Source: a virus
Taxonomy: Duplodnaviria > Heunggongvirae > Uroviricota > Caudoviricetes
Direction: 5' to 3' (one strand)
IMG/VR virus record: IMGVR_UViG_2737471992_000006
Length of the DNA stretch: 45,327 nucleotides
Shown: positions 1 to 45,327 of the stretch, one piece after another
Layout of the letters: every line of letters starts with the position of its first letter
Position numbering within the stretch: position 1 is the stretch's first letter
The notes under the pieces: model-generated
Database searches by the model: none
What the model was told of the DNA's origin: nothing
Seen by the model: the letters and a program-made list of their open reading frames with translations, nothing else
Translations under genes and position numbers: made by a program

Positions 1-1038
1 TTAACGCTTATCCGCCACCAGTTTGAGCGCGTGTTCCAGCACATTAATGTCTGCACCCGCTTTATGGGCATTTTCACTTAAATAACGTCGCCACTGCCGC
101 GCGCCAGGAATACCCTGGAACAAGCCCAGCATATGCCGGGTAATATGGCCGAGATACGTCCCCTGGCTGAGTTCACGCTCAATGTACGGATACATGGCGC
201 GCACTACCGCCACCGGATCGGCATCGGTATCCGAGGAACCAAAAATCTCTCGGTCTACCGCCGCCAGAATCCCCGGATTCTGATACGCCTCGCGCCCGAC
301 CATCACGCCATCCATATGTTGCAAATGCGCTTTAGCTTCTTCCAGCGACTTGATACCACCGTTAATCGACATCGTCAGATGCGGAAAGTCACGCTTCAGT
401 TGATACACACGCGGATAATCGAGCGGCGGGATCTCACGGTTTTCTTTCGGACTTAACCCAGAAAGCCAGGCTTTACGTGCGTGGATGATGAACATCTCAC
501 ACTCACCTTTGCCGGAAACGGTGTTGATGAAATCGCAGAGAAATTCATAGCTGTCCTGATCATCGATGCCAATACGCGTTTTCACCGTCACCGGAATCGA
601 CACCACATCGCGCATCGCTTTCACGCAGTCGGCAACCAGCTGCGCATTACCCATCAGACACGCACCAAACATGCCGTTCTGCACCCGGTCAGACGGGCAG
701 CCGACATTCAGGTTGATCTCATCATATCCGCGCGCTTCTGCCAGCTTCGCACACTGTGCCAGCGCCGCCGGATCGCTACCCCCGAGTTGCAACGCTACCG
801 GATGTTCTTCTTCACTGTACGCCAGGTAATCACCTTTACCGTGAATAATCGCCCCTGTGGTCACCATTTCGGTATACAGCAACGTATTGCGGGAAAGCAG
901 ACGCAGGAAATAACGGCAATGTCTGTCCGTCCAGTCAAGCATAGGAGCAATGCTAAACCGAGAATTCCAGTAAACACCATTTTTTTCAGGCATCACGCTG
1001 GTTTGATTAATTTTTTGTGTTTCATGATTATCGTGCAT
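1..1038 (-). CDS. dusA: tRNA-dihydrouridine synthase A (DusA)
   Basis: 345-aa ORF with the TIM-barrel Dus signature and full-length resemblance to E. coli DusA; ATG at 1038..1036, TAA at 3..1. Confidence 0.9.
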
Positions 1039-1126
1039 TTTTGAACATTTCAGGCTATTTTTCTCGCGTTAGGTTCCCGCACAGGTTCCCACGTTTTATG
1101 GGAACCCGAAATAACGAGGTCGTGTA

Positions 1127-2224
1127 ATGGCGTACTATAACATAGAGAAACGACTAAAATCCGATGGCACACCACGCTATCGCTGTAATGTGATTATCAA
1201 AGAAAAAGGGGTTATCACTTACAGGGAAAGCAAAACATTCCCTAAACATGCTCATGCCAAAACATGGGGCACACAGAAAGTGATGGAATTAGATCTACAT
1301 GGCATTCCATCATCAAATGCTGTTGACGGGCTTACAGTCCGTGACTTACTACGCAAATATTTAAATGACCCAAATGCCGGAGGTAAAGCAGGCCGTACTA
1401 AAAGATATGTGCTGGAACTACTTATGGATAGTGACATTTCTGCGATCAGACTATCTGAATTAACAGAAAATGACGTAATAGAACATTGCAGGTTGAGAAA
1501 CAACGCCGGTGCAGGTCCAGCTACTGTTAGCCACGATGTTAGTTATCTTGGCAGTGTTCTGGATGCAGCCAAACCTGTATACGGAATTAATTACACATCA
1601 AACCCAGCAAAAGCCGCTCGTCCATATCTACTTAAACTTGGTTTAATTGGTAAATCAAATCGTCGTAATCGTAGACCAGCATCTGATGAACTAGACATGC
1701 TCATTGAAGGCCTTCAACAACGATCTACTCATAAATGCTCAAAAATTCCGTTCGTTGATATCCTCAAATTTTCTGTGTGGTCCTGTATGCGAATCGGAGA
1801 AGTATGCCGGTTACGATGGGAAGATCTCGACCAGGAACAAAAATCTATACTAGTAAGAGACAGGAAAGATCCACGTAAAAAGGAAGGTAACCATATGAAA
1901 GTGGCCTTGCTTGGGGAAGCCTGGGATATCGTCCAACGACAACCCAAAAAATCTGAATTCATTTTTCCATACAACAGCACTTCTGTTACCGCAGGATTTC
2001 AGAGGGTAAGAAGCAAATTAGGTATTAAAGATCTGCGATACCATGATTTGCGTAGAGAAGGGGCAAGTCGCTTATTTGAGGCTGGTTTTAGTATTGAGGA
2101 AGTCGCCCAGGTTACAGGGCATCGTTCATTAAACGTGCTATGGCAGGTATATACCGAACTGTATCCAAAATCTTTACATAATCGTTTTGAAGAACTCCAA
2201 AGGAGCAGAAATAAGACCTCTTGA
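1127..2224 (+). CDS. int: dusA-associated tyrosine integrase (site-specific recombinase)
   Basis: 365 aa; C-terminal catalytic region with R..H..R..Y pattern (LRYHDLRREGASR ... GHRSLNVLWQVYTELY); GAGG Shine-Dalgarno before the ATG; transcribed divergently from the dusA 5' end. Confidence 0.85.
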   Translation: MAYYNIEKRLKSDGTPRYRCNVIIKEKGVITYRESKTFPKHAHAKTWGTQKVMELDLHGIPSSNAVDGLTVRDLLRKYLNDPNAGGKAGRTKRYVLELLMDSDISAIRLSELTENDVIEHCRLRNNAGAGPATVSHDVSYLGSVLDAAKPVYGINYTSNPAKAARPYLLKLGLIGKSNRRNRRPASDELDMLIEGLQQRSTHKCSKIPFVDILKFSVWSCMRIGEVCRLRWEDLDQEQKSILVRDRKDPRKKEGNHMKVALLGEAWDIVQRQPKKSEFIFPYNSTSVTAGFQRVRSKLGIKDLRYHDLRREGASRLFEAGFSIEEVAQVTGHRSLNVLWQVYTELYPKSLHNRFEELQRSRNKTS

Positions 2225-2249
2225 CACTGTTTATTCATACAGTTAAAAA
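2221..2249 (+). promoter_or_regulatory. sigma70-like promoter for dinI (TTGACA -35, 17-nt spacer, TAAAAA -10)
   Basis: Perfect TTGACA at 2221..2226; A/T-rich -10 candidate at 2244..2249; overlaps the LexA boxes. Confidence 0.35.
2225..2244. promoter_or_regulatory. LexA (SOS) box 1, CTGT-N8-ACAG
   Basis: cactgtttattcatacagtt: CTGT at 2227..2230, 8-nt spacer, ACAG at 2239..2242, inside the promoter spacer. Confidence 0.5.
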
Positions 2250-2252
2250 TAA

Positions 2253-2272
2253 TACTGTATACAAACACAGTA
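2253..2272. promoter_or_regulatory. LexA (SOS) box 2, near-consensus
   Basis: tactgtatacaaacacagta matches the TACTGT-N8-ACAGTA consensus; lies 14 nt upstream of the dinI ATG. Confidence 0.65.
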
Positions 2273-2285
2273 TAGAGGGATTTTT

Positions 2286-2534
2286 ATGCGTATTGAGATC
2301 TGCATAGCCAAAGAGAAAATGACTAAAATGCCAAACGGTGCTGTGGATGCGTTAAAGGAAGAATTAACTCGACGCATCAGTAAGCGTTATGACGATGTAG
2401 AGGTGATCGTAAAAGCCACCAGCAACGATGGCCTTTCTGTTACGCGCACCGCCGATAAAGATTCAGCTAAAACTTTTGTTCAGGAAACTCTGAAAGATAC
2501 CTGGGAGTCTGCTGACGAGTGGTTTGTTCATTAA
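2286..2534 (+). CDS. dinI: DinI-family DNA-damage-inducible protein (RecA modulator)
   Basis: 82 aa, acidic C-terminus typical of DinI; GAGGG Shine-Dalgarno; two LexA boxes upstream. Confidence 0.85.
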
Positions 2535-2600
2535 TTAATACGTAAAATCGATAACGGCTGGAAATCATTCAATACTCGCACTATCGGAAGTTCACCAGCC

Positions 2601-2640
2601 AGCCGCAGTATTCTGCCATGACAAGTTGCTGCGGCTTTTT
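2601..2640 (+). terminator. candidate intrinsic terminator after dinI
   Basis: Inverted repeat agccgcag / ctgcggct followed by TTTTT; the loop is long (20 nt), so the call is weak. Confidence 0.3.
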
Positions 2641-2644
2641 ATGT

Positions 2645-2932
2645 TTAACGGATAAACAGCCAGACCAGCAGACACGCCATCACCGGCACAGCAAAATCCA
2701 TCAGGCTTGCTACATCCCACACGCGCGGATCAAAACCGCCCCACCACGGCATATTCATACGCTTGCCATGTCCGAACATTTCAATCCAGCGATATTCTGC
2801 CTGGGTGTGTTCACGCGCAATGAAGAACGTACAACCGGCTATCGCCCCGTAAGCCCAGTTTCCGGTAAAAAGACCAGCCAGTACCTGCACCGCTATGGCA
2901 CAAAGCGCATGAAGTATCGACGTGATATCCAT
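2645..2932 (-). CDS. small hydrophobic membrane protein at the tail-fibre operon end (unknown function)
   Basis: 95 aa with hydrophobic segments at both ends; same strand and tight spacing after the stf-coupled ORF. Confidence 0.5.
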   Translation of the reverse strand: MDITSILHALCAIAVQVLAGLFTGNWAYGAIAGCTFFIAREHTQAEYRWIEMFGHGKRMNMPWWGGFDPRVWDVASLMDFAVPVMACLLVWLFIR

Positions 2933-2941
2933 CTGCTATCC

Positions 2942-3220
2942 TTAAAACCACTCCCTGAGCGGGCGCTCTGGTGTAACCACCCACTCACGGAACACGGAAT
3001 CATCAAATCCATCGTCAAGAAGACGGATATTAACAAAGTACCCTTCGTTTCGCGTGTATTCTGGTTCTCCGTCATCAGGAACATCTGTCTCCCTGAACGT
3101 AAAACCAATCTCATCAACCAGAACGGCATTCTGCAGCTCTTCGTCCTCTTCCCAGTTAAGTTTCCTGAGAAATGCCCTGAAATCTGCTTTATCACTGAAA
3201 CGCAACGTGAAATCTCTCAC
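2942..3220 (-). CDS. hypothetical acidic protein translationally coupled to stf (possible fibre chaperone or accessory protein)
   Basis: 92 aa; GTG start at 3220 overlaps the stf TGA (GTGA); it sits where lambda has tfa but does not resemble lambda Tfa. Confidence 0.45.
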   Translation of the reverse strand: MRDFTLRFSDKADFRAFLRKLNWEEDEELQNAVLVDEIGFTFRETDVPDDGEPEYTRNEGYFVNIRLLDDGFDDSVFREWVVTPERPLREWF

Positions 3221-5283
3221 TCCACAACCTCCCCAAGCTGCGCATCTGTTAGCTCTTTATGCCAGAGACGAAAATTCCTCACATGCCCAAATAAATGGCG
3301 TAATCCTGCTGTAGTTTGTCCACCAATGCGAATGGTTGCTGTACTCCGGATATATTCCCATTTGGTTTTAGTTTCGCTGCTTAACTTACCGTTACTGACT
3401 ACACATGTGGACCGTTCGGACTTTACCCGCATACCAATAAGCATTTTTTCCAGCCCGGCATTTTCATTTATTCGTCGGTCTGAACCACCTATATCGCAAT
3501 ACGGAAAACCGTCGTACCCACCTGATGAACCAAACCCCATTACGATCCCCGCTCCGGTTTGATGACCGCCGGTATCAAAAACACGCGGCGCTACATTTGG
3601 CGTTTTATACCAGTTCTTATGTACCTCACAAAGAACCGTAAAAGGAAGATTATAAAGGTTATTCTTGATTGGGACTGTCACCATATCGCTTGCCCGCGTT
3701 GCCGGTGTCGTCCCCGTAACAATAAAAGATGATGTGCCTGTACCAGCCTCAATCTGTGGAGTGGTTACATCGAGATAATCCCCTGATGCAACCATCTGCC
3801 CTGTATCCGGAGAATACTGGACAAAACCACCAACCGTATTTTCTGTTGTATCTGCTTTTAATGTAGCCTCAAAAAATATCCAGCCAGTTGCATCATCCTT
3901 AACAGACCTTGCTGTAACACGGCTTGTCTGACCTGTCTTGCTAATTATGCGGGTGGTAAGGTTCAGGTTTGCTGCTCCTATTGATGTCCTTACCTCCCCA
4001 TCATAATGTTCAAATAAAATACGAACGGCGATATTATCAACTTCACTTTTTACCCGACAGGATATAGTTACATGCTTTTCGTCCCCTGAAGTATCAACCC
4101 CTCCGGTACTCGAATACAGTCCGATAATGGTATGCGCTTTACTTGTACCAACAATCGAATCCTGTACGACAAACCGGCCATAATTAAACCCGAAACTATC
4201 TGTGCCTGTTTCTGTAACGTCCAGTGAAGTTGACTTATTCCACTTCGAAGGGTCTGTACTGTTCTGGAAGAAGTTCGTTCTTTGTCCCTCAATAAGCAGG
4301 CCATCACACTCAAATCGCGGCTCATTAATTTCCGCCGTTTTCAGTTCGCCAGATTTGTTGATATATGTTGCCGTTGATGCGCGACTGAAATTAACCTGTT
4401 TATCACTGGCAACCTGAACCACATTATCACCAATCTTCACTTTTTTATAACCCGGAGAATAGCCCGTAATCATATCCAGCGAATCATTAAAGGGTATCCA
4501 CACATCCGGCAGCGGCTGTAAAACATATCTGTACGGCTCTGCTGTCTGGTTTGCGTATTCTCTGGCAGCATCTTCACTTGCTTTTGCTGCCGTCTGGCTT
4601 GCTGCCGATGCTTTCGCCGAGTTCGCCGCCGCTGTTTCGCTCACCTTTGCGTTGGCTTCACTGTCTTTGGCATTCGTCTCACTGGTTTTCGCTGCCGTCT
4701 GGCTGGATTTTGCGTTTTTTTCGCTGGCCTTTGTGGCTGTCTCGCTATTTTTCGCGCTGGTTTCTGATTTTTTGGCTGCTGTCGCGGAGTTTGCCGATGC
4801 AGTCTGCGAGGCCGCTGCCGCCTGTGCGCTGTTAGCTGCATTCGTTTCTGAGGTTTTCGCCGCATTCTTCGATGAGGCTGCTGCCGTTTCGGATTTCTTT
4901 GCCGCCGCTGCACTCTGTGATGACGCTCCGGCATGACGTGCCACTTCATTCACCATCAGCTCAAAACGGCGCAGTGCCTCCGGACGGGCATCATCCTCCG
5001 TCATGGCACCGAGAAAATCATTCAGCGTACCTGGTCTGGAACCTTCATAGACGGTAATGGTCCCGGCATGTGAAGGTGGAAAACCTTCAACCAGCAGGGT
5101 GACGCTGTACTGACCATGCTCAACATCCATGCTGTAACGCCCGGCTTCATCCGGATTTTCAGAGGCCACCGTGTTCACCAGTACCGTGGTGCTGTTACGC
5201 TTTGCCTTCAGTTGAATAGTGCAGTTCTGTATTGGTTTTCCCGCACCATCTTTCAGCACACCTGAGATTTTTACTGCTGCCAT
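3217..5283 (-). CDS. stf: side tail fibre protein (lambda Stf-like N-terminus, divergent C-terminal receptor-binding region)
   Basis: N-terminal ~120 aa closely resemble lambda Stf (MAAVKISGVLKDG...TITVYEGSRPGTLNDFL); ATG at 5283 preceded by GGAG; central Ala/Ser/Thr/Lys repeats; C-terminus resembles a lectin/LamG-like jelly-roll (my reading). Confidence 0.85.
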   Translation of the reverse strand: MAAVKISGVLKDGAGKPIQNCTIQLKAKRNSTTVLVNTVASENPDEAGRYSMDVEHGQYSVTLLVEGFPPSHAGTITVYEGSRPGTLNDFLGAMTEDDARPEALRRFELMVNEVARHAGASSQSAAAAKKSETAAASSKNAAKTSETNAANSAQAAAASQTASANSATAAKKSETSAKNSETATKASEKNAKSSQTAAKTSETNAKDSEANAKVSETAAANSAKASAASQTAAKASEDAAREYANQTAEPYRYVLQPLPDVWIPFNDSLDMITGYSPGYKKVKIGDNVVQVASDKQVNFSRASTATYINKSGELKTAEINEPRFECDGLLIEGQRTNFFQNSTDPSKWNKSTSLDVTETGTDSFGFNYGRFVVQDSIVGTSKAHTIIGLYSSTGGVDTSGDEKHVTISCRVKSEVDNIAVRILFEHYDGEVRTSIGAANLNLTTRIISKTGQTSRVTARSVKDDATGWIFFEATLKADTTENTVGGFVQYSPDTGQMVASGDYLDVTTPQIEAGTGTSSFIVTGTTPATRASDMVTVPIKNNLYNLPFTVLCEVHKNWYKTPNVAPRVFDTGGHQTGAGIVMGFGSSGGYDGFPYCDIGGSDRRINENAGLEKMLIGMRVKSERSTCVVSNGKLSSETKTKWEYIRSTATIRIGGQTTAGLRHLFGHVRNFRLWHKELTDAQLGEVVE
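4560..4950. repeat. in-frame tandem repeats encoding the KxSExxAxxS shaft of Stf
   Basis: Reiterated gc-rich units produce long spurious ORFs in all other frames here. Confidence 0.6.
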
Positions 5284-5347
5284 ATCCACTCCACAAAAAA
5301 GCCCGCCTGAACCGGCGGGCTGTCATAACACTGTGTTACCTGGCTAA

Positions 5348-5947
5348 TCAGAACTTATAACCGACACCCACGATGAAACCGTCAGCGCGCCAGTCGCCAC
5401 TGCCGGAGCCTTCATAAGCAATATCAATGGCCACGGATTCGGTCGGGTTAAACTGCACGCCAGCCCCCCACGCCAGAGACGTGTTGCTGTGGCGATCGTC
5501 ATCACTTCCGGTCAGCACGTCGTGCGTTTTCCCCTTGTTGTCAGTTACGCGGAGATAATCCCCGGAGAACGTCGAAACACGGCTGTAAGCCACACCAGCC
5601 ATCGCATACGCGCTGAACCATTCATTCACGCGCACAGACGGCCCCGCCATTACGCTGAACCAGCGGTTACGCACGGAATCTTCATGCCAGCGGGTATCGC
5701 TGTAGTGCGTTTTTTTCTCATCTTCAGCATTGGCATAACTGAAGGACGTAATCAGCCCCAGCGTGTCCGTAAACTCATAACGGTATTTCACGTTAATCCC
5801 GTTCAGATTATCGCTGCCGGGAGCGTTCGTACGGGCATGAAGATACCCTGTGCTCAGTGTGGACTGATGTTCAGACGCCCATGCAGGCGCACCGGATACG
5901 GACAGACAGATGGCTGCGGACAAAATGGCTGCACAAACTTTACGCAT
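5348..5947 (-). CDS. lom: Lom outer-membrane protein (Ail/Lom family)
   Basis: 199 aa, near-identical in pattern to lambda Lom (signal peptide, ...GFIVGVGYKF end). Confidence 0.9.
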   Translation of the reverse strand: MRKVCAAILSAAICLSVSGAPAWASEHQSTLSTGYLHARTNAPGSDNLNGINVKYRYEFTDTLGLITSFSYANAEDEKKTHYSDTRWHEDSVRNRWFSVMAGPSVRVNEWFSAYAMAGVAYSRVSTFSGDYLRVTDNKGKTHDVLTGSDDDRHSNTSLAWGAGVQFNPTESVAIDIAYEGSGSGDWRADGFIVGVGYKF

Positions 5948-6014
5948 AATTACCTCTCGCTTTTCTGCAATAAAAAAGGCACCATTTCTGGCGCCCGTAT
6001 TGGGGTTATAAAAT

Positions 6015-9000
6015 TCAGCTAATCGTGATGCCTGCAGTGGCTTTCTTCATCACAACAACCAGCAAATCGCTGATACTTGCTGTGGGATACCAGCCATTTA
6101 CCCACCATGCTGATACAGAAAACTCCAGCGTCATGTGGCCGCGACCAGCAGGCATATCAATAACACCACTGTAAACCAGCGTATTATCCAGCGCGGTACG
6201 GTTATAAATTTCAGCACCGTTTTTCTTCACTATCAGGCGGCATGACGAATAAGTATCGCTGTTCTCCTGCTCATGTCTGGCACCGCTGAAAGCCACCGCC
6301 GGAATAACAATCTGCCGGTTAAACGGCTGATCGTCATAAACCCTGACGGTAATGGTTCCTGATGGCCAACGCTTCGGTGCACGGGAGTCACGAGGGAAAG
6401 CCTTACCCACTGTTTTAACGAGATCGCCTTCAATCTGGTTTGCAGACAGTTTCCCTCTGATGACACAGTTCTCGTTAATGGTGACATTATTGAGCGTGCC
6501 GGTATTCGCCGTGATGGCTCCACTGATATCCGCATTGCGGGCTGTCAGCCTGCCATCCGGCGTCAGGGAAAACGTAGGAGGATTGCCGGATGACGTGATG
6601 CTCACCGCAAACAGTCGCTTCAGGAACACGTCGTTCATGAACAGCTGATTCCCCTGCGCCACAAACAGCGGCGTGGTGTTGCCGTTCTCCGGGGTAATCA
6701 TCGCGATACGGTCCGCCTGCAGCAGAATACTGCTCAGCGTCTGACCATCAACATCCTCAATCCCCGCGCCAATCCCGGCCACATAGGGAATACCGTTTTT
6801 TGTTTTCTGCACCTTCAGCATATACATGGCATTCAGCTCATTGCGCGTGTCTGACTGAACCCGCTGGATTTGCTGTATGGTCACGGCCTGGTCACCCAGC
6901 TTTTTATCCGTGGTCGAGGTAATTTCACTCCCTTTTTTATCCACGTACTGGCGGACCTGTGCTATCTGTCGGGCGTTTTCTGACTGCCCCTGGCTGACAG
7001 TCTGTGAGATTTCACTGCTCACCCGGTCCACTTTCTGGCTCACCTGCGCGATGGCCAGTGTCTGGTCCTCATTCTTTTTCGCAACCAGCTGCGTGAGGCT
7101 GTTTTCCGCCTTCCCGATTTTCCGGGTCACTTCTGCGATATCCGTGTCCATCCGCTGACGGATATCTTCTTCCAGTTGCGTGACCTCCGTACGCAGCGCT
7201 GAAGCATCAATGCGCTCTTTCAGTGCCTGGCCCAGAAGCGTCTCATCTATCAGCCCCCGGAAAATTTCCAGATACCCTTCACCATCATTGCTGGGCTGCC
7301 CGCTGGCTTCCACAAAAGCAGATTTTCCCACCAGGTTGACGCTTCGCACGTAAAACCAGAAATCCGTCCCCGGCTTAATCCGGCTCCCCTGGACAGTCCA
7401 CTGACTGCCGGTCCCCAGATAACGGGCAGATTTTTCCACCTGTGCTGTGTTCGTGATGCGTTTTTCTGAGAACCAGAATTCAAACTGTACCGTCGGGTCA
7501 TACACCGCAAGACGCGGGACCGCCGTTATCTGAAAATACCCCGGCGTCAGCTCAATGGTGGCGGGTTTTGCAGGTGCGTTAATCCGGAACGATACCGACG
7601 CCGGATCGCCCTGCTGTCCCCGGGCATTTACCGCCCGGACCGTCAGCGTGTAACGCCCCAGCGCCAGCTGCCTGAAGCGGTAAGTGGTTTCCGCCGTCCG
7701 GGCCGTGCTGACCAGCCGCTCACTGCCGTCATCCGCTGTTACGGTCAGACGGAGCAGGAAGCTCACGCCCTTCACCACCTTCGGCGTGTCCCAGCGCGCC
7801 AGCACCTGATATTCCCCGCTGTCTGCGGTAACTTCGGCGGTCAGGTGCTGCACCGCTGGCGGCGTGACACCATTCACCGTGCCGCTCTGGTCGCCGTCAA
7901 AGTGCGCCCCGTTATCCACGATGGCCTCTTTTGCCGGTACATGCTGCACGGCGGTGATGGCATGCGTACCGTCGTCATTCTCACGGATACTCACACAGCG
8001 GAACAGGCGCTGGCGCAGCGTCGGCAGCTTCAGCCCCCACACGCTGTATCCGGCAACGCCGTCAGGAACACGGCTCACTTTCACCTTCACACCGTCGGTG
8101 ACGGACTGGACCTCCACGCTGACCGGATTCCCACTTCCGTCAACCAGGCTTATCAGCGTGGTGCCGGAGGATGACAGCATGATTTCACGGTCGAGCGTCA
8201 GCGTCCGGGTCTGGCTGTTCACCGCCAGCACGCGACCACCGGTGCTGATACCGGCATAGTCATCATCACAGATTTCAATGACATCGCCCGGCACATGGCG
8301 AAGCCCTTCAGCACCCACGCTGAAGTCCACGGTCTGCGTTTCCAGCAGCTCTGTTTTAATCAGCCACAGCCCGGCGCGGTGTGCCTGCCCCCGGCTGGTA
8401 CAGCCAAAGGCATCCATCTTCGTGACATTACGACCGTAACGGGCAATGGCCCGCGTGTCCTCCACAAGCTCTGTCGCCGTCTCCCAGCCGTTATCCGGAT
8501 CAATCCAGTTCACCTCAACGGCATTATGACGGTCCTTCAGGGCGCTGAAGCTGTAGCGGAACGGCGCGCCATCATCCGGCATCACCACATTACTGCGGTT
8601 ATAGGTCCACACCTTATCCGACGGTCGGTCCTGCACGAACGTCAGCGTCTGCCCGTTCCATACCGGCATACAGCGCATCGCCGAGCAGAAATCACTGAGC
8701 ACATCCCACGCCTTGCGCTGTGTGGTCAGGTAAGCGTTACAGGTGATGCGCGGCTCCGTGCCACCAAAGCCATCCGGCACTGACTGGTCGCAGTACTGGC
8801 CGATGACATACAGCGCCCATTTATCCACATCCGCCGCACCAAGACGTTTCCCCATGCCGTAGCGCGGGTGGGTCAGCATATCCCACAGACACCATGCCAT
8901 GTTGTTGCTGTATGCTGGCTTAAACGTTCCGTCCCAGATACCGCTGTATTGCCGCGTCTGCGGGTTATAGTTCGACGGCACCTGCAGAATGCGCCCGCGA

Positions 9001-9713
9001 AGATGATAATTACGGCTCACCTGCTGGCTGCCGAACTGCTCCGAGTCCACCTGCACGCCGACCAGTGCCGTGTTCGGGTAGCACTGTTTCACATCGATGA
9101 TTTCGGTGTATGACGACCAGAGCGTTTTGTTCTGCAGCTGGTCTGTGGTGCTGTCCGGCGTCATCCTGCGCATCCGGATATTAAACGGGCGCGGCGGCAG
9201 GTTACCCACCACCACCGAGGCCAGATACTGCGAGGTGGTTTTGCCCTTAATGGTGATGTCTTTTTCCGTCACCCAGCCACCGTTACGCTGTATCTGAACC
9301 AGCAGGCGGACTTCCGACGGATTCCTGTCACCCTTTGAGGTGGTTTCCACCAGTGCCTGCACGCCGAAAGTAAAACGCAGTCGGTCAATGTTTGCCGACG
9401 TGATGGCCCGGGTGATCGGCGTGTCATATTTCACTTCCGTACCCAGCACCGTCTCGGAGCCGGAGGATTCAAATCCCTCCGGCGGAGTCTGCTCCTGCTC
9501 ACCTGCCCGGAACACCACCGTGACACCGGAGATGTTGGTATTCCCCTCAGTGTCCAGCACCGGCGTACTGTTCAGCAGCACGCTTTTTAATCCATCCACC
9601 GGACCTTCAATCGGCCCTTCACTGATGGCATCAATCACACTCAGCAACTGCGTAGATTTCAGGTTGTCCTTCGCTTCGCGCGGGGTATGCCCCTTACTGC
9701 TGCCTTTACCCAT
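6015..9713 (-). CDS. J: host-specificity / central tail fibre protein J
   Basis: 1232 aa, collinear with lambda gpJ from [15 protein letters not shown] through the C-terminal receptor-binding region. Confidence 0.9.
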
Positions 9714-9773
9714 TCGTCATGCTCCATAAACGACAAAACCGCCCGGAGGCGGTTTCACATAAAACATTTTGCA

Positions 9774-10421
9774 TCAGCGACCAATCACCACAACCTGACC
9801 ACCGTCCCCTTCGTCTGCCGTGCTGATCTCCTGAGAAACTACCCGCGACCCCACACGCATTTCACCGTACAGAACAGGCAAAACATTGCCCTGAGCAACC
9901 ATGTTATCCAGTGAGGAAAAATAGGTGTTCTGTTTGCCGTTATCTGTACTGGCTGCCGTGGACGTCCTGGCTTTCGGTGCCAGCATCTGCGCCACACCGC
10001 CCAGGATCATACTGGCCCCTGCCGCATACATGCCCGATACAGCCGCGGCACCCAGCCAGCCCACAGGGTTCCACCATGCCACCGCAATCAACGCCGCCCC
10101 CAGCACCACCTGAAACACACCGCCACTTTTAGCTCCCGCCAGACGCGGCACGATATGGATCACGGCACCATTTGCCAGCGGCTCATTAAGACGGGCAGAT
10201 AATTCGGTTTCACCTGCATCACGCCCGGCAATGCGCACCTGATACCAGCCGTCATTCAGTTTCTGACGAAACGCCGGGAGCTGTGTGGCCAGCGCCCGGA
10301 TGGCTTCGGCCCCCGTTTTCACACGAAGGTCGATGCGGCGGCCAAATCGTTGCAAATCCCCGTAAAGGCAGATGCGTGCCATGCCCGGTGACGCCAGAGG
10401 GAGTGTGTGCGTCGCTGCCAT
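9774..10421 (-). CDS. I: tail assembly protein I
   Basis: 215 aa, lambda gpI-like N- and C-termini (MAATHTLPLASPGMARICLYGDLQRF ... GGQVVVIGR). Confidence 0.85.
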   Translation of the reverse strand: MAATHTLPLASPGMARICLYGDLQRFGRRIDLRVKTGAEAIRALATQLPAFRQKLNDGWYQVRIAGRDAGETELSARLNEPLANGAVIHIVPRLAGAKSGGVFQVVLGAALIAVAWWNPVGWLGAAAVSGMYAAGASMILGGVAQMLAPKARTSTAASTDNGKQNTYFSSLDNMVAQGNVLPVLYGEMRVGSRVVSQEISTADEGDGGQVVVIGR

Positions 10422-11062
10422 TTGTCGGTATACCTCTCTCGTTTGCTCAGTTGTTCAGGAATATGGTGCAGCAGCTCGCCGTCACCACAGTAAATGGCGG
10501 CATGATTCGGCACCGATGAACCAAAACAGCACAGCAGCACATCGCCCGGCTGCGCCGCTGACAACGGCACCTGATACAGCCCTGTGGCCTCCAGATTATC
10601 CAGATAGAGATTCTGACCGTTACGCCACCAGTCATCCTCGCGGTGAAAATCCGGCATCTCAATCCCCGCCAGATGGTAAGCATCCCGGAACAGCGTGTAA
10701 CAGTCCGTCACCCCGTGATCAAAGCGCCGCCCGGTAAGATGCGGCACACAGCGGAACTTGTGAATCGCCCTCCGGCAGACCAGCCACCACGGCAAATCAC
10801 TCTGCACCTGCAGCCGCCGGTCGGCCTCACTCAGCCAGGGCAGACCACCGGGGTGGCTGTGGACCAGCGCCACAATCTCACCCTGCATTTCTGCCTGCAG
10901 CCAGTCTTCCGGCGACATCCGGAAATACGCCTCCGGCTCACCGGAGATATTCACGCAGGGAAAATATCTTTCCCCCTCCGGCGTTCTCACCACGAAGCCG
11001 CACGACTCCGCTGGCGCACATCGCCGGGCGTGCGCCAGAATCGCTGATTCTGTCTGTGTCAT
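10319..11062 (-). CDS. K: tail assembly protein K (NlpC/P60 + MPN-like)
   Basis: Lambda gpK-like from MTQTESAILAHARRC; ATG at 11062; the ORF-track start at 11137 is an upstream extension overlapping L. Confidence 0.85.
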   Translation of the reverse strand: MTQTESAILAHARRCAPAESCGFVVRTPEGERYFPCVNISGEPEAYFRMSPEDWLQAEMQGEIVALVHSHPGGLPWLSEADRRLQVQSDLPWWLVCRRAIHKFRCVPHLTGRRFDHGVTDCYTLFRDAYHLAGIEMPDFHREDDWWRNGQNLYLDNLEATGLYQVPLSAAQPGDVLLCCFGSSVPNHAAIYCGDGELLHHIPEQLSKRERYTDKWQRRTHSLWRHRAWHASAFTGICNDLAAASTFV

Positions 11063-11066
11063 GGGA

Positions 11067-11765
11067 TTACTGCGAAAGTTTGTTAATGGAAAGGAAGCCG
11101 CCAAAGTTGCCGACGTTATTGCGAAACTTACAACCACTCAGGCATTTGCTGCATTTATCCTTCGTGATATCGGACGTCGGCTGGTCATATTCATCAGCGA
11201 CAGCCGGACCGTGATAACCGCACTCATCACCGCGATAGGTCCAGGTGCAGGTATTAGCCAGCATGATGCGCCCCGGAAAAACAGCACCGTCCGTTTCCGT
11301 CGGCGTGGACAGTACAAAAGAGGCACTGACCGCGCTCAGTTCGCTGCACTGCTCGATGCGCCAGCGGCTGATCACCTCCTGCTCCGGATCGGCGTCACTG
11401 TTTCCGTTGACGAAGTTCACCGCATCCAGAAAACGGGCGTAAACCTTACGCCTGACCACCGTTCCGCCGACCAGACTCTGCAGGTCTTCCGCCATCCCGG
11501 TGACCATGCCGTGCAGGTTAGAAACCGTCAGTGTCGGACGGGCAGCACTGCCCTTGCCGTTCAGTTCAAATCCCGTCCCCTGAATGGGGTATGCCTGATA
11601 CTGCCACCCCTGCCAGGTAACCGGCTCACCTTTTTCGTTCTGCTCATTACAGAAAAAATAACGTTCACCACCGACCTCTGTCAGATCGATTTCCCAGAGC
11701 ACCACCTGGGCTGACTGAGTGAGGCGTGTCGTCTCATGATGTGTTTCCTGTGGAATATCCTGCAT
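11067..11765 (-). CDS. L: tail tip assembly protein L
   Basis: 232 aa, lambda gpL-like including the C-terminal Cys cluster. Confidence 0.9.
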   Translation of the reverse strand: MQDIPQETHHETTRLTQSAQVVLWEIDLTEVGGERYFFCNEQNEKGEPVTWQGWQYQAYPIQGTGFELNGKGSAARPTLTVSNLHGMVTGMAEDLQSLVGGTVVRRKVYARFLDAVNFVNGNSDADPEQEVISRWRIEQCSELSAVSASFVLSTPTETDGAVFPGRIMLANTCTWTYRGDECGYHGPAVADEYDQPTSDITKDKCSKCLSGCKFRNNVGNFGGFLSINKLSQ

Positions 11766-11774
11766 CAGAGCCTC

Positions 11775-12104
11775 CTATGCCACGACCTGTTCAAAATCTG
11801 CCGTTATGGTTACCCACAACGCTCCCACGCTTGCCGACCATTTACGACAAACCACCCTGATCGGCTTCCAGTCATAAGGTGGCGTCCACTGAAATGCGCG
11901 GACGCCACCGTGCCGTTCCAGAAAGGCTTTTAAAGATGGGTGTTCACATTTACGAACACGTATCGTCACGCTGTAAGTCGACAACTGGTTATTCAGTCCC
12001 GCCGCACGACGCTGTTCATAACCATCGCCCAGCTTCACTGTCACCACTTTCGGCTCTGATACCACATTCATATCCGGGCGCACTTTCCAGTGAAACGTCT
12101 CCAT
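11775..12104 (-). CDS. M: tail tip protein M
   Basis: 109 aa, lambda gpM-like; its start overlaps the H stop. Confidence 0.85.
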   Translation of the reverse strand: METFHWKVRPDMNVVSEPKVVTVKLGDGYEQRRAAGLNNQLSTYSVTIRVRKCEHPSLKAFLERHGGVRAFQWTPPYDWKPIRVVCRKWSASVGALWVTITADFEQVVA

Positions 12105-15100
12105 TACCGATATGCTCCACTTAACCGACCACCATCACGAGCCTGCTGTTGCATAAAGTCCGCTGCCGCTTTTTTCCCAAGGTCATAAACCACCTTCAGG
12201 GCAGCCGGACCTATCTGCCCGTTCGTGCCATCGTTATTGATCTCGATGTTGTACTGCGGGGCAAACATCGCCATACCTGAACCACCAATATCCGCCACAA
12301 CCCCCAGCTTACCGTCAGCACCACGACGCAGTGGCAGAATGGCTTCAGGTCCAGCTTCCCCCATCACACCCGCGCCTTTTGCAAAAGCAAAAAACGTCGG
12401 ACGGTTAACCACCGTGCCACTGTAGCGACTCAAATCAGCCGACTGATAAACACCGCCATCAGCATTGGCTACAAAATCAAAAGGCAGCGCGGAAGCAATG
12501 CCTTTTACCGCTTTCATTAAAGCTATCTGAGCCATGATTCTGGACATATCTGACAGCACAGAAGAAGTAAAAGATTTGAAATTGAGTTTGCCTGTAGTAC
12601 AGAATGTCGCCAGCCAGTCACTCATGCTACTGAACGCAGACGTGAACAACTGTTCCACTGTCCCGGCTGTGTTATCCGCATTCTCAGTGACATTCTGGAG
12701 TGCACGCAGGACTCCGTTTTTCCAGTTACCCTGAGCAATTTCAAGCTGTTGCCAGTAACGGCGATTCTCATTCAGTTGTCGGTTCAGGCTCTCCGTCAGC
12801 GCCTGCTCGGCCTTTCTGTAGTCATCCGTGTTATATGTCCCTTTCTGCTCACTATCCCGCCTCAACTGCTCCAGCTGTTGCTGGTATTTCTGGCGAAGAC
12901 TCAGTTGTACCTGATATCGCTGCCGCTGCTGATCACCCATACCAACCGTGGCGATATCCAGGTCATGTTGCTGACGCTGAGCGCGCTCTTCTTCAGCCAG
13001 TTGACTGGTCAGCTGAATTGTTTTTTTCTTCAGATCGTTGAGTGCCGTCTGTTTCTGAAGCTCCTGCTGTTTTACATCCAGCAGCGTCAGTGCCTGAATC
13101 AGTTCATCTTTACGGGCCAGCACACTCTTTTCATCTGCCGTCAGTTTTTTCCCGTCCAGATCGCTGATGCGCTGCTGCAGAGCCAGAAGCTGTTTATGCG
13201 CTTCTGTCATCTTTTCAGTGGCAATGCCTGCTGACTGTCTTGCAGCAGCAATCTGTCCTTCCACCTGTGCCTGTTGCTGACTGTACTGCAGCAATAACCG
13301 GGTGGCCTCATCATTACGGGTTTCGCGTGTTTTTTTCTTACCGGATGCCAGGGCTTTCTCGTAACGTTCATTTTCACGTTGTATCGCCGCATCCCTGACA
13401 GCCTGATCGGCGTACTGCATGGCATTAATACGCGCAATTTCACGCTGATGTCGTGCAGCTTCCGTTTCATTCATCCGGTTCAGTGCAGCATTTTCAGCAT
13501 TACGGCGTTTCTGTTGCTCCTGATAATTCCGCTCTGCCTGCTCTTTTGCATCCTTCAAATCCTTCTGGCGTTTTTTCTCCTGAAGATCGTTAAGACGCTG
13601 CTGATCGTATTCAACCTGAGAAGATGATGCCGTCCAGGGGAGTCTTTTCGCCCGCGACACTTTCTCCTGCAAAGTGGCAATCTGCGCATCCAGCGAATCT
13701 TCACGACCAATATTCATGGCCGCATCCCAGAACTGCTTCCACCAGTCAGACAAAGTTTGCAGCGTACTGCCCAGCGCATTGAGGTTATTATCAATATCCG
13801 CAGTACGCCGACCGGTTTCCTCTGCCAGTGCAGACATGGCTATCCGTGCCGCATCACTGGACCGCCCCTGCTCTCCAAGGACGCGTATCTGCTCAAGCTG
13901 AGTGGCAGTAAGAAAATGCAGCTCATTGTCCAGAGACTTCGCGGCATTTACAGGATCATCCTTCAGCCGCTTAAACTGATTTATGGTATCGCTGACCGAC
14001 TGGCCAACCGATCGCTCCATCTGTGCGGCAGCTCTCGCCACCATACCGATATCGTTTCCACGAAATGCACCACTCCCCACCACCTGAGCCAGCGCACCGG
14101 CTGCAGCATGTTGCGTGATACCATTCCCGGAAATAGCACGACTGAGCGTCCACAGCTGCCCGGCAGTGACTCCGGCATAATGCCCCGTCAGCGACAGCTG
14201 GCGGTTAAATTCTTCCCCCTCCTTCTGACCGTCATACCAGGCTTTACCCAGACCATAGACAGCCGCGGCAATACCGCCAATAACCCCGCCAAGCATCATG
14301 CCTTTCGGTGACATCAGTGTGTCTATCCACCCGGCACGGTTAGCCAGCGTTATTCCGGATCCCCTCAGCGCACCTAAATTTCCGCGGGCCAGTTCACCTA
14401 TCAGAACGCCTATCTCCTGACGGGCCGCTGCACTTTTCAGCCCCAGCGAATGCGTGGCTTTTCCTGCCTGCTCCATTTTGCGGATATACACTTCTGCAGC
14501 ACTGCTTACCCCCAACTGGGCAGCCTTAGCACGAAGCAACTCAGAAGAAGAAAGATTCTGGCGGGTTGCCTGCTCTTTAAGCTGACGGATAAACGCCACT
14601 TTCTGTCGGGTAGCCTCTTCCTCAGCCTGTGTAAGAACACGGGTTTTCGCCGTAACCTCAGAAATCAGCGCCAGATAATCCTGCTGACCAATCCCGCCAC
14701 TGTTTCTGGCCTGTCGGATCTGCTGCTGAATACGCTGTAATTCCTGCAGACCCGCACTGGCCTGTTTCACACTGTCAATCTGACGATAAAACGCAGCAGC
14801 CGCTTTATCCTGAGCCTCCGCCAGAGCCATGGCCTGCGCCTGTTCCTCGCGCATTTTCTGGCTCAGCGCCTCCATGCGCTGGCGGGTTTTCTCCACCTCG
14901 CGGGCCATGCGTTCATGAGCCTGTGCGTTCTTCTCCACCGTCTGCGCATGGACGGATGCGGCTGTTGCAGCCGAAGACGCCGCCTGCGTTGTCTGCCGGG
15001 CGGCCTGAGTCTGACGCTCCATAAAACGCTGCATACGGGCAGAAGACCGTTCTGCATCGCTGGCTGCACCATTCAGAAGGTTTTTGATACGGGGGATTTC

Positions 15101-15160
15101 ATTTTTAAACTCTGCCGCATCAATCCCCAAATCAATGACCAAGTTGGCTATCTGGTCCAT
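12104..15160 (-). CDS. H: tail tape measure protein H
   Basis: About 1018 aa, long coiled-coil, lambda gpH-like ends; ATG at 15160 with GGAGGTG Shine-Dalgarno (the ORF-track start at 15190 is probably too far upstream). Confidence 0.85.
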   Translation of the reverse strand: MDQIANLVIDLGIDAAEFKNEIPRIKNLLNGAASDAERSSARMQRFMERQTQAARQTTQAASSAATAASVHAQTVEKNAQAHERMAREVEKTRQRMEALSQKMREEQAQAMALAEAQDKAAAAFYRQIDSVKQASAGLQELQRIQQQIRQARNSGGIGQQDYLALISEVTAKTRVLTQAEEEATRQKVAFIRQLKEQATRQNLSSSELLRAKAAQLGVSSAAEVYIRKMEQAGKATHSLGLKSAAARQEIGVLIGELARGNLGALRGSGITLANRAGWIDTLMSPKGMMLGGVIGGIAAAVYGLGKAWYDGQKEGEEFNRQLSLTGHYAGVTAGQLWTLSRAISGNGITQHAAAGALAQVVGSGAFRGNDIGMVARAAAQMERSVGQSVSDTINQFKRLKDDPVNAAKSLDNELHFLTATQLEQIRVLGEQGRSSDAARIAMSALAEETGRRTADIDNNLNALGSTLQTLSDWWKQFWDAAMNIGREDSLDAQIATLQEKVSRAKRLPWTASSSQVEYDQQRLNDLQEKKRQKDLKDAKEQAERNYQEQQKRRNAENAALNRMNETEAARHQREIARINAMQYADQAVRDAAIQRENERYEKALASGKKKTRETRNDEATRLLLQYSQQQAQVEGQIAAARQSAGIATEKMTEAHKQLLALQQRISDLDGKKLTADEKSVLARKDELIQALTLLDVKQQELQKQTALNDLKKKTIQLTSQLAEEERAQRQQHDLDIATVGMGDQQRQRYQVQLSLRQKYQQQLEQLRRDSEQKGTYNTDDYRKAEQALTESLNRQLNENRRYWQQLEIAQGNWKNGVLRALQNVTENADNTAGTVEQLFTSAFSSMSDWLATFCTTGKLNFKSFTSSVLSDMSRIMAQIALMKAVKGIASALPFDFVANADGGVYQSADLSRYSGTVVNRPTFFAFAKGAGVMGEAGPEAILPLRRGADGKLGVVADIGGSGMAMFAPQYNIEINNDGTNGQIGPAALKVVYDLGKKAAADFMQQQARDGGRLSGAYR

Positions 15161-15475
15161 AACGCACACCTCCGGAAATACCTTCCCCAAGATGCATCAG
15201 TTCTTCGTCCGTTCGCTCCGGTATCCCGTTCTCTTCCGGTAAAAGGCTGAAATCAGCCACCGCAGCATCACTGCTGCCGGACACCATTCTCACGATCAAT
15301 GCCTTCAGCGAGGCAAACTGCGCATCCATCCACACATCACTGAAGCTCTGCATCCGGAAATAATCGCCCCACTCACCAAGCTCAGTGGCCGACATTTCCG
15401 ACAGCATCCGCCGCCAGTCTGCCCGCCGGAACTCCCGGGCAAGCCGCATGACAAACTGCATTTCCCGCGTCAGGA
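15132..15475 (-). CDS. T: T segment of the tail assembly chaperone G-T fusion (reached by -1 frameshift from G)
   Basis: The T frame is open from 15494 and is the -1 frame relative to G; lambda gpT-like sequence; it has no strong start of its own. Confidence 0.6.
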
Positions 15476-15859
15476 CTTTTCCGGCGTCAGCGCCTCATGC
15501 TCATCATCCCCGGCATTCTCAATGGCCCCCATACCGCTCAGCGACAGAACCATCTCCGCCCCCGCACCCAGGGCATCATACGACCATGTTGTAATAACGG
15601 ATGCGCAAAGCGTCTCTACATCCTTAGACTGATCCGCATTCCACAGTGAGCGGGAAACCAGCCAGGCATTGATATCCATCCCCATCCGCAGAAAAGCAAT
15701 CTGTCGTTCAGCCTCCGGCAGTTCTCCCTCACCGGCATCAAACTTTGCCGTTCGCTGCTGAACAAACGCCAGATATTCAATTCTCTGCAGCCCGGACAGC
15801 TCACTGAGCACCACGGACTGTTTTTCATAATTAAACGTGCCCTGTTTCAGAAACATCAT
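15470..15859 (-). CDS. G: tail assembly chaperone G
   Basis: 129 aa from the ATG at 15859 (GGTGGAG Shine-Dalgarno); lambda gpG-like (MFLK..., SELS.LQRIE.LA). Confidence 0.8.
   Translation of the reverse strand: MMFLKQGTFNYEKQSVVLSELSGLQRIEYLAFVQQRTAKFDAGEGELPEAERQIAFLRMGMDINAWLVSRSLWNADQSKDVETLCASVITTWSYDALGAGAEMVLSLSGMGAIENAGDDEHEALTPEKS
15476..15482 (-). other. putative -1 programmed ribosomal frameshift site (G GAA AAG in the G frame)
   Basis: Heptamer ggaaaag sits 2 codons before the G stop, in the 22-nt window where both frames are open; it is one base off lambda's G GGA AAG. Confidence 0.5.
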
Positions 15860-15916
15860 GTTCTCCACCTGCAAAAAAGCCCCGGATAGCCGGGGCAAAT
15901 GATGAGTATCGTCCTG

Positions 15917-16660
15917 TTAACCTGCGGCGCTGACAGTCACCGCAGCCACAGCCACAAAATTCCCGTCAGCGGTCATGCCCACAATGCTGACACTGCCCTG
16001 CTTCACGCCTTTCACCGTGGCTACAAGCCCGTTCAGGGTCACCGTGGCAGTCTGTGGATCTGACGAATGCACACTGATCGCTTTGTCACTGGCTCCGTCA
16101 GGTTTTACTGTAAAGGTCAGCGTGGTGGTTGCTCCCACTTTTACACTGGCAGATGCCGGTGTCACCGTCAGCCCGGTAACGCTCACTGTTTCAGTGCCTT
16201 CCTCTGCCAGATACGGACGCCCCACACCGCTGATTTTCACAGTGCGGGTCATCACGTCTTTTGAGGCAATGGTTTTACCCAGTGAACTCAGCCAGCCACG
16301 GAAAACATCAACAGTACCGTTGGGATATTTGATACGAAACGCGCAGACTTCACCGGAGTCGAACAACTGAACCAGTTTTTTCTGCCCGCTGTCACCCGGA
16401 CGCCAGGCCAGCGTCGCCGAAGTATCACCGACTGATTTCTGCCCCTGGGTTGTCGTTTTCCAGTCTGCATCTTCATCATCGAGATAAGTATCATCTTCTG
16501 CATCAGCGGTCATTTCGCCAGGTTGCAGATCCTTCACCATCGCAAGACGCAGCCAGTCAGTGTCCGACAAAGGGTTCGCAAATGCGTCGCCGTTGCCGGT
16601 ATACATCCAGAACGTCGTCCCCGCACCTTTCGTCTTTGCCAGTGGATTTGGTGTGGTCAT
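15917..16660 (-). CDS. V: major tail protein V with C-terminal Ig-like domain
   Basis: 247 aa from the ATG at 16660 (AGGAGGTG Shine-Dalgarno); C-terminal Thr/Val-rich Ig-like segment as in lambda gpV. Confidence 0.85.
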   Translation of the reverse strand: MTTPNPLAKTKGAGTTFWMYTGNGDAFANPLSDTDWLRLAMVKDLQPGEMTADAEDDTYLDDEDADWKTTTQGQKSVGDTSATLAWRPGDSGQKKLVQLFDSGEVCAFRIKYPNGTVDVFRGWLSSLGKTIASKDVMTRTVKISGVGRPYLAEEGTETVSVTGLTVTPASASVKVGATTTLTFTVKPDGASDKAISVHSSDPQTATVTLNGLVATVKGVKQGSVSIVGMTADGNFVAVAAVTVSAAG

Positions 16661-16670
16661 TGCCACCTCC

Positions 16671-17072
16671 TTAATTCGTGTACGTGATCTGGTACGTGAT
16701 TTCCGCCATCGCCCAGGTGGCCATCTCATTATCACGTTGATAGTTAAAACCGAGTGGGATCAGGGTGTCGATGAGTCCGGAAAGTGCCGGTACATCATTC
16801 AGGGCCGGGAAAATGGTGCTCTCCATCCACATATCCAGCTCTGAATCCGGTGCCTGTGCCCGGATGAAGACAGCAATATGCAGAACAGCCTGCCAGTCAT
16901 CTTCATCCGTCATTTTTCCGGTGTACTGAGCATCACTCAGCCACACCGCCACGGCAGGCAGTTCCTGCGCATCAACAAATGCCGGAAGCCCGTCAAAAAA
17001 CGTGGCGCTGTCTCCACACTGTTCCCGAAGGCGTGCCAGTACGACCTGGCGGATTTGTGTATGTCGGTTCAT
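16671..17072 (-). CDS. U: tail terminator protein U
   Basis: Lambda gpU-like (ATFFDG..PAVAV.L...YTG); ATG at 17072 overlaps the Z stop (ATGA); an in-frame upstream ATG at 17084 is also possible. Confidence 0.8.
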   Translation of the reverse strand: MNRHTQIRQVVLARLREQCGDSATFFDGLPAFVDAQELPAVAVWLSDAQYTGKMTDEDDWQAVLHIAVFIRAQAPDSELDMWMESTIFPALNDVPALSGLIDTLIPLGFNYQRDNEMATWAMAEITYQITYTN

Positions 17073-17647
17073 CGGGTCAGCCATAACCTCAGTTGTTGTT
17101 TTAGTGCATACCCCAGCTGTTTCGGCATTTCCGCAGCAATGATGCGGTCGCGGGCATCTTCAAATGCCTGTGTCAGCGGTCCGGACAGCGGGATTTTCAC
17201 CACATCAATGGGGTAACGATTTTTGCCATCAATACGCCGCATCACATGCCAGCGACCATTCGCCAGTTGCTGAATAAACGCATCCCGGAAAAGATATTTA
17301 CCCACCTTCAGCACACTGCCACGGTACTGCAGTTTTCCACCACGCCGGGCCAGTCTGACCCGGGCTGTCCCCAGCTTAATGGCGGGCAGATTGCCCCGGT
17401 TAACGCGGATCCTGGCCGTCATTTTTCCTGACGGACTGGCTTTAAACACCCGGACACGCTGACGTACCAGTTTCAGGGGGATCCCTTTCACCTGGTTATC
17501 TCCCGCAACGGTATTCCCGGCAACCTGCCGGGTGGCAACCGAGACCGCTTTCTGTGCCACACGGTTTATCGCCCATGCGCTGGCCTGTGGCACCATACGG
17601 GTATCAAGGCTGTTCAGATTGCGGATGGCATTCTCAAGCCCCTTCAT
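17069..17647 (-). CDS. Z: tail completion protein Z
   Basis: 192 aa, lambda gpZ-like; position between the head-tail joining genes and U. Confidence 0.8.
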   Translation of the reverse strand: MKGLENAIRNLNSLDTRMVPQASAWAINRVAQKAVSVATRQVAGNTVAGDNQVKGIPLKLVRQRVRVFKASPSGKMTARIRVNRGNLPAIKLGTARVRLARRGGKLQYRGSVLKVGKYLFRDAFIQQLANGRWHVMRRIDGKNRYPIDVVKIPLSGPLTQAFEDARDRIIAAEMPKQLGYALKQQLRLWLTR

Positions 17648-17658
17648 CCCACACCTCT

Positions 17659-17934
17659 TTACTCAATAAAGATCATTGGCTTACCGTTAAAGCGTTCATG
17701 CCGTGTGACCGTCCATTGTTGTCCGTCATAAACAACGCGATCCCCGCGCCGTGGGCGGTATCCCGAAGAAAACACCACCAGAGAGACCGCAGGTCCGGAC
17801 AGAGCATTCAGCTCTGCCAGTGTTTCTCCCGGGATCACAGTCATATCGACATCATTAATCGAGGCTGTCTTTCCCATCTTTCTGACCGTGATAGCATCCA
17901 TACGCGCTGCCAACCGGGAAAAGGGATCAGACAT
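17659..17934 (-). CDS. head-tail joining / adaptor protein (FII-position)
   Basis: 91 aa, called by position between capsid and Z and by tight gene packing; sequence family not recognised. Confidence 0.5.
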   Translation of the reverse strand: MSDPFSRLAARMDAITVRKMGKTASINDVDMTVIPGETLAELNALSGPAVSLVVFSSGYRPRRGDRVVYDGQQWTVTRHERFNGKPMIFIE

Positions 17935-18250
17935 TGAGTTTTACCGGCACTTCTTCTGCACTGGTTCCAGCATCTGCCCAGACAACCCCGACCAGCGGAT
18001 CAGAGCCGCTGTTAGTCAGCTGAACTTTTCCGGACTTCAGATAAACCTTCTTACCCGTTTTCATGTCATCCGTTTTCAGCTTAGGCAGCATAAACACACC
18101 TTCGGTCATGCCGTCGCCTGTTTCACCCTGTGGAATATCGGTCAGCGCCACCGCAAAAACATCGCCCACCTGCACCAGATCTCCGCTGCTGATGGCTGCA
18201 CTGGCAACAATCGCCACCGTTTTTCCTTCTTCTACAAAATTCTTTGCCAT
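17927..18250 (-). CDS. small head-associated protein (decoration or head-completion candidate)
   Basis: 107 aa from the ATG at 18250 (GGAG Shine-Dalgarno); immediately downstream of the capsid gene. Confidence 0.5.
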   Translation of the reverse strand: MAKNFVEEGKTVAIVASAAISSGDLVQVGDVFAVALTDIPQGETGDGMTEGVFMLPKLKTDDMKTGKKVYLKSGKVQLTNSGSDPLVGVVWADAGTSAEEVPVKLNV

Positions 18251-18295
18251 AACTGTCTCCGCACAGCCCCGTTCAGGGGCTGATTTCAGGTACAA

Positions 18296-18330
18296 AAAAA
18301 GCCCTTACGGGCCATCAGAGTTGTTGTCTG
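18296..18330 (-). terminator. stem-loops with U-tract between the capsid gene and the next head gene (partial terminator or mRNA-stabilising hairpin)
   Basis: Minus strand reads GGCCCGTAAGGGC + TTTTTTT, then CAGCCCC-TGAA-CGGGGCTG. Confidence 0.3.
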
Positions 18331-18336
18331 CGACGT

Positions 18337-20295
18337 TTACGCCGTACATTTCACCAGACCGCGGTGATCAACTGGCGCGACACCGGCGTCAATACGCACT
18401 TTCGTTGTCACGCCATCCACACTGAAGCCCTCCATCTGATCAATATATGGCGTATCCACACCGTTGAGATAAGCCACTTCAATCGTATCGGAGCCTTTGG
18501 ACGCAGCCAGGTAGAAAGTGGTCTGGCTGTTATCATCAAGACGAGGCTCTGCAATAACGGTCGCAAAATCTTTCACCGGGTTAATAATACCGGCGTTAAT
18601 GTCAGCCCCCTTGACACTTGAGGAGCGAATGACCTGGTTAGCAACAGACTCCATCGCCGTCGGTACCAGTACGAACGCAGGACGAATATTCAGATGACGC
18701 TCCCCCTCTTTCTGAACACGCATCAACTGGCGGGCTTTATCCAGCGATGCCACGTCCATTGCAGCGCTCTCCAGTACGTTTGCATGTTTCGCTTTATCGA
18801 ACAGACTTACATTATCTGTGGAGATTTTCGGGTTAGACGTCAGAATGGCATAAACCAGATCGGCAATAGTGGATTTCGCCGCACGGCCCAGTTTCATCGG
18901 GACATCGGTCAGCATATTCAGATCATCATTGATAATGGCCTGACGGGTGATACTGAACAGCTCGCCATAGGTCGCCAGTGCAATAGTGGCCTGTTTATCT
19001 CCGGTGGTGACGTATTTATATTCCGCCCCTTCACGCACCTGACGCAGAGCACTGAAGCCCCCCATACCCACACGATGGGCAATTTTAAAATCAGACAACT
19101 GACCTTTCCGCGTCCACTGTTCATAGGTTTCAGGGGCATCTTCCCAGCCCTGCAGAATGGCTTTGTTCGCAACATCCAGCAGAATATTACCGAAGTCAGA
19201 CGTACTGTGTGTGAACGCCGCACCGACCATCTGCATCGGGTTATAACTGGAAACCCCAATCCCCCGTTCAGTCAGTGACATACGAGCATATTCACGCAGG
19301 GTCATCCCGTTGTAGACATTATCACGTTCGGTTTTTTCAAATCCGGCACGCGCCATCAGCGCCTGGCGGATCCCGTCCCCCACAAAATTACCGTTACCGG
19401 CATAAATATGAGCCGGGGTATTTTTATTGGATGGCGTGGACTCGCGCCCCATCTCGTTCAACAGCTTTTCGCGGGCCTGCTCCAGCGAACATTCAGGATC
19501 GGCAAGACACTGAGCCTGCAGCGTCTGATAACGCCCGCCAAACATGGCAAACAAATCATTAATACCGTTTACACGCGCTTTTTGCTCTGCCAGTACCTGC
19601 GCACGGATACTGTTTTCATCCACCACGGGTGCTGCTGCCTGCACTGGCGTCCGGGAGGCTGCAGGTTCATTATCCTGTACGCGTGGAGCACTGTTGCGTG
19701 GCGGAGTAATCATGTTTCGAATGGATTCCGGCATCTTTTTAAATTCCTCTGTACGTTTTGACTGAATACATGCCATTGCCTTAACGGCTGGCGTTACCTG
19801 ATCAGCAAATCCATGTGCCAGACATTCGGCACCGGACATCCAGGTCTCATCCGCCAGCATGGCAGCAATTTCATCGGTGGTTTTCCCGGTTTTCTGTGCA
19901 TAAGCGGGTAACAGAACCGCCTCAACCTTATCGAGCAGGTCGGCATAGGTGCGCATGTCCTCCGCATCACCGCCCGTAAAGCCAAATGGTTTATGAATCA
20001 TCATGAAGGTGTTTTCCGGCATAATGACCGGGTTTCCCACCATCGCAATGACCGACGCCATTGACGCCGCCACACCGTCGACATAAACGGTAATGGACGC
20101 ACCATGTGTTTTCAGCGCATTAAAAATGGCGATGCCTTCAAAAACATCGCCACCCGGTGAATTAATATGGAGATTAATGTGGGTGATATCGCCCAGTGCA
20201 TTCAGATCACTGATAAACTGCTTCGCTGTAACACCCCAGAAACCAATCTCGTCATAAATATAAATATCCGCGTCACTCTGGTGACCAGCCTGCAT
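18337..20295 (-). CDS. prohead protease (ClpP/S49-like) - scaffold - major capsid protein fusion
   Basis: 652 aa from the ATG at 20295, 14 nt after the portal stop; N-terminal ClpP-like protease region (INSPGGDVFEG ... MIHKP), an Ala/Pro/Gln-rich linker, and a C-terminal ~330-aa capsid-like domain. Confidence 0.8.
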   Translation of the reverse strand: MQAGHQSDADIYIYDEIGFWGVTAKQFISDLNALGDITHINLHINSPGGDVFEGIAIFNALKTHGASITVYVDGVAASMASVIAMVGNPVIMPENTFMMIHKPFGFTGGDAEDMRTYADLLDKVEAVLLPAYAQKTGKTTDEIAAMLADETWMSGAECLAHGFADQVTPAVKAMACIQSKRTEEFKKMPESIRNMITPPRNSAPRVQDNEPAASRTPVQAAAPVVDENSIRAQVLAEQKARVNGINDLFAMFGGRYQTLQAQCLADPECSLEQAREKLLNEMGRESTPSNKNTPAHIYAGNGNFVGDGIRQALMARAGFEKTERDNVYNGMTLREYARMSLTERGIGVSSYNPMQMVGAAFTHSTSDFGNILLDVANKAILQGWEDAPETYEQWTRKGQLSDFKIAHRVGMGGFSALRQVREGAEYKYVTTGDKQATIALATYGELFSITRQAIINDDLNMLTDVPMKLGRAAKSTIADLVYAILTSNPKISTDNVSLFDKAKHANVLESAAMDVASLDKARQLMRVQKEGERHLNIRPAFVLVPTAMESVANQVIRSSSVKGADINAGIINPVKDFATVIAEPRLDDNSQTTFYLAASKGSDTIEVAYLNGVDTPYIDQMEGFSVDGVTTKVRIDAGVAPVDHRGLVKCTA

Positions 20296-20308
20296 CCTGA
20301 ACCAGGAA

Positions 20309-21817
20309 TTATTCTTCGGACTGGTCGTCGGTGTGCTGCGGCTCCTGTCGTTTCGTTGCGGCACTGCTGCCTCCTTTATCACTGGCCGGATCGGTATCAA
20401 ATACCAGATCCAGCTTGCGGTTTTCATCAATTTCGGCCTTGCGCCGACGTTTGACATCATCCGGATTACGACCACCAGCACGTACCCAGTCTGATTCTGT
20501 CGCCGCTCCACCACGAATCTGGATTTTCCAGGCCTCAGCCTCCTTAACAGGGTCAATCCACGGCATCACTGGTCCGGAATACACCGCGGTATACAGTGAA
20601 GAACGGTCAAGATCGCGGGGTAGCCTGATAACACCGGATGCCACAGCCTGTTTCAGCCAGGCACGATACATCGGGCGGGTGACGGCACCAATAAACCAGT
20701 CCTGCAGGATCAGGTAGCCATCAGTAGACTCAACCAGTTCCTGACGCTGGGCGCTGTAAGTGCCGTTATAGTTGCGTGCCGTACTGGAAAAACTCAGACG
20801 ACTGCCCGCCGCCACGGCACGCAACTGACCATTACGAAAAGTTTCAAGGTTAGGATTGGGACGATCCGACTTCACCATTCCGATTTCTTCGCCGGGTTTC
20901 AGATCGTCGTAAATAATGCCTGGCTGAATGGTAAGCTCGCGTTCATTCTCCTTGCTGCCATTACCATCCGGTTCATAGCTCTGCCCGTCGCCTTTCCGGA
21001 TGTACATCCCCAGAGCAGCGGCGATCCTTGCTGCAGTCAGCTCAGAATCTTCATACTCTTTCAGGGCACTGAGGCGGATCAGCACACCGGACAACAAAGA
21101 CGTCCCGCGCATCTGGTGCAGACGGCGAACAAATTTAAGATGCAGCATTCGCTCTGCATCCACTTCTTTGGTTTCCATCTGCCGCCCGGATACGGGACGG
21201 CTTTTATACACCAGATATTTTTCGGGACGCCCCCAGTCATCAACAAACACGCCCTGATTCAGCCTGTTGCTCTCATCACTGGTCATGGGAATAAAGTCCG
21301 GCTCGAGCGCCTCCAGCCAGAAATGAACACCGGCAGAAGGCGTCAGGCTGTTTATGCGCCCGGAAACCATCTGGGCAAACACCTCACCATCGCGCAGCCA
21401 GGTACGCAGCATCAGACGTTCCAGCATCGGACGGGTAAACTGCCCGGTGACTTCCGGACTGACAGACCATTCACTCCATCGGGTGCGTATCTCCGCTGCC
21501 AGATCACGGGCAATGGCCCCATTGCGTAATACCGGATGTGGCTCGACAATAATCCCGTTTTTCCCCACCACCCGTTCTTCCAGCTTGTCAAATACACCAA
21601 TAACCAGATCGTGGTTGTTATCAAGGTAACGGGCCTGCTCACGTAACGACACGGCCCCGTACTGGCTTAACTGGTCGGCAGTTCGGTTTTCCCGCCGGGC
21701 TTTGTGTGTCCGCGTCGTTTTTACGGCCTCATAAGCCTGGATCACCGCACGGGAACGCAGCCTTGCCGCTTTCCATCCTGGTGAAAAAACGCCAATCACA
21801 TCATCAAGAATTGCCAT
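20309..21817 (-). CDS. portal protein
   Basis: 502 aa from the ATG at 21817, which overlaps the gpW stop (TGATG); size and position between W and the protease/capsid gene; acidic C-terminus. Confidence 0.8.
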   Translation of the reverse strand: MAILDDVIGVFSPGWKAARLRSRAVIQAYEAVKTTRTHKARRENRTADQLSQYGAVSLREQARYLDNNHDLVIGVFDKLEERVVGKNGIIVEPHPVLRNGAIARDLAAEIRTRWSEWSVSPEVTGQFTRPMLERLMLRTWLRDGEVFAQMVSGRINSLTPSAGVHFWLEALEPDFIPMTSDESNRLNQGVFVDDWGRPEKYLVYKSRPVSGRQMETKEVDAERMLHLKFVRRLHQMRGTSLLSGVLIRLSALKEYEDSELTAARIAAALGMYIRKGDGQSYEPDGNGSKENERELTIQPGIIYDDLKPGEEIGMVKSDRPNPNLETFRNGQLRAVAAGSRLSFSSTARNYNGTYSAQRQELVESTDGYLILQDWFIGAVTRPMYRAWLKQAVASGVIRLPRDLDRSSLYTAVYSGPVMPWIDPVKEAEAWKIQIRGGAATESDWVRAGGRNPDDVKRRRKAEIDENRKLDLVFDTDPASDKGGSSAATKRQEPQHTDDQSEE

Positions 21818-22035
21818 CAGAACCTCGCCAGCCGGTACCCGGGATGCCCCCGTCGTCGTGTAATCAGAGCCGCAAGGCGGCGCTCCCACTCCTGCCGTCC
21901 CTGCCGGATCTCAGATAAGTTTTCCATGGTCATCTGCTGACCATTAAAGGTGACGGATTTTCCGTCCAGCACCGCCATTTCAGCTTCCGTATAACGCTGA
22001 ATCATGGCTTCGATATCATTCTGGTTCATAACCAT
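21817..22035 (-). CDS. W: gpW-like head-tail joining protein
   Basis: 72 aa; C-terminus RRRGHPGYRLARF resembles lambda gpW; its start overlaps the large-terminase stop. Confidence 0.75.
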   Translation of the reverse strand: MVMNQNDIEAMIQRYTEAEMAVLDGKSVTFNGQQMTMENLSEIRQGRQEWERRLAALITRRRGHPGYRLARF

Positions 22036-24128
22036 CCTCCGGAAGTCAGCCAGGGGTTAACATCGTCAGTTACTGTTTTCTTCCGTTTTTGTTTTTTAAC
22101 AGGCGTGGATACCGGTTCCGGTGAGGGTGACGGTTCGGTACTGTCCGGGACACACTCCAGCCAGGTTTCCCGGCTCGCCCACTCCGGTGCATCCGGCCAG
22201 CGGATCTTTTCGTATCCATGCAGAATGACCAGAGCCTCGGCATACACCATCAGGTCAAAAGCTTCATTGGCACCGCGACCCGGCTTACTCCATTTCCCGT
22301 CACTACTCCGCTCTTCATACGTCAGTTCGTCGTAAAACCAGCTCCCCAGCCAGTCAGGGAAATGCACATAGCCGGGACCTGGCGAGTCACGCCATAACGC
22401 GTTATTCACCCGGTCTTTCAGGGCATCCGTCTGAAGAAGCCAGAGCGGCACATCACCTGCGGCCTGCGCCCGTCGGCCCGTTCGTCCGGTGTTATCAGGG
22501 AATGTACGGGTGATCAGTTTTGCGCGCCGGATGCTGTCGCCCTTAAACAGGTAAATACGTTTACCAAGGCCATCACGACGGCAACGACGCCAGAATTTAT
22601 AGGCATTATCAGTGACCCCGTCTTCACCACCGGAGTCCACCGCCATTGCCATCAGTCGCATTTGTTGAGAAGGATCGGAGGCCAGCGGCCAGCTTTTATG
22701 AAAAACATCCGTCAGCAGGACATCCCAGTCTTCCGGATAGCTGGCCGGATCAATTCGCTGGCTCTCCCCGTCGCTGTCACCGCGCAATGACTGCGTGATG
22801 TTGTAACGATCAATAATCCAGCGTTCGCCACGGCTGCCATAGCCCGTTACCTGAACCACAAAACGGCGATGACGTCCCGCCTGCACATCCACTGTCGCCA
22901 CAAGGAAATTAACGCCATCTGGCACACTGCGGGAAGGAACTGGCTCTGCCCGCTGCTCAAGCAGTTCACTTTTTCGTTGCTCCATGCTGGCACGGGGAAG
23001 ATAAGGTAATCCCCAGTCGGTATTGATAACCGTCTTGAGTGTTTCTTCACTTCCGGTTGTCTCGTATTCCTGTTCTGCAGTAAGCAGTTTGTAAACGAGT
23101 TGCGAGAGTGTCTGGTAAGCAGCTGCCGGACCCTCCATCCAGAATGACGCAATACGTGAGCGTCGGGGATCACCATAACGACTGCCATCCGCATTGATGG
23201 ATTCACCATCCCGCAACCAGACCCCACGTCCGTTCAGCTCACGTTTTTGTTCAGGCATAATCCGTCCTGAACAGGAAGGACACTGAATATAAGCCGCCTC
23301 ACTTGCCAGCACGGGATCGGCAATATCACGGAAACCAGCAACCACATCGCCGCAGGGCTGAAAATACTCACCACAGTGTGGACAGGGCCAGTACCAGCGA
23401 CGGCGATCGCCACGGTTATAGAGCGACAGTATCCCCGTGGTTGGTGGAGCCTCATGCGGTGAAGTCCGTCGCCATTTCACATCCTTCACATCCCTGCCGG
23501 GGGAACTCTCCACCAGCGTCATACCACTGGACATAAATGTGGTGGTACGTTTTGAGGCAAGAGAGAAGGCATCCCCCTCGCCATCAATATCTTCCGGAAA
23601 ACGGTCATAATCCGTCAGCGCCACGCATTTATAATCTGATGAGGACATGATATTGACTGACGGCCAGCCGATTTTCAGGTAGTTGCCAGCAAGGAATGTT
23701 CTGTCATAAACGTTGTTGTCATTTTTGTTCGGACTCAGGCGACTGACCACTTCCGGGCTGACGCGAAACGTTCTGGCAAGTCGTTTTTTGGAGTGTTCGC
23801 GGGCTTTTTCCTCCGTCATCTGAATGATCAGCATATCAGCAGGATCGCAAATCACATTGTAAATCACCCAGCCGTCAATCAGGCCGATAGTCTTGCCAGT
23901 TCGTGCCGGGCCAACAAATATCACTGCGTCGTATTCACGCGAGGCCAGGCAGTTCATCGGCTCAATAACATACGGTGCCACCAGCGGATCCCACGGGACT
24001 GAATTCCCGGCCCCCATGGGCACCCGCATATACTGAGCAACGGCATCAGCAACCCGCATTCGTCTCGGTGCGCGAAGGATATAACCTGAATCGGTTCGTG
24101 CTGCCTTTGCGGTTTCCTGATTCAGCAT
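22026..24128 (-). CDS. terminase large subunit (lambda gpA-like)
   Basis: 700 aa; ATPase region (VGPARTGKT) and C-terminal nuclease region collinear with lambda A. Confidence 0.9.
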   Translation of the reverse strand: MLNQETAKAARTDSGYILRAPRRMRVADAVAQYMRVPMGAGNSVPWDPLVAPYVIEPMNCLASREYDAVIFVGPARTGKTIGLIDGWVIYNVICDPADMLIIQMTEEKAREHSKKRLARTFRVSPEVVSRLSPNKNDNNVYDRTFLAGNYLKIGWPSVNIMSSSDYKCVALTDYDRFPEDIDGEGDAFSLASKRTTTFMSSGMTLVESSPGRDVKDVKWRRTSPHEAPPTTGILSLYNRGDRRRWYWPCPHCGEYFQPCGDVVAGFRDIADPVLASEAAYIQCPSCSGRIMPEQKRELNGRGVWLRDGESINADGSRYGDPRRSRIASFWMEGPAAAYQTLSQLVYKLLTAEQEYETTGSEETLKTVINTDWGLPYLPRASMEQRKSELLEQRAEPVPSRSVPDGVNFLVATVDVQAGRHRRFVVQVTGYGSRGERWIIDRYNITQSLRGDSDGESQRIDPASYPEDWDVLLTDVFHKSWPLASDPSQQMRLMAMAVDSGGEDGVTDNAYKFWRRCRRDGLGKRIYLFKGDSIRRAKLITRTFPDNTGRTGRRAQAAGDVPLWLLQTDALKDRVNNALWRDSPGPGYVHFPDWLGSWFYDELTYEERSSDGKWSKPGRGANEAFDLMVYAEALVILHGYEKIRWPDAPEWASRETWLECVPDSTEPSPSPEPVSTPVKKQKRKKTVTDDVNPWLTSGGWL

Positions 24129-24619
24129 TACTCCTCCTGCTGTAATTCCTCCTCATCATCCGCACCTGCTTCGGTCACCCGCAGGGCTATCTGATCGCGC
24201 AGATCATCAATAATGGACTGAACACGGCTCACAGCGGCAGGCTGCAGGCCGCAGTCACGTTCCAGAATATCCGGTAATGTCTCCAGCACCTGCACGACCG
24301 CTTTTGCCCAGATGGCAAACTCCCGTCTGACATCACTGGCCGGAATGAGTTGTGCCGTTTCCTGTTCGAACTTAAGACGCTCACGTTCAGACTGATACCA
24401 GGCTTTGCGTTCATGTGGATCCATTTCGCCCTCAGCAACCGGCGGTGGTAACCCCATAAATTCAGTCAGAATATCGGTCAACCGGTATAGCTTGAGTTTG
24501 TCATGTCCACCAGCGGGACGAATGTTTTTCAGTCTTGCCACGACAGTCTGGCGGTGCAGACCAGATAAAGCCGCCAGTTGATTAATATTCAGCACCAGGT
24601 TTTTCAACTCATGATCCAT
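24128..24619 (-). CDS. terminase small subunit (Nu1-like, winged-helix N-terminus)
   Basis: 163 aa, GGAGGA Shine-Dalgarno, acidic C-terminal tail; directly upstream of the large subunit with a 1-nt overlap. Confidence 0.85.
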   Translation of the reverse strand: MDHELKNLVLNINQLAALSGLHRQTVVARLKNIRPAGGHDKLKLYRLTDILTEFMGLPPPVAEGEMDPHERKAWYQSERERLKFEQETAQLIPASDVRREFAIWAKAVVQVLETLPDILERDCGLQPAAVSRVQSIIDDLRDQIALRVTEAGADDEEELQQEE

Positions 24620-24760
24620 ATTTCCTCCGGAGAGCTTTAAACATGCATCGTGCGAACAACTTTAAGAAAACGCGTTCGATGTCGAACAAAAAACACTCAA
24701 TTCGACATACAAAAAACAAATAATCATTAATAATCAATAAGATGAAAAGATGATGGTGGC
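24620..24760. other. putative cos / terminase-recognition region
   Basis: Immediately upstream of the Nu1-like start; 8-bp inverted repeat ATGTCGAA (24679..24686) / TTCGACAT (24701..24708) within GTTCGA motifs, followed by an A-rich tract. The cosN nick site could not be located. Confidence 0.35.
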
Positions 24761-24861
24761 CGATAAAAATGCAAAAACTAGCCTTTTTCCGCGACGCTCA
24801 CGCCCCGTGGCAGGCCACCCCACCGGGAGGACCCGTCAGCCTGACAGCCATGACGAACGTC

Positions 24862-25137
24862 TTATACAGCCCTTGCATGAATGGCATCGGGATAATCCAG
24901 AAAGGAATAGCATCGACCCACAAGAATCTGTGTGAGTGTCCTGTTTCTTCCACCCCCGCACAGGACTGGCGAGCATGAGGGACAACCCCGCGAACCATAA
25001 CCGCGCTGATGACAGGACTGGCCCGGCTTGTATTGCTTCCAGCCTTCGCTTTTGTGGCTTTTGCAATAGCCTGACGGATCTGTGGTGGTATTGCGGTAGC
25101 CGCGACCACGGCAGGTTTTTGGGGTTCGTGGGGGCAT
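24862..25137 (-). CDS. Cys-rich small ORF, possibly a degenerate HNH-type endonuclease gene
   Basis: ATG at 25137 preceded by GGAG; the 91-aa product is Cys/Arg/Gly-rich. Neighbouring frames carry HNH-tail-like fragments (LSRCHSC), so the gene may be frameshifted. Low confidence. Confidence 0.25.
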   Translation of the reverse strand: MPPRTPKTCRGRGYRNTTTDPSGYCKSHKSEGWKQYKPGQSCHQRGYGSRGCPSCSPVLCGGGRNRTLTQILVGRCYSFLDYPDAIHARAV

Positions 25138-25360
25138 ATGTACTCCAATGAAGAAGCCACCAACATAGCCTCCTCCATTTATCGTGAAACTATTTTCATC
25201 TACCCAGTAATGAATTCTTTGAAGAGTCGAGATCAATACAACTCACTGATGGGAGAGGCTTGTCTCACGCGTAAGGCAAGTTTCCTGTTTGATTTACTGG
25301 ACAGTATAGGGGGGCAGAATGCCTTCCTCACTCGAATCACATCAATTAAGGAGGTTCAAC

Positions 25361-25483
25361 ATGTTTCATTCCACAAGTCATCAGGCTGTAATTATGGCAG
25401 CATCAGTTTGTGCCACAGACCTTTTCCGCTTCACTTTGAGCCTGATTCATTTCTACCTGACCGGCTCGCCTCTATCTTTCTAA
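25361..25483 (+). CDS. 40-aa small ORF with a strong ribosome-binding site (not in the ORF track)
   Basis: TAAGGAGGT, 6-nt spacer, ATG at 25361, TAA at 25481..25483; moderately hydrophobic product. Could be chance. Confidence 0.2.
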   Translation: MFHSTSHQAVIMAASVCATDLFRFTLSLIHFYLTGSPLSF

Positions 25484-25632
25484 TCCCCGATTTATCCAAA
25501 TTTCACTGCCATAATGCCGACATTCTCTGCCATTGTTGGCTCCGTTTATCCGTTAAAAGGGATATCAGTTAAGTTATCCCGTGCAGGGTATAAGCCATTA
25601 TCAAACCCACCCGTAGATAGGCTTTGTAATGG

Positions 25633-26151
25633 CTACTTCTTCAGAAATGATTCGATGAATTCACGTCGAGGATGACGATAGTTCAGAATATCTTCTGGCA
25701 TCCTCATAAAGCGGTTGTTGCCGTCTTTGGCAGTAACAAAACAGCTGTGAACTCCGCAGACATCCGTTTTGATCGTGTCGCTATACTCAAAAAGCAACTG
25801 AGCCATCTTCTCTTGCCATTCTGGAGGCATAGCCTCCATGAATACTCGCGGCATCACGCAGAACGACGCATGCGTAAGACCAAACCACAGTTGCAGGTCT
25901 TTACGATATTCTTCATCCATCGTCTTTACCTTTGTTGCAATAAAAAGCCCCGCGAATGCGAGGCTAAATCCTGGTGTTTGTGATGACTGGCTCTTATCTA
26001 AACGCAGCCCCTTACCGCGCGCCAAATGCTCAACTTTAAGCATCAGCAATGAGATGTTTAATCTGGATTCACTCCAGAAGTGATCACCACCCTGTCTACA
26101 GAACCAGATGTGAAGGATGATGAGTAAAATTATCTCTATCATCGAAGGCAT
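25633..26151 (-). CDS. hypothetical protein between Rz and cos (possible N-terminal transmembrane helix plus cytoplasmic domain)
   Basis: 172-aa ORF directly after Rz/Rz1; an internal start at MDEEYRK (~95 aa) is also possible; family not recognised. Confidence 0.5.
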
Positions 26152-26606
26152 TGCGTCCTGATATATTCCTGAAGCGTTCTCAGTGCTGTCTGGTCTCTGA
26201 TGATTCCGTCCCGGATACCGAGAACGTTTCGTCCAGCAACTGGAGAGAGTTCGACGGTGGCATCATTGCCCATACCGGAGGCGCTGGAGGTTTCGGCTGA
26301 GGATGGCACAGGGCATTTTCCTTTGACGAACACCCGACCACCATTATCAAGCTTGCGCCGAAGAGCATCATTTTTAGCTTTCGCATCAGCTAACTCCTTC
26401 GTGTATTTAGCATCGAGTGCATCAGCAGCACGCTGGCGCTGCTGCATGTCAGTAATGGTGGCGGTCGCCTGCTTCAGCTCACTGACTTTTTTATCACGCT
26501 GTTCTTTATAGGCGATGGCGTTATCACGATAATGATTGACCGCCCACGACAGGCAGACGATGATGCAGATAACCAGAGCATAAATAATCGCGGCGACTCT
26601 GCTCAC
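26139..26606 (-). CDS. Rz: i-spanin Rz
   Basis: Lambda Rz-like ([27 protein letters not shown]...); GTG at 26606 overlaps the endolysin stop (GTGA). Confidence 0.85.
26180..26386 (-). CDS. Rz1: o-spanin Rz1 (lipoprotein embedded in the +1 frame of Rz)
   Basis: 68 aa with a lipobox (VVGC) and Pro-rich segment, nested wholly inside Rz as in lambda. Confidence 0.8.
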
Positions 26607-27136
26607 TGATCTATCCCCCAACAGGCTAATGCGCTTTCCTGGTCACGACGAATAACTTGCCCATAGCAGTTATTTGAACGTATGCGGCAATCGCGCCCAC
26701 CATCTTTTATCCACCAGCGAATCGCCTCGCATGCACCTTTACGATCACCAGCATTCAGCCGCTTATAAAACGTCGACGGAAAACACTTACCGGGGCCAAT
26801 GTTATAGGGACAAAATGACGCGATACCCGCTTTTTGTGGCTCGGTCAGTGGTACTTTAATATTGCGCTCCACCCATGCCAGCGCCTTATCACGCTCAATG
26901 GCGTTGACCTGGTCGCATTTTTCCTTCGACAGTTTCATACCGGGAAAAACGGGTTTTCCATCCACCATCGTGGCACCCCGACAGATGGTCCAGATGCCGG
27001 ACCCATCGCGGTATGCCGTTGTGTGGTTACCTTCTTTTTCATCCAGAAACTGGTCGAGAATATCAGGCGCGGGCGCACCGACGGCAATCAGTGCCAGAAC
27101 GGCAGCCGACAGGCCGTATCTGATTTTTGCGTTCAT
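26603..27136 (-). CDS. R: SAR endolysin (T4-lysozyme-like muramidase with N-terminal signal-anchor-release domain)
   Basis: 177 aa; N-terminal weakly hydrophobic Gly/Ala-rich segment ([16 protein letters not shown]) followed by a lysozyme catalytic region, as in phage 21 and P1 endolysins. Confidence 0.85.
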
Positions 27137-27199
27137 GGATATTTATCAGGATTTATCGGTTTCTGCCCACGGACAGGTTTATCTGTTCCGGTCAGTGAC

Positions 27200-27550
27200 T
27201 TAAGGTTGTGATTCCGGAGGAGTCTTCAGAGAACCAGTAATCCTTCCCGGTAGCTTTCCTTTGTAGGTTATCCATACATTCTGCGCCTCTAAAATTACGG
27301 GGCGCTTTTCCGGCGACTGCTCATCCCCTTCACATAACCCGGCAGCGACATCCAGGAAGACCTGTCTGATGCTCCTTCTGGCCGCTGCCTCATAAAACTC
27401 CAGCGCAGCACCTTCAACACGGTCCAGCGAGATGTCCAGGTCAAAAATTTCACCGTCAAAGCGTTCTTTGTCCTGTAATGCTAAAGTTACCGTAACTTTA
27501 TTCTCAAAATTGCGGATCCCTTTCACAATCAGTTCATAGTTTTGAGTCAT
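27200..27550 (-). CDS. hypothetical soluble acidic protein inserted between holin and endolysin
   Basis: 116 aa; GGGGAG Shine-Dalgarno; the ATG lies 5 nt after the holin stop; no transmembrane segment. Confidence 0.6.
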   Translation of the reverse strand: MTQNYELIVKGIRNFENKVTVTLALQDKERFDGEIFDLDISLDRVEGAALEFYEAAARRSIRQVFLDVAAGLCEGDEQSPEKRPVILEAQNVWITYKGKLPGRITGSLKTPPESQP

Positions 27551-27554
27551 TGAA

Positions 27555-27770
27555 TTACTCTCCCCGTGCAGCCTTACGCTTGTCTTCTTTAATCTTGAAA
27601 TAAAGGTTTGTCAGATACGTCAGCAAGCCAAATACCAGACTACCCAGCACACCTATTGCCGCCCACTGTGAGGGCGTGACTTTATCGAGCAACTGTAAAA
27701 ACCAGTACCCGGCACTACCTGCTGAGGTGCCATAGGCGACACCCGTTGTTAACTTATCCATGGATTTCAT
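27555..27770 (-). CDS. S: class II pinholin (S21-like) with dual-start motif
   Basis: Near-identical in pattern to phage 21 S ([13 protein letters not shown]...[11 protein letters not shown]...NLYFKI.ED.RKAARGE); ATGs at 27770 (M-K-S-M) and 27761 give the antiholin/holin pair; GAGGTGG Shine-Dalgarno. Confidence 0.9.
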
Positions 27771-27802
27771 AACCCCACCTCGCAGATGCGGGTGCTGTGT
27801 AA

Positions 27803-27831
27803 TGGAAATAAAAAGGCCACCTGACGTGGCC
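27803..27831 (-). terminator. intrinsic terminator between the methyltransferase gene and S
   Basis: Minus strand GGCCAC-GTCAG-GTGGCC followed by TTTTTATTT. Confidence 0.6.
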
Positions 27832-27837
27832 ACCAGA

Positions 27838-28890
27838 TTATTTCCCCACCAGCTCGTTTATCTCTTTCACTGTCTGGTTAAACCGCTCTGACTCAAGCTC
27901 AACACCTAAGGCCCGACGCCCCAGCGCCATTGCTGCTTTTATTGTGGAACCGGATCCCATAAAAAAATCAGCAACCAGATCACCAGGTCGACTACTGGCA
28001 TTGATTATTTGCCTGAGCATATCCGCCGGTTTCTCACACGGATGTTTACCCGGGTAGAACTGAACGGGTTTATGCATCCAGACATCGGTATAAGGCACGG
28101 AGACTGATACGGAGAAATAGCGCCGGAGAGATTTAAACTCATCCAGCAATTCAGAATATTTGCGATTCAGTGAATCATAAGATGCCACCAGCTGGTGGTG
28201 TGGTTGTTCCAGTTGTTGTTCCTGAAACTTCTCTGCCGCTATACGGGAAAACAGTGCCTGTAACTTCCGATAGTCAGCCTCATTCGGCAACTGCCACTGA
28301 CTGGCACCAAACCAGTGGGAAACCATATTTTTCTTACCTGTGGCTTCGGCAATTTGTTTTGCCGTTATACCCAGTTCGGCACGAGCATCCCTGAAATACG
28401 ATATCAGCGGTGCCATTATGTGCTGTTTGAGTTCCCTTTCTTTTGCCGCATAGCCGTCACTTTTGCCGCGATATGGCCCCTGGTAATGTTCAGCAAACAG
28501 AACGCGCTCTGTGGCAGGAAAATATGCGCGCAGACTTTCTTTATTACACCCATTCCAACGTCCGGACGGCTTCGCCCAGATGATATGGTTAAGCACGTTG
28601 AAACGTTCACGCATCATGATCTCAATATCAGATGCCAGGCGATGCCCACAGAACAGGTAAAGGCTTCCGGCAGGTTTTAACACCCGCCAGAACTGGGCCA
28701 GACAGTGGTCCAGCCACTTAAGGTAATCTTCGTCCCCTTTCCACTGATTGTCCCAGCCGTTGGGTTTCACCTTGAAGTACGGCGGATCGGTAACAATCAG
28801 GTCAATGGAATCATCAGGCAGGGACTGAATAAAATGCAGGCAATCAGCGTTGATTAAATCAACACTGTTTATTTTTACAGTATTTTTCAT
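27838..28890 (-). CDS. orphan DNA amino-methyltransferase, beta-class (DPPY before FxGxG)
   Basis: 350 aa; motif [10 protein letters not shown] near the N-terminus and AdoMet motif FFMGSGST near the C-terminus; no restriction partner nearby; weak Shine-Dalgarno. Confidence 0.8.
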
Positions 28891-29040
28891 GGATCAGTAA
28901 GCGTAACTCTGGTAGGCTCACTCTGCTTTTGCGCTAAAGCAGTGGGCCGTGGTTCGCTTGTGACCAGTAAGCATGAGCGAATGGCTGGCAGGTGCTACCA
29001 ACACCCACCAGCCGCCCATTTTCACAGCAGGAAACCGCCA

Positions 29041-29268
29041 TTACTGGCAGCGTCTGAATTTATTCCCGTACCCGCCGTTATCCTTCGCCAGACCCGCCAG
29101 AACTAACTGAGTCAGTATTAACTGGCACCGGGCTTCGCTTACTCCGGTAGTTCTCGTCATCATGCGTGGCGTTACCCACTTGTCAGCAGGTAAGAAATGA
29201 AGGACTGCTGCGGCGGTTTCTGTCATATCTTGCTGTTTTAGCATGTCTTTTTCCCTTCTGGTTAACAT
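29041..29268 (-). CDS. small winged-helix-like protein (unknown function)
   Basis: 75 aa; helix-turn-helix-like stretch (TTGVSEARCQLILTQLVLAGLA); weak ribosome-binding site, so only moderately supported. Confidence 0.4.
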   Translation of the reverse strand: MLTRREKDMLKQQDMTETAAAVLHFLPADKWVTPRMMTRTTGVSEARCQLILTQLVLAGLAKDNGGYGNKFRRCQ

Positions 29269-29362
29269 GACATACCAATAACTCTTGTCTAAAAAGCCAG
29301 CAAGATAAAAAGTCAGTATTCACGACCACCAGCGTGTTTACTGTACTGCACCAGGTTTACAG

Positions 29363-29390
29363 GTACAAAAAAACCGCTCAGCGGCGGGTT
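29363..29390 (-). terminator. intrinsic terminator (tR' candidate)
   Basis: Minus strand AACCCGCCGCTGAGCGG hairpin followed by TTTTTTT. Confidence 0.5.
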
Positions 29391-29421
29391 TAAGTTGTGT
29401 GGCGAAGTAACCACTCTTAAC

Positions 29422-29450
29422 AGCATATTTGATTTTTTACGATTGTAAAC
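29422..29450 (-). promoter_or_regulatory. candidate late promoter PR' (TTTACA -35, 16-nt spacer, TATGCT -10)
   Basis: Sigma70-like hexamers on the minus strand between Q and the 29363 terminator; purely sequence-based. Confidence 0.2.
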
Positions 29451-29452
29451 GG

Positions 29453-29480
29453 TTGATTATTCATCTCCAATAAAAATAAT
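29453..29480 (+). promoter_or_regulatory. promoter of the lipoprotein moron (TTGATT -35, 16 nt, AATAAT -10)
   Basis: Hexamers ~35 nt upstream of the lipoprotein ATG. Confidence 0.35.
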
Positions 29481-29514
29481 TGTGTGGGTATGCCCTTAAC
29501 AATGGATAAGAAAC

Positions 29515-29961
29515 ATGAATAAAATGACTGTATTATTACTTAGCGCAACTATCATTTCAGGTTGTACTTCTTCCGTACCATTGATAAAGAAAACTCAATC
29601 AGGAAAACCTGAGGGGGTTTATCAAAATACGACAAAAGATAAAGTCAAAGATGCCCTTGTGAATTACTGCAATAGTAGAGGGTTGATAATTTACAACGCG
29701 GATAACAGCAGTGTTATATGTGGTAAAGAACTGGAAGGCGGGTCTGCTGTTTTTGGACAAATGTTAATCGGCAATGCCTATTCAACAACCCCGGTATCAA
29801 AAGTCAAATTTACTATCGCTCAAGTTAATAACGATACAAAAGTGTGGGCCGATATGTGGATGGAAACTCAAATGGCAATGGGGCAAGTACAACAAATGGC
29901 TATAACAGACAACGCAAGCAAAAACACTATCCAACAACGTCTTGATGAATTAAAACCTTAA
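29515..29961 (+). CDS. lipoprotein moron (signal peptide + lipobox ISGC), unknown function
   Basis: 148 aa, AT-rich codon usage, opposite strand to all flanking phage genes, with its own promoter and a downstream hairpin. Confidence 0.75.
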   Translation: MNKMTVLLLSATIISGCTSSVPLIKKTQSGKPEGVYQNTTKDKVKDALVNYCNSRGLIIYNADNSSVICGKELEGGSAVFGQMLIGNAYSTTPVSKVKFTIAQVNNDTKVWADMWMETQMAMGQVQQMAITDNASKNTIQQRLDELKP

Positions 29962-29982
29962 GTAAATTAATTAAATAAAATG

Positions 29983-30004
29983 GGGAGAATAAATCGACTC
30001 CCCA
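29983..30004. terminator. bidirectional hairpin between the lipoprotein gene and Q
   Basis: GGGGAG-N10-CTCCCC; the T-rich run is on the minus-strand side (after Q), weaker on the plus side. Confidence 0.4.
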
Positions 30005-30045
30005 CACATTAAACTGATTCAATTACCCCCTTAATAAGAGGTCTT

Positions 30046-30411
30046 CTAACGATCCATCTCTAGCTCAATTTCTAACATCATTAACATGCCATCAACTACA
30101 CCTTCAGCCTTTTGCAATAAACGCCCAACCCAGCAATCAGAACGCCCATGTTTACGGGCAAGCGCCATAAACGTCATACCACCTACATAATAATCCACTA
30201 ATAAATCGTGCAAATCGCTGTTGTTCTTTTTCAGGCGAGCCATGCATCCACAAATGATCATCGCGTCATCGTCACAACATTGCGGGCGGGATTTTACTTT
30301 TGAAGGGATTAGTCCTTTAAATCCTGCAGCAATAGACGACCAAGTGACATCCTCGTGATTATTTGCCACCCATGCCCCCCAACGTTCAAGAACCATTTGA
30401 ATATCACGCAT
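30046..30411 (-). CDS. Q: late-gene antiterminator Q (phage 21/82-type small Q)
   Basis: 121 aa from the ATG at 30411 (GGAG Shine-Dalgarno); [14 protein letters not shown]...CGCMARLKK pattern of Q21-family antiterminators. Confidence 0.8.
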
Positions 30412-30428
30412 CAACTTTCTCCACAAAA

Positions 30429-31424
30429 TCAGGCCAGCACGCCAATTGCCAGCGCACGATCGATAAAACGAAATATCAGCTCCAGCTGGGAGCCATACTT
30501 CTCTTCAAATGCCACGGTATCCGCATGCAGCTCGTCGTGATGCTTTCTGCACAAAGGCAACACAAAAAGGTCATGCGCTTTTGTTCCCATTCCACCCTGA
30601 CCGTGACCTATCAGGTGGTGGGGATCATCAGCAGGCTTTCCACAACATGCACACGGCTGTGTCTTAACCCAGCGCGTGTACTTTTCATTAACCCAGCGGC
30701 GGCGTTTTGGGCGTAACATAAAAGACTCCGGCGACTCCGGATCCACTTTCAGCGCCAGCACCTTTTTTGCCTTATCCTGGATGATGCTGGTGGCAGGAAC
30801 CGAAGGCACAAGGTCACTTTCCCGGGTGACAGACGGCACAACAGGCTTTGGTAATCTCAGTGCCTTACGGGCTGCACTTTCCGGTAAGGCATCCGCCAGG
30901 TCATTACGAATCAGCCACCAGCACAGTTCCGGCATTGTCACAACGTGACTATCATCAAAACCGAGATCCCGACGCACAACAGACAACACCCAGCGGGCAC
31001 AGTTATCCGTTGCCATTGATTCCAGCCGTTCCGTGAACTGATCGCGCAGCTGGTTATCGCAGTGCCAGCACAGACGGATTGCGCCCGGAGCGTGTCGCAT
31101 TGTGGTCATGTTCTCGCTGTGCCAGTCGGAATGAGGCCACTGGCAGCCTTTTTCACGAAGTAACCAGCTTTCAAGACATTCCACGCCACCAGCACGACGG
31201 ATCACTGCCTCATTGCGGAACACGGCCCGAACGGCAGGATCATCCGCCAGCGGTTGTGATGCCGCCGGAACGGCACCACTGGCGAAAGATGAATAACGTT
31301 CCGGCTCAGGCTCCAGCAGAACACGCCCCTGCATAAACAGGGGCATCAGCTCTGAACCTGGCCTGAACAATACGATCCCCATACGCGGGGCAATTTCAGG
31401 GGTCAGTAGTGCTCTCACGGTCAC
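30429..31424 (-). CDS. DUF968-family protein with C-terminal HNH-like zinc motif
   Basis: C-terminal CACCGKP..DPHHL...[12 protein letters not shown]; usual position upstream of Q. Start uncertain (GTG at 31424 or ATG at 31382). Confidence 0.7.
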
Positions 31425-31425
31425 C

Positions 31426-32235
31426 TCAATGAACGGTATCGAGCAGCTTTAACAGCTCAGGGAATCGGGATTCGAAGAAATGCGGCTGCGTCTCGCGCGG
31501 ATTTGCAGGACTGGTGATGTTCTTGCCGAACATGCAGCCTTTCGCCGTCAGCGACCAGAATTTTTTGATGTTGTTAATCGCGGTACGGCTGTATCGTTCG
31601 CGTTGTTCAACGATCCCCAGCTTCACCATCTGGTGATATGCCTGATTAGCCGTCAGGCGGATACCATACTGCTTCAGCAGTGCACTCAGCGACAGCGTGG
31701 GGCGACTTGAGCCATCAGGCGCGTCAGCAGGAGCATCAATGGCATAGCGTGGTGCCAGATTCGGTAAGCCAACAGCCTCCTGAAGCTTCTGACAGGCTCC
31801 AAGCACTGATGAGTTAGACAGATTTAATTCCCGGCGCATAAAGTCCAGCAGGATCACGCCAGCCTGCATCTTGTCAGCAGCCTGTCCGGATAATTTTTCC
31901 GGTGCGCTGGTTACCATGTCGAAAGTACGGATCACCTTCAGATGGAATGACGGGCTGATCCACATTGCATAGGCATACACCAGTTCTTTGCAGACATACG
32001 TCCCCTGGTTATTTCCGCCATTAATGACGCTAACTGGTTGATTTTGTTCCAGAGGCGGAATTCCACCCTCGGTGAAAAGTTGTTCAATCAATTCACAGGT
32101 TTGCTTATTGGAGAGCCAGTATTTCGGGCGGTTTTTTTGTTCTCCCCCGGCAGCCCTGTGCAGATCGTTCAGGCTGTAACGCCCATAAGCATCACGACGA
32201 ACTTCAATACCATCAATGACCATCAGATTATTCAT
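31426..32235 (-). CDS. KilA-N domain protein
   Basis: 269 aa from the ATG at 32235 (GAGGAG Shine-Dalgarno); N-terminal KilA-N-like region (VIDGIEVRRDAYGRYSLNDLHRAAG...KYWLSNKQT). Confidence 0.75.
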   Translation of the reverse strand: MNNLMVIDGIEVRRDAYGRYSLNDLHRAAGGEQKNRPKYWLSNKQTCELIEQLFTEGGIPPLEQNQPVSVINGGNNQGTYVCKELVYAYAMWISPSFHLKVIRTFDMVTSAPEKLSGQAADKMQAGVILLDFMRRELNLSNSSVLGACQKLQEAVGLPNLAPRYAIDAPADAPDGSSRPTLSLSALLKQYGIRLTANQAYHQMVKLGIVEQRERYSRTAINNIKKFWSLTAKGCMFGKNITSPANPRETQPHFFESRFPELLKLLDTVH

Positions 32236-32254
32236 ACTTCGTTTCTCCTCTTGA

Positions 32255-32644
32255 TCAGGCGGCTGCACCCGCCGTTTTCTCGTACTTACTGATGGTGATC
32301 TCGACCTTCCCTTTCGGGATAACCGGTCCCCACTCCACCAGCATTCTTTTCACCTGTCTGTCGTCTTCCCACACACCCGCGTGGGTCAACGCGTCAAACA
32401 GCGCCTTGTTATAGTTGTCCAGATCGCGGATCCGGTTATCCGGAGGAAACAACACGATCTCCACTGCAGCAGGTGCCGACGTTGGTTTTGGCAGACGACG
32501 TAACTGCTCAACTATTGCTGCGCACGCCGCGCTCTGAAATTTTCGCCCCGCCGCGCTTATCAGGCTCTTACCAGCAAATGCCCCTTTGTTGGGGTGTCGC
32601 CAGTACGTGTTCACGCTGGGCGGGAAAGGCAGGATCAGCTTCAT
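32255..32644 (-). CDS. rusA: RusA-family Holliday-junction resolvase
   Basis: 129 aa; LPFPPSVNTYWRH ... RDLDNYNKALFDALT pattern. Confidence 0.85.
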   Translation of the reverse strand: MKLILPFPPSVNTYWRHPNKGAFAGKSLISAAGRKFQSAACAAIVEQLRRLPKPTSAPAAVEIVLFPPDNRIRDLDNYNKALFDALTHAGVWEDDRQVKRMLVEWGPVIPKGKVEITISKYEKTAGAAA

Positions 32645-32967
32645 ACTTTCAGGCCTCTCTCATGTAACCAGTGGGCTGCACGCAGCCTGGCGTTTTCCTC
32701 ACCGGCAAGCAGTGAGCGGATAATCCCGACCGCCTCGCTGTCGTCGTCCTTCACCGCGGTATGAAGCGTGATACCCCGGGCCACGCCACGCTTTATCGTG
32801 ATGACGCCTTTTTTCTCCAGTGCGCGAAGATGTTCCACCGCTGCATTCACTGAACGGTATCCCAGCATGGTTGCCACCTCCTGATTGGTTGGCGGGAAGC
32901 CACGTTCTTTCTGGTAAGAAATCAGCATATCCAGCACCTGCTGCTGGCATTGAGTTAACGTCGTCAT
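32641..32967 (-). CDS. LexA N-terminal DNA-binding-domain homologue lacking the S24 peptidase domain
   Basis: 108 aa; strong resemblance to the LexA N-terminal domain (QQ.VLD.I......GFPPT..E.A..LG.RS.NAA.EHL.AL..KGVI.I..G.ARGI.L); no Ser/Lys dyad region. Confidence 0.7.
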   Translation of the reverse strand: MTTLTQCQQQVLDMLISYQKERGFPPTNQEVATMLGYRSVNAAVEHLRALEKKGVITIKRGVARGITLHTAVKDDDSEAVGIIRSLLAGEENARLRAAHWLHERGLKV

Positions 32968-33617
32968 GCCGCCATCTCCCTGACCAGTTTTTCCGCCTGC
33001 TGGCGAACCTGCGCCAGAAACGCCTCACCACATGCCTCAAGTTCATCACGCCCGATGTAGCTGATTGCCGGTCCCTTCCAGGTCTTGTCGAAAACAGCAA
33101 TAGCACCAGCGAAGAAAGCGCCTGTCGGCACCTGCTTCTCGTCCTTCGGTATAAACCAGGCAGGCAGTTCAAAACCAATACGCCCGCGAATAAAAGCAAT
33201 ATGATCTGCATCTTCCGGCCACCACACTTCGCTGGTGGCCGCTTTGATCAGGAAAACATAGCGCCCGCCCTTATCACGCATGGCACTGGCATGTTTCATG
33301 ATGTAACGCATGCCGGTGATGTATTGCCCCTCATGCTGACTGGCGCGGCTGTATGGGGGATTACCAAAGGCAGCACCTTTAAGCTCCGCAAGACGTTCTG
33401 ACCAGTCATGCGCCAGCGCGTTATCTTCCGCCGTGTAATACGCGGCACATTTGGCGTTATCACCGTCAGTAAACAGATCCAGAACAAACGGGCCAAACAG
33501 GGTGTTAATTCCCCAGAAAATGTTGTCCGGCGTGCGCCACTGATCGCCCACTTCCTTCAGTTCATGGGCTGGTTTGTTCCGCAGTTCCACCAGCGCCTGG
33601 CAATATTTATTACTCAT
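32964..33617 (-). CDS. phage Dam-type N6-adenine DNA methyltransferase (NPPY)
   Basis: 217 aa from the ATG at 33617; motif AFGNPPYS. Confidence 0.75.
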   Translation of the reverse strand: MSNKYCQALVELRNKPAHELKEVGDQWRTPDNIFWGINTLFGPFVLDLFTDGDNAKCAAYYTAEDNALAHDWSERLAELKGAAFGNPPYSRASQHEGQYITGMRYIMKHASAMRDKGGRYVFLIKAATSEVWWPEDADHIAFIRGRIGFELPAWFIPKDEKQVPTGAFFAGAIAVFDKTWKGPAISYIGRDELEACGEAFLAQVRQQAEKLVREMAA

Positions 33618-34105
33618 TAAGCCCCCACGTAATTCCCTGAGAGATACCACTCTTCACCTGATGCAGCCCGCTTACTGCTTTTCCGTAAACACCGTTCACG
33701 ACGCGCCAGAAAATTGTTTCGTTCTGGCTGGGAGTGGCTTTCACGGAATGCCGCCATCCACACGGTTGCAGCACGACGGTATAAGCCCCTGGACTCCAGT
33801 TCTTCAGCCTGGCGGGTCAGGCACAAAATCACCCGTGGATCGTTAGTGCCGACATAGAAATTGCGCACAGGTCTGGTTTCTCGAACTGGTTGTGGTTCCG
33901 GTTCCTGCGCTCTCTCAGTCAGGCGTGGGAAATGTCTGCGTGTATCTCCTTCACAACGGTGAGCCACACGCCCACTCTGACGTAACTTGCTTGCTGACTG
34001 CAGAACGCGCTGCCGTGAGTAACCTGCAAAAGCATCCGCAATGTCTCCGGAAGTACACCCCGGATGGGCTTCAATGAATTTCTGAACTTCATTCAAAAGA
34101 CTCAT
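33617..34105 (-). CDS. PerC-like transcriptional activator candidate
   Basis: 162 aa; C-terminal LESRGLYRRAATVWMAAF resembles the PerC/Pch motif as I recall it; provisional. Confidence 0.4.
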   Translation of the reverse strand: MSLLNEVQKFIEAHPGCTSGDIADAFAGYSRQRVLQSASKLRQSGRVAHRCEGDTRRHFPRLTERAQEPEPQPVRETRPVRNFYVGTNDPRVILCLTRQAEELESRGLYRRAATVWMAAFRESHSQPERNNFLARRERCLRKSSKRAASGEEWYLSGNYVGA

Positions 34106-34107
34106 GA

Positions 34108-34926
34108 TCACCCCCTGAATCCTGCCGGGATCTGGCTGTAGTCCACGTTGTCGTAACTGGCTTTGAAGTACGGGTCCTCGCGTCTGGCTGCAGATACCGC
34201 AGGAACTTCCCAGGATTCTTCGAAATGACGATCCGGACCAAAGAACGTGACAGCCTGTTTCACAAATTGTGTGCCGCTGTTACCCATCGCAGATACCCAG
34301 CCCGCGTAGCGTTTCACACCTTCCAGCATGGTTTCGGGGTTTACTCCCTCATTCAAACGGGCTTTCCAGGCTTTGAAGGCTGCAGATTTTGAATTGCCAC
34401 CAGCACGTTTGGGATATGCCAGCCATGCCTGCTCAAACTCCGGAGAGTATTCCGGTCGGTTTGAACGAACTCGCACGGACTCATCAACTGATGCACCAAC
34501 AGCTATTGGTTCATTGACTGGTTCTTTGACTGGTTCAAAAGAGTGACTGGTTCTGGGTGAATCTCCTGCACTACCCCCTGGTGCAACTCCTGCACTACCT
34601 GGTGAATTTGCTGCACCAGATAGTGAATTATTTGCACTACCCCCTAGTGAATCTCCTGCACCATCCAGATGAAGGAGATAGATATTACTTGAGTTACCTT
34701 TTTCACCTTTCCGGGTGACTTTTTTTACCAGCCCGGACTCACAGAGGGCCGCAATATGATTCATCACAGAACGTTTGCTAATCTCGCACTGATCAGCGAT
34801 ATGCTGATAGCTGGGCCAGCACTCACCCTGATCGCTGGCATTATCAGCCAGCTTGATCAGAACTAGTTTTCGCAATGGATTACCCACTCGAATTTTCATC
34901 GCTTTCACCATCAGCTCCATACTCAT
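34108..34926 (-). CDS. replication initiator (lambda O-like, iteron-binding) containing the origin
   Basis: 272 aa; winged-helix N-terminus, Gly/Ser/Ala-rich linker encoded by the iterons, C-terminal domain; GGAGGTG Shine-Dalgarno. Confidence 0.75.
   Translation of the reverse strand: MSMELMVKAMKIRVGNPLRKLVLIKLADNASDQGECWPSYQHIADQCEISKRSVMNHIAALCESGLVKKVTRKGEKGNSSNIYLLHLDGAGDSLGGSANNSLSGAANSPGSAGVAPGGSAGDSPRTSHSFEPVKEPVNEPIAVGASVDESVRVRSNRPEYSPEFEQAWLAYPKRAGGNSKSAAFKAWKARLNEGVNPETMLEGVKRYAGWVSAMGNSGTQFVKQAVTFFGPDRHFEESWEVPAVSAARREDPYFKASYDNVDYSQIPAGFRG
34511..34705. repeat. origin of replication: 3x GACTGGTTC and ~5 iterons (CTGCACTACC..TGGTGAAT at ~22-bp spacing) plus AT-rich tract
   Basis: Direct repeats at 34515..34556 and 34567..34672, then an AT-rich segment at 34673..34705, all inside the O-like gene as in ori-lambda. 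Confidence 0.6.
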
Positions 34927-35159
34927 GCTGCACCTCCGAGATGCTTCATGTTTTTTCCGGAGCGAAAGGTTATAAGCGGCATACTGACGCGGTAATTACG
35001 GCCCAGCGGTTCACAAATCACTTTCTGACATTCACGGTCAACCAGGCTAACACGTAGAACATGCCCTGCAGGCGTGGTGTACCACTGCCCAACTGTAGGA
35101 ATTGATGTTTTTTTACGCTGAAGTAAACGGCGAATATTGAGGCTCAACAGATTAAGCAT
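34923..35159 (-). CDS. small basic protein translationally coupled to the replication initiator (cII position)
   Basis: 78 aa; GGAGGG Shine-Dalgarno; its stop overlaps the O-like ATG (ATGA). Confidence 0.5.
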   Translation of the reverse strand: MLNLLSLNIRRLLQRKKTSIPTVGQWYTTPAGHVLRVSLVDRECQKVICEPLGRNYRVSMPLITFRSGKNMKHLGGAA

Positions 35160-35988
35160 GACGATGCCCTCCGCTGATATTCAGGAGACGGTGAATATGA
35201 AAATTAGCCTTATCCGCCAGACGAATACGTTCAGCCTGCAAGTTAAGAAGGGTTTCTACCAAAACCTGATGCGCCTGCGGATCCGAAAGAGTTACCTTGC
35301 GCAGAGCACGTAGTGCAGTTGTTACATAACTGAGTTTATGTAAGTCTTCATCATTCAGACGAGTGAGGGCTGGGACAGTAGCCATGATGGCAGCCTCCTT
35401 GATCGGTGAAATACTTCCATCACCGGAAACGCCAATTTCGCTGGTGGTGAACTGAACGGGGTTGGCGTAACCGGTGATCAAGGAAACCGGCGCATCTTTC
35501 GATGCCCCCGCCCAGCCCACCATAACTTTGATGTGAGCAAATGCGGACGATAAAAAAGACGCTGGCGCGTCATATATCGCCTTGATCAATTCCAGGACGC
35601 CAATCCCGGCACCCGCTTTATAAGGTGCCTGAACAGTGTAACGTCCCGGAATGGCAGAATCAATGTGCTGGTGGTCCTTCACACTCAACAAAATCACGCC
35701 TGAATTTCCACAAAGGACTAAAGCACTCATGCGGGTAGTCTTTGCGAAGATAGATAACGCGCTGTGTTTCTGGCTCCCAACGAATAACATGAACATAAAG
35801 TCCTCTTCTGTCACGAAACCAGCGGTTAAGTTCCTGCACAACTCGCCCCCCACAGTCAGGTAAAGTTCTCTGTGGTTACTTACAGCCAGGTGATTTGGTA
35901 ATCTGCATTCATGCCGTAACAACAGGTGTTCAGCGACGCTGGCCACCAGCTGTTGCGACAAACGGTTATTTGCCGTTAAACTGTTCAT
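35152..35988 (-). CDS. hypothetical 278-aa protein in the early-right operon
   Basis: ATG overlaps the upstream stop (ATGA); no recognisable motif (no Walker A box). Confidence 0.6.
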   Translation of the reverse strand: MNSLTANNRLSQQLVASVAEHLLLRHECRLPNHLAVSNHRELYLTVGGELCRNLTAGFVTEEDFMFMLFVGSQKHSALSIFAKTTRMSALVLCGNSGVILLSVKDHQHIDSAIPGRYTVQAPYKAGAGIGVLELIKAIYDAPASFLSSAFAHIKVMVGWAGASKDAPVSLITGYANPVQFTTSEIGVSGDGSISPIKEAAIMATVPALTRLNDEDLHKLSYVTTALRALRKVTLSDPQAHQVLVETLLNLQAERIRLADKANFHIHRLLNISGGHRHA

Positions 35989-36548
35989 GCGTTAGTTTCT
36001 CCACAGACACAAAACGCCACGACGCCCGGAGCTGCACACTCGCGGGCGTCACTCTTTTCTGGAGCGCAAAAGATTTTGTAGACCAGTGCTGCATGCTCCT
36101 GGAGCTTCGAAATTGACAGATACAACTCATCATTAATTGCTGTCTGCTCGTGTGGCTCCACTACCCCATCTTCGATTGCCGAACGAATCTGCTTTGAGTA
36201 ACTCCCGATCTGTTCGATGACTTCCAGCAGGCGCTGGTTTATATCGGCGTTCTCTACTTCCTCAATTTCAGGAAGCGATACAAACACCCCACCAGCAGAC
36301 TGTGCGACAGCATCCGCAATGTAGTGAGTGCCAGCCGCGCGCTGTAAAATCATTGCCCATCCCAGCGGGAAAATCTGATCGCCATCGGCACGAAGGCGGT
36401 TAAATAATGCGTTCTCTGTTACATCCAGCCACTCAGCAGCTTCAGCGTAACCCCCCGGCAACGCCGCGATAGTTTTTCTGACAGCTTTCACGTACCACTC
36501 AGGCTGTTTTTCTACTTTCCAGTGATGCTTACCCACGGTTAGCCTCAT
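35985..36548 (-). CDS. hypothetical 187-aa protein, first gene after cro (possible CII-like/YdaT-like regulator)
   Basis: Position and operon coupling only; the YdaT assignment is a guess. Start may be the GTG at 36536. Confidence 0.5.
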   Translation of the reverse strand: MRLTVGKHHWKVEKQPEWYVKAVRKTIAALPGGYAEAAEWLDVTENALFNRLRADGDQIFPLGWAMILQRAAGTHYIADAVAQSAGGVFVSLPEIEEVENADINQRLLEVIEQIGSYSKQIRSAIEDGVVEPHEQTAINDELYLSISKLQEHAALVYKIFCAPEKSDARECAAPGVVAFCVCGETNA

Positions 36549-36579
36549 CGTTCTGTGGTTAAAAATTGAAGGTGTTCTG

Positions 36580-36780
36580 TTAATCTTTCGGATAGATATC
36601 CGGTCTTAAGTCAGATTTCGTAATTGCACCTGACGTGCATTGCTCAAGTTTTTTAGCCAGCACAAAACTGGCTTTTTTATAACCATTGAAAACTAGCCGT
36701 AAGTAGCCTGGTGTTGAGCCAACTTTTCCGGCCAACTCGCCCTGCTGTTCTTTGGTTAAAGAGTCCCAATACGCTTTCAT
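36580..36780 (-). CDS. Cro-like small helix-turn-helix repressor
   Basis: 66 aa from the ATG at 36780 (GGAGGT Shine-Dalgarno); divergent from the repressor gene; the 167-aa ORF-track version is an upstream extension through the operator region. Confidence 0.7.
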   Translation of the reverse strand: MKAYWDSLTKEQQGELAGKVGSTPGYLRLVFNGYKKASFVLAKKLEQCTSGAITKSDLRPDIYPKD

Positions 36781-36870
36781 ACAATATGTACCTCCGATAT
36801 ACATATTACATGATTGAGATGAACCTTCAAGGTACTTGTACCCTATCGGTACAAAGGTTTTAATTTCGTT
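36781..36870. promoter_or_regulatory. divergent immunity promoter/operator region
   Basis: 90 bp between the cro-like and repressor genes with GTAC-centred inverted repeats (GGTAC-TT-GTACC, ATGTACC, CGGTAC). Confidence 0.5.
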
Positions 36871-37545
36871 ATGAAAACAGTCCATGACATCCGGCGGTCT
36901 AACGCCAGAAAACTGAGAGATGGTGTTGGCGGGAATTCTTCCTTTGCCACCATGATTGATCGCGAGCCAACCCAGACCAGCAGGTTTATGGGAGATGGTG
37001 CTACTAAAAATATCGGTGACAGCATGGCACGGCACATCGAAAAATGTTTCGACCTGCCTGTCGGATGGCTTGATCAAGAACACCAGACAACAAACATCAC
37101 AAAAAAACCTGATGTTTCAATTACTAACAAACAAATAACGTTAGTCCCTGTCATATCATGGGTACAGGCCGGAGCATGGAAAGAAGTTGGCTATTCTGAG
37201 GTTGATTTGAGCACAGCAGAAACTTATCCCTGCCCTGTACCCTGTGGCGAAATGACTTATATCTTGCGGGTGATTGGTGATTCAATGATTGATGAGTACC
37301 GCCCGGGAGACATGATTTTTGTAGATCCTGAAGTCCCTGCCTGCCACGGTGACGACGTTATTGCATTGATGCACGATACGGGCGAAACCACCTTTAAGCG
37401 GTTGATAGAAGATGGAACACAGCGTTACCTCAAAGCATTAAACCCAAACTGGCCTGAACCTTACATTAAGATCAACGGTAATTGCTCTATAATTGGTACA
37501 GTAATTTTCTCAGGAAAACCAAGAAGATACAAAATAAAGGCCTAA
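36871..37545 (+). CDS. CI-type prophage repressor with S24 (LexA-like) autopeptidase domain
   Basis: 224 aa; N-terminal helix-turn-helix ending ...IEKCFDLPVGWLD; C-terminal domain with the Ser nucleophile in VIGDSM and a downstream Lys. Confidence 0.85.
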   Translation: MKTVHDIRRSNARKLRDGVGGNSSFATMIDREPTQTSRFMGDGATKNIGDSMARHIEKCFDLPVGWLDQEHQTTNITKKPDVSITNKQITLVPVISWVQAGAWKEVGYSEVDLSTAETYPCPVPCGEMTYILRVIGDSMIDEYRPGDMIFVDPEVPACHGDDVIALMHDTGETTFKRLIEDGTQRYLKALNPNWPEPYIKINGNCSIIGTVIFSGKPRRYKIKA

Positions 37546-37556
37546 TCAATATTTAT

Positions 37557-37580
37557 AACCTGCTTCGGCAGGTTTTTTTA
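37557..37580 (+). terminator. intrinsic terminator after the repressor gene
   Basis: AACCTGC-TTCG-GCAGGTT followed by TTTTTTT. Confidence 0.65.
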
Positions 37581-37583
37581 TAC

Positions 37584-37617
37584 TTGACAATGTACCCTTG
37601 AGATACATAATGTATCT
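37584..37617 (+). promoter_or_regulatory. strong sigma70 promoter (PL analogue) with an overlapping 17-bp perfect palindrome
   Basis: TTGACA (37584..37589), 16-nt spacer, CATAAT (37606..37611); palindrome AGATACAT-A-ATGTATCT at 37601..37617; ATGTACC motif shared with the operator region. Confidence 0.55.
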
Positions 37618-38047
37618 AAAAGAAACATGCCACAGGCAAGATTAAACAAAATTTGGTTGTAACACGGCGTATGGCACATGCGTCGTTAGCGGTCTGGGGA
37701 CGTTAAAGGGGACAATCCACTCCTTGCTCGGGCAAACAAACCAGGTAGCCGGAATGTGCAAGTCAATGAGGATGCTGATAAGACGCCTAACCAGCGTGGC
37801 GATTCGGTTTGACGCCTGGGAAGAGACCAGGGTGCAACGATGAGGGCATTTATGGAACCGCGACAAAGTGTGGTGCCGTAACTGGCTAAGTGCTCTCAGC
37901 GTTGTGGTGAATGCGCAGGCTGATGCGCGAAAGACATTGCAGCTATTGCGGAAAAGAGCTGTTCGGCGGGGCAATTAAACGCCCGTGAGAGTCTGAAATA
38001 ACCGCAAGCCGGAGATCAGCACCGGTCACCACAACAGCCACTGCTTT

Positions 38048-38094
38048 GGCGGTACCAGTTTGTACACTTGCTTCCGGCTGGTACCGCTCTTTTT
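38048..38094 (+). terminator. intrinsic terminator in the early-left leader (tL1-like), overlapping a boxA-like motif
   Basis: 10-bp stem GCGGTACCAG / CTGGTACCGC, then TCTTTTT; CGCTCTTTTTACAAAA resembles boxA. Confidence 0.55.
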
Positions 38095-38231
38095 ACAAAA
38101 CAGAGAAGAGCATCACCGGACGACGGGCTCATAACCCAATCCATCCGGGCGGCAGTCACCGCAGGTGTTCTTCTCTGTTTTGTGGAGAAACCAACCGACC
38201 TTGCAGGGTCGATATGATGAGGAGCAGCAAA

Positions 38232-38594
38232 ATGGCTAGCGAACGCAGTACTGATGTGCAGGCATTTATCGGGGAGCTGGACGGCGGCGTATTTGAAACC
38301 AAAATCGGCGCAGTTCTCAGTGAAGTCGCTTCCGGTGTGATGAACACGAAAACCAAAGGTAAGGTCTCGCTCAACCTGGAAATCGAACCGTTTGATGAGA
38401 ACCGTGTGAAAATAAAACACAAACTCTCATATGTTCGCCCGACTAACCTCGGGAAAATTTCCGAAGAAGACACCACCGAAACGCCGATGTATGTCAATCG
38501 CGGTGGTCGCCTGACTATTCTGCAGGAAGACCAGGGACAATTACTGACTCTTGCCGGTGAACCTGACGGAAAACTCCGCGCAGCAGGTCATTAA
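38232..38594 (+). CDS. hypothetical early-left protein (resembles CPS-53 prophage YfdP by recollection)
   Basis: 120 aa from the ATG at 38232 (GAGGAG Shine-Dalgarno); the ORF-track start at 38046 lies inside the terminator and is rejected. Confidence 0.6.
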   Translation: MASERSTDVQAFIGELDGGVFETKIGAVLSEVASGVMNTKTKGKVSLNLEIEPFDENRVKIKHKLSYVRPTNLGKISEEDTTETPMYVNRGGRLTILQEDQGQLLTLAGEPDGKLRAAGH

Positions 38595-38659
38595 TATCGT
38601 TCTTAATTAACTGATTATTTATCTCATCACTGAATATCTTTATATAGTGAGGACTTATT

Positions 38660-39484
38660 ATGTCTCAGAACTTAGACGCAACCGCAATTAATCAAATCCA
38701 TGCCCTTATTTCTGCTCAGGGTGTTAATGAAATTATCAGTAAGATTGGTGCCGATGCTGTGGCATTGCCTGAGAATTTCCGCATTCATGATCTGGAAAAA
38801 TTTAATTTAAATCGCTTCCGTTTCCGTGGTGCGCTTTCCACTGCCAGCATCGATGACTTTACCCGTTATTCTAAAGATCTTGCAGATGAAGGCACCCGCT
38901 GCTTTATCGATGCCGATAATATGCGAGCCGTCAGTGTGCTTAACCTGGGTACTATTGATGAACCAGGTCACGCAGATAACACCGCCACCCTCAAACTGAA
39001 AAAGACAGCACCGTTTTCTGCTCTGTTGTCTGTTAATGGCGAGCGTAACTCCCAGAAGTCACTGGCAGAATGGATTGAAGACTGGGCCGACTACCTTGTG
39101 GGCTTTGATGCTAATGGTGACACCATTCAGGCAACCAAAGCGGCTGCGGCAGTCCGTAAAATCACAATTGAAGCAAACCAGACCGCTGATTTTGAAGACA
39201 ATGACTTCAGCGGCAAACGCTCTCTGATGGAGTCTGTCGAAGCGAAAACCAAAGACATTATGCCAGTGGCATTTGAATTTAAATGCGTTCCGTTTGAAGG
39301 CCTGAAAGAACGTCCGTTTAAATTACGCCTCAGCATTATCACTGGCGATCGTCCTGTACTGGTTCTGCGCATTATTCAGCTGGAAGCGATGCAGGAAGAA
39401 ATGGCTAACGAATTTCGTGATCTGCTTGTTGAGAAATTCAAAGACAGCAAAGTAGAAACCTTTATTGGTACTTTCACCGCCTGA
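38660..39484 (+). CDS. hypothetical 274-aa early protein (YfdQ-like)
   Basis: Intact ORF with GAGGA Shine-Dalgarno; recalled similarity to the uncharacterised CPS-53 protein YfdQ. Confidence 0.7.
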
Positions 39485-39612
39485 TTTCATTACTGCAAAT
39501 GCCCCTGCGGGGGCATTTATGGAAACGTAATTAACTCAATAATCACCGGATGGTGAGAGCTTCCTTTTAGCAGAATTCAGCGCGGTGCAGCGCATATAAA
39601 GTGGAGAACGAA

Positions 39613-40149
39613 ATGTCATTTATTAAAACTTTTTCCGGGAAGCATTTTTATTATGACAAGATAAATAAAGACGACATCGTGATTAACGATATCGCAGTTT
39701 CCCTTTCAAATATCTGTCGCTTTGCAGGACATCTTTCACACTTCTACAGTGTCGCCCAGCATGCGGTGCTTTGCAGCCAGCTGGTGCCGCAGGAATTTGC
39801 TTTTGAAGCGTTAATGCATGATGCAACAGAAGCATATTGCCAGGACATCCCCGCGCCACTGAAACGACTTCTTCCTGACTATAAACGGATGGAAGAAAAA
39901 ATAGACGCCGTAATCCGTGAGAAATACGGGTTACCTCCTGTTATGAGCACGCCAGTGAAATATGCCGATCTCATTATGCTGGCAACCGAACGCCGTGATC
40001 TCGGGCTTGATGATGGCTCTTTCTGGCCTGTTCTGGAAGGTATCCCGGCAACAGAGATGTTCAAAGTTATTCCACTGTCGCCAGGCCATGCCTATGGGAT
40101 GTTTATGGAACGTTTTAACGAGTTATCGGAGTTACGCAAATGCGCATGA
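39613..40149 (+). CDS. HD-domain phosphohydrolase (YfdR-like 5'-deoxynucleotidase)
   Basis: 178 aa from the ATG at 39613 (GGAG Shine-Dalgarno); HD motif residues (H...H ... MHDATEAY). Confidence 0.75.
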   Translation: MSFIKTFSGKHFYYDKINKDDIVINDIAVSLSNICRFAGHLSHFYSVAQHAVLCSQLVPQEFAFEALMHDATEAYCQDIPAPLKRLLPDYKRMEEKIDAVIREKYGLPPVMSTPVKYADLIMLATERRDLGLDDGSFWPVLEGIPATEMFKVIPLSPGHAYGMFMERFNELSELRKCA

Positions 40150-40490
40150 ATGTTTTCGAAATGGAAGGGTTTCTTCGCGGGAAATGTGTACCGCGAGATC
40201 TGAAAGTGAATGAAACAAATGCTGAGTATCTGGTGCGTAAATTCGATGAAGTACGTGCTGAGGCTCGCAACGAGGGTATTAACTATACCGCAAGCCGTCT
40301 TGCTGCTGCTTTCAATCACGGATTTATCAATAAGCCTTTGGCTGAAGTTTTCGACGTTACACGCATGATTCTGTCAGCAAAAGAAGAGTTAGCTAATGAA
40401 TCGCATCCGATTGATGGCCTGTCCGGTGAATATGCAGAGAAATCCCTTGAAGAATGGGCGGAACGGCTTCTCAAAGGAGGCAGCCAGTGA
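40140..40490 (+). CDS. hypothetical 116-aa early protein (YfdS-like)
   Basis: ORF coupled to the neighbouring genes; start at 40140 or 40146 (ATGA overlap). Confidence 0.6.
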   Translation: MRMNVFEMEGFLRGKCVPRDLKVNETNAEYLVRKFDEVRAEARNEGINYTASRLAAAFNHGFINKPLAEVFDVTRMILSAKEELANESHPIDGLSGEYAEKSLEEWAERLLKGGSQ

Positions 40491-40981
40491 CTGGACATGC
40501 AGCAATCCTCGACATGTGCTGTGGCAGTCGCATGTTCTGGTTCGATAAGAATGACGACCGGGCGATATTTAGCGATATCAGAAAGGAAGAGCACACATTG
40601 TGTGATGGACGACGCCTGATTATCAGTCCTGACCTGATAGCTGATTTTCGTGCACTACCATTTGCAGACGCATCCTTTTCGATGGTTGTATTCGACCCTC
40701 CGCATCTTGAGCGTGTTGGTGATAACGCTTGGATGGGAAAGAAATATGGACGGCTGAATAAAGATACCTGGCGTGATGATTTACGGCAGGGATTCAAAGA
40801 AGCCTTTCGTGTGTTGTGGCCATACGGCGTTCTGATTTTTAAATGGAATGAAACGCAAATACCTGTTCGCCAGATATTGGCACTGACCGACAGAAAGCCT
40901 GTTATCGGTCAACGAACAGGAAAGGGTGACAAGACCCACTGGATTATTTTTATGAAGGAGGCAACCAGTGAGCGAGATTGA
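40487..40981 (+). CDS. small amino-methyltransferase (motif I DMCCGS, motif IV FDPPH)
   Basis: 164 aa from the GTG at 40487, preceded by AAGGAGG and overlapping the upstream stop (GTGA); the target (DNA or other) cannot be told from sequence. Confidence 0.6.
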   Translation: MTGHAAILDMCCGSRMFWFDKNDDRAIFSDIRKEEHTLCDGRRLIISPDLIADFRALPFADASFSMVVFDPPHLERVGDNAWMGKKYGRLNKDTWRDDLRQGFKEAFRVLWPYGVLIFKWNETQIPVRQILALTDRKPVIGQRTGKGDKTHWIIFMKEATSERD

Positions 40982-41567
40982 TTATCAGGCGCTACGGGAA
41001 CGTTATTCACCTAAGCCAGTACCTGAATGCTCTGTTTGTGGCGAGGAAATGTCAATACAGCGTATATCTGGAGCACATGTCACTTATGCCTGCTCCGGTT
41101 ATGGTGGTGATGGAGATTTCAAAATTGGTCGCACACTTGCCGACGAGCATTATGAAAAATCACGCGTAACAGTAGTTGATGACAGTGACCCTGATGTGAT
41201 TGCACTACTGGACGAACTGGAGGCAGCAAAATTAAAACTCAACGAGCAGCGTGAGTATTACGAAGGTGTTATCTCGGATGGGAGTAAGCGTATTGCTGAA
41301 CTGGAAGCACGGGAAATAAAACCAGCCAAAGGCGAAGTTCTTGTCGTTGTCTCTGGTTTTACTGGTTGCGGGAAAAGCGCCATTGCCGGGGAAATAGAAA
41401 TTGCGATGAAAGCTATTGGTGTGCCGGTTCAATGGACTAATGGCGATGCAGAAAAGCATATGACCGGCGCTGACTGGCTGACAGCGATTGAGATGTACAA
41501 ACCAAATGTGCGCATCGTGGAAGTTAATGTGTCACGCGCCGCAGGCATTCGCATCAAAGGAGAGTGA
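40968..41567 (+). CDS. hypothetical protein with N-terminal CxxC zinc-ribbon-like motif, coiled coil and C-terminal Walker-A-like P-loop
   Basis: 199 aa; GTG start after AAGGAGG; CSVCGEE near the N-terminus; GFTGCGKS near the C-terminus. Confidence 0.6.
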   Translation: MSEIDYQALRERYSPKPVPECSVCGEEMSIQRISGAHVTYACSGYGGDGDFKIGRTLADEHYEKSRVTVVDDSDPDVIALLDELEAAKLKLNEQREYYEGVISDGSKRIAELEAREIKPAKGEVLVVVSGFTGCGKSAIAGEIEIAMKAIGVPVQWTNGDAEKHMTGADWLTAIEMYKPNVRIVEVNVSRAAGIRIKGE

Positions 41568-41568
41568 G

Positions 41569-41760
41569 ATGAACGGACAAATATCAATTGTTCGACCGGG
41601 AGCATGTGACGATTGCGAGATACGAATGATTATTCGTCTGGCGAGGGGGAAAACAATAACTGCTCTCATTACTCCTGAAAATCTCGCATTAGCATTAACA
41701 GGAAAGTCAGACCTGCCAGTAGAGCTAAAGCTGCGAAATATTGAGATTAAAGTGAAATAG
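41569..41760 (+). CDS. hypothetical small protein
   Basis: 63 aa; ATG at 41569, 2 nt after the upstream stop, with AAAGGAGAG Shine-Dalgarno. Confidence 0.5.
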   Translation: MNGQISIVRPGACDDCEIRMIIRLARGKTITALITPENLALALTGKSDLPVELKLRNIEIKVK

Positions 41761-41762
41761 TT

Positions 41763-42440
41763 ATGAATACTCTTACCAAAGAATGGTTACAGAACACGAT
41801 TACCGGAATTGAGTCGATAATAGACGATAAATCGTTTGTATGTAGTGAAATAGCATTCGAAATAGGTCAGGTTAACAACATACTTACCGCATTTAAAATT
41901 GCACTGGCATCGCTGGCAGCAAAACCGGTGGTTTACATGTGGGATAGCGAAAGAAAAGATATTGATGCCCCTGGGTATTATCGGACTGAGCATTTAGTGT
42001 TCGCTGAGAGTAGTGTTAAGAAATGGGGAGGACGAGTTGTTCCACTTTACACCGCCCCGCCAGCGACGGTAGTACCGGATGAACGTGCAGCTTTCAATGC
42101 CTGGAACAACGACGAGAACCTACCCATAGCTGGTGTCGGCGCAAAAAACGCTGCCTGGTTAGCTTGGCAAGCCCGCGCTGAGTTGGGCCGCTCGTTAGCC
42201 GTAAACTCTCCGGTAACTCCGGATGGTTGGATAAGCTGTAGTGATCGAATGCCTGAAAAGGGCCAGAACGTGCTTATTTCGGTGAATTTCGATAGCTCTC
42301 TGGTTGAACCGCTAATATGCTCCGCACGCTATACCGGAAGCACCTTTCGGCGCGGAGATGCAACGATTAAGCCGGGTAATGGTATTGAGCAAGCAACTCA
42401 CTGGATGCCGCTACCGGAACCGCCGCAGGAGGTGAAGTGA
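41763..42440 (+). CDS. Ead/Ea22-like protein with C-terminal DUF551-like domain
   Basis: 225 aa; C-terminal ...THWMPLPEPP motif typical of DUF551 as I recall it. Confidence 0.65.
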   Translation: MNTLTKEWLQNTITGIESIIDDKSFVCSEIAFEIGQVNNILTAFKIALASLAAKPVVYMWDSERKDIDAPGYYRTEHLVFAESSVKKWGGRVVPLYTAPPATVVPDERAAFNAWNNDENLPIAGVGAKNAAWLAWQARAELGRSLAVNSPVTPDGWISCSDRMPEKGQNVLISVNFDSSLVEPLICSARYTGSTFRRGDATIKPGNGIEQATHWMPLPEPPQEVK

Positions 42441-43012
42441 TGAACAACTTAATGATCGACCTTGAGACGATGGGGAAAAATAAGGATGCACCGATCGTTT
42501 CCATTGGCGCGGTGTTCTTCACTCCAGAAACCGGAGACATCGGACAAGAATTCTATACGGTGGTTAGCCTGGAAAGTGCTATGGGGCAAGGAGCTACACC
42601 TGACGGCGATACCATCCTGTGGTGGTTGAAACAAAGCCCTGAAGCGCGAGCTGCAATCTGTATTGATGATACTTTGTCGATCAGCGATGCTCTCTCAGAA
42701 CTAAACCATTTCATTAACCGGCACGCAGACAATACGAAATATTTAAAAGTCTGGGGTAACGGGGCCACCTTCGACAACGTAATTTTACGTGGAGCTTATG
42801 AGCGAGCAGGACAAATCTGCCCGTGGGCATACTGGAATGACCACGATGTACGCACGATCGTTACGCTTGGGCGTTCCATCGGATTCGACCCCAAAATGGA
42901 CATGCCTTTCGATGGCGAACGGCACAACGCCCTGGCCGATGCCCGTCATCAGGCAAAATATGTTTCCGCTATCTGGCAGAAATTAATTCCTGCCACCAGC
43001 ACAGAATTATGA
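42440..43012 (+). CDS. DnaQ-like 3'-5' exonuclease (DEDDh)
   Basis: 190 aa; IDLETMG (Asp/Glu motif) near the N-terminus and HNALADA near the C-terminus; GGAGGTG Shine-Dalgarno; ATG overlaps the upstream stop. Confidence 0.75.
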   Translation: MNNLMIDLETMGKNKDAPIVSIGAVFFTPETGDIGQEFYTVVSLESAMGQGATPDGDTILWWLKQSPEARAAICIDDTLSISDALSELNHFINRHADNTKYLKVWGNGATFDNVILRGAYERAGQICPWAYWNDHDVRTIVTLGRSIGFDPKMDMPFDGERHNALADARHQAKYVSAIWQKLIPATSTEL

Positions 43013-43048
43013 TTTTCCCGGGTGCAGCCGGTTTTGATGGAGAAAATT

Positions 43049-43330
43049 ATGAACACCTTGTTTTTACTGATGGCTGAATTCAATACCCCTAACATTGAAC
43101 TCTCAGCAGTTAGCCAAAAGTACTTTGGCATGAGTCCAGCCACGGCAGAAGCAAAAGCAAACGCTTGTAAGTTGCCCGTTCCAACATATCGCATCGGCAC
43201 ATCACAAAAAGCAAAACGTTGCATCAATATTCAGGATCTTGCGGAATACATAGACAAAAGACGAGAAGAAGGACGTATCGAGTGGGAACAGGTCAGAACA
43301 GGCAAACAGAAGGGCAAAGAACATCACTAA
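43049..43330 (+). CDS. PrtN/excisionase-like DNA-binding protein (Xis candidate)
   Basis: 93 aa from the ATG at 43049 (GGAG Shine-Dalgarno); ...LPVPTYRIGTSQKAKRCINIQDLAEYIDKRR pattern of PrtN/AlpA-type excisionases. Confidence 0.6.
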   Translation: MNTLFLLMAEFNTPNIELSAVSQKYFGMSPATAEAKANACKLPVPTYRIGTSQKAKRCINIQDLAEYIDKRREEGRIEWEQVRTGKQKGKEHH

Positions 43331-43332
43331 AG

Positions 43333-43421
43333 AAAAAACGCATAAAGGCCAATGCCGTTCACTTAAGATGAGCGGCTCTGCATTTCACCAGATAATGGTG
43401 TTTTGATATCTTAATTTCCCT
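43333..43421. repeat. left arm of a ~90-bp imperfect inverted repeat flanking the CoiA-like gene
   Basis: Reverse complement of 44585..44674; core tttcaccagataatggtKttttgatatcttaatttccct matches at 38/39, plus cgttcacttaag and aaaaaacgc blocks. Confidence 0.8.
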
Positions 43422-43520
43422 CGGCTCTGATAGTCGTGGGCATTTTGTTATGAACACAATATCCAGAACATCCAGCAGATGTTCCTGTCATTTCGGGATG
43501 GCTACGAGGATAAGACAGCA

Positions 43521-44555
43521 TCAGAAAAACATTTCAGCTTTTTTACCATCAAATATCCACCCGCTGGATAAGATTTTCATATTGCTAGCATAAGTAAAAG
43601 TAAATTCTATCATTATCTTTTGTTTATCATTCGGATAGTCGAAAACCTCTAATAAAAAGCAATCTCCTATAAGTGAATAACAATGTATGCAACCGTTAGA
43701 TAAATAACAATCACTGTCTCTGTCCTTAACAGTACCAATTCCAGCCGCCCAGAGTTTTTTGTTATCCACGTGAGTGGCTATTAGTTCTTTGACATCAGAA
43801 TCACGAAAAGATAAAAACTTGACGAATACTGATTTACTGTAAACAGAAATCCCCCTGATAATTCCAGTTCGTTTTTTACATCTCCAGCATTTTGTAACTC
43901 GCGATTCTATTTTTGCAGTCAGCACATCCCCAACCTTTGGGAACCATAATAGCTTTCTGGCGAAAACACCCGCGATAAACTCCCTGACACTAATCCCAAA
44001 CTGCGGTAGATACAAGTCCCCATTTTCATTCTGACGCACACCAAAAACAGGTAAATCGTAGCTATGGTATATATCCCCACCATGCTCTTTACTTCCTTTA
44101 CGTAACTTTCGCAACCACAGTGCACGGACTCCTGATGCGATATATCGTTTTTGACGTTCTTTAAACTCATCGTCTTTTTGCGGTGATAGCTGTACTTCGA
44201 AAACCAGTTTCGCATTATTTCTGGTACAAAACACATCGGCAATCCATTCTTCTCCTGCTGGGGTCACCCCTTGTTTTTCGGTAGTAACTGACCAGCCAGC
44301 ATCACTGGCTAATTTTGCGATTAAGAATTTGAGATATAAATGTTCTGCGCTTTCTTTCGCATACAGGCAATCGCTTTTGGATTTATGGGAAAAGTAATAG
44401 TTATTAAGTTTACTTGTTTTAGGTATACCAAGCTGGCCACAGCACGACATAAACAAAGACTGGCTTTTATATGTCTGTTTAAGATGTTCCCATTCCTGAG
44501 AGTTAAATTCAAAAGAATGAATTTCTTTTCCGTTAAGTGACGCTTTTAGTGGCAT
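43521..44555 (-). CDS. CoiA-like (competence-protein-CoiA family) predicted nuclease
   Basis: 344 aa; N-terminal zinc-finger pattern F.SCCG...YFSHKSKSDC...KESAEHLYLK characteristic of CoiA proteins, then a PD-(D/E)xK-like core (IADV ... FEVQ); AT-rich gene. Confidence 0.7.
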   Translation of the reverse strand: MPLKASLNGKEIHSFEFNSQEWEHLKQTYKSQSLFMSCCGQLGIPKTSKLNNYYFSHKSKSDCLYAKESAEHLYLKFLIAKLASDAGWSVTTEKQGVTPAGEEWIADVFCTRNNAKLVFEVQLSPQKDDEFKERQKRYIASGVRALWLRKLRKGSKEHGGDIYHSYDLPVFGVRQNENGDLYLPQFGISVREFIAGVFARKLLWFPKVGDVLTAKIESRVTKCWRCKKRTGIIRGISVYSKSVFVKFLSFRDSDVKELIATHVDNKKLWAAGIGTVKDRDSDCYLSNGCIHCYSLIGDCFLLEVFDYPNDKQKIMIEFTFTYASNMKILSSGWIFDGKKAEMFF

Positions 44556-44584
44556 TCATGCTACCTGTATTTACCCTCCCAGCA

Positions 44585-44674
44585 AGGGAAATTAAGATAT
44601 CAAAAAACCATTATCTGGTGAAACGCAGTACCACCACACTTAAGTGAACGACATTATGCCTAAAGGCGTTTTTT
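44585..44674. repeat. right arm of the inverted repeat
   Basis: See left arm; the outer boundary (gcgtttttt) abuts the stop of the 57-aa gene. Confidence 0.8.
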
Positions 44675-44694
44675 AAAAAATCACCACCTATGAA

Positions 44695-44868
44695 TCATAC
44701 TGCTTTGCAACGACGAAGCTTACCCTGCTGCTCTTTACCAGAGACAGTAGCGTGAGTGAACGCATTAGGAGCAGCCTTCATCAGAACTTCAACAGCCGCA
44801 CCCATACCTACGAATGCTTTCATTGTGTCGAACTTAACCTGTGGCTTGGTTGCTTTTTGATCTTCCAT
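44695..44868 (-). CDS. 57-aa small protein, second gene of an AT-rich two-gene operon (not in the ORF track)
   Basis: ATG at 44868 preceded by GGAG (8-nt spacer); TGA at 44697..44695; 39 nt downstream of the 139-aa gene. Confidence 0.45.
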   Translation of the reverse strand: MEDQKATKPQVKFDTMKAFVGMGAAVEVLMKAAPNAFTHATVSGKEQQGKLRRCKAV

Positions 44869-44907
44869 AGAAAACTCCAGAAGCTATACCGAAAAAATTC
44901 CTGTTGT

Positions 44908-45327
44908 TTACTCATCATCAATAGATGATACGCAATATTTATTTTTAAATTTAAGGTTCTTTGGCGTAACTTCATCAGATATATCAAAACCGTCCAGAAT
45001 TCTATTGAATGTAGCTTCTGGCATATCATCATGAACAAAAATCTCACCCGATCGCTGCTTTCTAACCATGTTATCCACTCGCCAAATTATAGCTTCAGCG
45101 TAAACAACATAACTTGGATGCTTGATAAAGCGATGATCACCAGAATTCAAGACGCAAGACGGATCGTGGGGGACACCATCCTTGATACTAGAAATATTAA
45201 CAACTAAAACACAATAACAATCGTTAACGGGGTAATAAACAGGATCATTACAAATCACATGAAGATGATTGCATGGCCCAGTTGGGGCAAGCACAGTTCC
45301 TTTCCTGTATGGCTGATAATCCGTCAT
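44908..45327 (-). CDS. 139-aa hypothetical protein, first gene of the operon (Cys/His/Asp-rich)
   Basis: Complete ORF (ATG is the last three bases of the window, TAA at 44908..44910); AT-rich; no recognised family. Confidence 0.55.
   Translation of the reverse strand: MTDYQPYRKGTVLAPTGPCNHLHVICNDPVYYPVNDCYCVLVVNISSIKDGVPHDPSCVLNSGDHRFIKHPSYVVYAEAIIWRVDNMVRKQRSGEIFVHDDMPEATFNRILDGFDISDEVTPKNLKFKNKYCVSSIDDE

Follow-up and report, generated by a model that had tools for sequence, protein, structure and literature searches.

A reverse-facing lipoprotein gene between a QuuD-like antiterminator gene and a candidate late promoter in a lambdoid E. coli prophage

Introduction

Does late transcription of a lambdoid prophage run through a gene that faces backwards just downstream of the antiterminator gene Q? 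The question is raised by an AT-rich gene for an outer-membrane-type lipoprotein in an E. coli prophage, which lies in reverse orientation between Q and the probable late promoter PR′. The DNA analysed, referred to below as the window, is the whole 45,327-nucleotide stretch of IMG/VR record IMGVR_UViG_2737471992_000006. In lambda, PR′ abuts Q. On the assumption that it does so here, as in lambda and phage 21, the initial annotation held that late transcription must cross the lipoprotein gene antisense. The classic precedent is bor (and lom) of lambda. It codes for a small outer-membrane lipoprotein, as is predicted for the gene studied here, and both genes are placed opposite to late transcription, an orientation also seen for bor of DLP12; bor has its own promoter, and the present gene a promoter-like site. 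However, bor belongs to the late transcription unit, in which it lies downstream of Rz, and late transcripts really cross it, whereas the present lipoprotein gene would lie upstream of PR′.

Results

Layout of the locus

The phage strand is the minus strand of the window. Along it come Q, a hairpin followed by a T-run, the lipoprotein gene on the plus strand, a second hairpin with a T-run, the genes for a small winged-helix protein and a DNA methyltransferase, and the lysis genes (Table 1). For the moron block that separates Q from the lysis genes, all the features listed initially were found at their positions. The GC content is 0.32-0.41 across 29400-30100, compared to about 0.50 in the flanks. 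Q matches PF06530 with an E-value of 2e-51 (173 bits, gathering cut-off 26) and is about 82% identical to K-12 quuD at the nucleotide level.

The small winged-helix protein was modelled with AF2 (pLDDT 87). Its topology is H1-b-H2-H3-b-hairpin, and the elements H9-17, H26-33, H37-49, E53-55 and E63-65 form a three-helix bundle with a beta-hairpin wing. Foldseek aligned the model with the winged helices of TrmBL2, MarR and Z-alpha at a TM-score of 0.8, and some homologues bear the names TrmB or DprA_WH. The methyltransferase carries VTDPPYF (DPPY, motif IV) near residue 35 and FFMGSGST (FxGxG, motif I) near the C-terminus. It was assigned to the beta class since a PF01555 domain with DPPY ahead of FxGxG has the motif order of that class. 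Fold and motif order thus bear out the identities first proposed for both proteins. The lysis genes include an S21-type holin and a SAR-type endolysin according to Pfam. Terminator-like sites are abundant in the region, with 11 found against 3.1 expected from shuffled sequences, and a terminator is annotated in phage Ayreon at the place equivalent to 27815-27831. An Rfam scan of 27000-31000 (E ≤ 1) returned no RNA family.

Table 1. Coordinates of the features discussed, in window positions.
Feature	Position	Strand	Basis or remark
S21-type holin gene	27555-27770		
Hairpin and T-run between the methyltransferase and S21-type holin genes	27815-27831	-	z = -3.2
Beta-class N6/N4 DNA methyltransferase	27838-28890	-	PF01555 at E = 2e-42
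Small winged-helix protein, first gene after tR′	29041-29244 (67 aa, PGAP) or from ATG 29268 (75 aa)	-	
Candidate tR′, short GC stem CCGC-N-GCGG then TTTTTTT	29366-29385 (stem 29385->29373)	-	-7.1 kcal/mol, z = -1.3, weak stem
Near-invariant PR′ leader CTGTTAAGAGTGGTTACTTCGCCACACAACTTAA	29390-29423	-	Conserved across related loci
TATGCT hexamer, pattern TAnnCT	29422-29427	-	Resembles phage 21 TAAGCT
Q-type-specific motif GTTTACAATCGTAAAAA, candidate Q-binding element in the PR′ core	29434-29450	-	Covariation with Q class
Candidate PR′ elements: GTTTAC/CGTAAAAA; TATGCT		-	
AT-rich cargo cassette (moron), Q-to-PR′ slot	29451-30045		GC content and loss of homology
Sigma-70 promoter-like site TTGATT-16-AATAAT, upstream of the lipoprotein ATG	29453-29480	+	9/12 consensus positions, match only
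Lipoprotein gene, 148 aa, phrog_3152	29515-29961	+	Lipobox ISG/C
Post-Q hairpin GGGGAG-N10-CTCCCC then ATTTTATTT	29975-30003 (hairpin 30003->29984)	-	-13 kcal/mol, z = -3.1
Antiterminator Q, Q21 family, QuuD-like subgroup	30046-30426 (PGAP start 30411)	-	PF06530 Phage_antitermQ

The lipoprotein gene and its product

The N-terminus of the lipoprotein reads MNKMTVLLLSATIISGC. Its signal peptide, MNK-MTVLLLSATI-ISG/C, consists of a basic n-region, a hydrophobic core and a lipobox. The lipobox residue Cys17 is invariant among 18 homologues, with LSGC as the consensus. Position +2, directly after the Cys, holds Thr in this protein and Ala in the consensus of the family; with no Asp there, sorting to the outer membrane by the Lol system is predicted. 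The non-synonymous distance to homologues in other genera ranges from 0.08 to 0.40. Synonymous sites have reached saturation, and in the comparisons that allow its calculation dN/dS is 0.07-0.23. Judged by these substitution patterns, the gene truly codes for a protein and is under purifying selection.

No match to the lipoprotein was obtained in Pfam, NCBIfam or PADLOC (PADLOC-DB 2.0), and the only PHROGs match was phrog_3152, a family without assigned function. A Foldseek search of viral structures (BFVD) gave no significant match, and no fold match to an annotated viral protein. The predicted fold is a helix-grip resembling the BamC domains and the Flpp3 lipoproteins. The family of envelope proteins to which it belongs is broad (about 790 cluster representatives), looks for the most part unlike phage proteins and has no Pfam entry; some remote relatives are fused to PDZ, BamD-like TPR or SHOCT domains.

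The gene was found in only 2 of 50,697 phage records, and the cassette in 187 of 5426 E. coli genomes. In the phage direction, homology of the window to K-12 DLP12 and to L033 is lost directly after the Q stop codon and sets in again at GTTTAC (29450), beyond the cassette. Homologues with 60-72% identity occupy other prophage positions, namely between H and M, between K and I, after J and in the nin region, with a GC content of 0.39-0.44 against 0.50-0.58 in the flanking DNA. They have their own upstream spacer, and those in tail-gene clusters are followed by a strong sense-strand terminator. The signals proper to the gene in the window are the promoter-like site upstream of it, identified by consensus match, and a hairpin at 29982-30005 that has no U-tract on the sense strand. 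The opposite-strand gene displays hallmarks of a moron: it is AT-rich, it occurs at this position in some related phages and is missing from others, and it comes with a promoter-like site and a neighbouring hairpin. From its sequence context it is a mobile, ordinary moron, AT-rich and present or absent at one position among related phages.

Comparison of related late regions

The position of PR′ was assessed by comparison of 97 related late regions. In all 97 loci a motif directly upstream of a TAnnCT hexamer, followed by a conserved leader and a terminator, forms a block downstream of the cargo. The distance from Q to the motif is 523-3022 bp in every case, the intervening DNA has a mean GC content of 0.39, and in 96 loci the longest ORF within it faces against the phage direction. 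In the window, 622-625 bp separate Q from the leader. The motif class tracks the Q class: QuuD-like loci have GTTTACnnnCGTAAAAAA, cdtI-like loci CGCGGTCCGCAAA and a third type CGCGTACGCAAAA. The hexamer is kept across the Q classes, and the CGY-to-hexamer spacing is constant at 14 nt. A strong hairpin immediately after the Q stop codon was found in nearly all representative loci.

While the motif changes with the Q class, the cargo varies independently. The commonest cargo is the NmpC/Lc porin (66 loci), and the lipoprotein of this window is present in eight. A second lipoprotein, a PDC-S20 KAP NTPase, a HEC-04-like ATPase with a C5 methyltransferase, an NsnA-like protein and others were also found, and PADLOC matched slot cargos of other phages to PDC-S20, HEC-04 and NsnA. 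The same Q/PR′ module can therefore be seen with a porin, with this lipoprotein, with another lipoprotein or with other genes. Covariation of motif and Q may partly reflect linkage in one inherited module, yet the same Q/motif pair occurs with several cargos.

The candidate late promoter

The window contains exactly one copy of the Q-type-specific motif. Since the block that covaries with Q is downstream of the cargo in every locus, PR′ most likely starts at about 29415-29428, by sequence comparison, and runs away from the lipoprotein gene. The TATGCT hexamer could be read either as a sigma-dependent pause element or as the -10 of PR′. In the second case it would pair with TTTACA at 29449-29444, the promoter scan giving TTTACA-16-TATGCT, and its spacing to the TTnACG block would differ among the three Q classes (16, 18 or 19 nt). 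In the first case the -35 would be in variable cargo DNA and a poor match. A clear 8-bp direct repeat was not seen in the block. Another promoter candidate, TGGAGA-16-TACAAT (29469->29442), was rejected because its -10 is not conserved, K-12 DLP12 having TACGTA there.

The first 21 nt of the leader have exact matches in at least 120 viral contigs, and the remainder is near-identical over those contigs, which include all three Q classes. In PhiR40_1 a 37-aa CDS has been annotated across this leader and tR′ (29313-29426 of the window); it was judged spurious. At the position of the tR′ candidate, a hairpin with a T-run is present in 37 of 43 unique leader variants of relatives, with differing stem sequences, and a terminator is annotated in phage Ayreon. 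Of the two minus-strand terminators reported initially, both hairpin and T-run sites are present, although the stem of the lower one is weak (z = -1.3). Given the Q-covarying block downstream of the cargo, this lower hairpin is best read as the tR′ of a short PR′ leader. The upper, post-Q hairpin may be read as a terminator of the Q (early-right) transcript that also insulates the 3′ end of the cargo gene.

Phage 21 has its parts in the same order. In its annotated record (OL657228) the -35 is followed by the QBE, the -10, the TSS, the SDPE TAAGCT(G) at +2 to +8, and a terminator by +50. In the window the motif, the TAnnCT hexamer (TATGCT at the place of the SDPE), a short leader and a terminator follow one another from 29450 to 29366. 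Q21, the type member of the same Q family, PF06530 (PMC9388147), still loads on a template with only PR′21 -40 to -1 and an SDPE, which places the QBE inside the promoter (10.1101/651190). The two phages also have in common the S21-type holin and the SAR-type endolysin. However, PR′ of phage 21 lies 7 nt after the Q stop codon, whereas 0.6 kb of reverse-facing cargo intervene here. Moreover, Q is 121-126 aa long in the window and 162 aa in phage 21, with 82 residues aligning with Q21 (PDB chains 6p18/6jnx, E = 7e-9), and the window motif is unrelated to the ATTGAGCA/AATGAGCA of phage 21. Finally, tR′ is followed by tRNA genes in phage 21 and by the winged-helix and methyltransferase genes in the window.

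Discussion

Transcription of the slot

We consider it likely that the lipoprotein gene is a self-contained moron in a reverse-facing slot kept between a QuuD-like Q and its cognate late promoter. In the phage direction, Q would be followed by a hairpin terminator stopping the early-right transcript. The cargo gene would then point back towards Q, its promoter-like site standing back-to-back with the PR′ block. Beyond it would come the Q-binding motif, the sigma-dependent pause or -10-like hexamer, the conserved leader of 50-60 nt and tR′. The winged-helix and methyltransferase genes, ahead of the lysis genes, would be Q-dependent passengers of the late operon. The lipoprotein gene, shielded on both sides, would have a transcript of its own, most likely made in the lysogen. 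With this order of Q, terminator, cargo, PR′, leader and tR′, late transcription would leave the gene uncrossed.

Early transcription could still reach it, as the post-Q hairpin may leak and read-through from PR could then pass antisense. In a stronger form of this idea, polymerase from PR passes the hairpin on induction and collides with lipoprotein transcription, the gene being on in lysogeny and damped during lytic growth. The lipoprotein gene does converge on Q, with 84 nt between the stop codons, and the two transcription units may overlap since no U-tract follows the hairpin when it is read in the sense direction. That cargo faces backwards in 96 of 97 loci would also fit selection for separating cargo expression from lytic transcription. 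However, the phage-strand hairpin and T-run make a good intrinsic terminator (z = -3.1), and a search of the ORFs to the left of the repressor gene, limited as a test, revealed no gene for an N-type antiterminator. We thus regard regulation by such collisions as unlikely. That PR′ abuts Q, so that Q-modified late transcription silences the lipoprotein gene antisense on induction and the two hairpins are successive late terminators, would agree with the phage 21 PR′, whose -35 starts 7 nt past the Q stop codon, and with the T-runs of both hairpins on the phage strand, but it is very improbable: the 84 nt between the stop codons (29962-30045) hold only hairpins, with no phage-strand promoter-like site, Q-class motif or TAnnCT hexamer, they differ entirely among loci of one Q class with different cargo, and the motif, hexamer, leader and terminator are downstream of the cargo in 97 of 97 loci. 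The obligatory antisense passage of the initial annotation is thus not supported, in view of this gap and of the Q-covarying block at 29450->29366.

Relation to known cargo

The slot between a QuuD-type Q and essD-type lysis genes is that of the lc/nmpC porin moron of phage PA-2 and DLP12/qsr′, which likewise is AT-rich, is on the opposite strand and has a hairpin by the Q stop codon. On its far side are the same PR′ motif, leader and tR′. The products differ, as lc/nmpC codes for a 16-strand porin and the gene studied here for a 148-aa lipoprotein with a short 3′ region. Expression of Lc and loss of OmpC protect PA-2 lysogens. The 3′ UTR of lc/nmpC yields the regulatory RNA IpeX (PMC12197685). 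The lipoprotein cargo extends this long-known case and does not overturn current understanding.

With its fixed place and interchangeable AT-rich cargo, which includes the known or candidate defence genes PDC-S20, HEC-04-like ATPase and NsnA-like protein, the slot resembles the defence hotspots of P2 and P4 prophages, where the position is fixed and the cargo interchangeable (Rousset et al. 2022, PMC9122126). It differs from them in phage group (QuuD-type lambdoid) and position, and its cargo also comprises porins and lipoproteins. We found no description of the Q-to-PR′ slot as a hotspot in the literature searched, though one may exist.

Possible function of the lipoprotein

Our best guess is that the lipoprotein might exclude incoming phage at the envelope, by masking or modulating an outer-membrane protein or by blocking DNA entry. 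The lipobox, the helix-grip fold like that of BamC and Flpp3, and the relatives fused to PDZ and BamD-like TPR domains support an envelope role. With T5 Llp, phi80/N15 Cor and HK97 gp15 the lipoprotein shares being a small envelope protein from a prophage moron. The exclusion moron gp15 lies among the tail genes of HK97, and homologues of the lipoprotein gene are found within clusters of tail genes, beside H, M, K, I or J. Unlike the present protein, gp15 resides in the inner membrane and is not a lipoprotein. The searches of Pfam, PHROGs and BFVD linked the lipoprotein to no annotated family of the Cor or Llp kind. Receptor-matched exclusion as by Cor is not favoured. Four prophages that carry homologues have J proteins (central tail fibres) with only about 30% identity, and the C-terminal ends that bind the receptor are unrelated. 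Among these four, the lipoprotein homologues are therefore not linked to one receptor-binding type.

Alternatively, the lipoprotein may not act against phages at all, being a host-fitness or virulence conversion factor like Bor, which has a role in serum resistance, or a modulator of outer-membrane biogenesis. This is possible, if doubtful. The breadth of its mostly non-phage-looking family (790 representatives, some with PDZ, BamD-like TPR or SHOCT fusions), the resemblance of its fold to BamC domains and its occurrence unlinked to one tail-fibre type are in keeping with such a role. However, no similarity to Bor or Iss was detected in Pfam, the cargo of the same slot mostly consists of porin-switch or defence-type genes, and homologues are often among tail genes in the contexts examined.

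A wider proposal joins envelope exclusion to the slot itself: QuuD-type phages might keep an insulated, reverse-facing cargo bay, a hotspot at which genes that remodel the envelope or act against phages are exchanged, and the phrog_3152 lipoprotein might be a new exclusion factor acting on an outer-membrane protein or on BAM/periplasmic quality control. We offer this proposal as speculation, with the odds rather against it.

Implications

PR′ next to Q should not be assumed in this common class of E. coli prophages, DLP12 included, a point that bears on their annotation. If the late promoter lies beyond the cargo slot, forecasts of which passenger genes depend on Q change. In this prophage, dependence on Q would apply to the winged-helix protein and the methyltransferase but not to the lipoprotein. 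The slot is also a compact place in which to seek lysogenic-conversion and defence genes. For several of its cargos, neither a defence model nor an annotated family gave a match. The lipoprotein itself stands for a large family of envelope proteins, with about 790 cluster representatives and no Pfam model.

Two side readings concern control within the slot. The cargo promoter and PR′ may form one compact divergent control region. In the lysogen, a cargo transcript that passes the U-less hairpin into Q might act as an anti-Q RNA, by analogy with paQ.

Layout of the prophage

The window contains a complete lambdoid prophage with its integration site beside dusA; the minus strand carries its late genes. 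The same genes are annotated, most as hypothetical, in RefSeq and in the deposited phage PhiR40_1 (99.1% identical).

Features of the prophage, with Q and the late genes listed in phage direction
Feature	Coordinates	Strand	Remarks
dusA	1-1038	minus	adjoins prophage
Integrase gene	1127-2224		dusA end of prophage
DUF968 gene			upstream of Q in phage direction
Q	30426/30411->30046	minus	PF06530, E = 2e-51
Upper hairpin + T-run	30003->29975	minus	terminator scan
Lipoprotein ORF, 148 aa	29515-29961	plus	opposite to phage late genes
Lower hairpin + seven T	29385->29366	minus	terminator scan
Small winged-helix ORF, 67-75 aa	29268/29244->29041	minus
N6_N4 methyltransferase gene, 350 aa	28890->27838	minus
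Third hairpin + T-run	27831->27815	minus
Lysis region	past 27815 in phage direction		S21-type holin, DUF1327, lysozyme, Rz/Rz1 genes

The observation made in the initial annotation was confirmed, and its interpretation is partly supported. The lipoprotein has the N-terminus MNKMTVLLLSATIISGC with a lipobox, the Cys of which is invariant in 18 homologues, and its cassette is AT-rich (GC 0.32-0.41 vs ~0.50 in the flanks). The AF2 model of the small protein (pLDDT 87) is a winged helix, with Foldseek TM ~0.8 to TrmBL2, MarR and Z-alpha domains. In the methyltransferase, DPPY stands close to the N-terminal end and FxGxG close to the C-terminal end, the motif order of the beta class. Both minus-strand hairpins with T-runs were recovered by the scan, the upper one strong (z = -3.1) and the lower stem weak (z = -1.3); 11 terminator-like sites were found in the region against 3.1 expected. 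The nin region (32641-33650, minus) holds a LexA-like gene (32641-32967) and a second DNA methyltransferase gene, of the N6-adenine type (32964-33650), so that the phage encodes two methyltransferases. The DUF1327/YdfR gene (27200-27550, minus) sits between the S21-type holin and endolysin genes.

Predicted position of the late promoter

The initial annotation had late transcription from the PR' region running antisense through the lipoprotein gene, which assumes that PR' abuts Q. Neither point was supported. On the phage strand, the promoter scan returned no promoter-like site in the 84 nt after the Q stop, which hold hairpins only. Beyond the lipoprotein gene, 29450->29366 reads GTTTACAATCGTAAAAAATCAAA-TATGCT-GTTAAGAGTGGTTACTTCGCCACACAACTTAA-ACCCGCCGCTGAGCGG-TTTTTTT, with the hexamer at 29422-29427 (minus). 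In this block, the order of motif, hexamer, leader and candidate terminator matches the PR' region of phage 21, type member of this Q family. In the annotated phage 21 record (OL657228), the PR' -35 lies seven nt past the Q stop, the -35 and -10 flank the Q-binding element (ATTGAGCA/AATGAGCA), TAAGCT(G) at +2..+8 is the pause element and the terminator ends by +50. Structural work on Q21 loaded it on a template keeping just -40..-1 of PR'21 plus a pause element (10.1101/651190). In DLP12 of K-12, whose Q is ~82% identical in DNA to that of the window, exactly the same block follows, past a reverse-facing cargo that in this case is the nmpC porin gene.

Viral contigs were scanned for exact matches to the 21-nt leader, giving at least 120 loci; a Q gene was located upstream in 97 of those that were oriented, a number that includes the window along with four further records. 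The class of the motif just upstream of the hexamer changes with that of Q: QuuD-like Q (>80% aa identity) pairs with GTTTAC(A/G)nnCGTAAAAAA, cdtI-like Q with CGCGGTCCGCAAA and a third Q type with CGCGTACGCAAAA. Identical Q/motif pairs occur with differing cargos, which argues that this covariation is not due to linkage alone. Across the related loci the spacing from CGY to the hexamer is constant (14 nt), and the hexamer fits TAnnCT in every case. Q and motif were adjacent in none of the 97 loci; the gap of 523-3022 bp is AT-rich (mean GC 0.39), with its longest ORF on the opposite strand in all but one locus (96/97). A hairpin directly follows the Q stop in nearly all representative loci, and 37 of the 43 distinct leader variants are followed by a hairpin with T-run, the stem of which differs in sequence. 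A reverse-facing cargo bay thus regularly stands between a QuuD-type Q gene and its predicted late promoter. We conclude from this comparison that the cargo is followed, in phage direction, by the predicted PR', Q-binding site and tR', and that late transcription would start at ~29415-29428, heading away from the lipoprotein gene.

The hexamer is probably the pause element, like TAAGCT of phage 21, with a weak A-rich -10 just upstream, an assignment favoured by the fixed spacing and the similarity to phage 21. The remaining alternative takes TATGCT as the -10, and the promoter scan does pair it with TTTACA 16 nt upstream. Both assignments give the same answer on the direction of late transcription.

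The 34-nt PR' leader, CTGTTAAGAGTGGTTACTTCGCCACACA(A/G)CTTAA (29390-29423, minus; loci L010-L129), is near-invariant across the three Q specificity classes, unlike the upstream motif, and can form a small GTGG-N8-CCAC hairpin. In one DLP12 subclade (L010, L013, L016, L030, L045, L089, L122), the tR' stem has a single-base change, GAGCTGG for GAGCGGG, that abolishes the predicted terminator hairpin. A 37-aa CDS annotated in PhiR40_1 over the leader and tR' (L001 4414-4527 = window 29313-29426) is probably a spurious call.

Proposed transcription of the region

In the lysogen, the lipoprotein gene would be driven by a candidate cargo promoter at 29453-29480, while PR' may fire constitutively and end at tR'. 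Upon induction, the early-right transcript would yield Q and halt at the post-Q hairpin. Q would then load at the motif and hexamer and carry polymerase past tR' and the third hairpin, allowing expression of the winged-helix and methyltransferase genes together with the lysis genes. On this model the lipoprotein gene would be shielded on both sides; antisense interference would be possible only with leakage through the post-Q hairpin. Among the ORFs left of the repressor gene, none was recognised as an N-type antiterminator.

The third hairpin, which separates the methyltransferase stop from the start of the holin gene, is strong (z = -3.2), and thus the winged-helix and methyltransferase pair is bracketed by terminators within the late operon; a terminator is annotated at the equivalent place in phage Ayreon. 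Within 29975-30045, the hairpin beside the lipoprotein stop has its T-run on the phage strand only, so lipoprotein transcripts may continue into Q, where they would be antisense RNA and recall the paQ of lambda and phage 21 (annotated in OL657228).

Cargo of the slot

NmpC/Lc-type porin is the cargo in 66 of the 97 loci and the window's lipoprotein in eight. Others carry a second, unrelated lipoprotein, a PDC-S20 KAP-type NTPase, a HEC-04-like ATPase with a C5 methyltransferase, or an NsnA-like protein; in BL21 it is a lipocalin gene. Given this range, the slot appears to be a place where envelope and anti-phage genes are exchanged. The long-known example is lc/nmpC, its 3'-UTR RNA being IpeX (PMC12197685), and the window's gene is a lysogenic-conversion moron in this slot, of a kind already known. 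Several slot gene pairs or single genes matched no PADLOC defence model and are candidate uncharacterised defence systems. These come from phage cdtI (L004 3124-4512) and loci L021, L126, L061 and L104, and comprise a 313-aa protein with a 147-aa multi-pass membrane protein, pairs of 304 + 159 and 395 + 344 aa, and a single 427-aa protein.

Distribution and possible role of the lipoprotein

Of 5426 complete E. coli genomes, 187 carry the cassette, as do two deposited phages. Homologues (50-72% identity) occur in Salmonella, Jejubacter, Citrobacter, Phytobacter, Enterobacter, Xenorhabdus and Morganella. In the contexts examined they lie away from this slot, at other lambdoid prophage positions: between the H and M genes, between K and I, behind J or within the nin region; one context looks plasmid-like. 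Most copies are AT-rich and have an upstream spacer of their own, and those in tail clusters have a strong sense-strand terminator. This is textbook moron behaviour. Non-synonymous distances are 0.08-0.40 with synonymous sites saturated, and dN/dS is 0.07-0.23 where computable. A profile search gave about 790 cluster representatives at 50% identity, sharing the core LIGNSYSTTP...TQMAFGQ; some are fused at the C-terminus to a PDZ, BamD-like TPR, SHOCT or Cys-rich domain. Scans of Pfam, NCBIfam, PADLOC and the annotated PHROGs gave no family that covers it.

Its neighbours in the slot and among tail genes make envelope-level exclusion our best, though tentative, guess at function. A role in host fitness, like that of Bor, is about as likely. 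J proteins from four carrier prophages have unrelated receptor-binding ends, and thus give no sign of a receptor-matched, Cor-like role. Flanked by J, the central tail fibre gene (6015-9713), and by the gene for the side tail fibre (3217-5289), an ORF at 5348-5947 (minus), judged by eye from its sequence to be a candidate Lom/Ail-like outer-membrane beta-barrel, would be a second envelope moron of the same prophage.

Follow-up and report, generated by a model that had tools for sequence, protein, structure and literature searches.

A lambdoid prophage protein with the DNA-binding domain of LexA and no autopeptidase domain: a candidate phage-specific regulator

The stretch of DNA analysed here (the window) is the 45,327-nucleotide Caudoviricetes record IMGVR_UViG_2737471992_000006 of IMG/VR, which comprises a lambdoid prophage in dusA (1-1038) with an integrase gene at 1127-2224. 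Its RefSeq counterpart is the prophage of E. coli NR3736, which is 99.8% identical and whose annotation agrees on the operon genes. The early-right operon lies on the minus strand and begins with a cro-like gene (ymfT), a CII/CP76-like gene (35985-36548), and DUF4222/ash, and after yfdN it continues with genes for Dam, a LexA-like protein, RusA, a KilA-N protein, a DUF968/HNH protein, and the Q antiterminator. The features relevant to the LexA-like gene are as follows.

2227-2242 and 2255-2270, plus strand: two SOS boxes before dinI (CTGT-N8-ACAG scan)
2286-2534, plus strand: dinI (PF06183, E=1.2e-19)
28865-28880, no strand assigned: SOS-box-like CTGT-N8-ACAG within codons 3-9 of an N6/N4 DNA methyltransferase gene of the late operon
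30046-30426, minus strand: Q antiterminator (Pfam)
30429-31424, minus strand: DUF968/HNH protein (Pfam)
31426-32268, minus strand: KilA-N protein (Pfam)
32255-32644, minus strand: RusA Holliday-junction resolvase, directly downstream of the lexA-like gene (PF05866, E=1.3e-14)
32641-32967, minus strand: lexA-like open reading frame (ORF), ATG start, 108 amino acids plus stop
32644-32760, minus strand: residues 70-108 of its product, a linker and conserved two-helix hairpin (AlphaFold2, family alignments)
32761-32967, minus strand: residues 1-69 of its product, a LexA-type winged helix-turn-helix (ungapped LexA alignment, AlphaFold2, Foldseek)
32964-33650, minus strand: Dam, N6-adenine methyltransferase, directly upstream of the lexA-like gene (PF05869, E=1.1e-45, and annotation)
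33617-34111, minus strand: PerC/yfdN (Pfam)
34108-34926, minus strand: HTH_36/DnaD_N replication protein (Pfam)
36871-37545, plus strand: CI-type immunity repressor with an S24 domain (PF00717, E=1.5e-26)

An open reading frame check of the window bore out the 108-residue ORF that an earlier note on this DNA had proposed; it is on the minus strand and starts with ATG. The stop codon of dam (whose start lies at 33617 in RefSeq and at 33650 in the longest ORF) overlaps the ATG of the lexA-like gene in the tetranucleotide ATGA, and the lexA-like stop codon overlaps the ATG of rusA in the same manner, which makes the gene a member of a tightly packed operon, coupled in translation to dam as well as to rusA. 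No minus-strand promoter upstream of the gene was detected in a consensus scan of the window, and no SOS box lies near it. The putative dam promoter of the SfV record was considered as a promoter of its own and rejected, being weak and having a -35 element that is not conserved in the window. Because a convincing promoter is lacking and the SfV dam promoter is not conserved, the gene is most likely expressed when transcripts from PR read through it, upon induction or infection. Likewise, the position of the gene in the PR operon, with neither its own SOS box nor a convincing promoter, implies that the protein is probably absent from the lysogen.

Immunity of the prophage is assigned to a different gene. 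The CI-type repressor carries an Ala-Gly site and GDSM/K motifs on direct reading of its translation, consistent with the earlier description of a cleavable CI-type repressor in the same prophage, and the CI/Cro operators are represented by TGTAC..ATACA dyads at 36787, 36837, and 37591. The lexA-like gene lies approximately 4 kb from the CI gene, in the nin region. Since the prophage has a separate S24 CI repressor and a CI/Cro pair with its own operators, the proposal that the LexA-like protein is a prophage-specific repressor is excluded in the immunity sense. The two LexA boxes said to precede dinI were found, starting at 2227 and 2255. As regards gene content, the notion of layered SOS control describes the prophage fairly, but the lexA-like gene itself has no SOS box or convincing promoter.

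Residues 1-69 match LexA closely. The Pfam model PF01726 (LexA_DNA_bind) aligns with residues 1-65 over all 65 model positions (E=2.9e-19, 69 bits, cutoff 23.7), and the best PDB match by phmmer is the N-terminal domain of E. coli LexA (1lea, E=7e-16), in which residues 2-69 align with residues 2-69 ungapped. The AlphaFold2 model, calculated for the monomer with 17 family sequences as input (mean pLDDT 83.6, pTM 0.57), has helices at residues 6-22, 28-35, and 40-52 and strands at 56-58 and 66-68, which is the topology of LexA. In Foldseek comparisons it superimposes on the LexA-DNA complex 3jso with an rmsd of 0.9-1.0 Å over 67-68 residues at 50-51% identity, and LexA structures are the sole strong fold matches, with all other winged helix-turn-helix (wHTH) families at E>=9e-3. 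The alignment and the predicted structure thus bear out the proposed LexA-type identity and show that the similarity goes beyond that of a generic winged helix. The recognition helix corresponds to residues 40-52 (SVNAAVEHLRAL) and the wing to R64-G65-I66. The description of the protein as aligning with LexA along its length applies to residues 1-69 (64% of the chain) but not to residues 70-108, which form a family-specific tail.

PF01726 was the only Pfam model matched by the 108-residue protein, with no match to the S24 peptidase (PF00717), and the NCBIfam LexA equivalog model TIGR00498 is matched only over positions 1-91 of 203 (70.8 bits, below its cutoff of 110.95), confirming that the autopeptidase domain is missing. 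Because this domain is missing, RecA cannot inactivate the protein by stimulating self-cleavage, the route by which LexA is inactivated.

In the AlphaFold2 model the tail consists of a flexible linker (residues 71-75, pLDDT <50) followed by two helices (residues 75-88 and 93-103, pLDDT 87-89) that have no counterpart in LexA, and sequence comparison of the tail with the PDB gave nothing significant. A97 and L101 do not vary in the family alignments, and both helices keep their hydrophobic pattern down to 39% identity, which indicates that the tail is a functional part of the protein. Conserved hydrophobic residues on a two-helix hairpin would require a partner surface, and the hairpin may be a dimerisation or partner-binding element standing in for the S24 domain. 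In the simplest reading, two copies of the hairpin would pair as a four-helix bundle and so form a homodimer, taking over the dimerising role that the S24 domain has in LexA. HMMER pairs A88-G89 of the tail (LLAGE) with the cleavage site A84-G85 of LexA (VAAGE). A cleavage-site mimic was nevertheless rejected, as the AG is missing in distant members and sits in a predicted helix, and there is no protease domain.

The residues by which E. coli LexA contacts DNA are Ser39, Asn41, Ala42, Glu44, and Glu45 (PMC3091678, a secondary source), and the role of Asn41 in DNA contact is also described in PMC5999292. The window protein retains four of these five (S39, N41, A42, and E45), with Glu44 replaced by Val, together with His46, Leu47, and the R64-G65-I66 wing. 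Between its helix, SVNAAVEHLRAL, and that of LexA, SPNAAEEHLKAL, there are three differences only (P40V, E44V, and K48R), so that the helix appears compatible with recognition of a CTGT-like half-site. However, Glu at position 44 occurs in none of 13 representatives of the tail-bearing family, where V, T, F, A, L, Y, or N is found, but in 14 of the 20 full-length LexA proteins that appear in the same list of matches. Variation extends to position 42 (A/S/T/G) and position 45 (E/D/G/L/I) of the tail-bearing family, and some members have clearly altered helices (P0088, SVNTIAGH; P0172, SSSNAVLLH; P0207, SQNTVFIH). Enterobacteriaceae have a single SOS box in common and a LexA recognition helix that does not vary, and for this reason one would expect a protein that occupied SOS boxes to have retained the helix unchanged. 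The helix variation is better explained by operators that are specific to each phage and diversify than by a target common to the hosts. The proposed occupancy of SOS boxes therefore receives mixed support, as most contact residues are kept in the window protein, but Glu44 is replaced throughout the family representatives and the contacts vary between prophages.

The lexA-like gene is widespread. Of the 5,426 complete E. coli genomes, 2,233 (41%) carry it at >=90% nucleotide identity, in up to four copies per genome and always between phage dam and rusA, and 2,223 E. coli genomes have an intact ORF when >=80% coverage is required. At least 50 deposited phages carry it at >=95% protein identity, including SfV (orf42), SfII, SfIV, mEp460, the cdtI phage, 1720a-02, and Stx2a, Stx2c, and Stx2k converting phages. 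The protein matches PHROG 362 over the full model (1-106 of 106, E=1.4e-59) and corresponds to the RefSeq entry WP_000210164.1, named 'LexA family protein' (as in E. coli NR3736). Other records label the same gene 'transcriptional repressor' or 'LexA-like protein', and some misname it 'SOS-response repressor and protease LexA' or 'RecA-mediated autopeptidases'. A full-text literature search found no functional study of the enterobacterial lexA-like gene. The peptidase-less LexA architecture is thus already captured in annotation and functionally uncharacterised in the searchable literature. Fusions of Dam and the LexA-like protein among the database matches (PF05869 plus PF01726, 179-185 aa) were set aside as artefacts of frameshifts or assembly, given that their length falls short of that of both genes combined.

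An exhaustive HMMER search recovered full-length relatives with the tail at 39-51% identity. The close clade is found in Escherichia, Shigella, Citrobacter, and Hafnia, and the divergent relatives lie in prophages of Cronobacter, Enterobacter, Cedecea/Klebsiella, Salmonella, and Kosakonia, giving a family that spans at least eight genera, with all hosts of tail-bearing members belonging to the Enterobacteriaceae. S39, N41, K53, G54, I56, R64-G65-I66, A97, and L101 are invariant or nearly so across the family, and conservation in the family alignments is highest in the recognition helix and wing. The frequency of the gene in E. coli and the conserved synteny in these prophages indicate that it is under purifying selection and mobile. 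Synteny is also maintained, as the order of the lexA-like gene, sometimes a 66-67-aa ORF, rusA, DUF968, and a Q-type antiterminator gene was seen in every contig long enough to show it. The locus L009 is the sole examined relative without rusA downstream, and in five of the nine contexts the gene directly upstream encodes a DNA methyltransferase.

Four divergent prophages have a near-consensus SOS box, in a promoter-like setting, ahead of the transcription unit to which the lexA-like gene belongs.

L005 (Enterobacter/Cedecea clade): SOS box ACCTGTACATTCATACAGTA
L009: SOS box TACTGTTTATTTATACAGTA, then dinI, orf75, the lexA-like gene, orf67, DUF968, and Q
L010: SOS box TACTGTATAAAAATACAGTT and a second overlapping box, then a 95-aa RecA C-domain ORF, orf77, the lexA-like gene, orf66, and rusA
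L014 (Salmonella): a terminator, then SOS box TACTGTTTATATATACAGTG, then orf75, the lexA-like gene, rusA, DUF968, and Q

In the clades with SOS boxes, a conserved ORF of 75-82 aa is always directly upstream of the lexA-like gene, and the 95-aa ORF of L010 encodes the C-terminal domain of RecA alone (PF21096, E=9e-10). Part of the family is therefore, to judge from these upstream regions, SOS-induced and placed beside proteins acting on RecA. The SOS boxes and the neighbouring dinI and RecA C-domain genes keep alive the idea that the protein is an SOS modulator. It is in these members, however, that the recognition helix is most altered, and the simplest reading of the boxes is therefore as operators of the host LexA and not as autoregulatory sites.

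A search of the window for operators returned four CTGT-N8-ACAG sites, compared with 0.59 expected: the two before dinI, one at 35870, and one at 28865. The 28865 box is conserved along with the methyltransferase protein (MK[N/T]TVKINSV) in SfV and a Salmonella prophage, and it is a candidate LexA-type site, which coding constraint may instead preserve. The site at 35870, which has G+C in its spacer and is intergenic according to the RefSeq annotation, was rejected as an operator, being located just after the conserved ATG (ATGAACAGTTTAAC) of the SfV-annotated orf37, in a probable coding region, and not conserved in L002 and L003. The window was further examined for perfect 6+6 dyads and for all 4+4 dyads with spacers of 2-12, which were tested for enrichment. 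Only the CI/Cro dyads and the SOS-like boxes recur meaningfully, and no candidate non-SOS operator was found in the window by these means. TGCC-N8-GGCA occurs nine times against 1.7 expected and was discarded, since its copies are scattered in coding sequence and the excess fails multiple-test correction.

Collectively, we tentatively prefer, at a little short of an even chance, the explanation that the window protein is a RecA-insensitive, LexA-derived, phage-specific transcription regulator with shifted specificity, and not a general silencer of the SOS response. In this reading it would act as a phage-specific transcription factor, as the independently evolved gp6 does in the Bacillus phage GIL01. 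The protein would be produced only once PR is transcribed, after induction or infection. The hairpin would replace the C-terminal domain of LexA as the dimeriser, and the dimer would bind a palindromic operator related to the host CTGT-N8-ACAG yet probably different from it, because Glu44 is replaced family-wide and other contacts vary between prophages. An alternative scenario, which we consider rather unlikely, is that the protein is an uncleavable LexA mimic acting on canonical SOS boxes and made in lytic development after the host LexA has been cleaved. The targets that such a mimic might re-repress, held with the same reserve, are the SOS regulon and elements under LexA control: recA and the prophage's own dinI, SOS toxins, the lysis genes of colicins, and antirepressors that rival prophages carry. 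In its favour, the head is approximately 50% identical to that of host LexA, with S39, N41, A42, E45, H46, L47, and the wing kept and only the three helix substitutions, and CTGT-N8-ACAG sites in the window exceed expectation. The position of sister-clade genes behind SOS boxes, beside dinI in L009 or the RecA C-domain ORF in L010, would also fit an anti-SOS function. In addition, the free N-terminal fragment of LexA reportedly retains residual repression unless ClpXP removes it. However, the consistent replacement of Glu44 in the tail-bearing family, where most of the full-length LexA proteins have Glu, argues against canonical boxes as the target, and the helix is strongly altered in P0172 and P0207, members whose genes do lie behind canonical SOS boxes. 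The helix varies although all hosts are Enterobacteriaceae with a single SOS box, the window gene has no SOS box nearby, and specificity for SOS-box spacing depends on dimer geometry. More doubtful still is the extended version of this scenario, in which some 40% of E. coli genomes would hold an SOS off-switch, an uncleavable, tail-dimerised mimic that re-occupies SOS boxes while RecA* is active. If this were true, the mimic would silence recA together with SOS toxins, the lysis genes of colicins, and the LexA-controlled antirepressors that rival prophages carry, and the sister clades would represent an SOS-induced anti-SOS cassette with DinI or a RecA C-domain decoy.

A further possibility, improbable in our assessment, is that the protein is a DNA-binding accessory of RusA, the DUF968/HNH protein, and the DNA methyltransferases, with the tail docking on one of those or on a host protein. 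The neighbourhood is suggestive of such a role, as rusA follows directly, often with overlapping codons, in every examined relative but L009, DUF968 follows in all sufficiently long contigs, and a methyltransferase gene is frequently upstream; the exposed hydrophobic residues of the modelled hairpin could equally bind a partner. However, this gene order may merely mirror the conserved nin-region layout of this lambdoid lineage, and many RusA-carrying phages lack a lexA-like gene. The recognition helix and wing are moreover the best-conserved elements, as expected of a sequence-specific binder. Since the gene is a truncated paralogue of a host gene and its accessory region is mosaic, it might also be viewed as a decaying, functionless remnant of a captured lexA gene, but this reading is barely credible and is effectively refuted by conservation: the ORF is intact in more than two thousand E. 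coli genomes, the tail is kept down to 39% identity across at least eight genera together with synteny, and the gene is coupled translationally to both neighbours.

Cleavage of LexA acts as the master switch that governs responses to DNA damage, mutagenesis and persistence as well as the induction of prophages and Shiga toxin. A LexA DNA-binding domain that cannot be cleaved is carried, by the gene distribution given above, in 41% of complete E. coli genomes, Stx2-converting phages included. If the protein binds SOS-type boxes, it would be a widespread and unrecognised modifier of SOS dynamics and prophage competition. If it binds an operator of its own, it would be the second independent case, after gp6 of GIL01, of a LexA head used as a private transcription factor.

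In comparison with known systems, the window protein shares with E. coli LexA (1lea, 3jso) the same winged helix, approximately 50% identity over residues 1-69, and the RGI wing. However, E. coli LexA has the S24 autopeptidase and dimerisation domain with Ser119 and Lys156, which the window protein lacks, and is encoded by an autoregulated host gene, whereas the window gene belongs to a prophage early operon. The proteins of PHROG 362 and of RefSeq lambdoid phages represent the same gene, with 95-100% protein identity and the same position between dam and rusA. A winged helix-turn-helix followed by C-terminal helices is likewise found in the BlaI/MecI-like Rv1846c (2g9w) and in YtrA-type GntR regulators (3tqn, 2ek5, 6sbs), but whole-chain Foldseek matches to these four structures are weak (E about 1e-2, TM 0.4-0.5), and their DNA-binding domains belong to other wHTH families with no sequence relationship to the window protein. 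The short helical C-terminus is the dimeriser in these small regulators, a weak architectural parallel to the role proposed for the tail.

The closest characterised analogue is gp6 of GIL01, a tectivirus of Bacillus thuringiensis, which is a truncated LexA homologue of 66 aa (Fornelos et al. 2018, PMC6182141). It binds GaCACAnnTGTGaC and not the LexA box, and activates the late promoter P3 (PMC6182141). Like the window protein, gp6 is a phage-encoded LexA DNA-binding domain without the cleavage domain, but it has no tail and comes from another host phylum and virus type. Expression also differs, as gp6 is made from a LexA-repressed early promoter; the window gene is not, whereas the sister-clade genes of L005, L009, L010, and L014 resemble gp6 in this respect. 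Late control in GIL01 runs through the gp6 site, whereas the window relies on antitermination by Q, and no gp6-like site was found in it. A gp6-like role at a late promoter is, in detail, unlikely, because the Q and late-promoter modules differ between phages with near-identical copies of the lexA-like gene, such as SfV and the window prophage. BLASTP gave no alignment between gp6 and the window protein at E<=100. Since pairwise similarity is undetectable, the two are independent truncations of different host LexA proteins, of the same kind but in separate families, and the window protein derives from a gammaproteobacterial LexA. The window protein is thus an independently evolved, tail-bearing addition to the phage-encoded truncated LexA homologues.

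In the divergent sister-clade prophages that carry the LexA-like gene, near-consensus SOS boxes were identified in promoter-like contexts, and open reading frames (ORFs) of 75-82 aa lie directly 5' of the LexA-like gene. The features of these four loci (L005, Enterobacter/Cedecea clade; L009; L010, metagenomic prophage contig ERR15978288_14525; L014, Salmonella prophage AP025685.1) are as follows:

L005:5560-5579, SOS box
L005:5713-5961, 75-82-aa ORF
L009:513-532, SOS box
L009:797-1024, 75-82-aa ORF
L010:4907-4942, SOS boxes
L010:4907-5262, RecA C-terminal-domain ORF locus
L010:5387-5620, 75-82-aa ORF
L014:5561-5580, SOS box, located 3' of a terminator
L014:5724-5951, 75-82-aa ORF

The units behind these boxes comprise dinI or recA_C, orf75, the lexA-like gene, rusA, DUF968 and Q. 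Since the SOS-box promoters drive units that include Q, expression of the Q antiterminator would, judging from this arrangement, be under the direct control of host LexA in all four prophages. The conserved 75-82-aa ORF family (53-58% identity, no Pfam match) keeps its position directly 5' of the LexA-like gene throughout the sister clades, whereas the E. coli clade lacks it; its product may be a partner protein. In L010, two overlapping near-consensus SOS boxes precede a 95-aa ORF that encodes the C-terminal domain of RecA and nothing else (PF21096, E=9e-10), followed in an apparent operon by orf77, the LexA-like gene, orf66 and rusA. Here, two SOS regulators, each cut down to one domain (RecA C-domain and LexA head), adjoin each other, suggesting that the RecA C-domain ORF may encode a RecA decoy.

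Some of these relatives also carry accessory genes. In L005, a moron on the opposite strand (3863-5232), made up of genes for a CdiI_2-like immunity protein and a bacterial RNase A-like toxin, splits the early operon just 5' of the SOS-box promoter. In L014, genes encoding an AcrVA2-like protein and a Cas1-domain protein lie on the opposite strand (9794-11390), 3' of the late-region methyltransferase, an unusual anti-CRISPR/Cas1 pairing within a prophage.

The window itself contains the following additional features:

28863-28882, SOS-box match in the methyltransferase gene, TACTGTAAAAATAAACAGTG on the coding strand
32964-33650, Dam, longest ORF (start GTG 33650, 228 aa)
36787-36859, two TGTAC(C)-N7..9-(G/A)TACA dyads between cro and cI
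37591-37609, one such dyad at a strong TTGACA/CATAAT promoter-like site (37584-37611)

The first is a good match, with 4 mismatches to the 20-bp consensus, and lies within codons 3-9 of an N6/N4 DNA methyltransferase gene, 3' of Q and tR'. It is kept in SfV and a Salmonella prophage (positions L008 34170 and L014 8739), and may represent an operator or be preserved by coding constraint. For Dam, RefSeq and SfV use ATG 33617 as the start (217 aa), which overlaps the stop codon of perC/yfdN; its label in several public records, 'phosphoadenosine phosphosulfate reductase', looks like a propagated mis-annotation.

In E. coli NR3736, only ~4 kb of chromosome separates the dusA-integrated prophage from the lexA-dinF operon of the host (stretch L001:37437-42072, dusA remnant to lexA), which is probably a mere consequence of the map position of dusA:

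L001:37437-37541, dusA remnant
L001:41464-42072, host lexA

The HMMER match list also includes proteins of 140-350 aa with two tandem LexA DNA-binding domains, seen as two matched stretches (P0132, P0133, P0148, P0152, P0153, P0156, P0160, P0164 and others). Apparently devoid of an S24 domain, these proteins may act as single-chain 'dimers' of the LexA head. The three window dyads that flank cI probably serve the CI/Cro pair as its OR and OL operators.

Follow-up and report, generated by a model that had tools for sequence, protein, structure and literature searches.

How does a lambdoid prophage start replication when its replication module holds an initiator and a putative origin, and neither a helicase nor a helicase loader is found beside them? 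The question is raised by the early-right operon in the window (the whole 45,327-nt stretch of viral DNA analyzed here). An earlier note on this DNA had offered two answers: either the phage recruits host DnaB/DnaC through a novel protein, or one of the unknown ORFs upstream of the initiator gene is a new loader. The genes concerned are as follows.

36580..36783, minus strand: cro-like repressor gene, 67 aa, first of the early-right operon (phrog_35, weak Pfam)
35985..36548, minus strand: YmfL-family/CII(CP76)-like regulator, 187 aa (NCBIfam, Pfam and PHROG)
35152..35988, minus strand: Ash-family protein, 278 aa (PF10554)
34923..35159, minus strand: 78-aa protein of phrog_1153, with translational coupling to both neighbours
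34108..34926, minus strand: replication initiator gene, 272 aa, which holds the putative origin (phrog_270, Pfam HTH_36)
33617..34111, minus strand: PerC-family activator-like gene, 164 aa, immediately downstream of the initiator gene, at the place of P in lambda

We searched these genes and the rest of the window for a helicase or loader. The Walker A motif (GxxGxGK[NST]) did not occur in the cro-like, 187-, 278-, 78-, 272- or 164-aa proteins, and none of the six was similar to lambda P, DnaC or DnaB (E > 0.07), which bears out the remark in the earlier note that the upstream ORFs have no Walker A box and do not resemble P or DnaC. The profile search that had been suggested as a check for a conventional loader or primase among the ORFs was run and identified none: none of the early-left and early-right genes matched a helicase, primase or loader in PHROG or Pfam, and there was no Pfam match to PF01695 (DnaC/IstB AAA+). 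A tblastn search of the whole window with lambda P, DnaC and DnaB references, including E. coli DnaC and a phage DnaC-like protein, found nothing. A loader or helicase hidden elsewhere in the window was also considered and rejected, as the Walker A and tblastn scans led only to the terminase and to a chance motif in Ead/Ea22. Helicase and loader genes are absent from the 45-kb window, and its sole replication gene is that of the initiator.

The upstream ORFs did not stay anonymous. The cro-like protein matched phrog_35, 'transcriptional repressor' (E 1.8e-15), and weakly Pfam YdaS_toxin/HTH_3, and its SfV counterpart is annotated cro. The 187-aa ORF is YmfL/CII-like (NCBIfam NF041471, E 4.7e-50; Pfam PF06892, E 8.5e-15; phrog_101 'CII-like', E 5e-73). 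The 278-aa ORF belongs to the Ash family (PF10554, E 1.4e-17, aa 117-210; phrog_3960/821 'transcriptional regulator'); it is probably a regulator or antirepressor-type gene and was found in 66 of 68 related loci. The 78-aa protein consists of an N-terminal helix and a five-stranded SH3/Tudor/KOW-like barrel, and its gene, present in 68/68 related loci, is a constant companion of the initiator family. Downstream of the initiator, the 164-aa gene matched Pfam PerC (E 7.8e-9) and phrog_1324, 'transcriptional activator' (E 8e-79). The chain of start-stop overlaps that had been described holds for the 187-, 278- and 78-aa ORFs and runs on through the initiator (187/278, ATGA; 278/78, ATGCTTAA, an 8-nt overlap; 78/272, ATGA; 272/164, GTGA), but the cro-like gene does not belong to it, being separated from the 187-aa ORF by a gap of 31 nt.

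The module is the 'initiator-only' early-right replication module of an SfV/ST64B/mEp460-type lambdoid prophage. Its DNA is 98.9% identical to orf35-41 of phage SfV (U82619/NC_003444), its initiator corresponds to SfV orf39, annotated 'replication protein', and the initiator shares 88% protein identity with ST64B Sb42. The sequence is therefore not new, being already in SfV, and neither is the loader-less class, which is already in the literature (PMC12315714). Zheng et al. (2025) found an O homolog only in 34 of 314 lambdoid phages (PMC12315714). This O-only class makes up about one-tenth of enterobacterial lambdoid phages and includes SfV, ST64B, Stx2c-converting phages and the RecBCD-dependent LLS; its replication was called 'not yet understood', with no experimental replication study of SfV, ST64B or mEp460/LLS (PMC12315714). 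The module studied here belongs with them, having the same initiator as mEp460 and no loader or helicase found in the window.

Three kinds of elements reported in the linker-coding part of the initiator gene were confirmed by core counts, Tandem Repeats Finder (TRF) and duplex stability:

34557..34661, no strand assigned: five iterons, core GTGMAWYTNYTGCAC, in the codons of a Gly/Ser/Ala/Pro-rich linker (aa ~86-124)
34515..34553, no strand assigned: three exact TGACTGGTTC repeats, on the far side of the iterons from the AT-rich tract, in moderately AT-rich surroundings
34675..34704, no strand assigned: AT-rich tract, candidate unwinding element by nearest-neighbour free energy, adjoining iteron 5

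With at most one mismatch allowed, the iteron core matched five times in the window, at 34557, 34581, 34602, 34623 and 34647 (plus-strand coordinates; spacing 24/21/21/24 bp), and nowhere outside the array; 0.41 matches would be expected by chance per window, and 0/100 shuffles reached five. TRF reported the same stretch, 34557-34661, as a 24-bp × 4.6 array, and from its letters every core is a partial dyad, GTGCA-N5-TGCAC. Of 73 related type I loci, 65 have arrays with a period of 21-24 at the corresponding place in the gene. The exact TGACTGGTTC copies start at 34515, 34527 and 34544 (spacing 12 and 17 bp). With one mismatch allowed this 10-mer was equally frequent in 11 of 100 shuffles and so is not improbable alone; what is notable is the presence of three adjacent exact copies, not the 10-mer by itself. 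The 30-bp segments at these repeats fall within the 12-17% least stable. The segment 34675-34704 is the least stable 30-bp duplex within 34001-35200 and, at −33.9 kcal/mol per 30 bp, lies within the 0.85% least stable of the whole window; its AT-richness is real but modest (GC 0.375-0.40 over 34660-34719, ~60% AT). Within the 272-aa gene, all of these elements lie in codons ~75-138, between those of the winged-helix domain (aa 17-67) and those of the helical C-domain. By analogy with lambda, the iterons and AT-rich tract constitute a putative replication origin inside the initiator gene. No DnaA box (TTWTNCACA) lies within 14 kb of the iterons; the window has two only, at 8821 and 19895, which is below chance expectation.

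The initiator itself matched phrog_270, 'replication initiation protein' (E 1.7e-88), and in Pfam HTH_36 (E 1.8e-11) and DnaD_N (E 3.6e-5); the Pfam scan gave no match to Phage_rep_O. Its aa 1-140 matched phrog_8540/391, 'replication initiation O-like'. Three parts can be told apart:

34672..34926, minus strand: predicted N-terminal winged-helix origin-binding domain, aa 1-85 (HTH_36 aa 17-67, DnaD_N aa 22-85)
34210..34449, minus strand: helical C-domain core, aa 160-239 (YSPEFEQAW..YPKRAGGNSK..FVKQAVTFFGP..HFEESW)
34111..34182, minus strand: flexible C-terminal tail REDPYFKASYDNVDYSQIPAGFRG, aa 249-272, ending in IPxGFRG-COOH, DnaT-type

The tail, which the earlier note had missed, is the new lead. 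The initiator ends in SQIPAGFRG and E. coli DnaT in SQIPPGFRG, with 8 of 9 residues identical and both at the extreme C-terminus, and shorter phage tails share 13 of 19 residues with DnaT aa 161-179 (pairwise E 5e-7). In DnaT the matched tail is flexible and 20 residues long, and its pattern, [KR]RD.N..S[EQ]PD..IP[PR]GFRG, is near-invariant among the Enterobacteriaceae DnaT clusters listed, which are 71-100% identical overall. The initiator's tail is likewise predicted to be disordered, with a pLDDT below about 50 in the predicted structure. In the literature on DnaT-like initiators, YdaU and SfV orf39, a search outside which the SfV genome paper lay, we found no mention of the tail of these initiators.

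The likeness to DnaT is confined to this end of the protein. By BLASTP, DnaT and the initiator had only the last 9 residues in common, and neither the DnaT N-domain (oligomerisation, PriB-binding) nor the acidic linker. We abandoned an identification of the entire C-domain with DnaT_C, a three-helix ssDNA-binding domain: hhalign of the C-domain profile against the DnaT profile gave a probability of 2.7%, Pfam PF17948 (DnaT_C) did not match the initiator at E ≤ 0.01, and a comparison of the 272-aa protein and a 29-sequence C-domain profile with all PDB chains returned nothing meaningful, DnaT not being among the matches. The tail is found well beyond this initiator. It ends five unrelated initiator C-domains, paired with at least seven N-domain clusters; the lambda-O-type initiator of SfII carries the same 24 tail residues as that of the window, Gifsy-1 O, POCJ13 gp16 and Rac YdaU bear the tail as well, and aa 178-271 of the SPN1S initiator are 63% identical to DnaT 86-179 (E 2.5e-40).

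We then compared tail type with the helicase and loader genes that accompany it. Related loci were gathered with alternative-tail protein queries, as the C-domain alignment alone gave near-identical loci only. Within the window's C-domain family, a helicase accompanied 0 of 122 IPxGFRG-tailed loci; among the loci of this family with other tails (...NW or ...LNF), 101 of 102 had a DnaB-like helicase. Loci with the long IPAGFRG tail had neither loader nor helicase (58/58), and those with the short IPxGFRG tail had a DnaC homolog only in 59/64 and a helicase in 0/64. In an independent scan with a back-translated tail pattern, which takes in short DnaT-like tails only, none of 87 tail-bearing loci had a DnaB-like or lambda-P-like gene; 51 had a DnaC homolog and 36 no such gene. 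In tail-bearing modules the loader is thus either absent or a close DnaC homolog. Beside IPxGFRG tails in the window's C-domain family, the loaders are DnaC homologs of full length, with 47-50% identity to aa 1-241 of E. coli DnaC (39-50% to E. coli DnaC over all pattern-scan loci); those beside other tails have the AAA+ part alone in common with DnaC, at ~30% identity. Because the tail is encoded next to the downstream genes, this correlation is inflated by common descent and block recombination, and the independent events are far fewer than the loci.

Of the preprimosome proteins, DnaT is believed to be the one that brings in DnaB-DnaC. We propose, with belief and doubt about evenly balanced, that the origin-bound initiator mimics DnaT and captures host DnaB-DnaC, presumably its partner. 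Dimers of the initiator would bind the five iterons in the manner of lambda O and open the adjacent AT-rich tract; the assembly would present many copies of a tail that mimics the flexible 20-residue tail of DnaT; these tails would let the origin complex take hold of host DnaB6-DnaC6, and host DnaC would then load DnaB. With the initiator as an origin-specific DnaT mimic, a phage loader would be unnecessary. Of the earlier suggestion, the use of host DnaB/DnaC is retained here, and the novel protein is probably unneeded, since the initiator itself bears the DnaT-type tail. Several points weigh against the tail model. The authors of the 2026 preprimosome structures favour the DnaT N-domain as recruiter of DnaB/DnaC, and that domain is missing from the phage initiators; moreover, the C-domain core has no demonstrable kinship with DnaT_C (hhalign 2.7%, no PDB sequence match).

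It is unlikely, in our judgment, that the tail instead recruits the host preprimosome (PriA and/or PriB), so that the opened origin would act like a phiX174-type primosome assembly site at which DnaT itself brings DnaB-DnaC. DnaT's known partners are indeed PriA, on whose HD2/CTD its C-domain docks, and PriB, which binds the DnaT linker; in addition, Chi sites number 23 in the phage where 1.9 would be expected, its class leans on host RecBCD recombination, and recombination D-loops restart via PriA-PriB-DnaT. However, a tail occupying DnaT's PriA site would compete with the very DnaT that this route needs, and the deposited DnaT sequence in the mature preprimosome entry (154 aa) is without the tail and so gives no reason to locate it at the PriA interface. 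Preprimosome recruitment also leaves unexplained why the tail occurs with phage DnaC homologs but never with a phage DnaB-type helicase.

We also doubt that the tail is an element of self-association or ssDNA cooperativity, with a DnaD/replisome-organizer-like helical C-domain recruiting the helicase. Such a role has been suggested for DnaT, in which truncations implicate the C-terminal region in oligomerisation and cooperative ssDNA binding, and this counts against the tail as a recruiting element. Yet the tail sits on five unrelated C-domains, which makes a contact between it and its own domain unlikely, and one and the same C-domain family bears different tails precisely in those phages that supply a helicase of their own, a pattern suggesting that partner specificity resides in the tail and not in the core.

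The view that a small chained protein is a new loader or adaptor is quite improbable, whether the candidate is the SH3-like protein of 78 aa, the first ~100 aa of the Ash-family protein or the N-terminal half of the PerC-like protein. DciA and lambda P are small helicase loaders without ATPase, and the 78-aa gene, translationally coupled to the initiator and present in 68/68 related loci, encodes a protein to which profile scans assigned no function. The 78-aa fold is nevertheless a generic barrel, and in Stx2_EH1846 this family precedes a related initiator, behind which come genes with the annotations 'DNA helicase' and 'replication protein', in the positions of the family's DnaC-like and DnaB-like genes; because it also accompanies an initiator with helicase and replication genes, the 78-aa protein is no substitute for a loader. 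Conversely, the loader-less SfII has a different, 112-aa gene in this position, the loader-less, tail-bearing modules of SPN1S and BUCT711 have no gene annotated as the 78-aa family, and in mEp460, with the same initiator, the Ash-family gene is exchanged for one encoding Rha. With the other upstream ORFs being regulators and the 78-aa family occurring with a helicase-bearing module too, the earlier note's alternative of a new loader among them loses its good candidates.

Iteron plasmids (pSC101, RK2, R6K, P1) have a similar layout, with iterons, an AT-rich tract, a single Rep-like protein and no loader, but their mode, in which DnaA at origin boxes and Rep together bring DnaB-DnaC, is highly improbable here, as DnaA boxes are lacking at the origin and around it.

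The proposed DnaT mimicry by the initiator's tail bears on two questions, namely how O-only phages replicate and how DnaT delivers DnaB-DnaC, the latter left open by the 2026 structures; a tail of 7-20 residues common to DnaT and many phage initiators offers one mutable motif for both. In the surveyed loci the tail was never accompanied by a phage-encoded helicase and always by a DnaC-type loader, host or phage copy, and tail type is thereby a simple sequence rule predicting the host replication proteins on which a prophage depends. A joint reading, offered tentatively and at somewhat less than even confidence, would be that IPxGFRG-COOH is what DnaT, and with it the PriA-PriB-DnaT preprimosome, uses to engage DnaB-DnaC, an element long sought; that enterobacterial phages have repeatedly captured it and grafted it onto at least five unrelated initiators; that initiator-only phages replicate by DnaT mimicry; that the tails ...SGFSEQDYGQSDCNW and ...SDDFGESGENLNF are equivalent handles for phage DnaB-type helicases; and that the host dnaT-dnaC operon is what remains of a phage module of the 'initiator(tail)-DnaC' kind.

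Among known systems, SfV (orf35-41), ST64B (sb40-sb45) and mEp460/LLS have essentially the same module, with the gene order of mEp460; the prophage has an Ash-family gene where mEp460 has Rha, which is no essential difference. Lambda O and ori-lambda provide the next comparison. In both systems the module lies in the early-right operon behind cro and cII-like genes, the initiator has an N-terminal winged-helix domain (its origin binding being predicted here), and the origin, putative here, is within the initiator gene, with dyad iterons in the codons of the inter-domain linker beside an AT-rich tract. Unlike lambda, the window has no P gene or P-like sequence, the next gene being PerC-like; it has five iterons of 21-24 bp versus lambda's four of 18 bp, and its AT-rich tract, only ~60% AT, lies on the N-terminal-coding side of the iterons. 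The C-domain of its initiator is unrelated to that of lambda O and is followed by a DnaT-type tail, which lambda O does not have. With E. coli DnaT (primosomal protein I) the initiator shares the ...SQIP(P/A)GFRG-COOH tail, disordered in both, and an expected role upstream of DnaB-DnaC delivery; it differs in having neither the DnaT N-domain nor a demonstrable DnaT_C three-helix domain, and in that it would be targeted by sequence-specific DNA binding, whereas DnaT is targeted by PriA/PriB. In DopC, too, an HTH_36 N-domain like that of lambda O is joined to a C-terminal element of DnaT (Brezellec et al., 2017, PMC5509034), but DopC is a domesticated chromosomal gene without iterons, paired with the lambda-P-like DopE, and a DnaT_C domain (2ru8) is reported for it (PMC5509034), whereas the window initiator matches DnaT in the tail only and has no P-like partner. 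Finally, Rac YdaU-YdaV, Gifsy-1 O-DnaC and POCJ13 gp16-gp17 have, as in the window, initiators with a DnaT-type tail and no helicase; these modules add a phage copy of DnaC, where the module described here would rely on the DnaC of its host.

The 3.2-kb region at 33600–36800 is 98.9% identical to orf35–41 of Shigella phage SfV. It matches phages Ayreon and 2H10, along with a set of Stx2c-converting phages, at 96–97% identity and an E. coli chromosome at 100%; of 5426 complete E. coli genomes, 3114 contain parts of it. Because of these matches, we regard the window as a lambdoid prophage of the SfV / ST64B / mEp460 type. The module is not new: it is SfV orf35–41, and ST64B sb40–45 and mEp460 gp39–44 are arranged in the same way. 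Its early-right operon reads as follows.

36580–36783, minus strand: cro-like gene
35985–36548, minus strand: 187-aa ORF
35152–35988, minus strand: 278-aa ORF
34923–35159, minus strand: 78-aa ORF
34108–34926, minus strand: 272-aa initiator
33617–34111, minus strand: PerC-like gene (164 aa), after the initiator
Then, in order: Dam, a LexA-DBD protein, RusA, a KilA-N/Rha-type regulator, an HNH protein, and Q

The junctions from the 187-aa ORF to the PerC-like gene are ATGA, ATGCTTAA, ATGA, and GTGA; the start-stop overlaps said to chain these genes hold from the 187-aa ORF on, but the cro-like gene and the 187-aa ORF lie 31 nt apart. The PerC-like gene, whose start overlaps the initiator stop, occupies the slot of lambda P; its position after the initiator is shared by 64 of 68 related loci and by SfII and ST64B. 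Its product has ~95 additional residues at the N-terminus (phrog_23071; weak MarR-like match).

The earlier note had reported no helicase loader, no Walker A box, and no likeness to lambda P or DnaC, and all our searches agreed. Among the six operon proteins, none contains a Walker A motif or is similar to DnaB, DnaC, or lambda P. A tblastn search across the whole window with references for these three proteins returned no match, and PHROG and Pfam scans of the remaining early genes revealed no helicase, primase, or loader. A Walker-A-like string (GFTGCGKS) in an Ead/Ea22-like protein (Pfam PF13935; 40968–41567, plus strand) is probably fortuitous, with no ATPase family matching. The note's interpretation holds in part: the loader is missing, as it said, but it looked for the recruiter in the wrong place. 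Of the ORFs it called unknown, the 187-aa one encodes a YmfL-family / CII(CP76)-like regulator (NCBIfam E 4.7e-50; Pfam PF06892) and the 278-aa one an Ash-family protein, filed by PHROGs under transcription regulation; mEp460, with the same initiator, has a Rha-type regulator in place of the Ash-family protein.

Iterons, repeats, and an AT-rich tract had been placed in the linker-coding part of the O-like gene, and pattern scanning, TRF, and duplex stability bore this out. The iteron pattern GTGMAWYTNYTGCAC (at most one mismatch) has five matches in the 45-kb window, all within 34557–34661 and spaced by 24/21/21/24 bp, against 0.41 expected by chance; no shuffle reached five, and TRF detected the same array. 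Each iteron core is a partial dyad (GTGCA-N5-TGCAC), as would be expected for a dimeric winged-helix binder. Three exact copies of TGACTGGTTC (34515–34553) adjoin the iterons, and across the iterons from them lies the region's least stable 30-bp duplex (34675–34704), which ranks in the least stable 0.85% for the whole window and has an AT content of only about 60%. All these elements fall in codons ~75–138, between the wHTH domain (Pfam HTH_36, aa 17–67) and the C-domain, where the iterons encode a Gly/Ser/Ala/Pro-rich linker; comparison with lambda's annotated iterons revealed the same layout in its ori within O. An imperfect 24-nt inverted repeat (34581–34637; 79% complementary, 9-nt spacer) spans iterons 2–4, and TGAAGGAGAT at 34670–34679 has its complement in iterons 1 and 5, in their ATCTCCTGCA portion. 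TRF also found tandem arrays of period 15–50 inside the initiator gene in 65 of 73 type I loci (initiators related to that of the window), 59 of 70 type IIIa loci, and none of 62 type II genes (L244–L312, Rac/Gifsy-type modules); Rac-type modules may have an origin elsewhere or one differently structured.

The window also holds 23 Chi sites (GCTGGTGG) versus 1.9 expected (0 of 100 shuffles), 18 of them on the minus strand, clustered at 20.4–36.3 kb; positions, mostly minus strand, include 20472, 23510, 23978, 24507, 26711, and 36289, and one site (34397–34404) is inside the initiator gene. Two genes of the early-left operon, at 42437–43012 and 38660–39484 (both plus strand), encode a protein with an Rv2179c-like 3'-5' exoribonuclease domain and a YfdQ/DUF2303 protein; the scans made revealed no recombinase of the Red-beta, Erf, or RecT type.

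PHROG profiles divide the initiator into an O-like N-part and a C-part (aa ~145–250) whose matches are to families with the labels 'DnaD-like helicase loader' and 'primosomal protein'. The C-domain is predicted with good confidence to form four helical segments, followed by a disordered tail of ~28 residues. Its end, SQIPAGFRG, is identical at 8 of 9 positions to the SQIPPGFRG of E. coli DnaT, both at the extreme C-terminus, and shorter-tailed relatives match DnaT 161–179 at 13 of 19 positions (E 5e-7). The motif [KR]RD.N..S[EQ]PD..IP[PR]GFRG is near-invariant among the listed Enterobacteriaceae DnaT clusters (71–100% identical overall).

Scanning viral contigs with a back-translated PD..IP.GFRG-stop pattern gave 120 loci, in all of which the match ends at a stop codon. 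The tail-bearing proteins combine at least seven N-domain clusters with five unrelated C-domain clusters: the window's C-domain family, the lambda-O C-domain, the Gifsy-1 / Rac YdaU type, the true DnaT_C type, and a Phg_2220_C-like type. The SfII 'O protein family' joins a lambda-O C-domain to the window's 24-residue tail, with PerC, not P, downstream; Gifsy-1 O and POCJ13 gp16 bear the tail and are followed by a DnaC homolog and a DnaC-like loader, respectively, and Rac YdaU bears it as well. Salmonella phage SPN1S_0046 (L324:2248–3063) has a complete DnaT C-domain plus tail (aa 178–271, 63% identical to DnaT 86–179, E 2.5e-40), and Klebsiella phage BUCT711 (L327:2329–3090) has an N-domain 92% identical to that of SPN1S, an unrelated C-domain, and the same tail; neither has a loader gene downstream. 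Together, the two illustrate cleanly how domains are shuffled around a constant tail. All hosts of the tail-bearing phage matches are Enterobacterales, and some database annotations name these proteins 'primosomal protein I'.

Tail type was then compared with module content.

Downstream genes by initiator tail, among 261 non-redundant loci from viral contigs that encode an initiator with the window's C-domain (counts are of loci with at least 3.5 kb downstream)
Long IPAGFRG tail (window, SfV); 58 loci; without loader or helicase, 58 of 58
Short IPxGFRG tail; 64 loci; DnaC homolog only, 59; nothing, 5; helicase, 0
...NW tail; 69 loci; DnaB-like helicase in 68
...LNF tail; 33 loci; helicase and AAA+ loader in 33

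Within this family, a helicase is present in 0 of 122 IPxGFRG-tailed loci versus 101 of 102 other-tailed loci, and Pfam confirmed the downstream clusters (IstB_IS21, E 1e-16; DnaB_C, E 2e-76). The loaders beside IPxGFRG tails are full-length DnaC homologs (47–50% identical to E. coli DnaC 1–241), including the DnaB-binding N-terminus, whereas those beside other tails share only the AAA+ part with DnaC (~30%) and differ in the N-terminus. The independent pattern scan (n = 87 loci) found a DnaC homolog in 51, nothing in 36, and a DnaB-like or lambda-P-like gene in none. Because the tail lies beside the downstream genes, much of this correlation is inherited; what counts as independent evidence is that the tail is spread in a mosaic over five C-domains. 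At loci L084–L243 (e.g., L087, L164, and L178), initiators of the same C-domain family precede genes for a DnaC/IstB-like loader and a DnaB-like helicase. These initiators carry two further types of conserved acidic/aromatic tail, ...LPVSGFSEQDYGQSDCNW and ...SGLGRMSDDFGESGENLNF, which loosely resemble the SSB C-terminal tail and could serve as handles for the helicase-loader pair that the phage itself encodes.

The comparative pattern pairs the tail with host DnaB and a DnaC-type loader. We infer that an iteron-bound initiator oligomer would open the adjacent weak duplex and present many tails, that these would capture host DnaB6-DnaC6, as is believed of DnaT within the preprimosome, and that host DnaC would then load DnaB. 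Host DnaB is the most economical target because it is the constant partner across all tail-bearing modules, although these data do not separate it from DnaC or the complex. The tail may instead be an oligomerisation or cooperative ssDNA-binding element, a reading with which DnaT truncation data are compatible. It could also recruit PriA/PriB. The authors of the mature preprimosome structure favour the DnaT N-domain as recruiter; PDB entries for DnaT are limited to the protein by itself and to the preprimosome, and the deposited mature-complex sequence stops at residue 154. Outside the tail, the 78-aa protein might act as an adaptor, or loading might be assisted by DnaA, for which a sequence search found no box near the origin.

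In L244–L312, a tailed initiator is directly followed by a DnaC homolog, here 47–50% identical to host DnaC; this order mirrors E. coli dnaT-dnaC (L001:2239–3518; genes 2 nt apart) and suggests that the host operon descends from an initiator(tail)-DnaC phage module. Among known systems, Zheng, Casjens, Davidson, Amundsen, and Smith (Genome Res 2025, PMC12315714) counted 34 of 314 lambdoid phages with only an O homolog, and Brezellec et al. 2017 (PMC5509034) described DopC, an HTH_36 / DnaT_C chimera of bacterial chromosomes. In the searchable literature we found no description of the tail as a discrete portable motif, of its distribution over unrelated initiators, or of its exclusive association with modules without a phage helicase. 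We therefore regard the finding as a known and documented variant of the lambda-type module, unexplained in mechanism, for which the tail offers a new lead that can be tested. The sequence is ordinary and widespread, yet it reveals a specific motif that ties this still puzzling class of phage replication to an unsolved point in replication restart.

Follow-up and report, generated by a model that had tools for sequence, protein, structure and literature searches.

The question raised by this locus is what occupies the roughly 600 nt that separate an early-left promoter from the first protein gene behind it, in a phage with no recognizable N gene. We analyzed this interval within a 45,327-nt stretch of Caudoviricetes DNA (IMG/VR record IMGVR_UViG_2737471992_000006), the whole of which is referred to here as the window. 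Four features mark its borders.

37557-37574, + strand: intrinsic terminator of the cI-type repressor gene (7-bp stem, 4-nt loop, then TTTTTTT)
37584-37611, + strand: early-left (PL-like) sigma-70 promoter, with TTGACA (37584-37589), a 16-nt spacer and CATAAT (37606-37611)
37601-37617, no strand: perfect 17-bp palindrome AGATACATAATGTATCT over the -10 element, presumed repressor operator
38196-38234, + strand: small hairpin (GACCUUGCAGGGUC), Shine-Dalgarno sequence AGGAG (38220-38224) and the yfdP-like ATG (38232)

The original prediction of a near-consensus sigma-70 promoter directly after the repressor terminator, with its -10 element embedded in the palindrome, is borne out. This promoter matches the consensus at 11 of 12 positions and is the top site in positions 36400-38800, a segment in which promoter-like sites as a class are not enriched (3 seen versus 3.6 expected), and the annotation of phage Ayreon places a promoter at the equivalent position. 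CATAAT lies inside the palindrome, which is the sole match in the 45-kb window even when up to three mismatches are allowed (0.06 expected by chance) and which falls in an immunity-specific segment, mEp460 being 99% identical only from 37645 onward. The upstream gene (36871-37545) encodes a cI-type repressor (Peptidase_S24, E = 1.5e-26 in Pfam), of which the palindrome is presumably the operator. The first early-left gene (38232-38594) encodes a YfdP-like protein of 120 aa without a Pfam family, and a Pfam scan of the genes after it reveals DUF2303, HD-domain phosphohydrolase and Ead/Ea22 proteins. No N family was found in Pfam scans of these neighbors and of the local ORFs, in keeping with the earlier claims that an N gene is not recognizable and that the first downstream gene is not N-like. 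The small hairpin preceding this gene folds no better than shuffled sequences (z = -1.0).

No plus-strand ORF of at least 60 aa is present between 37612 and the ATG at 38232, as had been predicted, and neither the short ORFs of the interval nor two minus-strand ORFs (110 and 134 aa) belong to any Pfam family. Public annotations of 'hypothetical proteins' in this region conflict in strand and position. Judged from its sequence, the stretch of ~620 nt, which lacks a credible ORF, appears to be non-coding. The entire interval folds better than shuffled sequences on either strand (z ~ -3.9); because both strands score, the overall fold does not give the RNA strand, which is given instead by covariation. 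Moreover, 37612-38232 has nothing in common with the rest of the window apart from chance-level 10-14-mers. The original prediction had described a ~600-nt structured untranslated leader. Its non-coding, structured character stands, but the interval does not read as one leader: it resolves into what appears to be a chain of independent RNA genes, as follows.

37645-37833, + strand: module A, consisting of a conserved lead-in UUUGGUUGUAAC and then a 171-nt pseudoknotted RNA (37663-37833)
37835-37904, + strand: module X1, with closing stem CAACGAUGAGGGCAUU (37835-37850) / AAGUGCUCUCAGCGUUG (37888-37904) and a variable interior
37901-38035, + strand: module B, tRNA-shaped, with stem P1, hairpin H1, a variable insert and hairpin H2
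38048-38094, + strand: T, an intrinsic-terminator-like hairpin with a 13-bp stem (38048-38060/38076-38088), a 15-nt loop and CUUUUU (38089-38094)
38095-38183, + strand: module X2, a three-way junction with two arms, closed by a 22-25-bp stem

Rather than a single leader, the interval is probably a cassette array of non-coding RNA genes, with the early-left promoter under its repressor on one side and the first protein gene on the other. Its distribution suggests that the modules are separate, horizontally mobile structured RNA genes. Different segments of the 648 nt match different, unrelated phages, and the modules, which occur alone and in differing orders, recur singly in phages of the lambdoid, P1-like, epsilon15-like, T1-like and N4-like kinds and in Ackermannviridae. 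Part of the interval is carried by 2666 of the 5426 complete E. coli genomes, and each of three scans of IMG/VR gave at least 120 matches. In other phages the modules lie on the same strand as tRNA genes and often abut them, modules and tRNAs being all on one strand in 302 of 320 loci; they are also seen in the tRNA arrays of virulent phages and in short RNA-only operons of epsilon15-like phages. Module A lies 3' of tRNA-Ile in phages P1 and P7 (in P1 after the tRNA inside the ban operon), 5' of tRNA-Arg in epsilon15-like phages, where short A-X-tRNA-Arg units are followed by convergent genes, and at a genome end after lysis genes. Module B lies 3' of tRNA-Thr in RCS47 and is also found in T1-like, N4-like, Taipeivirus and Lastavirus phages, at 6-11 nt 5' of, or 3 nt 3' of, tRNA genes; in four relatives a promoter is located 12 nt upstream of B. 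Modules of the X type are found 3' of a tRNA, A or A' and 5' of B or a tRNA. The A' (tag) modules occur only in related arrays of other phages, and none is present in 37612-38232. About 600 nt that had been left blank or given conflicting 'hypothetical proteins' would become four or more conserved RNA genes, parts of which are carried by about half of complete E. coli genomes and by many phage families.

Compensatory changes support the view that A, B, T and X2 are under selection at the level of RNA. Module A is composed of a 5' hairpin, variable hairpin 1, an invariant 19-mer GGUAGCCGGAAUGUGCAAG (37744-37762), a pseudoknotted hairpin and a terminal hairpin. The hairpin loop at 37789-37792 pairs with 37806-37809, and this pseudoknot covaries, from CACC/GGUG to AACC/GGUU in the window type; the first pseudoknot, a predicted one, never varies in alignment A2, which contains 27 diverse module A sequences. 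Two-sided changes are seen in 11 pairs (58 cells) of A2, a result matched by 0 of 500 shuffles, and 98.5% of cells are paired, although the percentages paired are inflated and only the two-sided changes count because the A and B alignments were gathered with sequence patterns and pairing filters. Module A has no Rfam match. Tentatively, its invariant 19-mer may allow it to bind some conserved host component.

In module B, stem P1 is formed by 37901-37909 and 38027-38035 and encloses hairpin H1 (37913-37928, loop GGCUGA), the variable insert (37929-38007) and hairpin H2 (38008-38026, loop AGAUCAGCA). The H1 and H2 loops are complementary (GCUGA/UCAGC), and this predicted kissing-loop pairing never varies in alignment A1, which holds 70 distinct B scaffolds. 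Two-sided changes nonetheless occur in 15 of the 24 pairs of A1 (0 of 500 shuffles match), and stem P1 is wholly replaced in two copies, by GAUUGGAUG/CAUCCAAUC and by GCAGAUG/CAUCUGC. The wobbles in B are G-U pairs on the + strand only, which places the RNA on that strand, and the single-sequence minimum-energy fold contains the same helices. The resemblance to tRNA lies in a 7-bp core (columns 4-10 with 49-55) stacked on the 5-bp H2, which abuts the 3' strand of P1 without a spacer, the linker to H1 being AAU. B is not itself a tRNA, given its second loop and the lack of CCA after stem P1; ARAGORN finds no tRNA in the window, and no Rfam tRNA match is seen in 37400-38400 at E = 10. We also considered B by eye as a hammerhead or HDV-like ribozyme and rejected the idea, its CUGAUG having no conserved GAAA after it and its helix order being unfit. 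Inserts range from 12 to 204 nt among copies. It is conceivable that the constant scaffold confers stability while the hypervariable insert sets the target or partner, B acting in trans; searches for antisense targets of the insert and of the other modules in the window gave only chance-level 10-14-mers.

The closest known relatives of B appear to be STnc100 (Rfam RF02076) and PasD, expressed and stable sRNAs that prophages encode in Salmonella and pathogenic E. coli, PasD having been recovered with Hfq by RIL-seq; a trans role for B would be like theirs. When compared with the RF02076 consensus and structure line, the B scaffold and T share the STnc100 architecture: UGGUG/CACCA forms the closing stem, an AAU linker leads to a first constant hairpin, and a variable middle is followed by a second constant hairpin (CCGG...CCGG) and an intrinsic terminator. 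In the Stx2 phage Min27 the order is promoter, STnc100 core and then terminator, and here T follows 12 nt after B; both RNAs occur close to phage tRNA genes in lambdoid prophages. The window's B, however, does not match RF02076 even at E = 10. B-like copies in phages P1, RCS47 and ST64B score 33-38 bits on RF02076 positions 31-147, below the gathering threshold of 47 bits; they share the closing stem, AAU linker and pair of constant hairpins, and are intermediates that combine the first 15 nt of B with an STnc100-type second hairpin. A covariance model of the B scaffold, which copes poorly with the long insert and breaks up the match, recovers a third, insert-free B-like copy in phages P1 and RCS47 but does not detect Min27 STnc100 or the ST64B copy at E = 1. 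The kinship of B and STnc100 therefore rests on shared architecture and on the intermediate sequences. Differences are also evident: the two loops of B differ from those of STnc100/PasD and are mutually complementary, B forms part of an array together with A and X, and STnc100/PasD lie downstream of Q or stx whereas B is in the early-left transcript behind the repressor gene. If the kinship holds, the orphan sRNAs STnc100 and PasD would join a far larger family defined by one scaffold, hypervariable inserts and association with tRNA genes. The other PasA-D sRNAs were set aside as relatives, given their late-region location; only the PasD/STnc100 fold is relevant.

Module X1 (fold z = -4.2) belongs to a stem family with compensatory variants (AAGAGCAUU/AGUGCUCUU, AAGGGUAUU/AGUACCCUU, GAGAACACUGG/CCAGUGUUCUC and AAUGACACUU/GAGUGUCAUU) around hypervariable interiors. 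An automated 12-mer stem test finds at least 11 of 12 pairs in 74 of 101 real and 26 of 101 shuffled sequences, a weak separation because G-U pairs were allowed. Module X matches no Rfam family.

Hairpin T bears out the prediction of a strong intrinsic terminator in the leader, in so far as a putative terminator can be read from a hairpin and U-tract. It has a free energy of -21.2 kcal/mol (z = -5.2), and its stem and U-tract are conserved in position, so that termination is predicted here; a simple terminator scan missed it only because the loop exceeds 8 nt. The T stem covaries, GGUACC becoming GGUGCC/GGCACC in one relative and GGCGGUAACA/UGUUACCGCC appearing in two others, and an unrelated hairpin followed by CCUUUUU takes its place in ST64B. 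The U-tract is kept while the stem covaries or is swapped, and a hairpin with U-tract is retained just 5' of X2 and the yfdP-like gene in all relatives examined. These include SfV, which has neither X nor B, and ST64B, which has its own X and B-like copy; both are without the A-X1-B of the window.

Because of this retention in all relatives examined, attenuation of the early-left operon at T stays plausible. T would then be a true terminator gating the operon, some phage or host factor would permit passage, and the upstream RNAs would be passengers. This is a possible reading, although we consider it on balance unlikely, and it may coexist with the RNA array. The swapping of the stem for an unrelated one, the strength of the fold and the lack of an N-like gene all speak for it. 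No candidate antiterminator or recognition site was identified, however, and the core-then-terminator layout of STnc100 simply marks the end of an sRNA gene. A large hairpin loop usually weakens termination, and the 15-nt loop of T points to partial rather than tight termination. In the RNA-array explanation, T presumably forms the 3' end for the A-X1-B transcript as well as for the B sRNA unit. Of the three options in the original prediction, the one that comes closest is a long non-coding RNA with its end at the 38048 terminator, except that the RNA appears to be a chain of separate modules. SfV- and mEp460-type phages are without an N/nut scheme and have a conserved, predicted terminator before the early-left genes instead.

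The remaining two options involve antitermination. In lambda, nut sites in both early operons carry boxA (CGCUCUUUAACAA-like) and boxB (a 5-bp stem with a GNRNA pentaloop), and the N protein, which has an arginine-rich motif, is encoded by the first early-left gene. In HK022, putL and putR follow both early promoters, each with two adjacent stem-loops, and make polymerase terminator-resistant without protein factors. The interval studied here resembles both in its slot just downstream of an early promoter, in a phage without N, and differs in that there are no paired PL/PR copies, no boxB and no N. The boxA-like motif that had been predicted to overlap the terminator is indeed present, as CGCTCTTTTTAC at 38085. 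It is a single copy formed by the 3' arm and U-tract of T, and in relatives it changes with the covarying stem; a boxB-like hairpin is absent from 37612-38232 and from the PR-side transcript, where no second boxA-like string is seen either. A lambda-type N/nut system with an unrecognized N, in which this string and the hairpin after it serve as the nut site, is accordingly an extremely remote prospect, largely refuted by these findings together with the absence of any arginine-rich or N-family protein.

Factor-independent processive antitermination, in which a structured RNA (most likely A) would bind polymerase as HK022 put RNA does, is improbable without being quite so remote. Module A is suitably placed, starting within ~45 nt of the predicted PL start and 5-30 nt from promoter-like sites in several other phages, and has its invariant 19-mer upstream of T in a phage with no N gene. 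The absence of a put-like element after PR, and of any part of the interval repeated elsewhere in the window, nevertheless counts against the original suggestion. Furthermore, A is a 171-nt double pseudoknot as opposed to two tandem stem-loops, and SfV and ST64B keep T yet lack A. The antitermination reading is also unsupported in that the same modules sit where processive antitermination makes no sense, for instance in the tRNA arrays of virulent phages, in the RNA-only operons and A-X-tRNA-Arg units of epsilon15-like phages, at the genome end after lysis genes and, for A, after the tRNA of the P1 ban operon.

Beyond T, the second long-range stem that had been predicted is found as the long stem of X2 (38095-38119 paired with 38159-38183; z = -8.2). 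One arm ends in GGG-CUCAUAA-CCC, its 7-nt loop being predicted open, and the second arm is variable. Positions 38124-38137 (CGGGCTCATAACCC) are a 14-nt exact match to the anticodon stem-loop of E. coli metZ, the initiator tRNA-fMet. Stem and arm covary in relatives (ACACAACACACAAGAGC.../...GCUCUUUUGUGUUGUGU; CCGGA/UCCGG to CCAGG/CCUGG), and the motif GGG-NN-CAU-AW-CCC-AAUC is kept in differently closed X-type stems of phage P1 (two copies), RCS47 and ST64B. The fMet-arm mimic has no match to any Rfam family, and literature searches on tmRNA-like genes of phages, on phage RNAs beside tRNAs and on mimics of the initiator arm turned up no account of A, X or the fMet-arm copy. The E. coli thrS operator is a mimic of a tRNA anticodon arm in an mRNA leader. 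X2 is similar in placing an anticodon stem-loop copy in an mRNA leader, ~95 nt before the start codon, and differs in that it copies the initiator tRNA arm and that X2-type arms are also found in the RNA-only arrays of phage P1, far from start codons. It is with low confidence that we regard the X2 arm, and the T-arm-like hairpins in the X interiors of other phages, as mimics of tRNA parts. Such mimics might bind or divert some host factor by which the anticodon arm of the initiator tRNA is recognized, possible candidates being a VapC-type nuclease, MetRS and the 30S P site. An exact copy of this arm in a phage RNA would point to an interaction, so far unexplored, either with initiation or with toxins that cleave tRNA-fMet.

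These resemblances could also be those of debris. Decayed tRNA or tmRNA remnants, or DNA-level recombination linkers, might be carried along by mosaic recombination and be functionless as RNA; the modules do sit at mosaic junctions, their shared ends CACAAC/GUUGUGG could serve as linkers, and the T-arm and anticodon-arm fragments look like tRNA remains. This is nevertheless very improbable given how often A, B, T and X2 show compensatory changes that are two-sided. The wobbles are strand-specific, and of the T-arm-like hairpins that lie outside tRNAs and up to 400 nt from A or B, 31 are on the module strand and 0 on the other. In addition, the 25-nt motif of B, found in 51 GTDB species, is identical across proteobacterial classes (beta-, alpha- and delta-proteobacteria included), and the GGG, CAU and CCC positions of the X-type arm copies are constant while neighboring loop bases vary.

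As follows from the sequence, departure of the cI-type repressor from its palindromic operator should let polymerase initiate at about 37618 and make a transcript of A, X1 and B that is free of coding sequence; each of the three folds as a domain of its own, with covariation in support. In the RNA-array explanation, many transcripts would end at T to give a ~475-nt primary RNA whose 3' part, B plus T, would be built like STnc100/PasD, and read-through would yield a transcript in which X2 with its fMet-arm copy heads the early operon yfdP-yfdQ-yfdR. The host enzymes that mature tRNA and rRNA may cut the array at module boundaries, as we infer because the modules occupy tRNA-gene slots elsewhere; candidates are RNase P, acting on the tRNA-like 7-bp plus 5-bp stack in B, RNase III, acting on the long stems of X, and RNase E. 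The products could, we suggest with low confidence, be small RNAs that are expressed early, processed and similar to parts of tRNA by mimicry. In a lysogen PL is presumably silent, which would limit any role in trans to induction or infection.

A broader and tentative reading, which we consider possible and no more probable than that, is that proteobacterial phages from many families carry exchangeable 'RNA islands' of interleaved tRNA genes and translation-RNA mimics, here wired to the first early promoter, as a decoy or modulator toolkit for counter-defense or takeover. The mimics would comprise the whole tRNA shape (B), the initiator anticodon arm (X2 type) and T-arms (X interiors), and the A' modules of P1-like, T1-like, N4-like and Ackermannviridae phages would be tmRNA-style tag templates without a tRNA-like domain. 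No similarity to E. coli ssrA is found in these A' modules beyond the start of the tag. Were this reading true, the RNAs would be the first product on induction and their targets would be host tRNA-directed nucleases, ribosome rescue or initiation. Usable models are at hand in P1, mEp460 and Ayreon on K-12, and in ST64B in Salmonella SL1344.

Other known RNAs bear a more distant resemblance to the array. With ARAGORN -m no tmRNA is found in the window, and 37612-38232 contains no tag-like frame. ROOL and GOLLD are large phage or prophage non-coding RNAs, typically beside tRNA genes, with conserved cores and variable peripheral elements (Rfam; PMC12286853). Neither is matched in Rfam searches of the window at gathering threshold or of 37400-38400 at E = 10, where only chance matches on the repressor terminator are seen; each has one fold, in contrast to the separable modules that make up ~500 nt here, and the hosts here are Proteobacteria. 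The phi80 M3 RNA was rejected as an RNase P-processed relative, being annotated as an oop homologue elsewhere in the phi80 genome. C4 RNA of P1/P7 and CI RNA of P4 (RF01695) are matured by RNase P as tRNA-like substrates and act through loops complementary to sites in their own operon. They are phage RNAs cut from an operon leader, as is proposed for the present RNAs, and likewise have two hairpins inside a long closing stem; they differ in that 37400-38400 has no Rfam C4 match and the window has no complementary sites for B. C4 and isrK are the only Rfam families that match the whole window at gathering threshold; both lie outside the interval, as a true C4 and isrK pair in the PR operon.

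The window is an E. coli lambdoid prophage of the SfV/mEp460/cdtI type, and its interval between the early-left promoter and the first early gene (37584-38231) has 100% identity to strain NR3736 and, from 37645 onward, 99% identity to phage mEp460. A Cro-like gene, a CII (CP76) gene and the immunity region are divergent from the S24-peptidase repressor gene, and the YfdP-like gene is followed by DUF2303, an HD-domain phosphohydrolase, and Ead/Ea22. On sequence evidence, the interval is best read as a cassette array of RNA genes, in the order A, X1, B, hairpin T, X2, under this promoter.

36871-37545, S24-peptidase repressor gene
37651-37907, BLAST match to phages P1 and P7 and to epsilon15-like podophages
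37663-37833, module A, a pseudoknotted RNA of five helices, conserved from 37645
37888-38036, BLAST match to P1-like phage RCS47
37901-38035, plus strand, module B: terminal stem P1, AAU linker, hairpin H1, insert, hairpin H2
38047-38231, BLAST match to SfV, SfIV, and ST64B
38232-38594, YfdP-like gene, 3' of the interval

All the sequence features listed in the original prediction are borne out. The near-consensus sigma70 promoter lies at 37584-37611 (TTGACA, 16 nt, CATAAT; 11 of 12 matches), and the perfect palindrome at 37601-37617 is the only copy in the window with up to three mismatches allowed. No plus-strand ORF of 60 aa or more precedes the ATG at 38232, and both the strong terminator-like hairpin (38048-38094; 13 bp with a CUUUUU tail, -21.2 kcal/mol, z = -5.2) and the second long stem (38095-38183; 22-25 bp, z = -8.2) are present. 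Pfam scans of neighbouring genes and local ORFs found no N-like protein, as predicted, and assigned the local ORFs of the interval to no family. In the divergent repressor/cro-like promoter region, an imperfect inverted repeat at 36777-36813, TCATACAATATGTA / TACATATTACATGA, has half-sites resembling the palindrome, and thus probably contains OR-type operators.

BLAST against phages reveals a mosaic, in which separate stretches of the interval match separate, unrelated phages. The ends of 37888-38036 alone (~40 and ~30 nt, ~92% identity) match T1-like, N4-like, Taipeivirus, and Lastavirus phages as well as phages of Edwardsiella, Erwinia, and Cronobacter. The matched stretches adjoin tRNA genes in the phage records, lying directly 3' of tRNA-Ile in phage P1, directly 5' of tRNA-Arg in phiV10-type phages, and 3' of tRNA-Thr in RCS47, with a tRNA 165 nt downstream in swi2. 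The modules were delimited by reading matched sequences side by side, and counts of related loci and sequences, being among the matches listed, are to be read as "at least". Modules and tRNAs all share one strand in 302 of the 320 loci listed, only about one-sixth of which have the yfdP context. Orders include A-B-ASL (the window type, ASL being an X2-type module with the initiator-tRNA anticodon arm), A-tRNA-Arg, X-B, and long phage P1-type strings such as A'-tRNA-Asn-tRNA-Thr-B-X-ASL-B-X-ASL-tRNA-A. Two more recurrent RNA-like modules, CCCAGACGAUAUCUGAGUGGCU..AAAAACAGAUGGGAGCCGGUGGAAUCCCGGCACACAAC and AUCAGCCAUUCACGCUAAGCAUC..GGUGCUUAGCGGGACUGGAAGAG, occur after A or B (for example, in L248, L265, and L273 after A; in L006 and L007 after B; and in L036, L081, and L194 after A).

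Module A has no Rfam match. Its five helices are 98.5% paired in an ascertainment-biased alignment of 27 diverse sequences, with two-sided changes in 11 pairs (58 cells) that none of 500 shuffles matched. In one pseudoknot, a hairpin loop pairs with a strand further downstream, as CACC/GGUG in most sequences and AACC/GGUU in the window type; a second predicted pseudoknot (GGCACAU/AUGUGC) and the 19-mer GGUAGCCGGAAUGUGCAAG are invariant among the 27.

In module B, H1 has the loop GGCUGA and is followed by a hypervariable insert (12 to 204 nt; 78 nt in the window), and H2, with loop AGAUCAGCA, abuts the 3' strand of stem P1 without a gap. Because scaffolds were gathered by pattern scans with a pairing filter, giving an ascertainment-biased alignment, only two-sided changes count as evidence; these occur in 15 of 24 pairs (62 cells) among 70 distinct scaffolds, and neither 500 shuffles nor any slid register approaches them. 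Stem P1 is wholly replaced in two copies. Where only one side changes, the result is a G-U wobble in plus-strand reading, which fixes that as the RNA strand. The H1 and H2 loops share a 5-nt complementarity, a predicted contact that is invariant except for one G-C to G-U change. The conserved cores of stem P1 (7 bp) and H2 (5 bp) equal tRNA acceptor and T stems in size, and in several arrays a tRNA gene lies 6-11 nt downstream or 3 nt upstream of B. The 25-nt 5' motif of B is unchanged in 51 species genomes (GTDB), mostly Enterobacterales but including Janthinobacterium, Massilia, Undibacterium, Xenophilus, Marinobacterium, Aeromonas, Martelella, and one Geobacteraceae genome, a conservation that is unusually strong for a non-coding phage element. 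In these genomes far outside Enterobacterales, the motif sits in prophage-like regions.

The structure line of the Rfam STnc100 model has the same architecture as module B. B-like copies in phage P1/RCS47 and ST64B, which share the first 15 nt and stem P1 with module B but differ in the second hairpin, score 33-38 bits against this model (threshold 47; model positions 31-147). The STnc100 gene of Stx2 phage Min27 runs from promoter through core and short linker to an intrinsic terminator; likewise, hairpin T lies 12 nt 3' of module B in the window, and four related prophages have a promoter 12 nt upstream of B. Since the window copy does not match RF02076 even at E = 10, and a covariance model of the B scaffold does not recover STnc100, we class module B as a structural relative rather than a member of the family. 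STnc100 is an expressed relative of PasD, an abundant, stable RNA discovered by Hfq RIL-seq, and the open-access literature assigns neither a function. By analogy, module B might conceivably act in trans as an STnc100/PasD-like sRNA.

In the X-type elements, hypervariable interiors are enclosed by long stems that belong to a recognisable sequence family and show many compensatory variants among relatives. The interior of X2 is a three-way junction, one arm of which terminates in GGG-CUCAUAA-CCC. Positions 38124-38137 match the anticodon stem-loop of the E. coli initiator tRNA at all 14 nt; by our own arithmetic, ~4e-4 matches to any tRNA anticodon arm are expected in 620 nt. Both long stem and arm covary in relatives. 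The motif GGG-NN-CAU-AW-CCC-AAUC recurs within X-type stems of phage P1 (twice), RCS47, ST64B, and others, whose closing sequences differ greatly. Canonical T-arm hairpins are common in X interiors of other phages, and non-tRNA T-arm hairpins near A or B number 31 on the module strand versus 0 on the opposite strand among the loci listed. Tentatively, X2 and the T-arm pieces could be trans-acting mimics of tRNA parts.

The stem of hairpin T covaries or, as in ST64B, is entirely replaced, whereas the location of the hairpin and its U-tract are retained. Both SfV and ST64B lack the window's A-X1-B but have X2 and the yfdP-like gene as well as a hairpin with a U-tract. In place of A-X1-B, ST64B has its own X and a B-like copy, and SfV has neither. 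Neither the lambda-type N/nut model nor the HK022-type put model of antitermination passes the tests that define it. These models are also hard to square with the other genomic contexts of the modules. An array transcript would end, at least partly, at hairpin T, and X2 would serve as the leader when transcription reads through into the mRNA; a role for T as an attenuator is compatible with this array reading. Because the modules occupy tRNA slots, tRNA-maturation enzymes may process the array.

In P1-like, T1-like, N4-like, and Taipeivirus phages, the A slot is occupied by a tmRNA-like tag module (A'), as in many IMG/VR loci and at these local positions:

L007, ~620, A' tag module
L008, ~571, A' tag module
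L013, ~800, A' tag module
L009 (RCS47), ~869, A' tag module

The A' sequence (AUAAAU GCA AAC GAU GAU ... UAA) codes for 10-residue tags such as ANDDLMMVAA, ANDDVVLMAA, and ANEEMYLAVA, with synonymous DNA variants (ANDDVVLMAA comes from four distinct DNAs). Matches to Rfam tmRNA models are below threshold and limited to the tag region, ARAGORN makes no call, and no alanine-type tRNA-like domain was found in A'. A 2014 census lists phage tmRNAs in mycobacteriophages and Bacillus phage G only.

Public "hypothetical protein" CDSs cover A, X1, B, and X2 in mEp460 (L002, 2962-3515) and Ayreon (L001, 3141-3556), their strand and position varying between records so that no two agree. In phage P1 (L005, 69010-73194; local 463-1032), the annotated minus-strand genes plp and upl run antisense to the plus-strand tRNA-Thr 3' end, two B-like copies, and two X-type modules in which the initiator-arm motif is present; an RNA island may have been mis-annotated here as these ORFs. 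Rfam also places two RNAs elsewhere in the window:

35440-35628, minus strand, C4 antisense RNA (full-length, 82 bits) and isrK RNA (64 bits)

These lie inside a 278-aa ORF (35152-35988) annotated as "immunity region" in relatives, whose sole Pfam match, Phage_ASH (residues 117-210), falls on the same DNA, so this domain call may be the translation of two RNA genes.

Follow-up and report, generated by a model that had tools for sequence, protein, structure and literature searches.

Two consecutive genes in the early-left region of a Caudoviricetes genome from IMG/VR (IMGVR_UViG_2737471992_000006; the whole 45,327-nt stretch analysed is called the window) start at the same 17-nt sequence, AAGGAGGCARCCAGTGA. 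This 17-mer recurs in other phages, is combinatorial in the genes that it joins and has homology breakpoints on it. In the joint reading that we favor and consider probable, the 17-mer is a recombining gene-boundary sequence, and the 199-aa protein that starts at its second copy is a modular Ead/Ea22 protein with a putative ligand-binding, P-loop-like head. Overall, the locus combines ordinary mosaicism with a modestly interesting uncharacterised domain.

Two copies of the 17-mer at consecutive gene starts

The window contains exactly two copies of the 17-mer (Table 1), which are 16/17 identical and separated by 481 nt; alignment of 80 nt per side revealed no similarity between them outside the 17 nt. 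The initial annotation had described this junction at 40473..40489 and 40954..40970, with a 7-nt gap between AAGGAGG and GTG. Its sequence is correct, but the true positions lie 1 nt rightward and the counted spacer is 6 nt. The similarity of the two junctions reaches beyond the Shine-Dalgarno, a point set beforehand as the refuting test, with the spacer and GTGA also conserved. As proposed, the junctions initiate first the small methyltransferase (GTG 40487) and then the 199-aa protein (GTG 40968). An overlap of GTG with an upstream TGA stop had been claimed for both copies and holds for the first, where TGA 40488-40490 closes the 116-aa gene and the GTG opens the 164-aa methyltransferase. 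At the second copy, the methyltransferase reads through TGA 40969-40971 in another frame; it stops at 40979-40981, 10 nt further on, and overlaps the 199-aa gene by 14 nt. The two upstream genes consequently end in different readings of the 17-mer (..LKGGSQ-stop versus ..MKEATSERD-stop).

By itself, the in-window repeat is not significant: an unbiased count gave 10 pairs of 16/17-identical 17-mers in the window, against ~3 expected for random sequence of that length (45 kb). A pattern search for the 17-mer returned 2 matches versus 0.01 expected, for a pattern that was picked after seeing the data. We abandoned the in-window count as an argument, a 16/17 repeat not being improbable by itself. 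The significance of the 17-mer lies in its identical register at two consecutive gene starts and in its recurrence in other phages.

Table 1 Features of the locus, in window coordinates
Feature	Position	Strand	Remarks
116-aa gene	40140..40490	+	Hybrid; ends ..EWAERLLKGGSQ-stop
Boundary sequence, copy 1: AAGGAGGCAGCCAGTGA	40474..40490	+	Shine-Dalgarno, 6-nt spacer, GTG overlapping upstream TGA
164-aa small DNA methyltransferase	40487..40981	+	DPPH motif; phrog_954 2e-88; PADLOC MTase_II 6.8e-74
Boundary sequence, copy 2: AAGGAGGCAACCAGTGA	40955..40971	+	GTG 40968 is the start of the 199-aa gene; TGA out of methyltransferase frame
199-aa Ead/Ea22-like gene, intact	40968..41567	+	PF13935; single uninterrupted ORF
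N-terminal domain, residues 12-74	41001..41189	+	Candidate zinc ligands C21, C24, C42, H61
Coiled coil / long helix, residues 75-114	41190..41309	+	Ends in conserved intragenic linker ..KRIAELEAREI
Portable mini P-loop-like module, ~66-72 aa, residues 122-187	41331..41528	+	Walker-A-like G130-S137 at 41355-41378
Second boundary: AAAGGAGAGTGAGATG	41556..41571	+	Joins 199-aa gene to 63-aa gene; exact at HK620 hkaG/hkaF
63-aa gene	41569..41760	+	90% identical to HK620 HkaF; phrog_1222

Recurrence of the 17-mer at gene junctions of other phages

An exact-match scan of IMG/VR for the 17-mer matched at least 120 stretches. Among the matches listed, 111 usable junctions connected 25 upstream classes to 12 downstream gene classes in 47 combinations. 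Upstream genes across these junctions read the 17-mer in different frames (..KGGNQ-stop versus ..KEATSE(RD)-stop), and its conservation is therefore at the DNA level. In loci that match the window at 92-98% identity up to copy 1, all similarity ended directly after GTGA; conversely, the methyltransferase was found after unrelated upstream genes, with identity picking up again at the boundary. The boundary together with the leader that follows it was found in 244 phage records. A scan of genome contigs, which gave at least 120 matches including unrelated taxa, was uninformative because ~140 chance matches were estimated in 596 Gb.

Two hallmarks of a lambdoid boundary sequence were present, namely a sequence shared by the junctions of unrelated gene pairs and homology breakpoints of related phages that fall on it. 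The initial annotation had called the repeat a module-exchange scar. Module exchange is borne out by the many unrelated pairs, the breakpoints and the bracketed cassette described below, but the 17-mer is a widespread, recurrent boundary sequence and not a one-off scar.

Boundary variants have the Shine-Dalgarno part mutated and GCAACCAGTGA kept, so that the spacer is conserved at least as strongly as AAGGAGG itself. To our knowledge, translation has no requirement for a fixed CARCCA spacer. The variants argue against an explanation in which the 17-mer is conserved solely as a signal for translation initiation and coupling, illegitimate recombination creates joints at any position and only those at gene ends survive selection. 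The 17-mer does have a perfect Shine-Dalgarno, good spacing and a start overlapping a stop, Shine-Dalgarno-like elements lie near stop/start overlaps at other operon junctions too, and illegitimate recombination is the mainstream alternative model in the account given by PMC3029335. However, selected random joints would not explain why, in the 47 combinations listed, two unrelated partners each carry the identical 17 nt, and the conserved stretch is often ~16 nt longer on the upstream side (..GCCGCCCAGCTTCGCA), again across unrelated genes. We consider this explanation quite unlikely.

The reading of the 17-mer as a boundary sequence would work as follows. The 17-mer would be a conserved inter-gene boundary of the PL (early-left, exo-xis/ea) operon in lambdoid and P22-like phages and, at the same time, a portable translation-initiation unit in which a strong Shine-Dalgarno (AAGGAGG) is followed, at a constant distance of 6 nt, by a GTG that in most cases overlaps the TGA of the gene before it. 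Many unrelated genes bear it at their ends, and homologous recombination within this short boundary, possible because both phage or prophage partners carry the 17-mer, could swap, insert or delete whole genes with translation left intact. From the sequence comparisons we infer that exchange occurs by homologous recombination inside the boundary and that the boundary acts in translational coupling. As a separate point, selection for strong translation initiation could help to maintain the 17-mer.

A methyltransferase cassette bracketed by boundary copies

In HK620, the 17-mer is exact at the hkaH/hkaG junction and the second boundary at hkaG/hkaF. The order in the window is hkaH-like gene, methyltransferase cassette, hkaG-like gene and hkaF-like gene, with flanking genes homologous to those of HK620. 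Lying between the hkaH-like and ead/ea22-like genes, the methyltransferase cassette has a boundary copy on either side, and the second boundary (..ATCAAAGGAGAGTGAGATG) closes the ead/ea22-like gene. The methyltransferase qualifies as a Type II or orphan DNA methyltransferase based on a full-length profile match (positions 3-164 of 169 in PADLOC MTase_II) and the motif VFDPPH, and its coordinates agree with PGAP. The preceding 116-aa gene is itself mosaic: residues 1-42 resemble YfdS and HK620 HkaH (PHROG phrog_583, residues 1-42; the N-terminus matches HkaH), residues ~36-116 correspond to an Ea22-type C-terminal module (C-terminal parts of phrog_614/phrog_368), and many phage matches start at query position 108 (40247 in the window).

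Direct repeats flanking a single promoterless gene give the locus a gene-cassette-like layout, as would be expected if a dedicated site-specific enzyme had inserted the methyltransferase and the two copies were a duplicated target site or marked the ends of a mobile element or of an integron-like cassette. We rejected these readings as very unlikely, because the 17-mer is single, without a methyltransferase, at >100 other junctions and in HK620, and neither a transposase nor an integron integrase gene is located nearby. Cassettes other than the methyltransferase are also flanked by two boundary copies, with many different genes and repeat spacings, and elsewhere the upstream counterpart of the 116-aa gene precedes other genes in place of the methyltransferase. 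The 3' copy is also not constant in length: methyltransferases elsewhere carry AAGGAGGGCAACCAGTGA, a 1-nt indel whose extra G puts the ..KEGNQ stop back within GTGA. The resemblance to integron gene cassettes (attC) consists of promoterless genes exchanged as units with short conserved sites between them, but here there is neither an integron integrase nor an imperfect inverted-repeat attC, and the 17-mer itself supplies the ribosome-binding site and the start codon. The exchange is instead likely to proceed by general or phage-encoded homologous recombination.

The second boundary was as combinatorial as the 17-mer, with 70 occurrences in the fetched loci representing 17 upstream and 18 downstream classes; together with the preceding codons, it encodes a common protein tail (..AAGIRIKGE-stop). 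Short conserved boundary sequences in lambdoid mosaics were described by Clark et al. 2001 (HK620) and by Susskind and Botstein 1978, both as cited in PMC3029335. The likeness comprises a gene-boundary sequence common to unrelated neighbors, coinciding breakpoints, location in the early-left operon and the presence of both boundaries in HK620; the sequences here are presumably identical to those of Clark et al. Module exchange at the 17-mer is therefore supported and fits the published idea, and it is not new. Compared with the published boundary sequences, the two tandem copies on either side of a methyltransferase cassette are new here, as is a 17-mer that is read irrespective of frame. The locus offers a clean, quantifiable case of how lambdoid early operons are remodeled one gene at a time, at short conserved junctions that also serve as ribosome-binding sites, and is useful for models of phage mosaicism, the principle having already been published.

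The 199-aa protein is a modular Ead/Ea22-like protein

The protein that starts at copy 2, to which the initial annotation could assign no function, is clearly Ead/Ea22-like (PF13935 over residues 2-87, E 3.4e-25, with 89.7 bits where the cut-off is 27) and is the positional equivalent of HK620 hkaG. More than 6900 of its homologues are named ead/Ea22-like. Its gene lies on the same strand as and downstream of the cI-like ymfK, before a PrtN/xis-like gene, which is a PL early-left location, and is syntenic with hkaH-hkaG-hkaF of the HK620 PL operon. With HK620 HkaG, P22 Ead and lambda Ea22, it shares the PF13935 domain, the leader MSxIDYQALRE, a coiled coil, the KRIAELE.REI linker and the ..AAGIRIKGE tail, and its flanking boundaries and neighbors are as for hkaG. 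For the Ea22-like, 116-aa and 63-aa proteins, PADLOC gave no match to a defence system, and Rfam, also at a permissive E-value, gave no RNA family in 38000-43500.

In strain NR3736, PGAP calls this region as two 'incomplete' ead/Ea22-like pieces (40968-41168 and 41211-41567), as if two Ea22 fragments formed a pseudogene here. That reading is extremely improbable and was rejected: the ORF is uninterrupted and has a boundary-type start and stop, the database entry for an identical protein groups 140 member sequences from 60 contigs, and each module is intact in many other proteins. The split arises because a mosaic protein aligns only partially to reference proteins, and the locus is useful for annotation, its mosaic Ea22-like gene being mis-called by PGAP as two pseudogenes.

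Exchangeable modules would make up the protein: first the leader MSxIDYQALRE, next a CCCH domain that probably binds zinc, then a coiled coil for oligomerisation and finally a ~72-aa C-terminal head. Consistent with this, an alignment of homologues was modular, with alternative N- and C-terminal modules and a middle segment of variable length, and E. coli matches to the gene stop at window 41305-41308. The initial annotation had noted a CxxC motif, a coiled coil and a short P-loop-like end, all of which are there (C21-x-x-C24, a predicted helix at residues 75-114 and G130-F-T-G-C-G-K-S137). In the N-terminal domain (AF2 pLDDT ~82-86, beta-hairpin at residues 29-41), C21, C24, C42 and H61 are conserved in 54-55 of 55 unique homologues, making a CCCH zinc site plausible. 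It is not the zinc ribbon that had been named: the conserved residues are C21-x2-C24, C42 and H61 and not two CxxC-type knuckles, and Pfam gave no zinc-ribbon family match. The usual Ead/Ea22 proteins have an AAEKAT...FIAA.NP region in place of this Cys/His domain. AF2 predicted the 75-114 helix with pLDDT 81-90, in line with the coiled-coil, modular architecture of Ea22-like proteins.

Ea22 consists of an N-terminal domain, a coiled coil and a variable C-terminal domain, forms a tetramer and has a pro-lysogenic role, tetramer formation and the pro-lysogenic effect being known only for lambda and Stx Ea22 (PMC10834534, PMC7093339). By analogy with these, the 199-aa protein may modulate early development (lysis/lysogeny). 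Compared with the C-terminal domains of lambda Ea22 (solved by NMR) and Stx V1-V3 (PMC10834534), its C-terminal domain is different, being a mini P-loop-like module.

A portable P-loop-like module at the C-terminus

The module has a Walker A motif between a hydrophobic strand and a helix (VLVVVS-GFTGCGKS-AIAGEIEIAMKAIG) and is widespread: 440 representative clusters (50% identity) carry it, and the phages concerned range from enterobacterial ones to those of Burkholderia and Stenotrophomonas. Among 245 module-bearing proteins, it is C-terminal in 225 and N-terminal in 13, and G-x-T-G-x-G-K-S is kept in 241. Sequence positions additionally offer Walker B candidates in an invariant E185 after V-R-I-V and a near-invariant G159-D160 after strand 2. 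Pfam APS_kinase matched 33 of 34 modules as the top family match, with a best E of 5.3e-5 that is below threshold, and module residues 3-72 aligned to positions 20-89 of NCBIfam PRK03846, also sub-threshold. A PDB profile search with the module returned almost only P-loop proteins, all sub-threshold; no family HMM or fold matched at accepted significance, P-loop families all scoring below curated thresholds.

These matches suggest that the ~72-aa head resembles the initial third (beta-P-loop-alpha-beta-alpha-beta) of a P-loop kinase of the APS-kinase type. The likeness to APS kinase CysC (PF01583; PRK03846) is collinear over positions ~20-89 (strand, GxxGxGKS, helix, strand, (N/D)GD). In contrast to the kinase, the module scores ~18-20 bits, below threshold, covers about one third of the core without a lid or substrate-binding part, and has a fold that structure prediction left unconfirmed. 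A complete alpha/beta P-loop core (at least five strands, about 150 aa or more) is absent, the module ending after ~72 aa at the protein C-terminus. AF2 gave the C-terminal domain a pLDDT of <50 in the full-length protein and 80.6 when modeled alone, assigned it no beta-strands, and Foldseek of the module against PDB and BFVD returned nothing significant. The P-loop first noticed in the sequence thus stands as far as motif conservation and sub-threshold APS-kinase matches go, whereas structure prediction supports it weakly. Pfam scans of multidomain carriers revealed no informative partner domains, and module clusters bear only the name 'hypothetical protein'.

We infer that the head, displayed in multivalent form on the coiled coil, binds either a nucleotide or a comparable phosphate-bearing molecule, or else a partner from the host. 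The small size of the module, its uniformly sub-threshold family matches and an AF2 model that is not a clean Rossmann-like sheet would also suit a GxTGxGKS that is a structural relic without phosphate binding, in a head for protein-protein interaction or a decoy, for example a mimic of the N-terminus of a host P-loop kinase. This alternative is possible, if somewhat unlikely: enterobacterial, Stenotrophomonas and Burkholderia-phage versions are ~55% identical overall and keep the motif strictly, which would be unusual for a non-functional relic. A structural role, however, could also account for the strict conservation of GxTGxGKS.

Within the ligand-binding reading, the ~72-aa module might be an autonomously stable one-third P-loop that binds nucleotide or phosphate only when di- or tetramerised on the Ea22 coiled coil, a specific form that we regard as doubtful. 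If true, it would provide the first ligand for the Ea22 family and a natural counterpart of minimal designed P-loop prototypes. A strictly conserved, widespread mini P-loop-like module without a Pfam model is the only possibly new biology at this locus.

A boundary sequence repeated at two consecutive gene starts

The 17-mer AAGGAGGCARCCAGTGA, which joins an AAGGAGG Shine-Dalgarno to a 6-nt spacer and GTGA, occurs exactly twice in the window, each copy 1 nt further right than the initial annotation had placed it. The copies are 16/17 identical with a spacing of 481 nt. Aligning the 80-nt flanks of the two copies revealed no similarity past the 17-mer edges; the likeness therefore covers the spacer and GTGA beyond the Shine-Dalgarno, as had been proposed, and nothing further. 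At copy 1, the GTG at 40487 starts the 164-aa methyltransferase gene and overlaps the stop of the upstream 116-aa gene (TGA, 40488–40490). The same overlap had been described for copy 2, where it does not hold: the GTG at 40968 starts the 199-aa gene, but the methyltransferase stops at 40979–40981 and the TGA lies in another frame. The two upstream genes read the 17-mer in different frames, ending in LKGGSQ and MKEATSERD, respectively.

A pattern search of the window gave two matches versus 0.01 expected, for a pattern picked post hoc from the same data, and Markov simulation predicted that ~3 pairs of 17-mers would match at 16/17 by chance in 45 kb, versus 10 in the window. The repeat thus gains meaning only from the shared register in which it sits on two successive gene starts and from its behavior in other genomes. 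An Rfam search of the region returned no RNA family match.

Positions of the boundary sequences and the 199-aa gene
Feature	Position	Remark
17-mer copy 1	40474–40490	
17-mer copy 2	40955–40971	
199-aa gene	40968–41567	PGAP in NR3736: two 'incomplete' ead/Ea22-like pieces (L001, a fetched locus, 4829–5029 and 5072–5428)
Second boundary AAAGGAGAGTGAGATG	41556–41571	3' end of the 199-aa gene

Gene exchange at the 17-mer in other phages

An exact-match scan of IMG/VR with the 17-mer returned at least 120 stretches. Among the matches listed, 111 junctions with sufficient flanks comprised 25 classes of 40-nt upstream flank and 12 classes of downstream gene, in 47 combinations. Downstream genes in these matches were chiefly Ea22-like (MSxIxYQAL) and also included the methyltransferase and nine further classes of unrelated ORFs, while most upstream genes ended in QLRKGGNQ with the stop inside GTGA and several ended in KEATSE(RD), encoded by the same DNA. 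Because this DNA is translated in different frames, conservation acts at the nucleotide level. Near-variants retained GCAACCAGTGA and were altered in the Shine-Dalgarno part. The boundary followed by an Ea22 leader was present in 244 of 50,697 phage records, from Stx phages, other Escherichia phages, P22-like phages of Salmonella, Shigella phages and P1-like phages.

Base-by-base examination of breakpoints showed that, in loci matching the window at 92–98% identity upstream of copy 1, another gene follows directly after GTGA. Conversely, unrelated genes precede the methyltransferase gene in other loci where it is 97–98% identical; in the methyltransferase loci, identity returns ~16 nt upstream of the 17-mer. 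Five other loci, among the matches listed, have a cassette between two 17-mer copies. Elsewhere the methyltransferase 3' junction is AAGGAGGGCAACCAGTGA, in which one additional G gives a KEGNQ terminus with the stop within GTGA, and AAAGAGGCAACCAGTGAGTAA is a further variant in other phages. The arrangement at 40140–41760 is rare, being at least 80% covered in only 9 of 5,426 E. coli genomes, one of which (NR3736) is 100% identical over it.

These breakpoints, the many gene combinations and the bracketed cassettes support the initial reading of the repeat as a trace of module exchange: exchanges took place exactly at the junction, a portable Shine-Dalgarno, spacer and GTG(A) unit common to unrelated genes. 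Recombination would proceed through the short boundary homology by host or phage recombinases, and the unit would keep translational coupling after every swap. A purely translational explanation accounts for neither the fixed spacer nor a conservation independent of reading frame, although selection on expression probably contributes to keeping the 17-mer.

At the methyltransferase 3' ends of two fetched loci (L093 and L117), a 1-nt G-run difference from copy 2 (AAGGAGGG versus AAGGAGG) toggles the C terminus between KEGNQ and KEATSERD, leaving the rest of the boundary DNA intact.

Relation to HK620 and the second boundary

Module exchange at boundaries of this kind is a known phenomenon; PMC3029335 credits the boundary concept to Clark et al. 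(2001, on HK620) as well as to Susskind and Botstein (1978). HK620 (AF335538) has the exact 17-mer at its hkaH/hkaG junction and the exact second boundary at hkaG/hkaF. HkaF is 90% identical to the 63-aa protein of the window and HkaH shares its N terminus with the 116-aa protein. HkaG is Ead/Ea22-like and has N- and C-terminal modules other than those of the 199-aa protein. The window therefore reads hkaH-like, methyltransferase cassette, hkaG-like, hkaF-like.

The second boundary behaves like the 17-mer: its 70 occurrences in the fetched loci involve 17 upstream and 18 downstream classes, and unrelated proteins share the AAGIRIKGE tail there. Separately, the 116-aa gene (40140–40490) is itself a hybrid with a breakpoint near 40247, where many phage matches begin; residues 1–42 match YfdS and HK620 HkaH (phrog_583), and residues ~36–116 correspond to the C-terminal region in Ea22-like families (phrog_368/614).

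A mosaic Ead/Ea22 protein

The 199-aa protein, previously considered unassignable, belongs to a known family (PF13935 Ead_Ea22, 89.7 bits). Published work describes Ea22 as an early protein that forms tetramers, favors lysogeny and varies in its C-terminal domain. The ORF is single and intact, and the identical protein has 140 member sequences in the database; the two pseudogene fragments annotated by RefSeq/PGAP in NR3736 were rejected, this split arising because the mosaic protein aligns only partly to reference proteins. Alignment with Ead/Ea22 homologues revealed a conserved leader (MSxIDYQALRE), an exchangeable N-terminal domain, a coiled coil of varying length, one of at least three kinds of C-terminal module after the linker KRIAELEAREI, and a common closing tail (RAAGIRIKGE). 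An intragenic module junction lies at this linker (41295–41315): E. coli genome matches stop at 41305–41308, and alternative C-terminal modules start directly past it.

The zinc ribbon proposed initially is not supported by family profiles, a Pfam scan having matched no zinc-ribbon family. C21, C24, C42 and H61 are kept in 54–55 of 55 unique homologues and AF2 places a beta-hairpin after the CxxC (pLDDT ~82–86); a putative CCCH zinc site is plausible.

A conserved C-terminal P-loop-like module

With residues 113–199 as query, a full HMMER search recovered 440 representative clusters, 345 of them at E ≤ 1e-10, and coverage was best over residues ~120–192. In a set of 245 proteins, 225 carried the module at the C terminus and 13 at the N terminus; GxTGxGKS was retained in 241 of 245, and many more columns were invariant. 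Carriers include the isolated phages phiV10, O157 typing phages 9 and 10, D6 and JL22, a Yersinia phage, Burkholderia BcepC6B (gp37) and a Stenotrophomonas genome. Four GC-rich, Stenotrophomonas-like proteins (P0199, P0229, P0240 and P0250) have the module at residues ~21–96 of long low-complexity mosaics with repeated 'AARQPVGEPV' and 'AQAVDLG', and a search of these four for Pfam partner domains found none.

Of 34 modules, 33 had Pfam APS_kinase as their top match (best E 5.3e-5), and module residues 3–72 aligned with positions 20–89 of 202 in NCBIfam PRK03846, both below curated cut-offs. A PDB profile search returned P-loop proteins almost exclusively (E 0.02–1). In AF2 models the domain had pLDDT below 50 within the full protein and 80.6 alone (pTM 0.69), the latter with zero assigned strands. 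The short P-loop suggested initially is favored by motif conservation and sub-threshold APS-kinase matches, and weakly by the predicted structure. The most fitting description of the module is a conserved and portable piece similar to the opening third of an APS-kinase-type P-loop fold. It falls short of a complete NTPase, and any ligand binding is putative. Among the accessible papers searched, none describes this C-terminal variant. With the junction phenomenon and the protein family already known, this tail is the sole part that might hold something new.

Other features of the window

Inside a minus-strand ORF (34108–34926), at 34557–34663, nearly identical 17-nt direct repeats form two interleaved pairs (34557/34647 and 34567/34633), which may be iteron-like elements of a replication origin. 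Just past the PrtN/xis-like gene, oppositely oriented genes (L001 7382–9621, about 43520–45327 of the window, minus strand) are annotated as CoiA-like, two hypothetical proteins and a Panacea-domain protein, and may represent cargo or a toxin–antitoxin/defense islet at the prophage end.

Follow-up and report, generated by a model that had tools for sequence, protein, structure and literature searches.

A CoiA-like nuclease gene between IS4-family insertion sequence ends in an E. coli prophage: a probable mobile insertion cassette

Analysis of a viral DNA of 45,327 nucleotides (Caudoviricetes; IMG/VR record IMGVR_UViG_2737471992_000006; the whole stretch is here called the window) revealed that the long inverted repeats around a single gene near the end of an E. 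coli prophage are mostly derived from an insertion sequence (IS). The unit at positions 43350-44656 (1,307 bp) is in all likelihood a mobile insertion cassette (MIC), i.e., a non-autonomous derivative of an IS of the IS4 family (IS4 subgroup) with one passenger gene. This reading fully explains an odd structure: the apparent 90-bp repeats and the "Gram-positive competence gene" between them would be an IS-derived cassette in a split terminator. It would also add an enterobacterial, IS4-subgroup member to the short list of MICs.

Inverted repeats and the parent insertion sequence

A preliminary description of the window had reported ~90-bp inverted repeats around one AT-rich gene. By repeat search, we found inner arms at 43351-43421 and 44585-44655 (71 nt, 86% complementary, 1,163 nt apart) and outer blocks at 43333-43349 and 44658-44674 (17 nt, 82% complementary), which are offset from the inner arms by a 1-nt indel. 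The 39-nt arm core at 43383-43421 aligns with one mismatch (38/39), and blastn of the upstream against the downstream flank of the gene gave an E value of 8e-17 for this core; the similarity of the arms is therefore far beyond chance. Exactly one long open reading frame (ORF) is located between them (43521..44555, minus strand, 344 amino acids), and the GC content is 0.35-0.43 within the cassette versus 0.47-0.54 in the prophage genes upstream. While repeats and enclosed gene were thus confirmed, the ~90-bp "arm" is not one repeat but two different things: its inner 72 nt are an IS end, and its outer 17 nt are one half of a split host terminator. It appears ~90 bp long because the insertion duplicated 11 bp of the terminator hairpin as a target-site duplication (TSD). 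The features of the region are as follows.

43049..43330, plus strand: PrtN-family (excisionase-like) prophage gene (Pfam PyocinActivator PF11112, E = 4e-23; RefSeq CDS in the identical record NZ_AP040205)
43333..43349, no strand: left half of the split bidirectional terminator, consisting of an A-run and the left TSD copy CGCATAAAGGC (43339-43349), from comparison with the empty allele
43350..43421, plus strand: left inverted repeat of the cassette, corresponding to IS4-like element positions 1-72, with its terminal 18 bp CAATGCCGTTCACTTAAG identical to the IS end
43350..43501, minus strand: full IS-derived left segment, IS positions 1-152 (84% identity, blastn)
43359-43502, minus strand: transposase fossil, i.e., the last 47 codons with an in-frame stop, dead (from translations)
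43521..44555, minus strand: passenger gene for a 344-aa CoiA-like protein of three parts (Pfam, alignment, AF2 model, dN/dS)
44556..44584, minus strand: 5' leader, which contains AGGTAG as the ribosome-binding site of the passenger gene
44585..44656, minus strand: right inverted repeat of the cassette, with IS positions 1-72 in inverted orientation (84.5% identity) and 16/18 matches in the terminal 18 bp
44657..44674, no strand: right half of the split terminator, consisting of the right TSD copy TGCCTAAAGGC (44657-44667) and a T-run, from junction comparison and RNA folds
44695..44868, minus strand: prophage gene for 57 aa, in the same orientation as the passenger gene

In addition, both arms contain a hairpin that faces inward and has a T-run behind it (43386-43400). 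No Rfam match was obtained in the cassette region.

The arm sequence matches ~2,400 E. coli records at 83-85% identity, which are labelled "IS4 family transposase," and the IS itself is present in ~44% of complete E. coli genomes. A full parent element comprises 1,429 bp (positions 2004-3432 of locus L003) with an 11-bp TSD, and its transposase contains the domains Nterm_IS4 and DDE_Tnp_1. Alignment and blastn revealed that both arms derive from a single end of the IS (positions 1-72; 84-84.5% identity), namely the one holding the 3' end of the transposase gene, and that the left side retains 152 nt of it, including a dead transposase tail of 47 codons. The divergence of the arms from the nearest known IS is ~15%, and one terminal repeat shows 2/18 mismatches to the IS end in the window and 4/18 in a second cassette lineage.

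Known locations of the parent IS are copM/silE, the traM region of the F plasmid, and tdk-adhE. At three independent sites, its TSDs are 10 to 11 bp long and centred on GC hairpins. This hairpin-centred target preference is documented here, and both cassette insertions are in the same type of target. Published traits of the IS4 subgroup are ends of the type -AATR-, direct repeats of 10 to 13 bp, and a strong target specificity (PMC2266710); these agree with the present findings. Canonical IS4 of E. coli K-12 was rejected as the parent, as it shares just 34 nt with this IS and gave no significant match to the cassette. Judged from sequence comparison, the parent is an IS4-subgroup element distinct from K-12 IS4. 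The cassette resembles this element in its left terminal 18 bp (identical), over 152 nt (84% identity), and in its hairpin-centred TSDs of 10 to 11 bp. It differs in that it has no transposase and in that its second end copies the same IS end and not the other end of the IS.

An intact candidate helper transposase of 445 aa, IS4-like, is encoded by pE105-1 (WP_094312392.1; L026). In the chromosome record identical to the window, no copy of the parent IS end was found beyond the two arm matches, and hence there is no obvious helper. The cassette in this genome is probably an immobile fossil.

Insertion sites

The gene is located between xis and the prophage end, as had been described, with the PrtN-family excisionase-like gene on one side and the dusA end on the other. 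The stop codon of the PrtN-family gene lies just before the insertion. We found the passenger gene in 12 of 5,426 complete E. coli genomes, and hundreds of related dusA prophages have the same flanks without the cassette and carry an intact terminator exactly at the junction. This empty allele reads AAAAAACCCGCCTAAAGGCGGGTTTT and lacks the gene and both arms together, so that presence/absence polymorphism follows the repeat boundaries. The argument that this position is a classic cargo or defence hotspot is weak, since the related prophages have just the terminator at the exact position.

A TSD was identified at this site as well. It is imperfect, with 9/11 matching positions in the window and 7/10 in other alleles, and the sequences beside it deviate by 2 nt per side from the empty allele that was sampled. 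Without the cassette, the terminator has folding energies of -16 and -19 kcal/mol (z about -5), and the filled junctions fold no better than shuffled sequences. The outer 17-nt "repeat" is a bidirectional terminator hairpin, split and duplicated by the insertion. A further proposal, that the repeats are symmetric regulatory palindromes, applies to these outer 17 nt only, as halves of a destroyed terminator, but not to the inner arms, which are IS ends.

Furthermore, a second copy of the whole 1.3-kb unit (88.8% identity) was found in an unrelated E. coli island beside thiM/thiD. It has the same internal breakpoints and a perfect TSD of 10 bp, CCTTCAAAGG. The locus is variable, and an exact empty site for this second insertion was not found there. 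The junction between leader and IS arm is common to the window cassette, the second cassette lineage, and a plasmid copy.

These data also bear on the view that the region is not a unit at all and consists of two independent IS insertions or decay products beside a resident prophage moron, with the arms now serving as terminators or regulatory hairpins. The inward-facing hairpin and T-run of each arm fit this view, as do the terminator halves in the outer blocks. However, gene and arms are jointly absent from the empty allele, and at an unrelated locus they are found together, joined at identical internal breakpoints and enclosed by a separate perfect TSD, which makes this explanation very unlikely.

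An invertible DNA switch, in which the arms would recombine and so turn the gene around with respect to promoters outside, had been considered too, and 72-nt inverted repeats around one promoterless gene are what such a switch might look like. Nevertheless, all copies were colinear and in one orientation, i.e., those in 12/12 complete genomes, the IMG/VR copy, and the metagenome and second-site copies. No invertase gene is found among the neighbours, and the arms are just 86% identical and IS-derived. We consider inversion extremely improbable.

Scans of genome, metagenome, plasmid, phage, and viral collections revealed just two insertion sites. Among PLSDB plasmids and INPHARED phages, just IS ends or nothing was detected. 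A scan of GTDB genomes with the arm-specific pattern TTCACTTAAGN{20,23}AGATAATGGT yielded one chance match. The same pattern, TTCACTTAAGN{20,23}AGATAATGGT, matched five loci in JGI metagenomes; the second site was among these, and the other four have no similarity to the cassette. The scan of viral contigs returned the same prophage and distant relatives and nothing else. Each genome contains one copy of the cassette. That no more than two sites were found despite these scans indicates that the activity of the cassette is old or rare.

Class of the element and its presumed mobilisation

The assignment as a MIC is based on several properties. The terminal repeats are homologous to known IS ends (18/18 and 16/18 in the terminal 18 bp). 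No transposase gene is present, and apart from the CoiA-like gene (344 aa) there is no long ORF. The TSDs (10 bp and an imperfect 11 bp) are as long as those of the parent IS (10 to 11 bp), and the unit occurs in two contexts, with an exact empty site for the prophage only. A composite transposon would require two complete IS copies, and the cassette retains just 152 nt of the IS on one side and 72 nt on the other. Miniature inverted-repeat elements (MITEs) are short (less than ~0.5 kb), non-coding, and multi-copy; this class was ruled out by the length of 1,307 bp, the intact ORF under selection, and the single copy per genome.

The closest known systems are MIC231 and other IS231-derived cassettes of the Bacillus cereus group (Chen 1999 and De Palmenaer 2004, as cited in PMC2266710). 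In common with the present cassette, they have terminal repeats of the IS4 family, no transposase, one passenger gene, a target duplication of ~10 bp, and a target preference inherited from the parent IS. In contrast, the parent here is an enterobacterial IS4-subgroup element and not IS231, both ends come from the same IS end, are 72 to 152 nt long, and include a transposase fossil, the cargo is a putative nuclease, and only two insertion sites are known. As of 2008, MICs within the IS4 family were reported for IS231 only (PMC2266710).

We propose that the ends are inverted copies of one IS end near the C terminus of the transposase, with the transposase gene replaced by the AT-rich passenger gene. 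The cassette may have originated from two inverted IS copies around the gene, which internal deletions would have trimmed to 152 nt and ~72 to 91 nt. Insertion most likely occurred via an IS4-like DDE transposase supplied in trans. The target was the middle of the bidirectional terminator hairpin that separates the prtN/xis-like gene from the 57-aa gene, and 11 bp of this hairpin were duplicated. No sigma-70 consensus promoter was found for the passenger gene in the cassette. Since, in addition, the terminator is destroyed, read-through from the co-oriented operon at the prophage end probably transcribes the nuclease gene; the 57-aa gene, whose terminator was destroyed by the insertion, is the likely source.

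The preliminary description had suggested a self-contained mobile cassette. Precise presence/absence, TSDs, and the second site support mobility, but the element is not self-contained: the arms are IS ends, no transposase is encoded, and relatives of the nuclease occur elsewhere without flanking repeats. The nuclease therefore appears to be cargo and not the engine. The opposite reading is an autonomous element whose CoiA-like nuclease is itself the mobility enzyme, as a homing endonuclease or a TnsA-like protein, and recognizes the inverted repeats. It would account for the precise presence or absence of the nuclease gene alone between conserved phage genes, for the scattering of the gene family over mobile elements, and for a fold resembling the R2 retrotransposon endonuclease domain, the homing endonuclease I-Bth0305I, and TnsA. 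Free-standing phage homing endonuclease genes are likewise single nuclease genes with a sporadic distribution between conserved phage genes. However, they have no terminal inverted repeats or target duplications, whereas the cassette has both, and both features are IS-derived. Transposases of the IS4 family cut both DNA strands unaided, as in Tn5 and Tn10. Moreover, the repeats are the ends of an IS with a DDE transposase and are accompanied by a fossil of its gene, TSD length and hairpin targets fit that IS, and in six other contexts, where homologues of 42-80% identity occur, no inverted repeats flank the gene. An autonomous nuclease element thus has very little probability, and we retain the MIC.

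The passenger protein

The 344-aa protein consists of a putative N-terminal Cys/His zinc finger (C38, C39, H57, C63, H72), a PD-(D/E)xK core (E93, D107, E120-x-Q122), and a C-terminal 4-Cys domain (C223, C226, C289, C292). Residues 68-193 match Pfam CoiA_nuc (PF06054) with an E value of 1.5e-8 and 35.3 bits, above the cut-off of 20.3 bits. The score for CoiA_N (PF25164) is 13.4 bits versus a cut-off of 26.3, yet conservation is complete at C38, C39, H57, and C63 and almost complete at H72. D107 occurs in all 79 sequences compared, and E120 and Q122 occur in nearly all of them; D107 and E120 would correspond to D95 and E105 of S. pneumoniae. In the AF2 model (pLDDT 92.5), D107, E120, and Q122 are located on strands 103-112 and 115-122, and the top folds in both structure searches are of the PD-(D/E)xK type (Bax1, R2 endonuclease domain, Can2, and Hjc). 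A profile search of PDB sequences with the protein returned nothing useful.

The earlier assignment to CoiA and PD-(D/E)xK nucleases thus holds at the domain level, by Pfam and predicted fold, but not as an orthologue of competence CoiA. True CoiA is reported to be restricted to Bacillota, is induced in competence, and acts as a structure-specific D-loop resolvase that partners RadA on transformation D-loops (bioRxiv 10.1101/2024.02.06.579203). The passenger protein shares with it the CoiA_nuc match, the putative N-terminal Cys/His finger, and an atypical D...ExQ site in a PD-(D/E)xK fold. It differs in its C-terminal 4-Cys domain, which CoiA models do not match, and in its setting: the host is E. 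coli, and the gene occurs in a prophage, in satellites, and on plasmids without any link to competence. The RefSeq label "competence protein CoiA" probably overstates what is known of this gene and should be read with caution.

Homologues stand alone in satellites, on plasmids, in Tn7-like cargo, and beside AbiEi, MuF_C, and AAA_15/21 genes; dN/dS of the passenger gene is ~0.2. The passenger family consists of stand-alone PD-(D/E)xK nucleases that are borne by mobile elements and are under purifying selection. As a low-confidence assignment, the cargo could serve in defence and not in competence, as a stand-alone, metal-dependent DNA endonuclease that would attack foreign or branched DNA where mobile elements are in conflict; such a role is plausible. 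No PADLOC-DB 2.0 model matched the protein at E <= 1, and scans of NCBIfam and PHROGs gave no match. It is a speculative and rather unlikely proposition that the protein represents a new nuclease active against phages or plasmids as a single gene, and that the cassette is a defence gene which was enclosed by IS ends and placed in terminator hairpins of other mobile elements. If true, it would represent a route of defence-gene spreading undescribed for the enterobacterial IS4 subgroup. The family as such is conserved and outside current defence catalogues, and its members are candidates in phage defence. PD-lambda-4 (Vassallo 2022, PMC9519451) is similar in that it is borne by an E. coli mobile element, shows CoiA-related similarity, and protects against phage. 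Identity of the passenger with PD-lambda-4B was rejected: the match of PD-lambda-4B to the CoiA model is confined to the zinc ribbon (the first ~63 positions), and PD-lambda-4B acts together with an ATPase, whereas the window protein stands alone without any PADLOC match.

It is also possible, if on the whole improbable, that the cargo is a recombination or repair accessory of the mobile element, resolving branched DNA or D-loops like true CoiA, and not a defence nuclease. The domain-level homology to the D-loop resolvase CoiA (bioRxiv 10.1101/2024.02.06.579203) and the Holliday-junction resolvases Hjc and RecU among the fold matches are consistent with this. However, no linkage to recombination genes was seen in any context examined, the distribution is sporadic and accessory, and the C-terminal 4-Cys domain is unmatched by CoiA models. 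In the cassette lineages, the family-wide motif RYSKTxG, still present in a Salmonella satellite allele, has been lost; this loss may reflect partial decay of the gene.

Repeat structure and origin of the arms

Analysis of the window recovered the inverted repeats around a single AT-rich gene that the preliminary description had reported. The observed feature is real and now explained: it is an IS4-subgroup-derived mobile insertion cassette (IS ends and a passenger gene, without a transposase) that carries a CoiA-like nuclease gene and lies in a prophage terminator hairpin. Pairwise alignment of the arms showed one mismatch in the core, and the upstream and downstream flanks of the gene matched each other in blastn (E = 8e-17). 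The arms enclose a single long ORF, and GC content is 0.35 to 0.43 within the cassette versus ~0.5 upstream. The window matches E. coli NR3736 at 100% identity; there, a PrtN-family excisionase-like gene on one side and a dusA fragment marking the prophage end on the other confirm the placement originally described.

Features of the cassette region (the two repeat pairs are from a repeat search of the window)
43333-43349 / 44658-44674: outer repeat pair, 17 nt, 82%
43351-43421 / 44585-44655: inverted arms, 71 nt, 86% complementary
43383-43421: 39-nt core
43521..44555 (-): CoiA-like gene, 344 aa

The ~90-bp arm, previously read as one repeat, consists of two parts: the inner 72 nt are an IS end and the outer 17 nt are split terminator halves. 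The left arm matches about 2,400 E. coli records (2,363 genomes) with 83-85% identity in features annotated as "IS4 family transposase," and a match to the parent IS end is found in about 44% of complete E. coli genomes. A full parent copy of 1,429 bp with an 11-bp target duplication, CCCTGACGGGG, is located in strain ATCC 8739 (L003 2004-3432). The element has one transposase gene, of which an intact 445-aa allele harbors the Pfam domains Nterm_IS4 and DDE_Tnp_1. Both arms align to one and the same IS end, the one where the transposase gene has its 3' end: window 43350-43501 corresponds to IS positions 1-152 (84.2% identity) and window 44655-44585 to positions 2-72 (84.5%). The left segment translates as a fossil of the last 47 transposase codons with an in-frame stop (window, AIPK*QEHLLDVLDIVFITKCPRLSEPREIKISK...; IS, TIPKRLEHLRGALEVVFITKRPRPSRPRAVKISK...), and the terminal 18 bp match the IS end at 18/18 (left) and 16/18 (right) positions. 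No further IS piece and no transposase were found elsewhere in the window.

The parent IS is an IS4-subgroup element in its own right. Canonical K-12 IS4 was rejected as the parent, as it shares only a 34-nt terminal stretch (97%) and otherwise barely aligns with the ATCC 8739 element; the K-12 copy (L047 1591-3016) gave no significant match to the cassette. The duplication at this copy measures 12 bp, ATCTTGGTTCTG, and is not a hairpin.

Insertion sites and transposition

The gene is present in only 12 of 5,426 complete E. coli genomes, every time at the same position, and in hundreds of related prophages the flanks match as two abutting pieces, a precise presence/absence polymorphism. In the related dusA prophage L001, the junction of the empty allele reads cactaaAGAAAAAACCCGCCTAAAGGCGGGTTTTCAAAAAG, which is a bidirectional intrinsic terminator (folding energies of -16.2 and -19.0 kcal/mol for the plus and minus strands, respectively; z about -5). 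The left flank in the window ends with ...AAAAAACGCATAAAGGC, and the right flank begins with TGCCTAAAGGCGTTTTTT. The outer "inverted repeat" therefore represents the halves of this palindromic terminator, split at its center with 11 bp duplicated (CGCATAAAGGC, 43339-43349, versus TGCCTAAAGGC, 44657-44667; 9/11 positions match). With a palindromic target, its direct duplication looks like an inverted repeat as well.

In other filled alleles, the duplication has drifted further, with TGTCTAAAGAC as the right copy. The right-junction hairpin (window 44657-44668) has GCC...GGC in the window and GTC...GAC in H10407 and others (L041-L043), the stem being kept by a paired change, and, relative to the empty allele (CCCGCC/GGCGGG), the flanks beside the duplication in cassette-bearing alleles are 2 nt shorter on each side. 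These differences suggest either selection acting on what is left of the hairpin or an ancestor with another terminator allele. Related dusA prophages also decay elsewhere: an IS3-family insertion splits a hypothetical gene in L001 (915-2143), and the ead/Ea22-like gene in the NR3736 record (L002 3969-4568) is annotated as two pseudogene pieces.

Draft E. coli genomes have a gene for a homologous protein with 89% identity (P0002) in another island, adjoining thiM/thiD, and this site was found again on a metagenome contig. The unit aligns end to end with the window cassette (88.8%), both IS-derived ends included; their internal breakpoints are shared with the window cassette (IS positions 1-152 and about 1-91), and a perfect 10-bp direct repeat, CCTTCAAAGG, brackets the unit. 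Judged from the empty allele and this second site, the proposed mobile cassette has moved as a unit. The same two observations contradict the reading of a resident gene that two unrelated IS remnants happen to flank. The cassette occurs in a single orientation everywhere and no invertase was found, which excludes the suggested invertible switch for practical purposes.

Other lineages show where the repeats belong. On an IncFII-type plasmid (P0004; 75% amino acid identity), only a partly deleted IS end is left upstream of the gene; it has 93% identity to the IS across 44 nt and joins the 5' leader at the same point as in the cassette. A Salmonella satellite (P0003; 79%) carries the gene without IS sequence, and no flanking inverted repeats were detected around more distant homologues in six contexts examined. 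The repeats therefore belong to the IS and not to the nuclease family. The term "self-contained" did not hold, given the IS-derived arms and the lack of a transposase in the window, and a self-mobilizing nuclease element is unlikely: relatives of the nuclease lack repeats, and repeats, duplication length, and target type are all those of a DDE-transposase IS.

Insertions of the parent IS lie at the center of a GC hairpin at three of three independent sites, with 10- to 11-bp duplications, and the two cassette insertions have hairpin-type targets like those of the parent.

Target sites (duplication bracketed)
Parent IS, copM/silE: AAAAAAGCC[CCCTGACGGGG]GGCAAAAA
Parent IS, tdk/adhE: AAAAAACGGT[CCCAGAAGKG]GCCGTTTAT
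Parent IS, F-plasmid traM region: GAAGCCC[CGCGAAGCGGG]AACCC
Cassette, prophage site: AAAAAA[CGCMTAAAGGC]GTTTTTT
Cassette, second site: AAAGCT[CCTTCAAAGG]GGCTT

The parent loci (L003 2004-3432, L023 1606-2594, and L024/L026 1604-3033) have GC-rich hairpins or terminators at all three sites; the tdk-adhE copy is 93% identical and has an internal deletion. In the IS4 subgroup, ends follow the pattern -AATR-, direct repeats measure 10-13 bp, and target specificity has been called "spectacular" (PMC2266710). Together with the hairpin targets and duplication lengths, these traits support a model in which the cassette would have been transposed by an IS4-like DDE transposase supplied in trans. As of 2008, no IS4 subgroup other than IS231 was known to show passenger-gene/MIC modularity (PMC2266710); the window cassette shows like modularity with an IS4-subgroup parent.

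The arms have diverged ~15% from the IS and 14% from each other, and the two cassette lineages differ by 11%. The two arms are the only matches in the chromosome of the window, which therefore lacks a copy of that IS end. Scans of plasmids, phages, GTDB genomes, JGI metagenomes, and IMG/VR turned up no additional location of the cassette. The best view of the cassette is that of an old element that seldom moves or has become stranded, and that passes on together with the prophage.

The cargo protein

The cassette is a new example of an already known element type. A Pfam search of the 344-aa protein supported the nuclease part of the predicted CoiA similarity (CoiA_nuc, PF06054; 35.3 bits versus a gathering score of 20.3), whereas CoiA_N matched below threshold. 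An alignment of 79 homologues revealed the following invariant or near-invariant residues.

N-terminal finger: C38, C39, H57, C63, H72
Catalytic core: E93, D107, E120, Q122
C-terminal four-cysteine domain: C223, C226, C289, C292

Structure searches matched the R2 retrotransposon endonuclease domain, Can2, Hjc/RecU resolvases, and restriction enzymes; the C-terminal domain had no match among solved structures. In all close comparisons, including that between the two cassette lineages, dN/dS is ~0.2, so the passenger gene has been under selection. A family-wide RYSKTxG motif is lost in both cassette lineages, and the window allele has a deletion in this region and an HCD-to-HCY change, which may reflect relaxed constraint on the C-terminal domain after capture. 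At residues ~278-292, the family reads RYSKTxGxxYxSNGC and the window DRDSD----CYLSNGC, where Y also replaces the conserved D that follows the second CxxC. The sister cassette lineage likewise departs from the motif at this place (ARCNEDVGYY).

CoiA itself is restricted to Bacillota, where it acts as a D-loop resolvase specific to competence; it has a zinc finger and an atypical PD-(D/E)xK site (bioRxiv 10.1101/2024.02.06.579203). The window protein shares a domain with true CoiA but differs in host range, genomic setting, and C-terminal region. No PADLOC, PHROG, or NCBIfam match was obtained for it. PD-lambda-4B, the sole published E. coli defense protein with "CoiA" similarity, was rejected as an equivalent: its similarity to the CoiA model is confined to the zinc ribbon, and it depends on a partner.

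Members of the family occur singly in accessory regions: in P4-like satellites beside TumE or colicin genes, on an IncFII-type plasmid, in a P. aeruginosa element, next to an AAA_15/AAA_21 ATPase pair, and in Tn7-like transposon cargo beside AbiEi and MuF_C genes. The last, a 32%-identical member in Vogesella sp. LIG4 (L045 1-9438; TnsB/TniQ-TnsD genes), has AbiEi, a MuF_C-domain protein, and a Peptidase_M78 and Beta_protein pair as neighbors, so the setting resembles a defense island. Our best guess, a tentative one, is that the cargo is a putative nuclease acting in conflicts between mobile elements, i.e., in defense; a putative role as a recombination accessory is considered less likely.

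Expression and neighboring genes

Neither filled junction folds better than shuffled sequence, indicating that the insertion abolished the bidirectional terminator. No sigma-70 consensus promoter was found in the right arm or leader, and the passenger gene is co-oriented with 57-aa, 128-aa, and Panacea-domain genes at the prophage end. Taken together, these features make read-through from this operon the most likely source of a transcript. Each arm has a weak inward-facing hairpin followed by a T-run, which may dampen read-through. The start region (44553-44560, minus strand) reads ATGAATGCC; four bases upstream, another ATG, which is out of frame, begins a mini-ORF of 8 codons overlapping the real start, and this arrangement is kept in the other lineages.

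At the prophage end (44908-45327, minus strand) and beyond (L002 7909-8897), the cassette gene shares its strand with the 128-aa hypothetical gene and a gene for a 190-aa Panacea-domain protein. With Panacea being a domain of the antitoxin type, the two genes may form a toxin-antitoxin or defense pair; the 128-aa protein gave only a weak NsnC match in PADLOC (E = 0.03). Elsewhere in the prophage, Rfam matches above the gathering score were obtained for a C4 antisense RNA (35440-35527, minus strand; 82 bits) and the adjoining isrK Hfq-binding sRNA (35552-35628, minus strand; 64 bits), a pair that looks like a P1/P7-type c4/ant immunity module.
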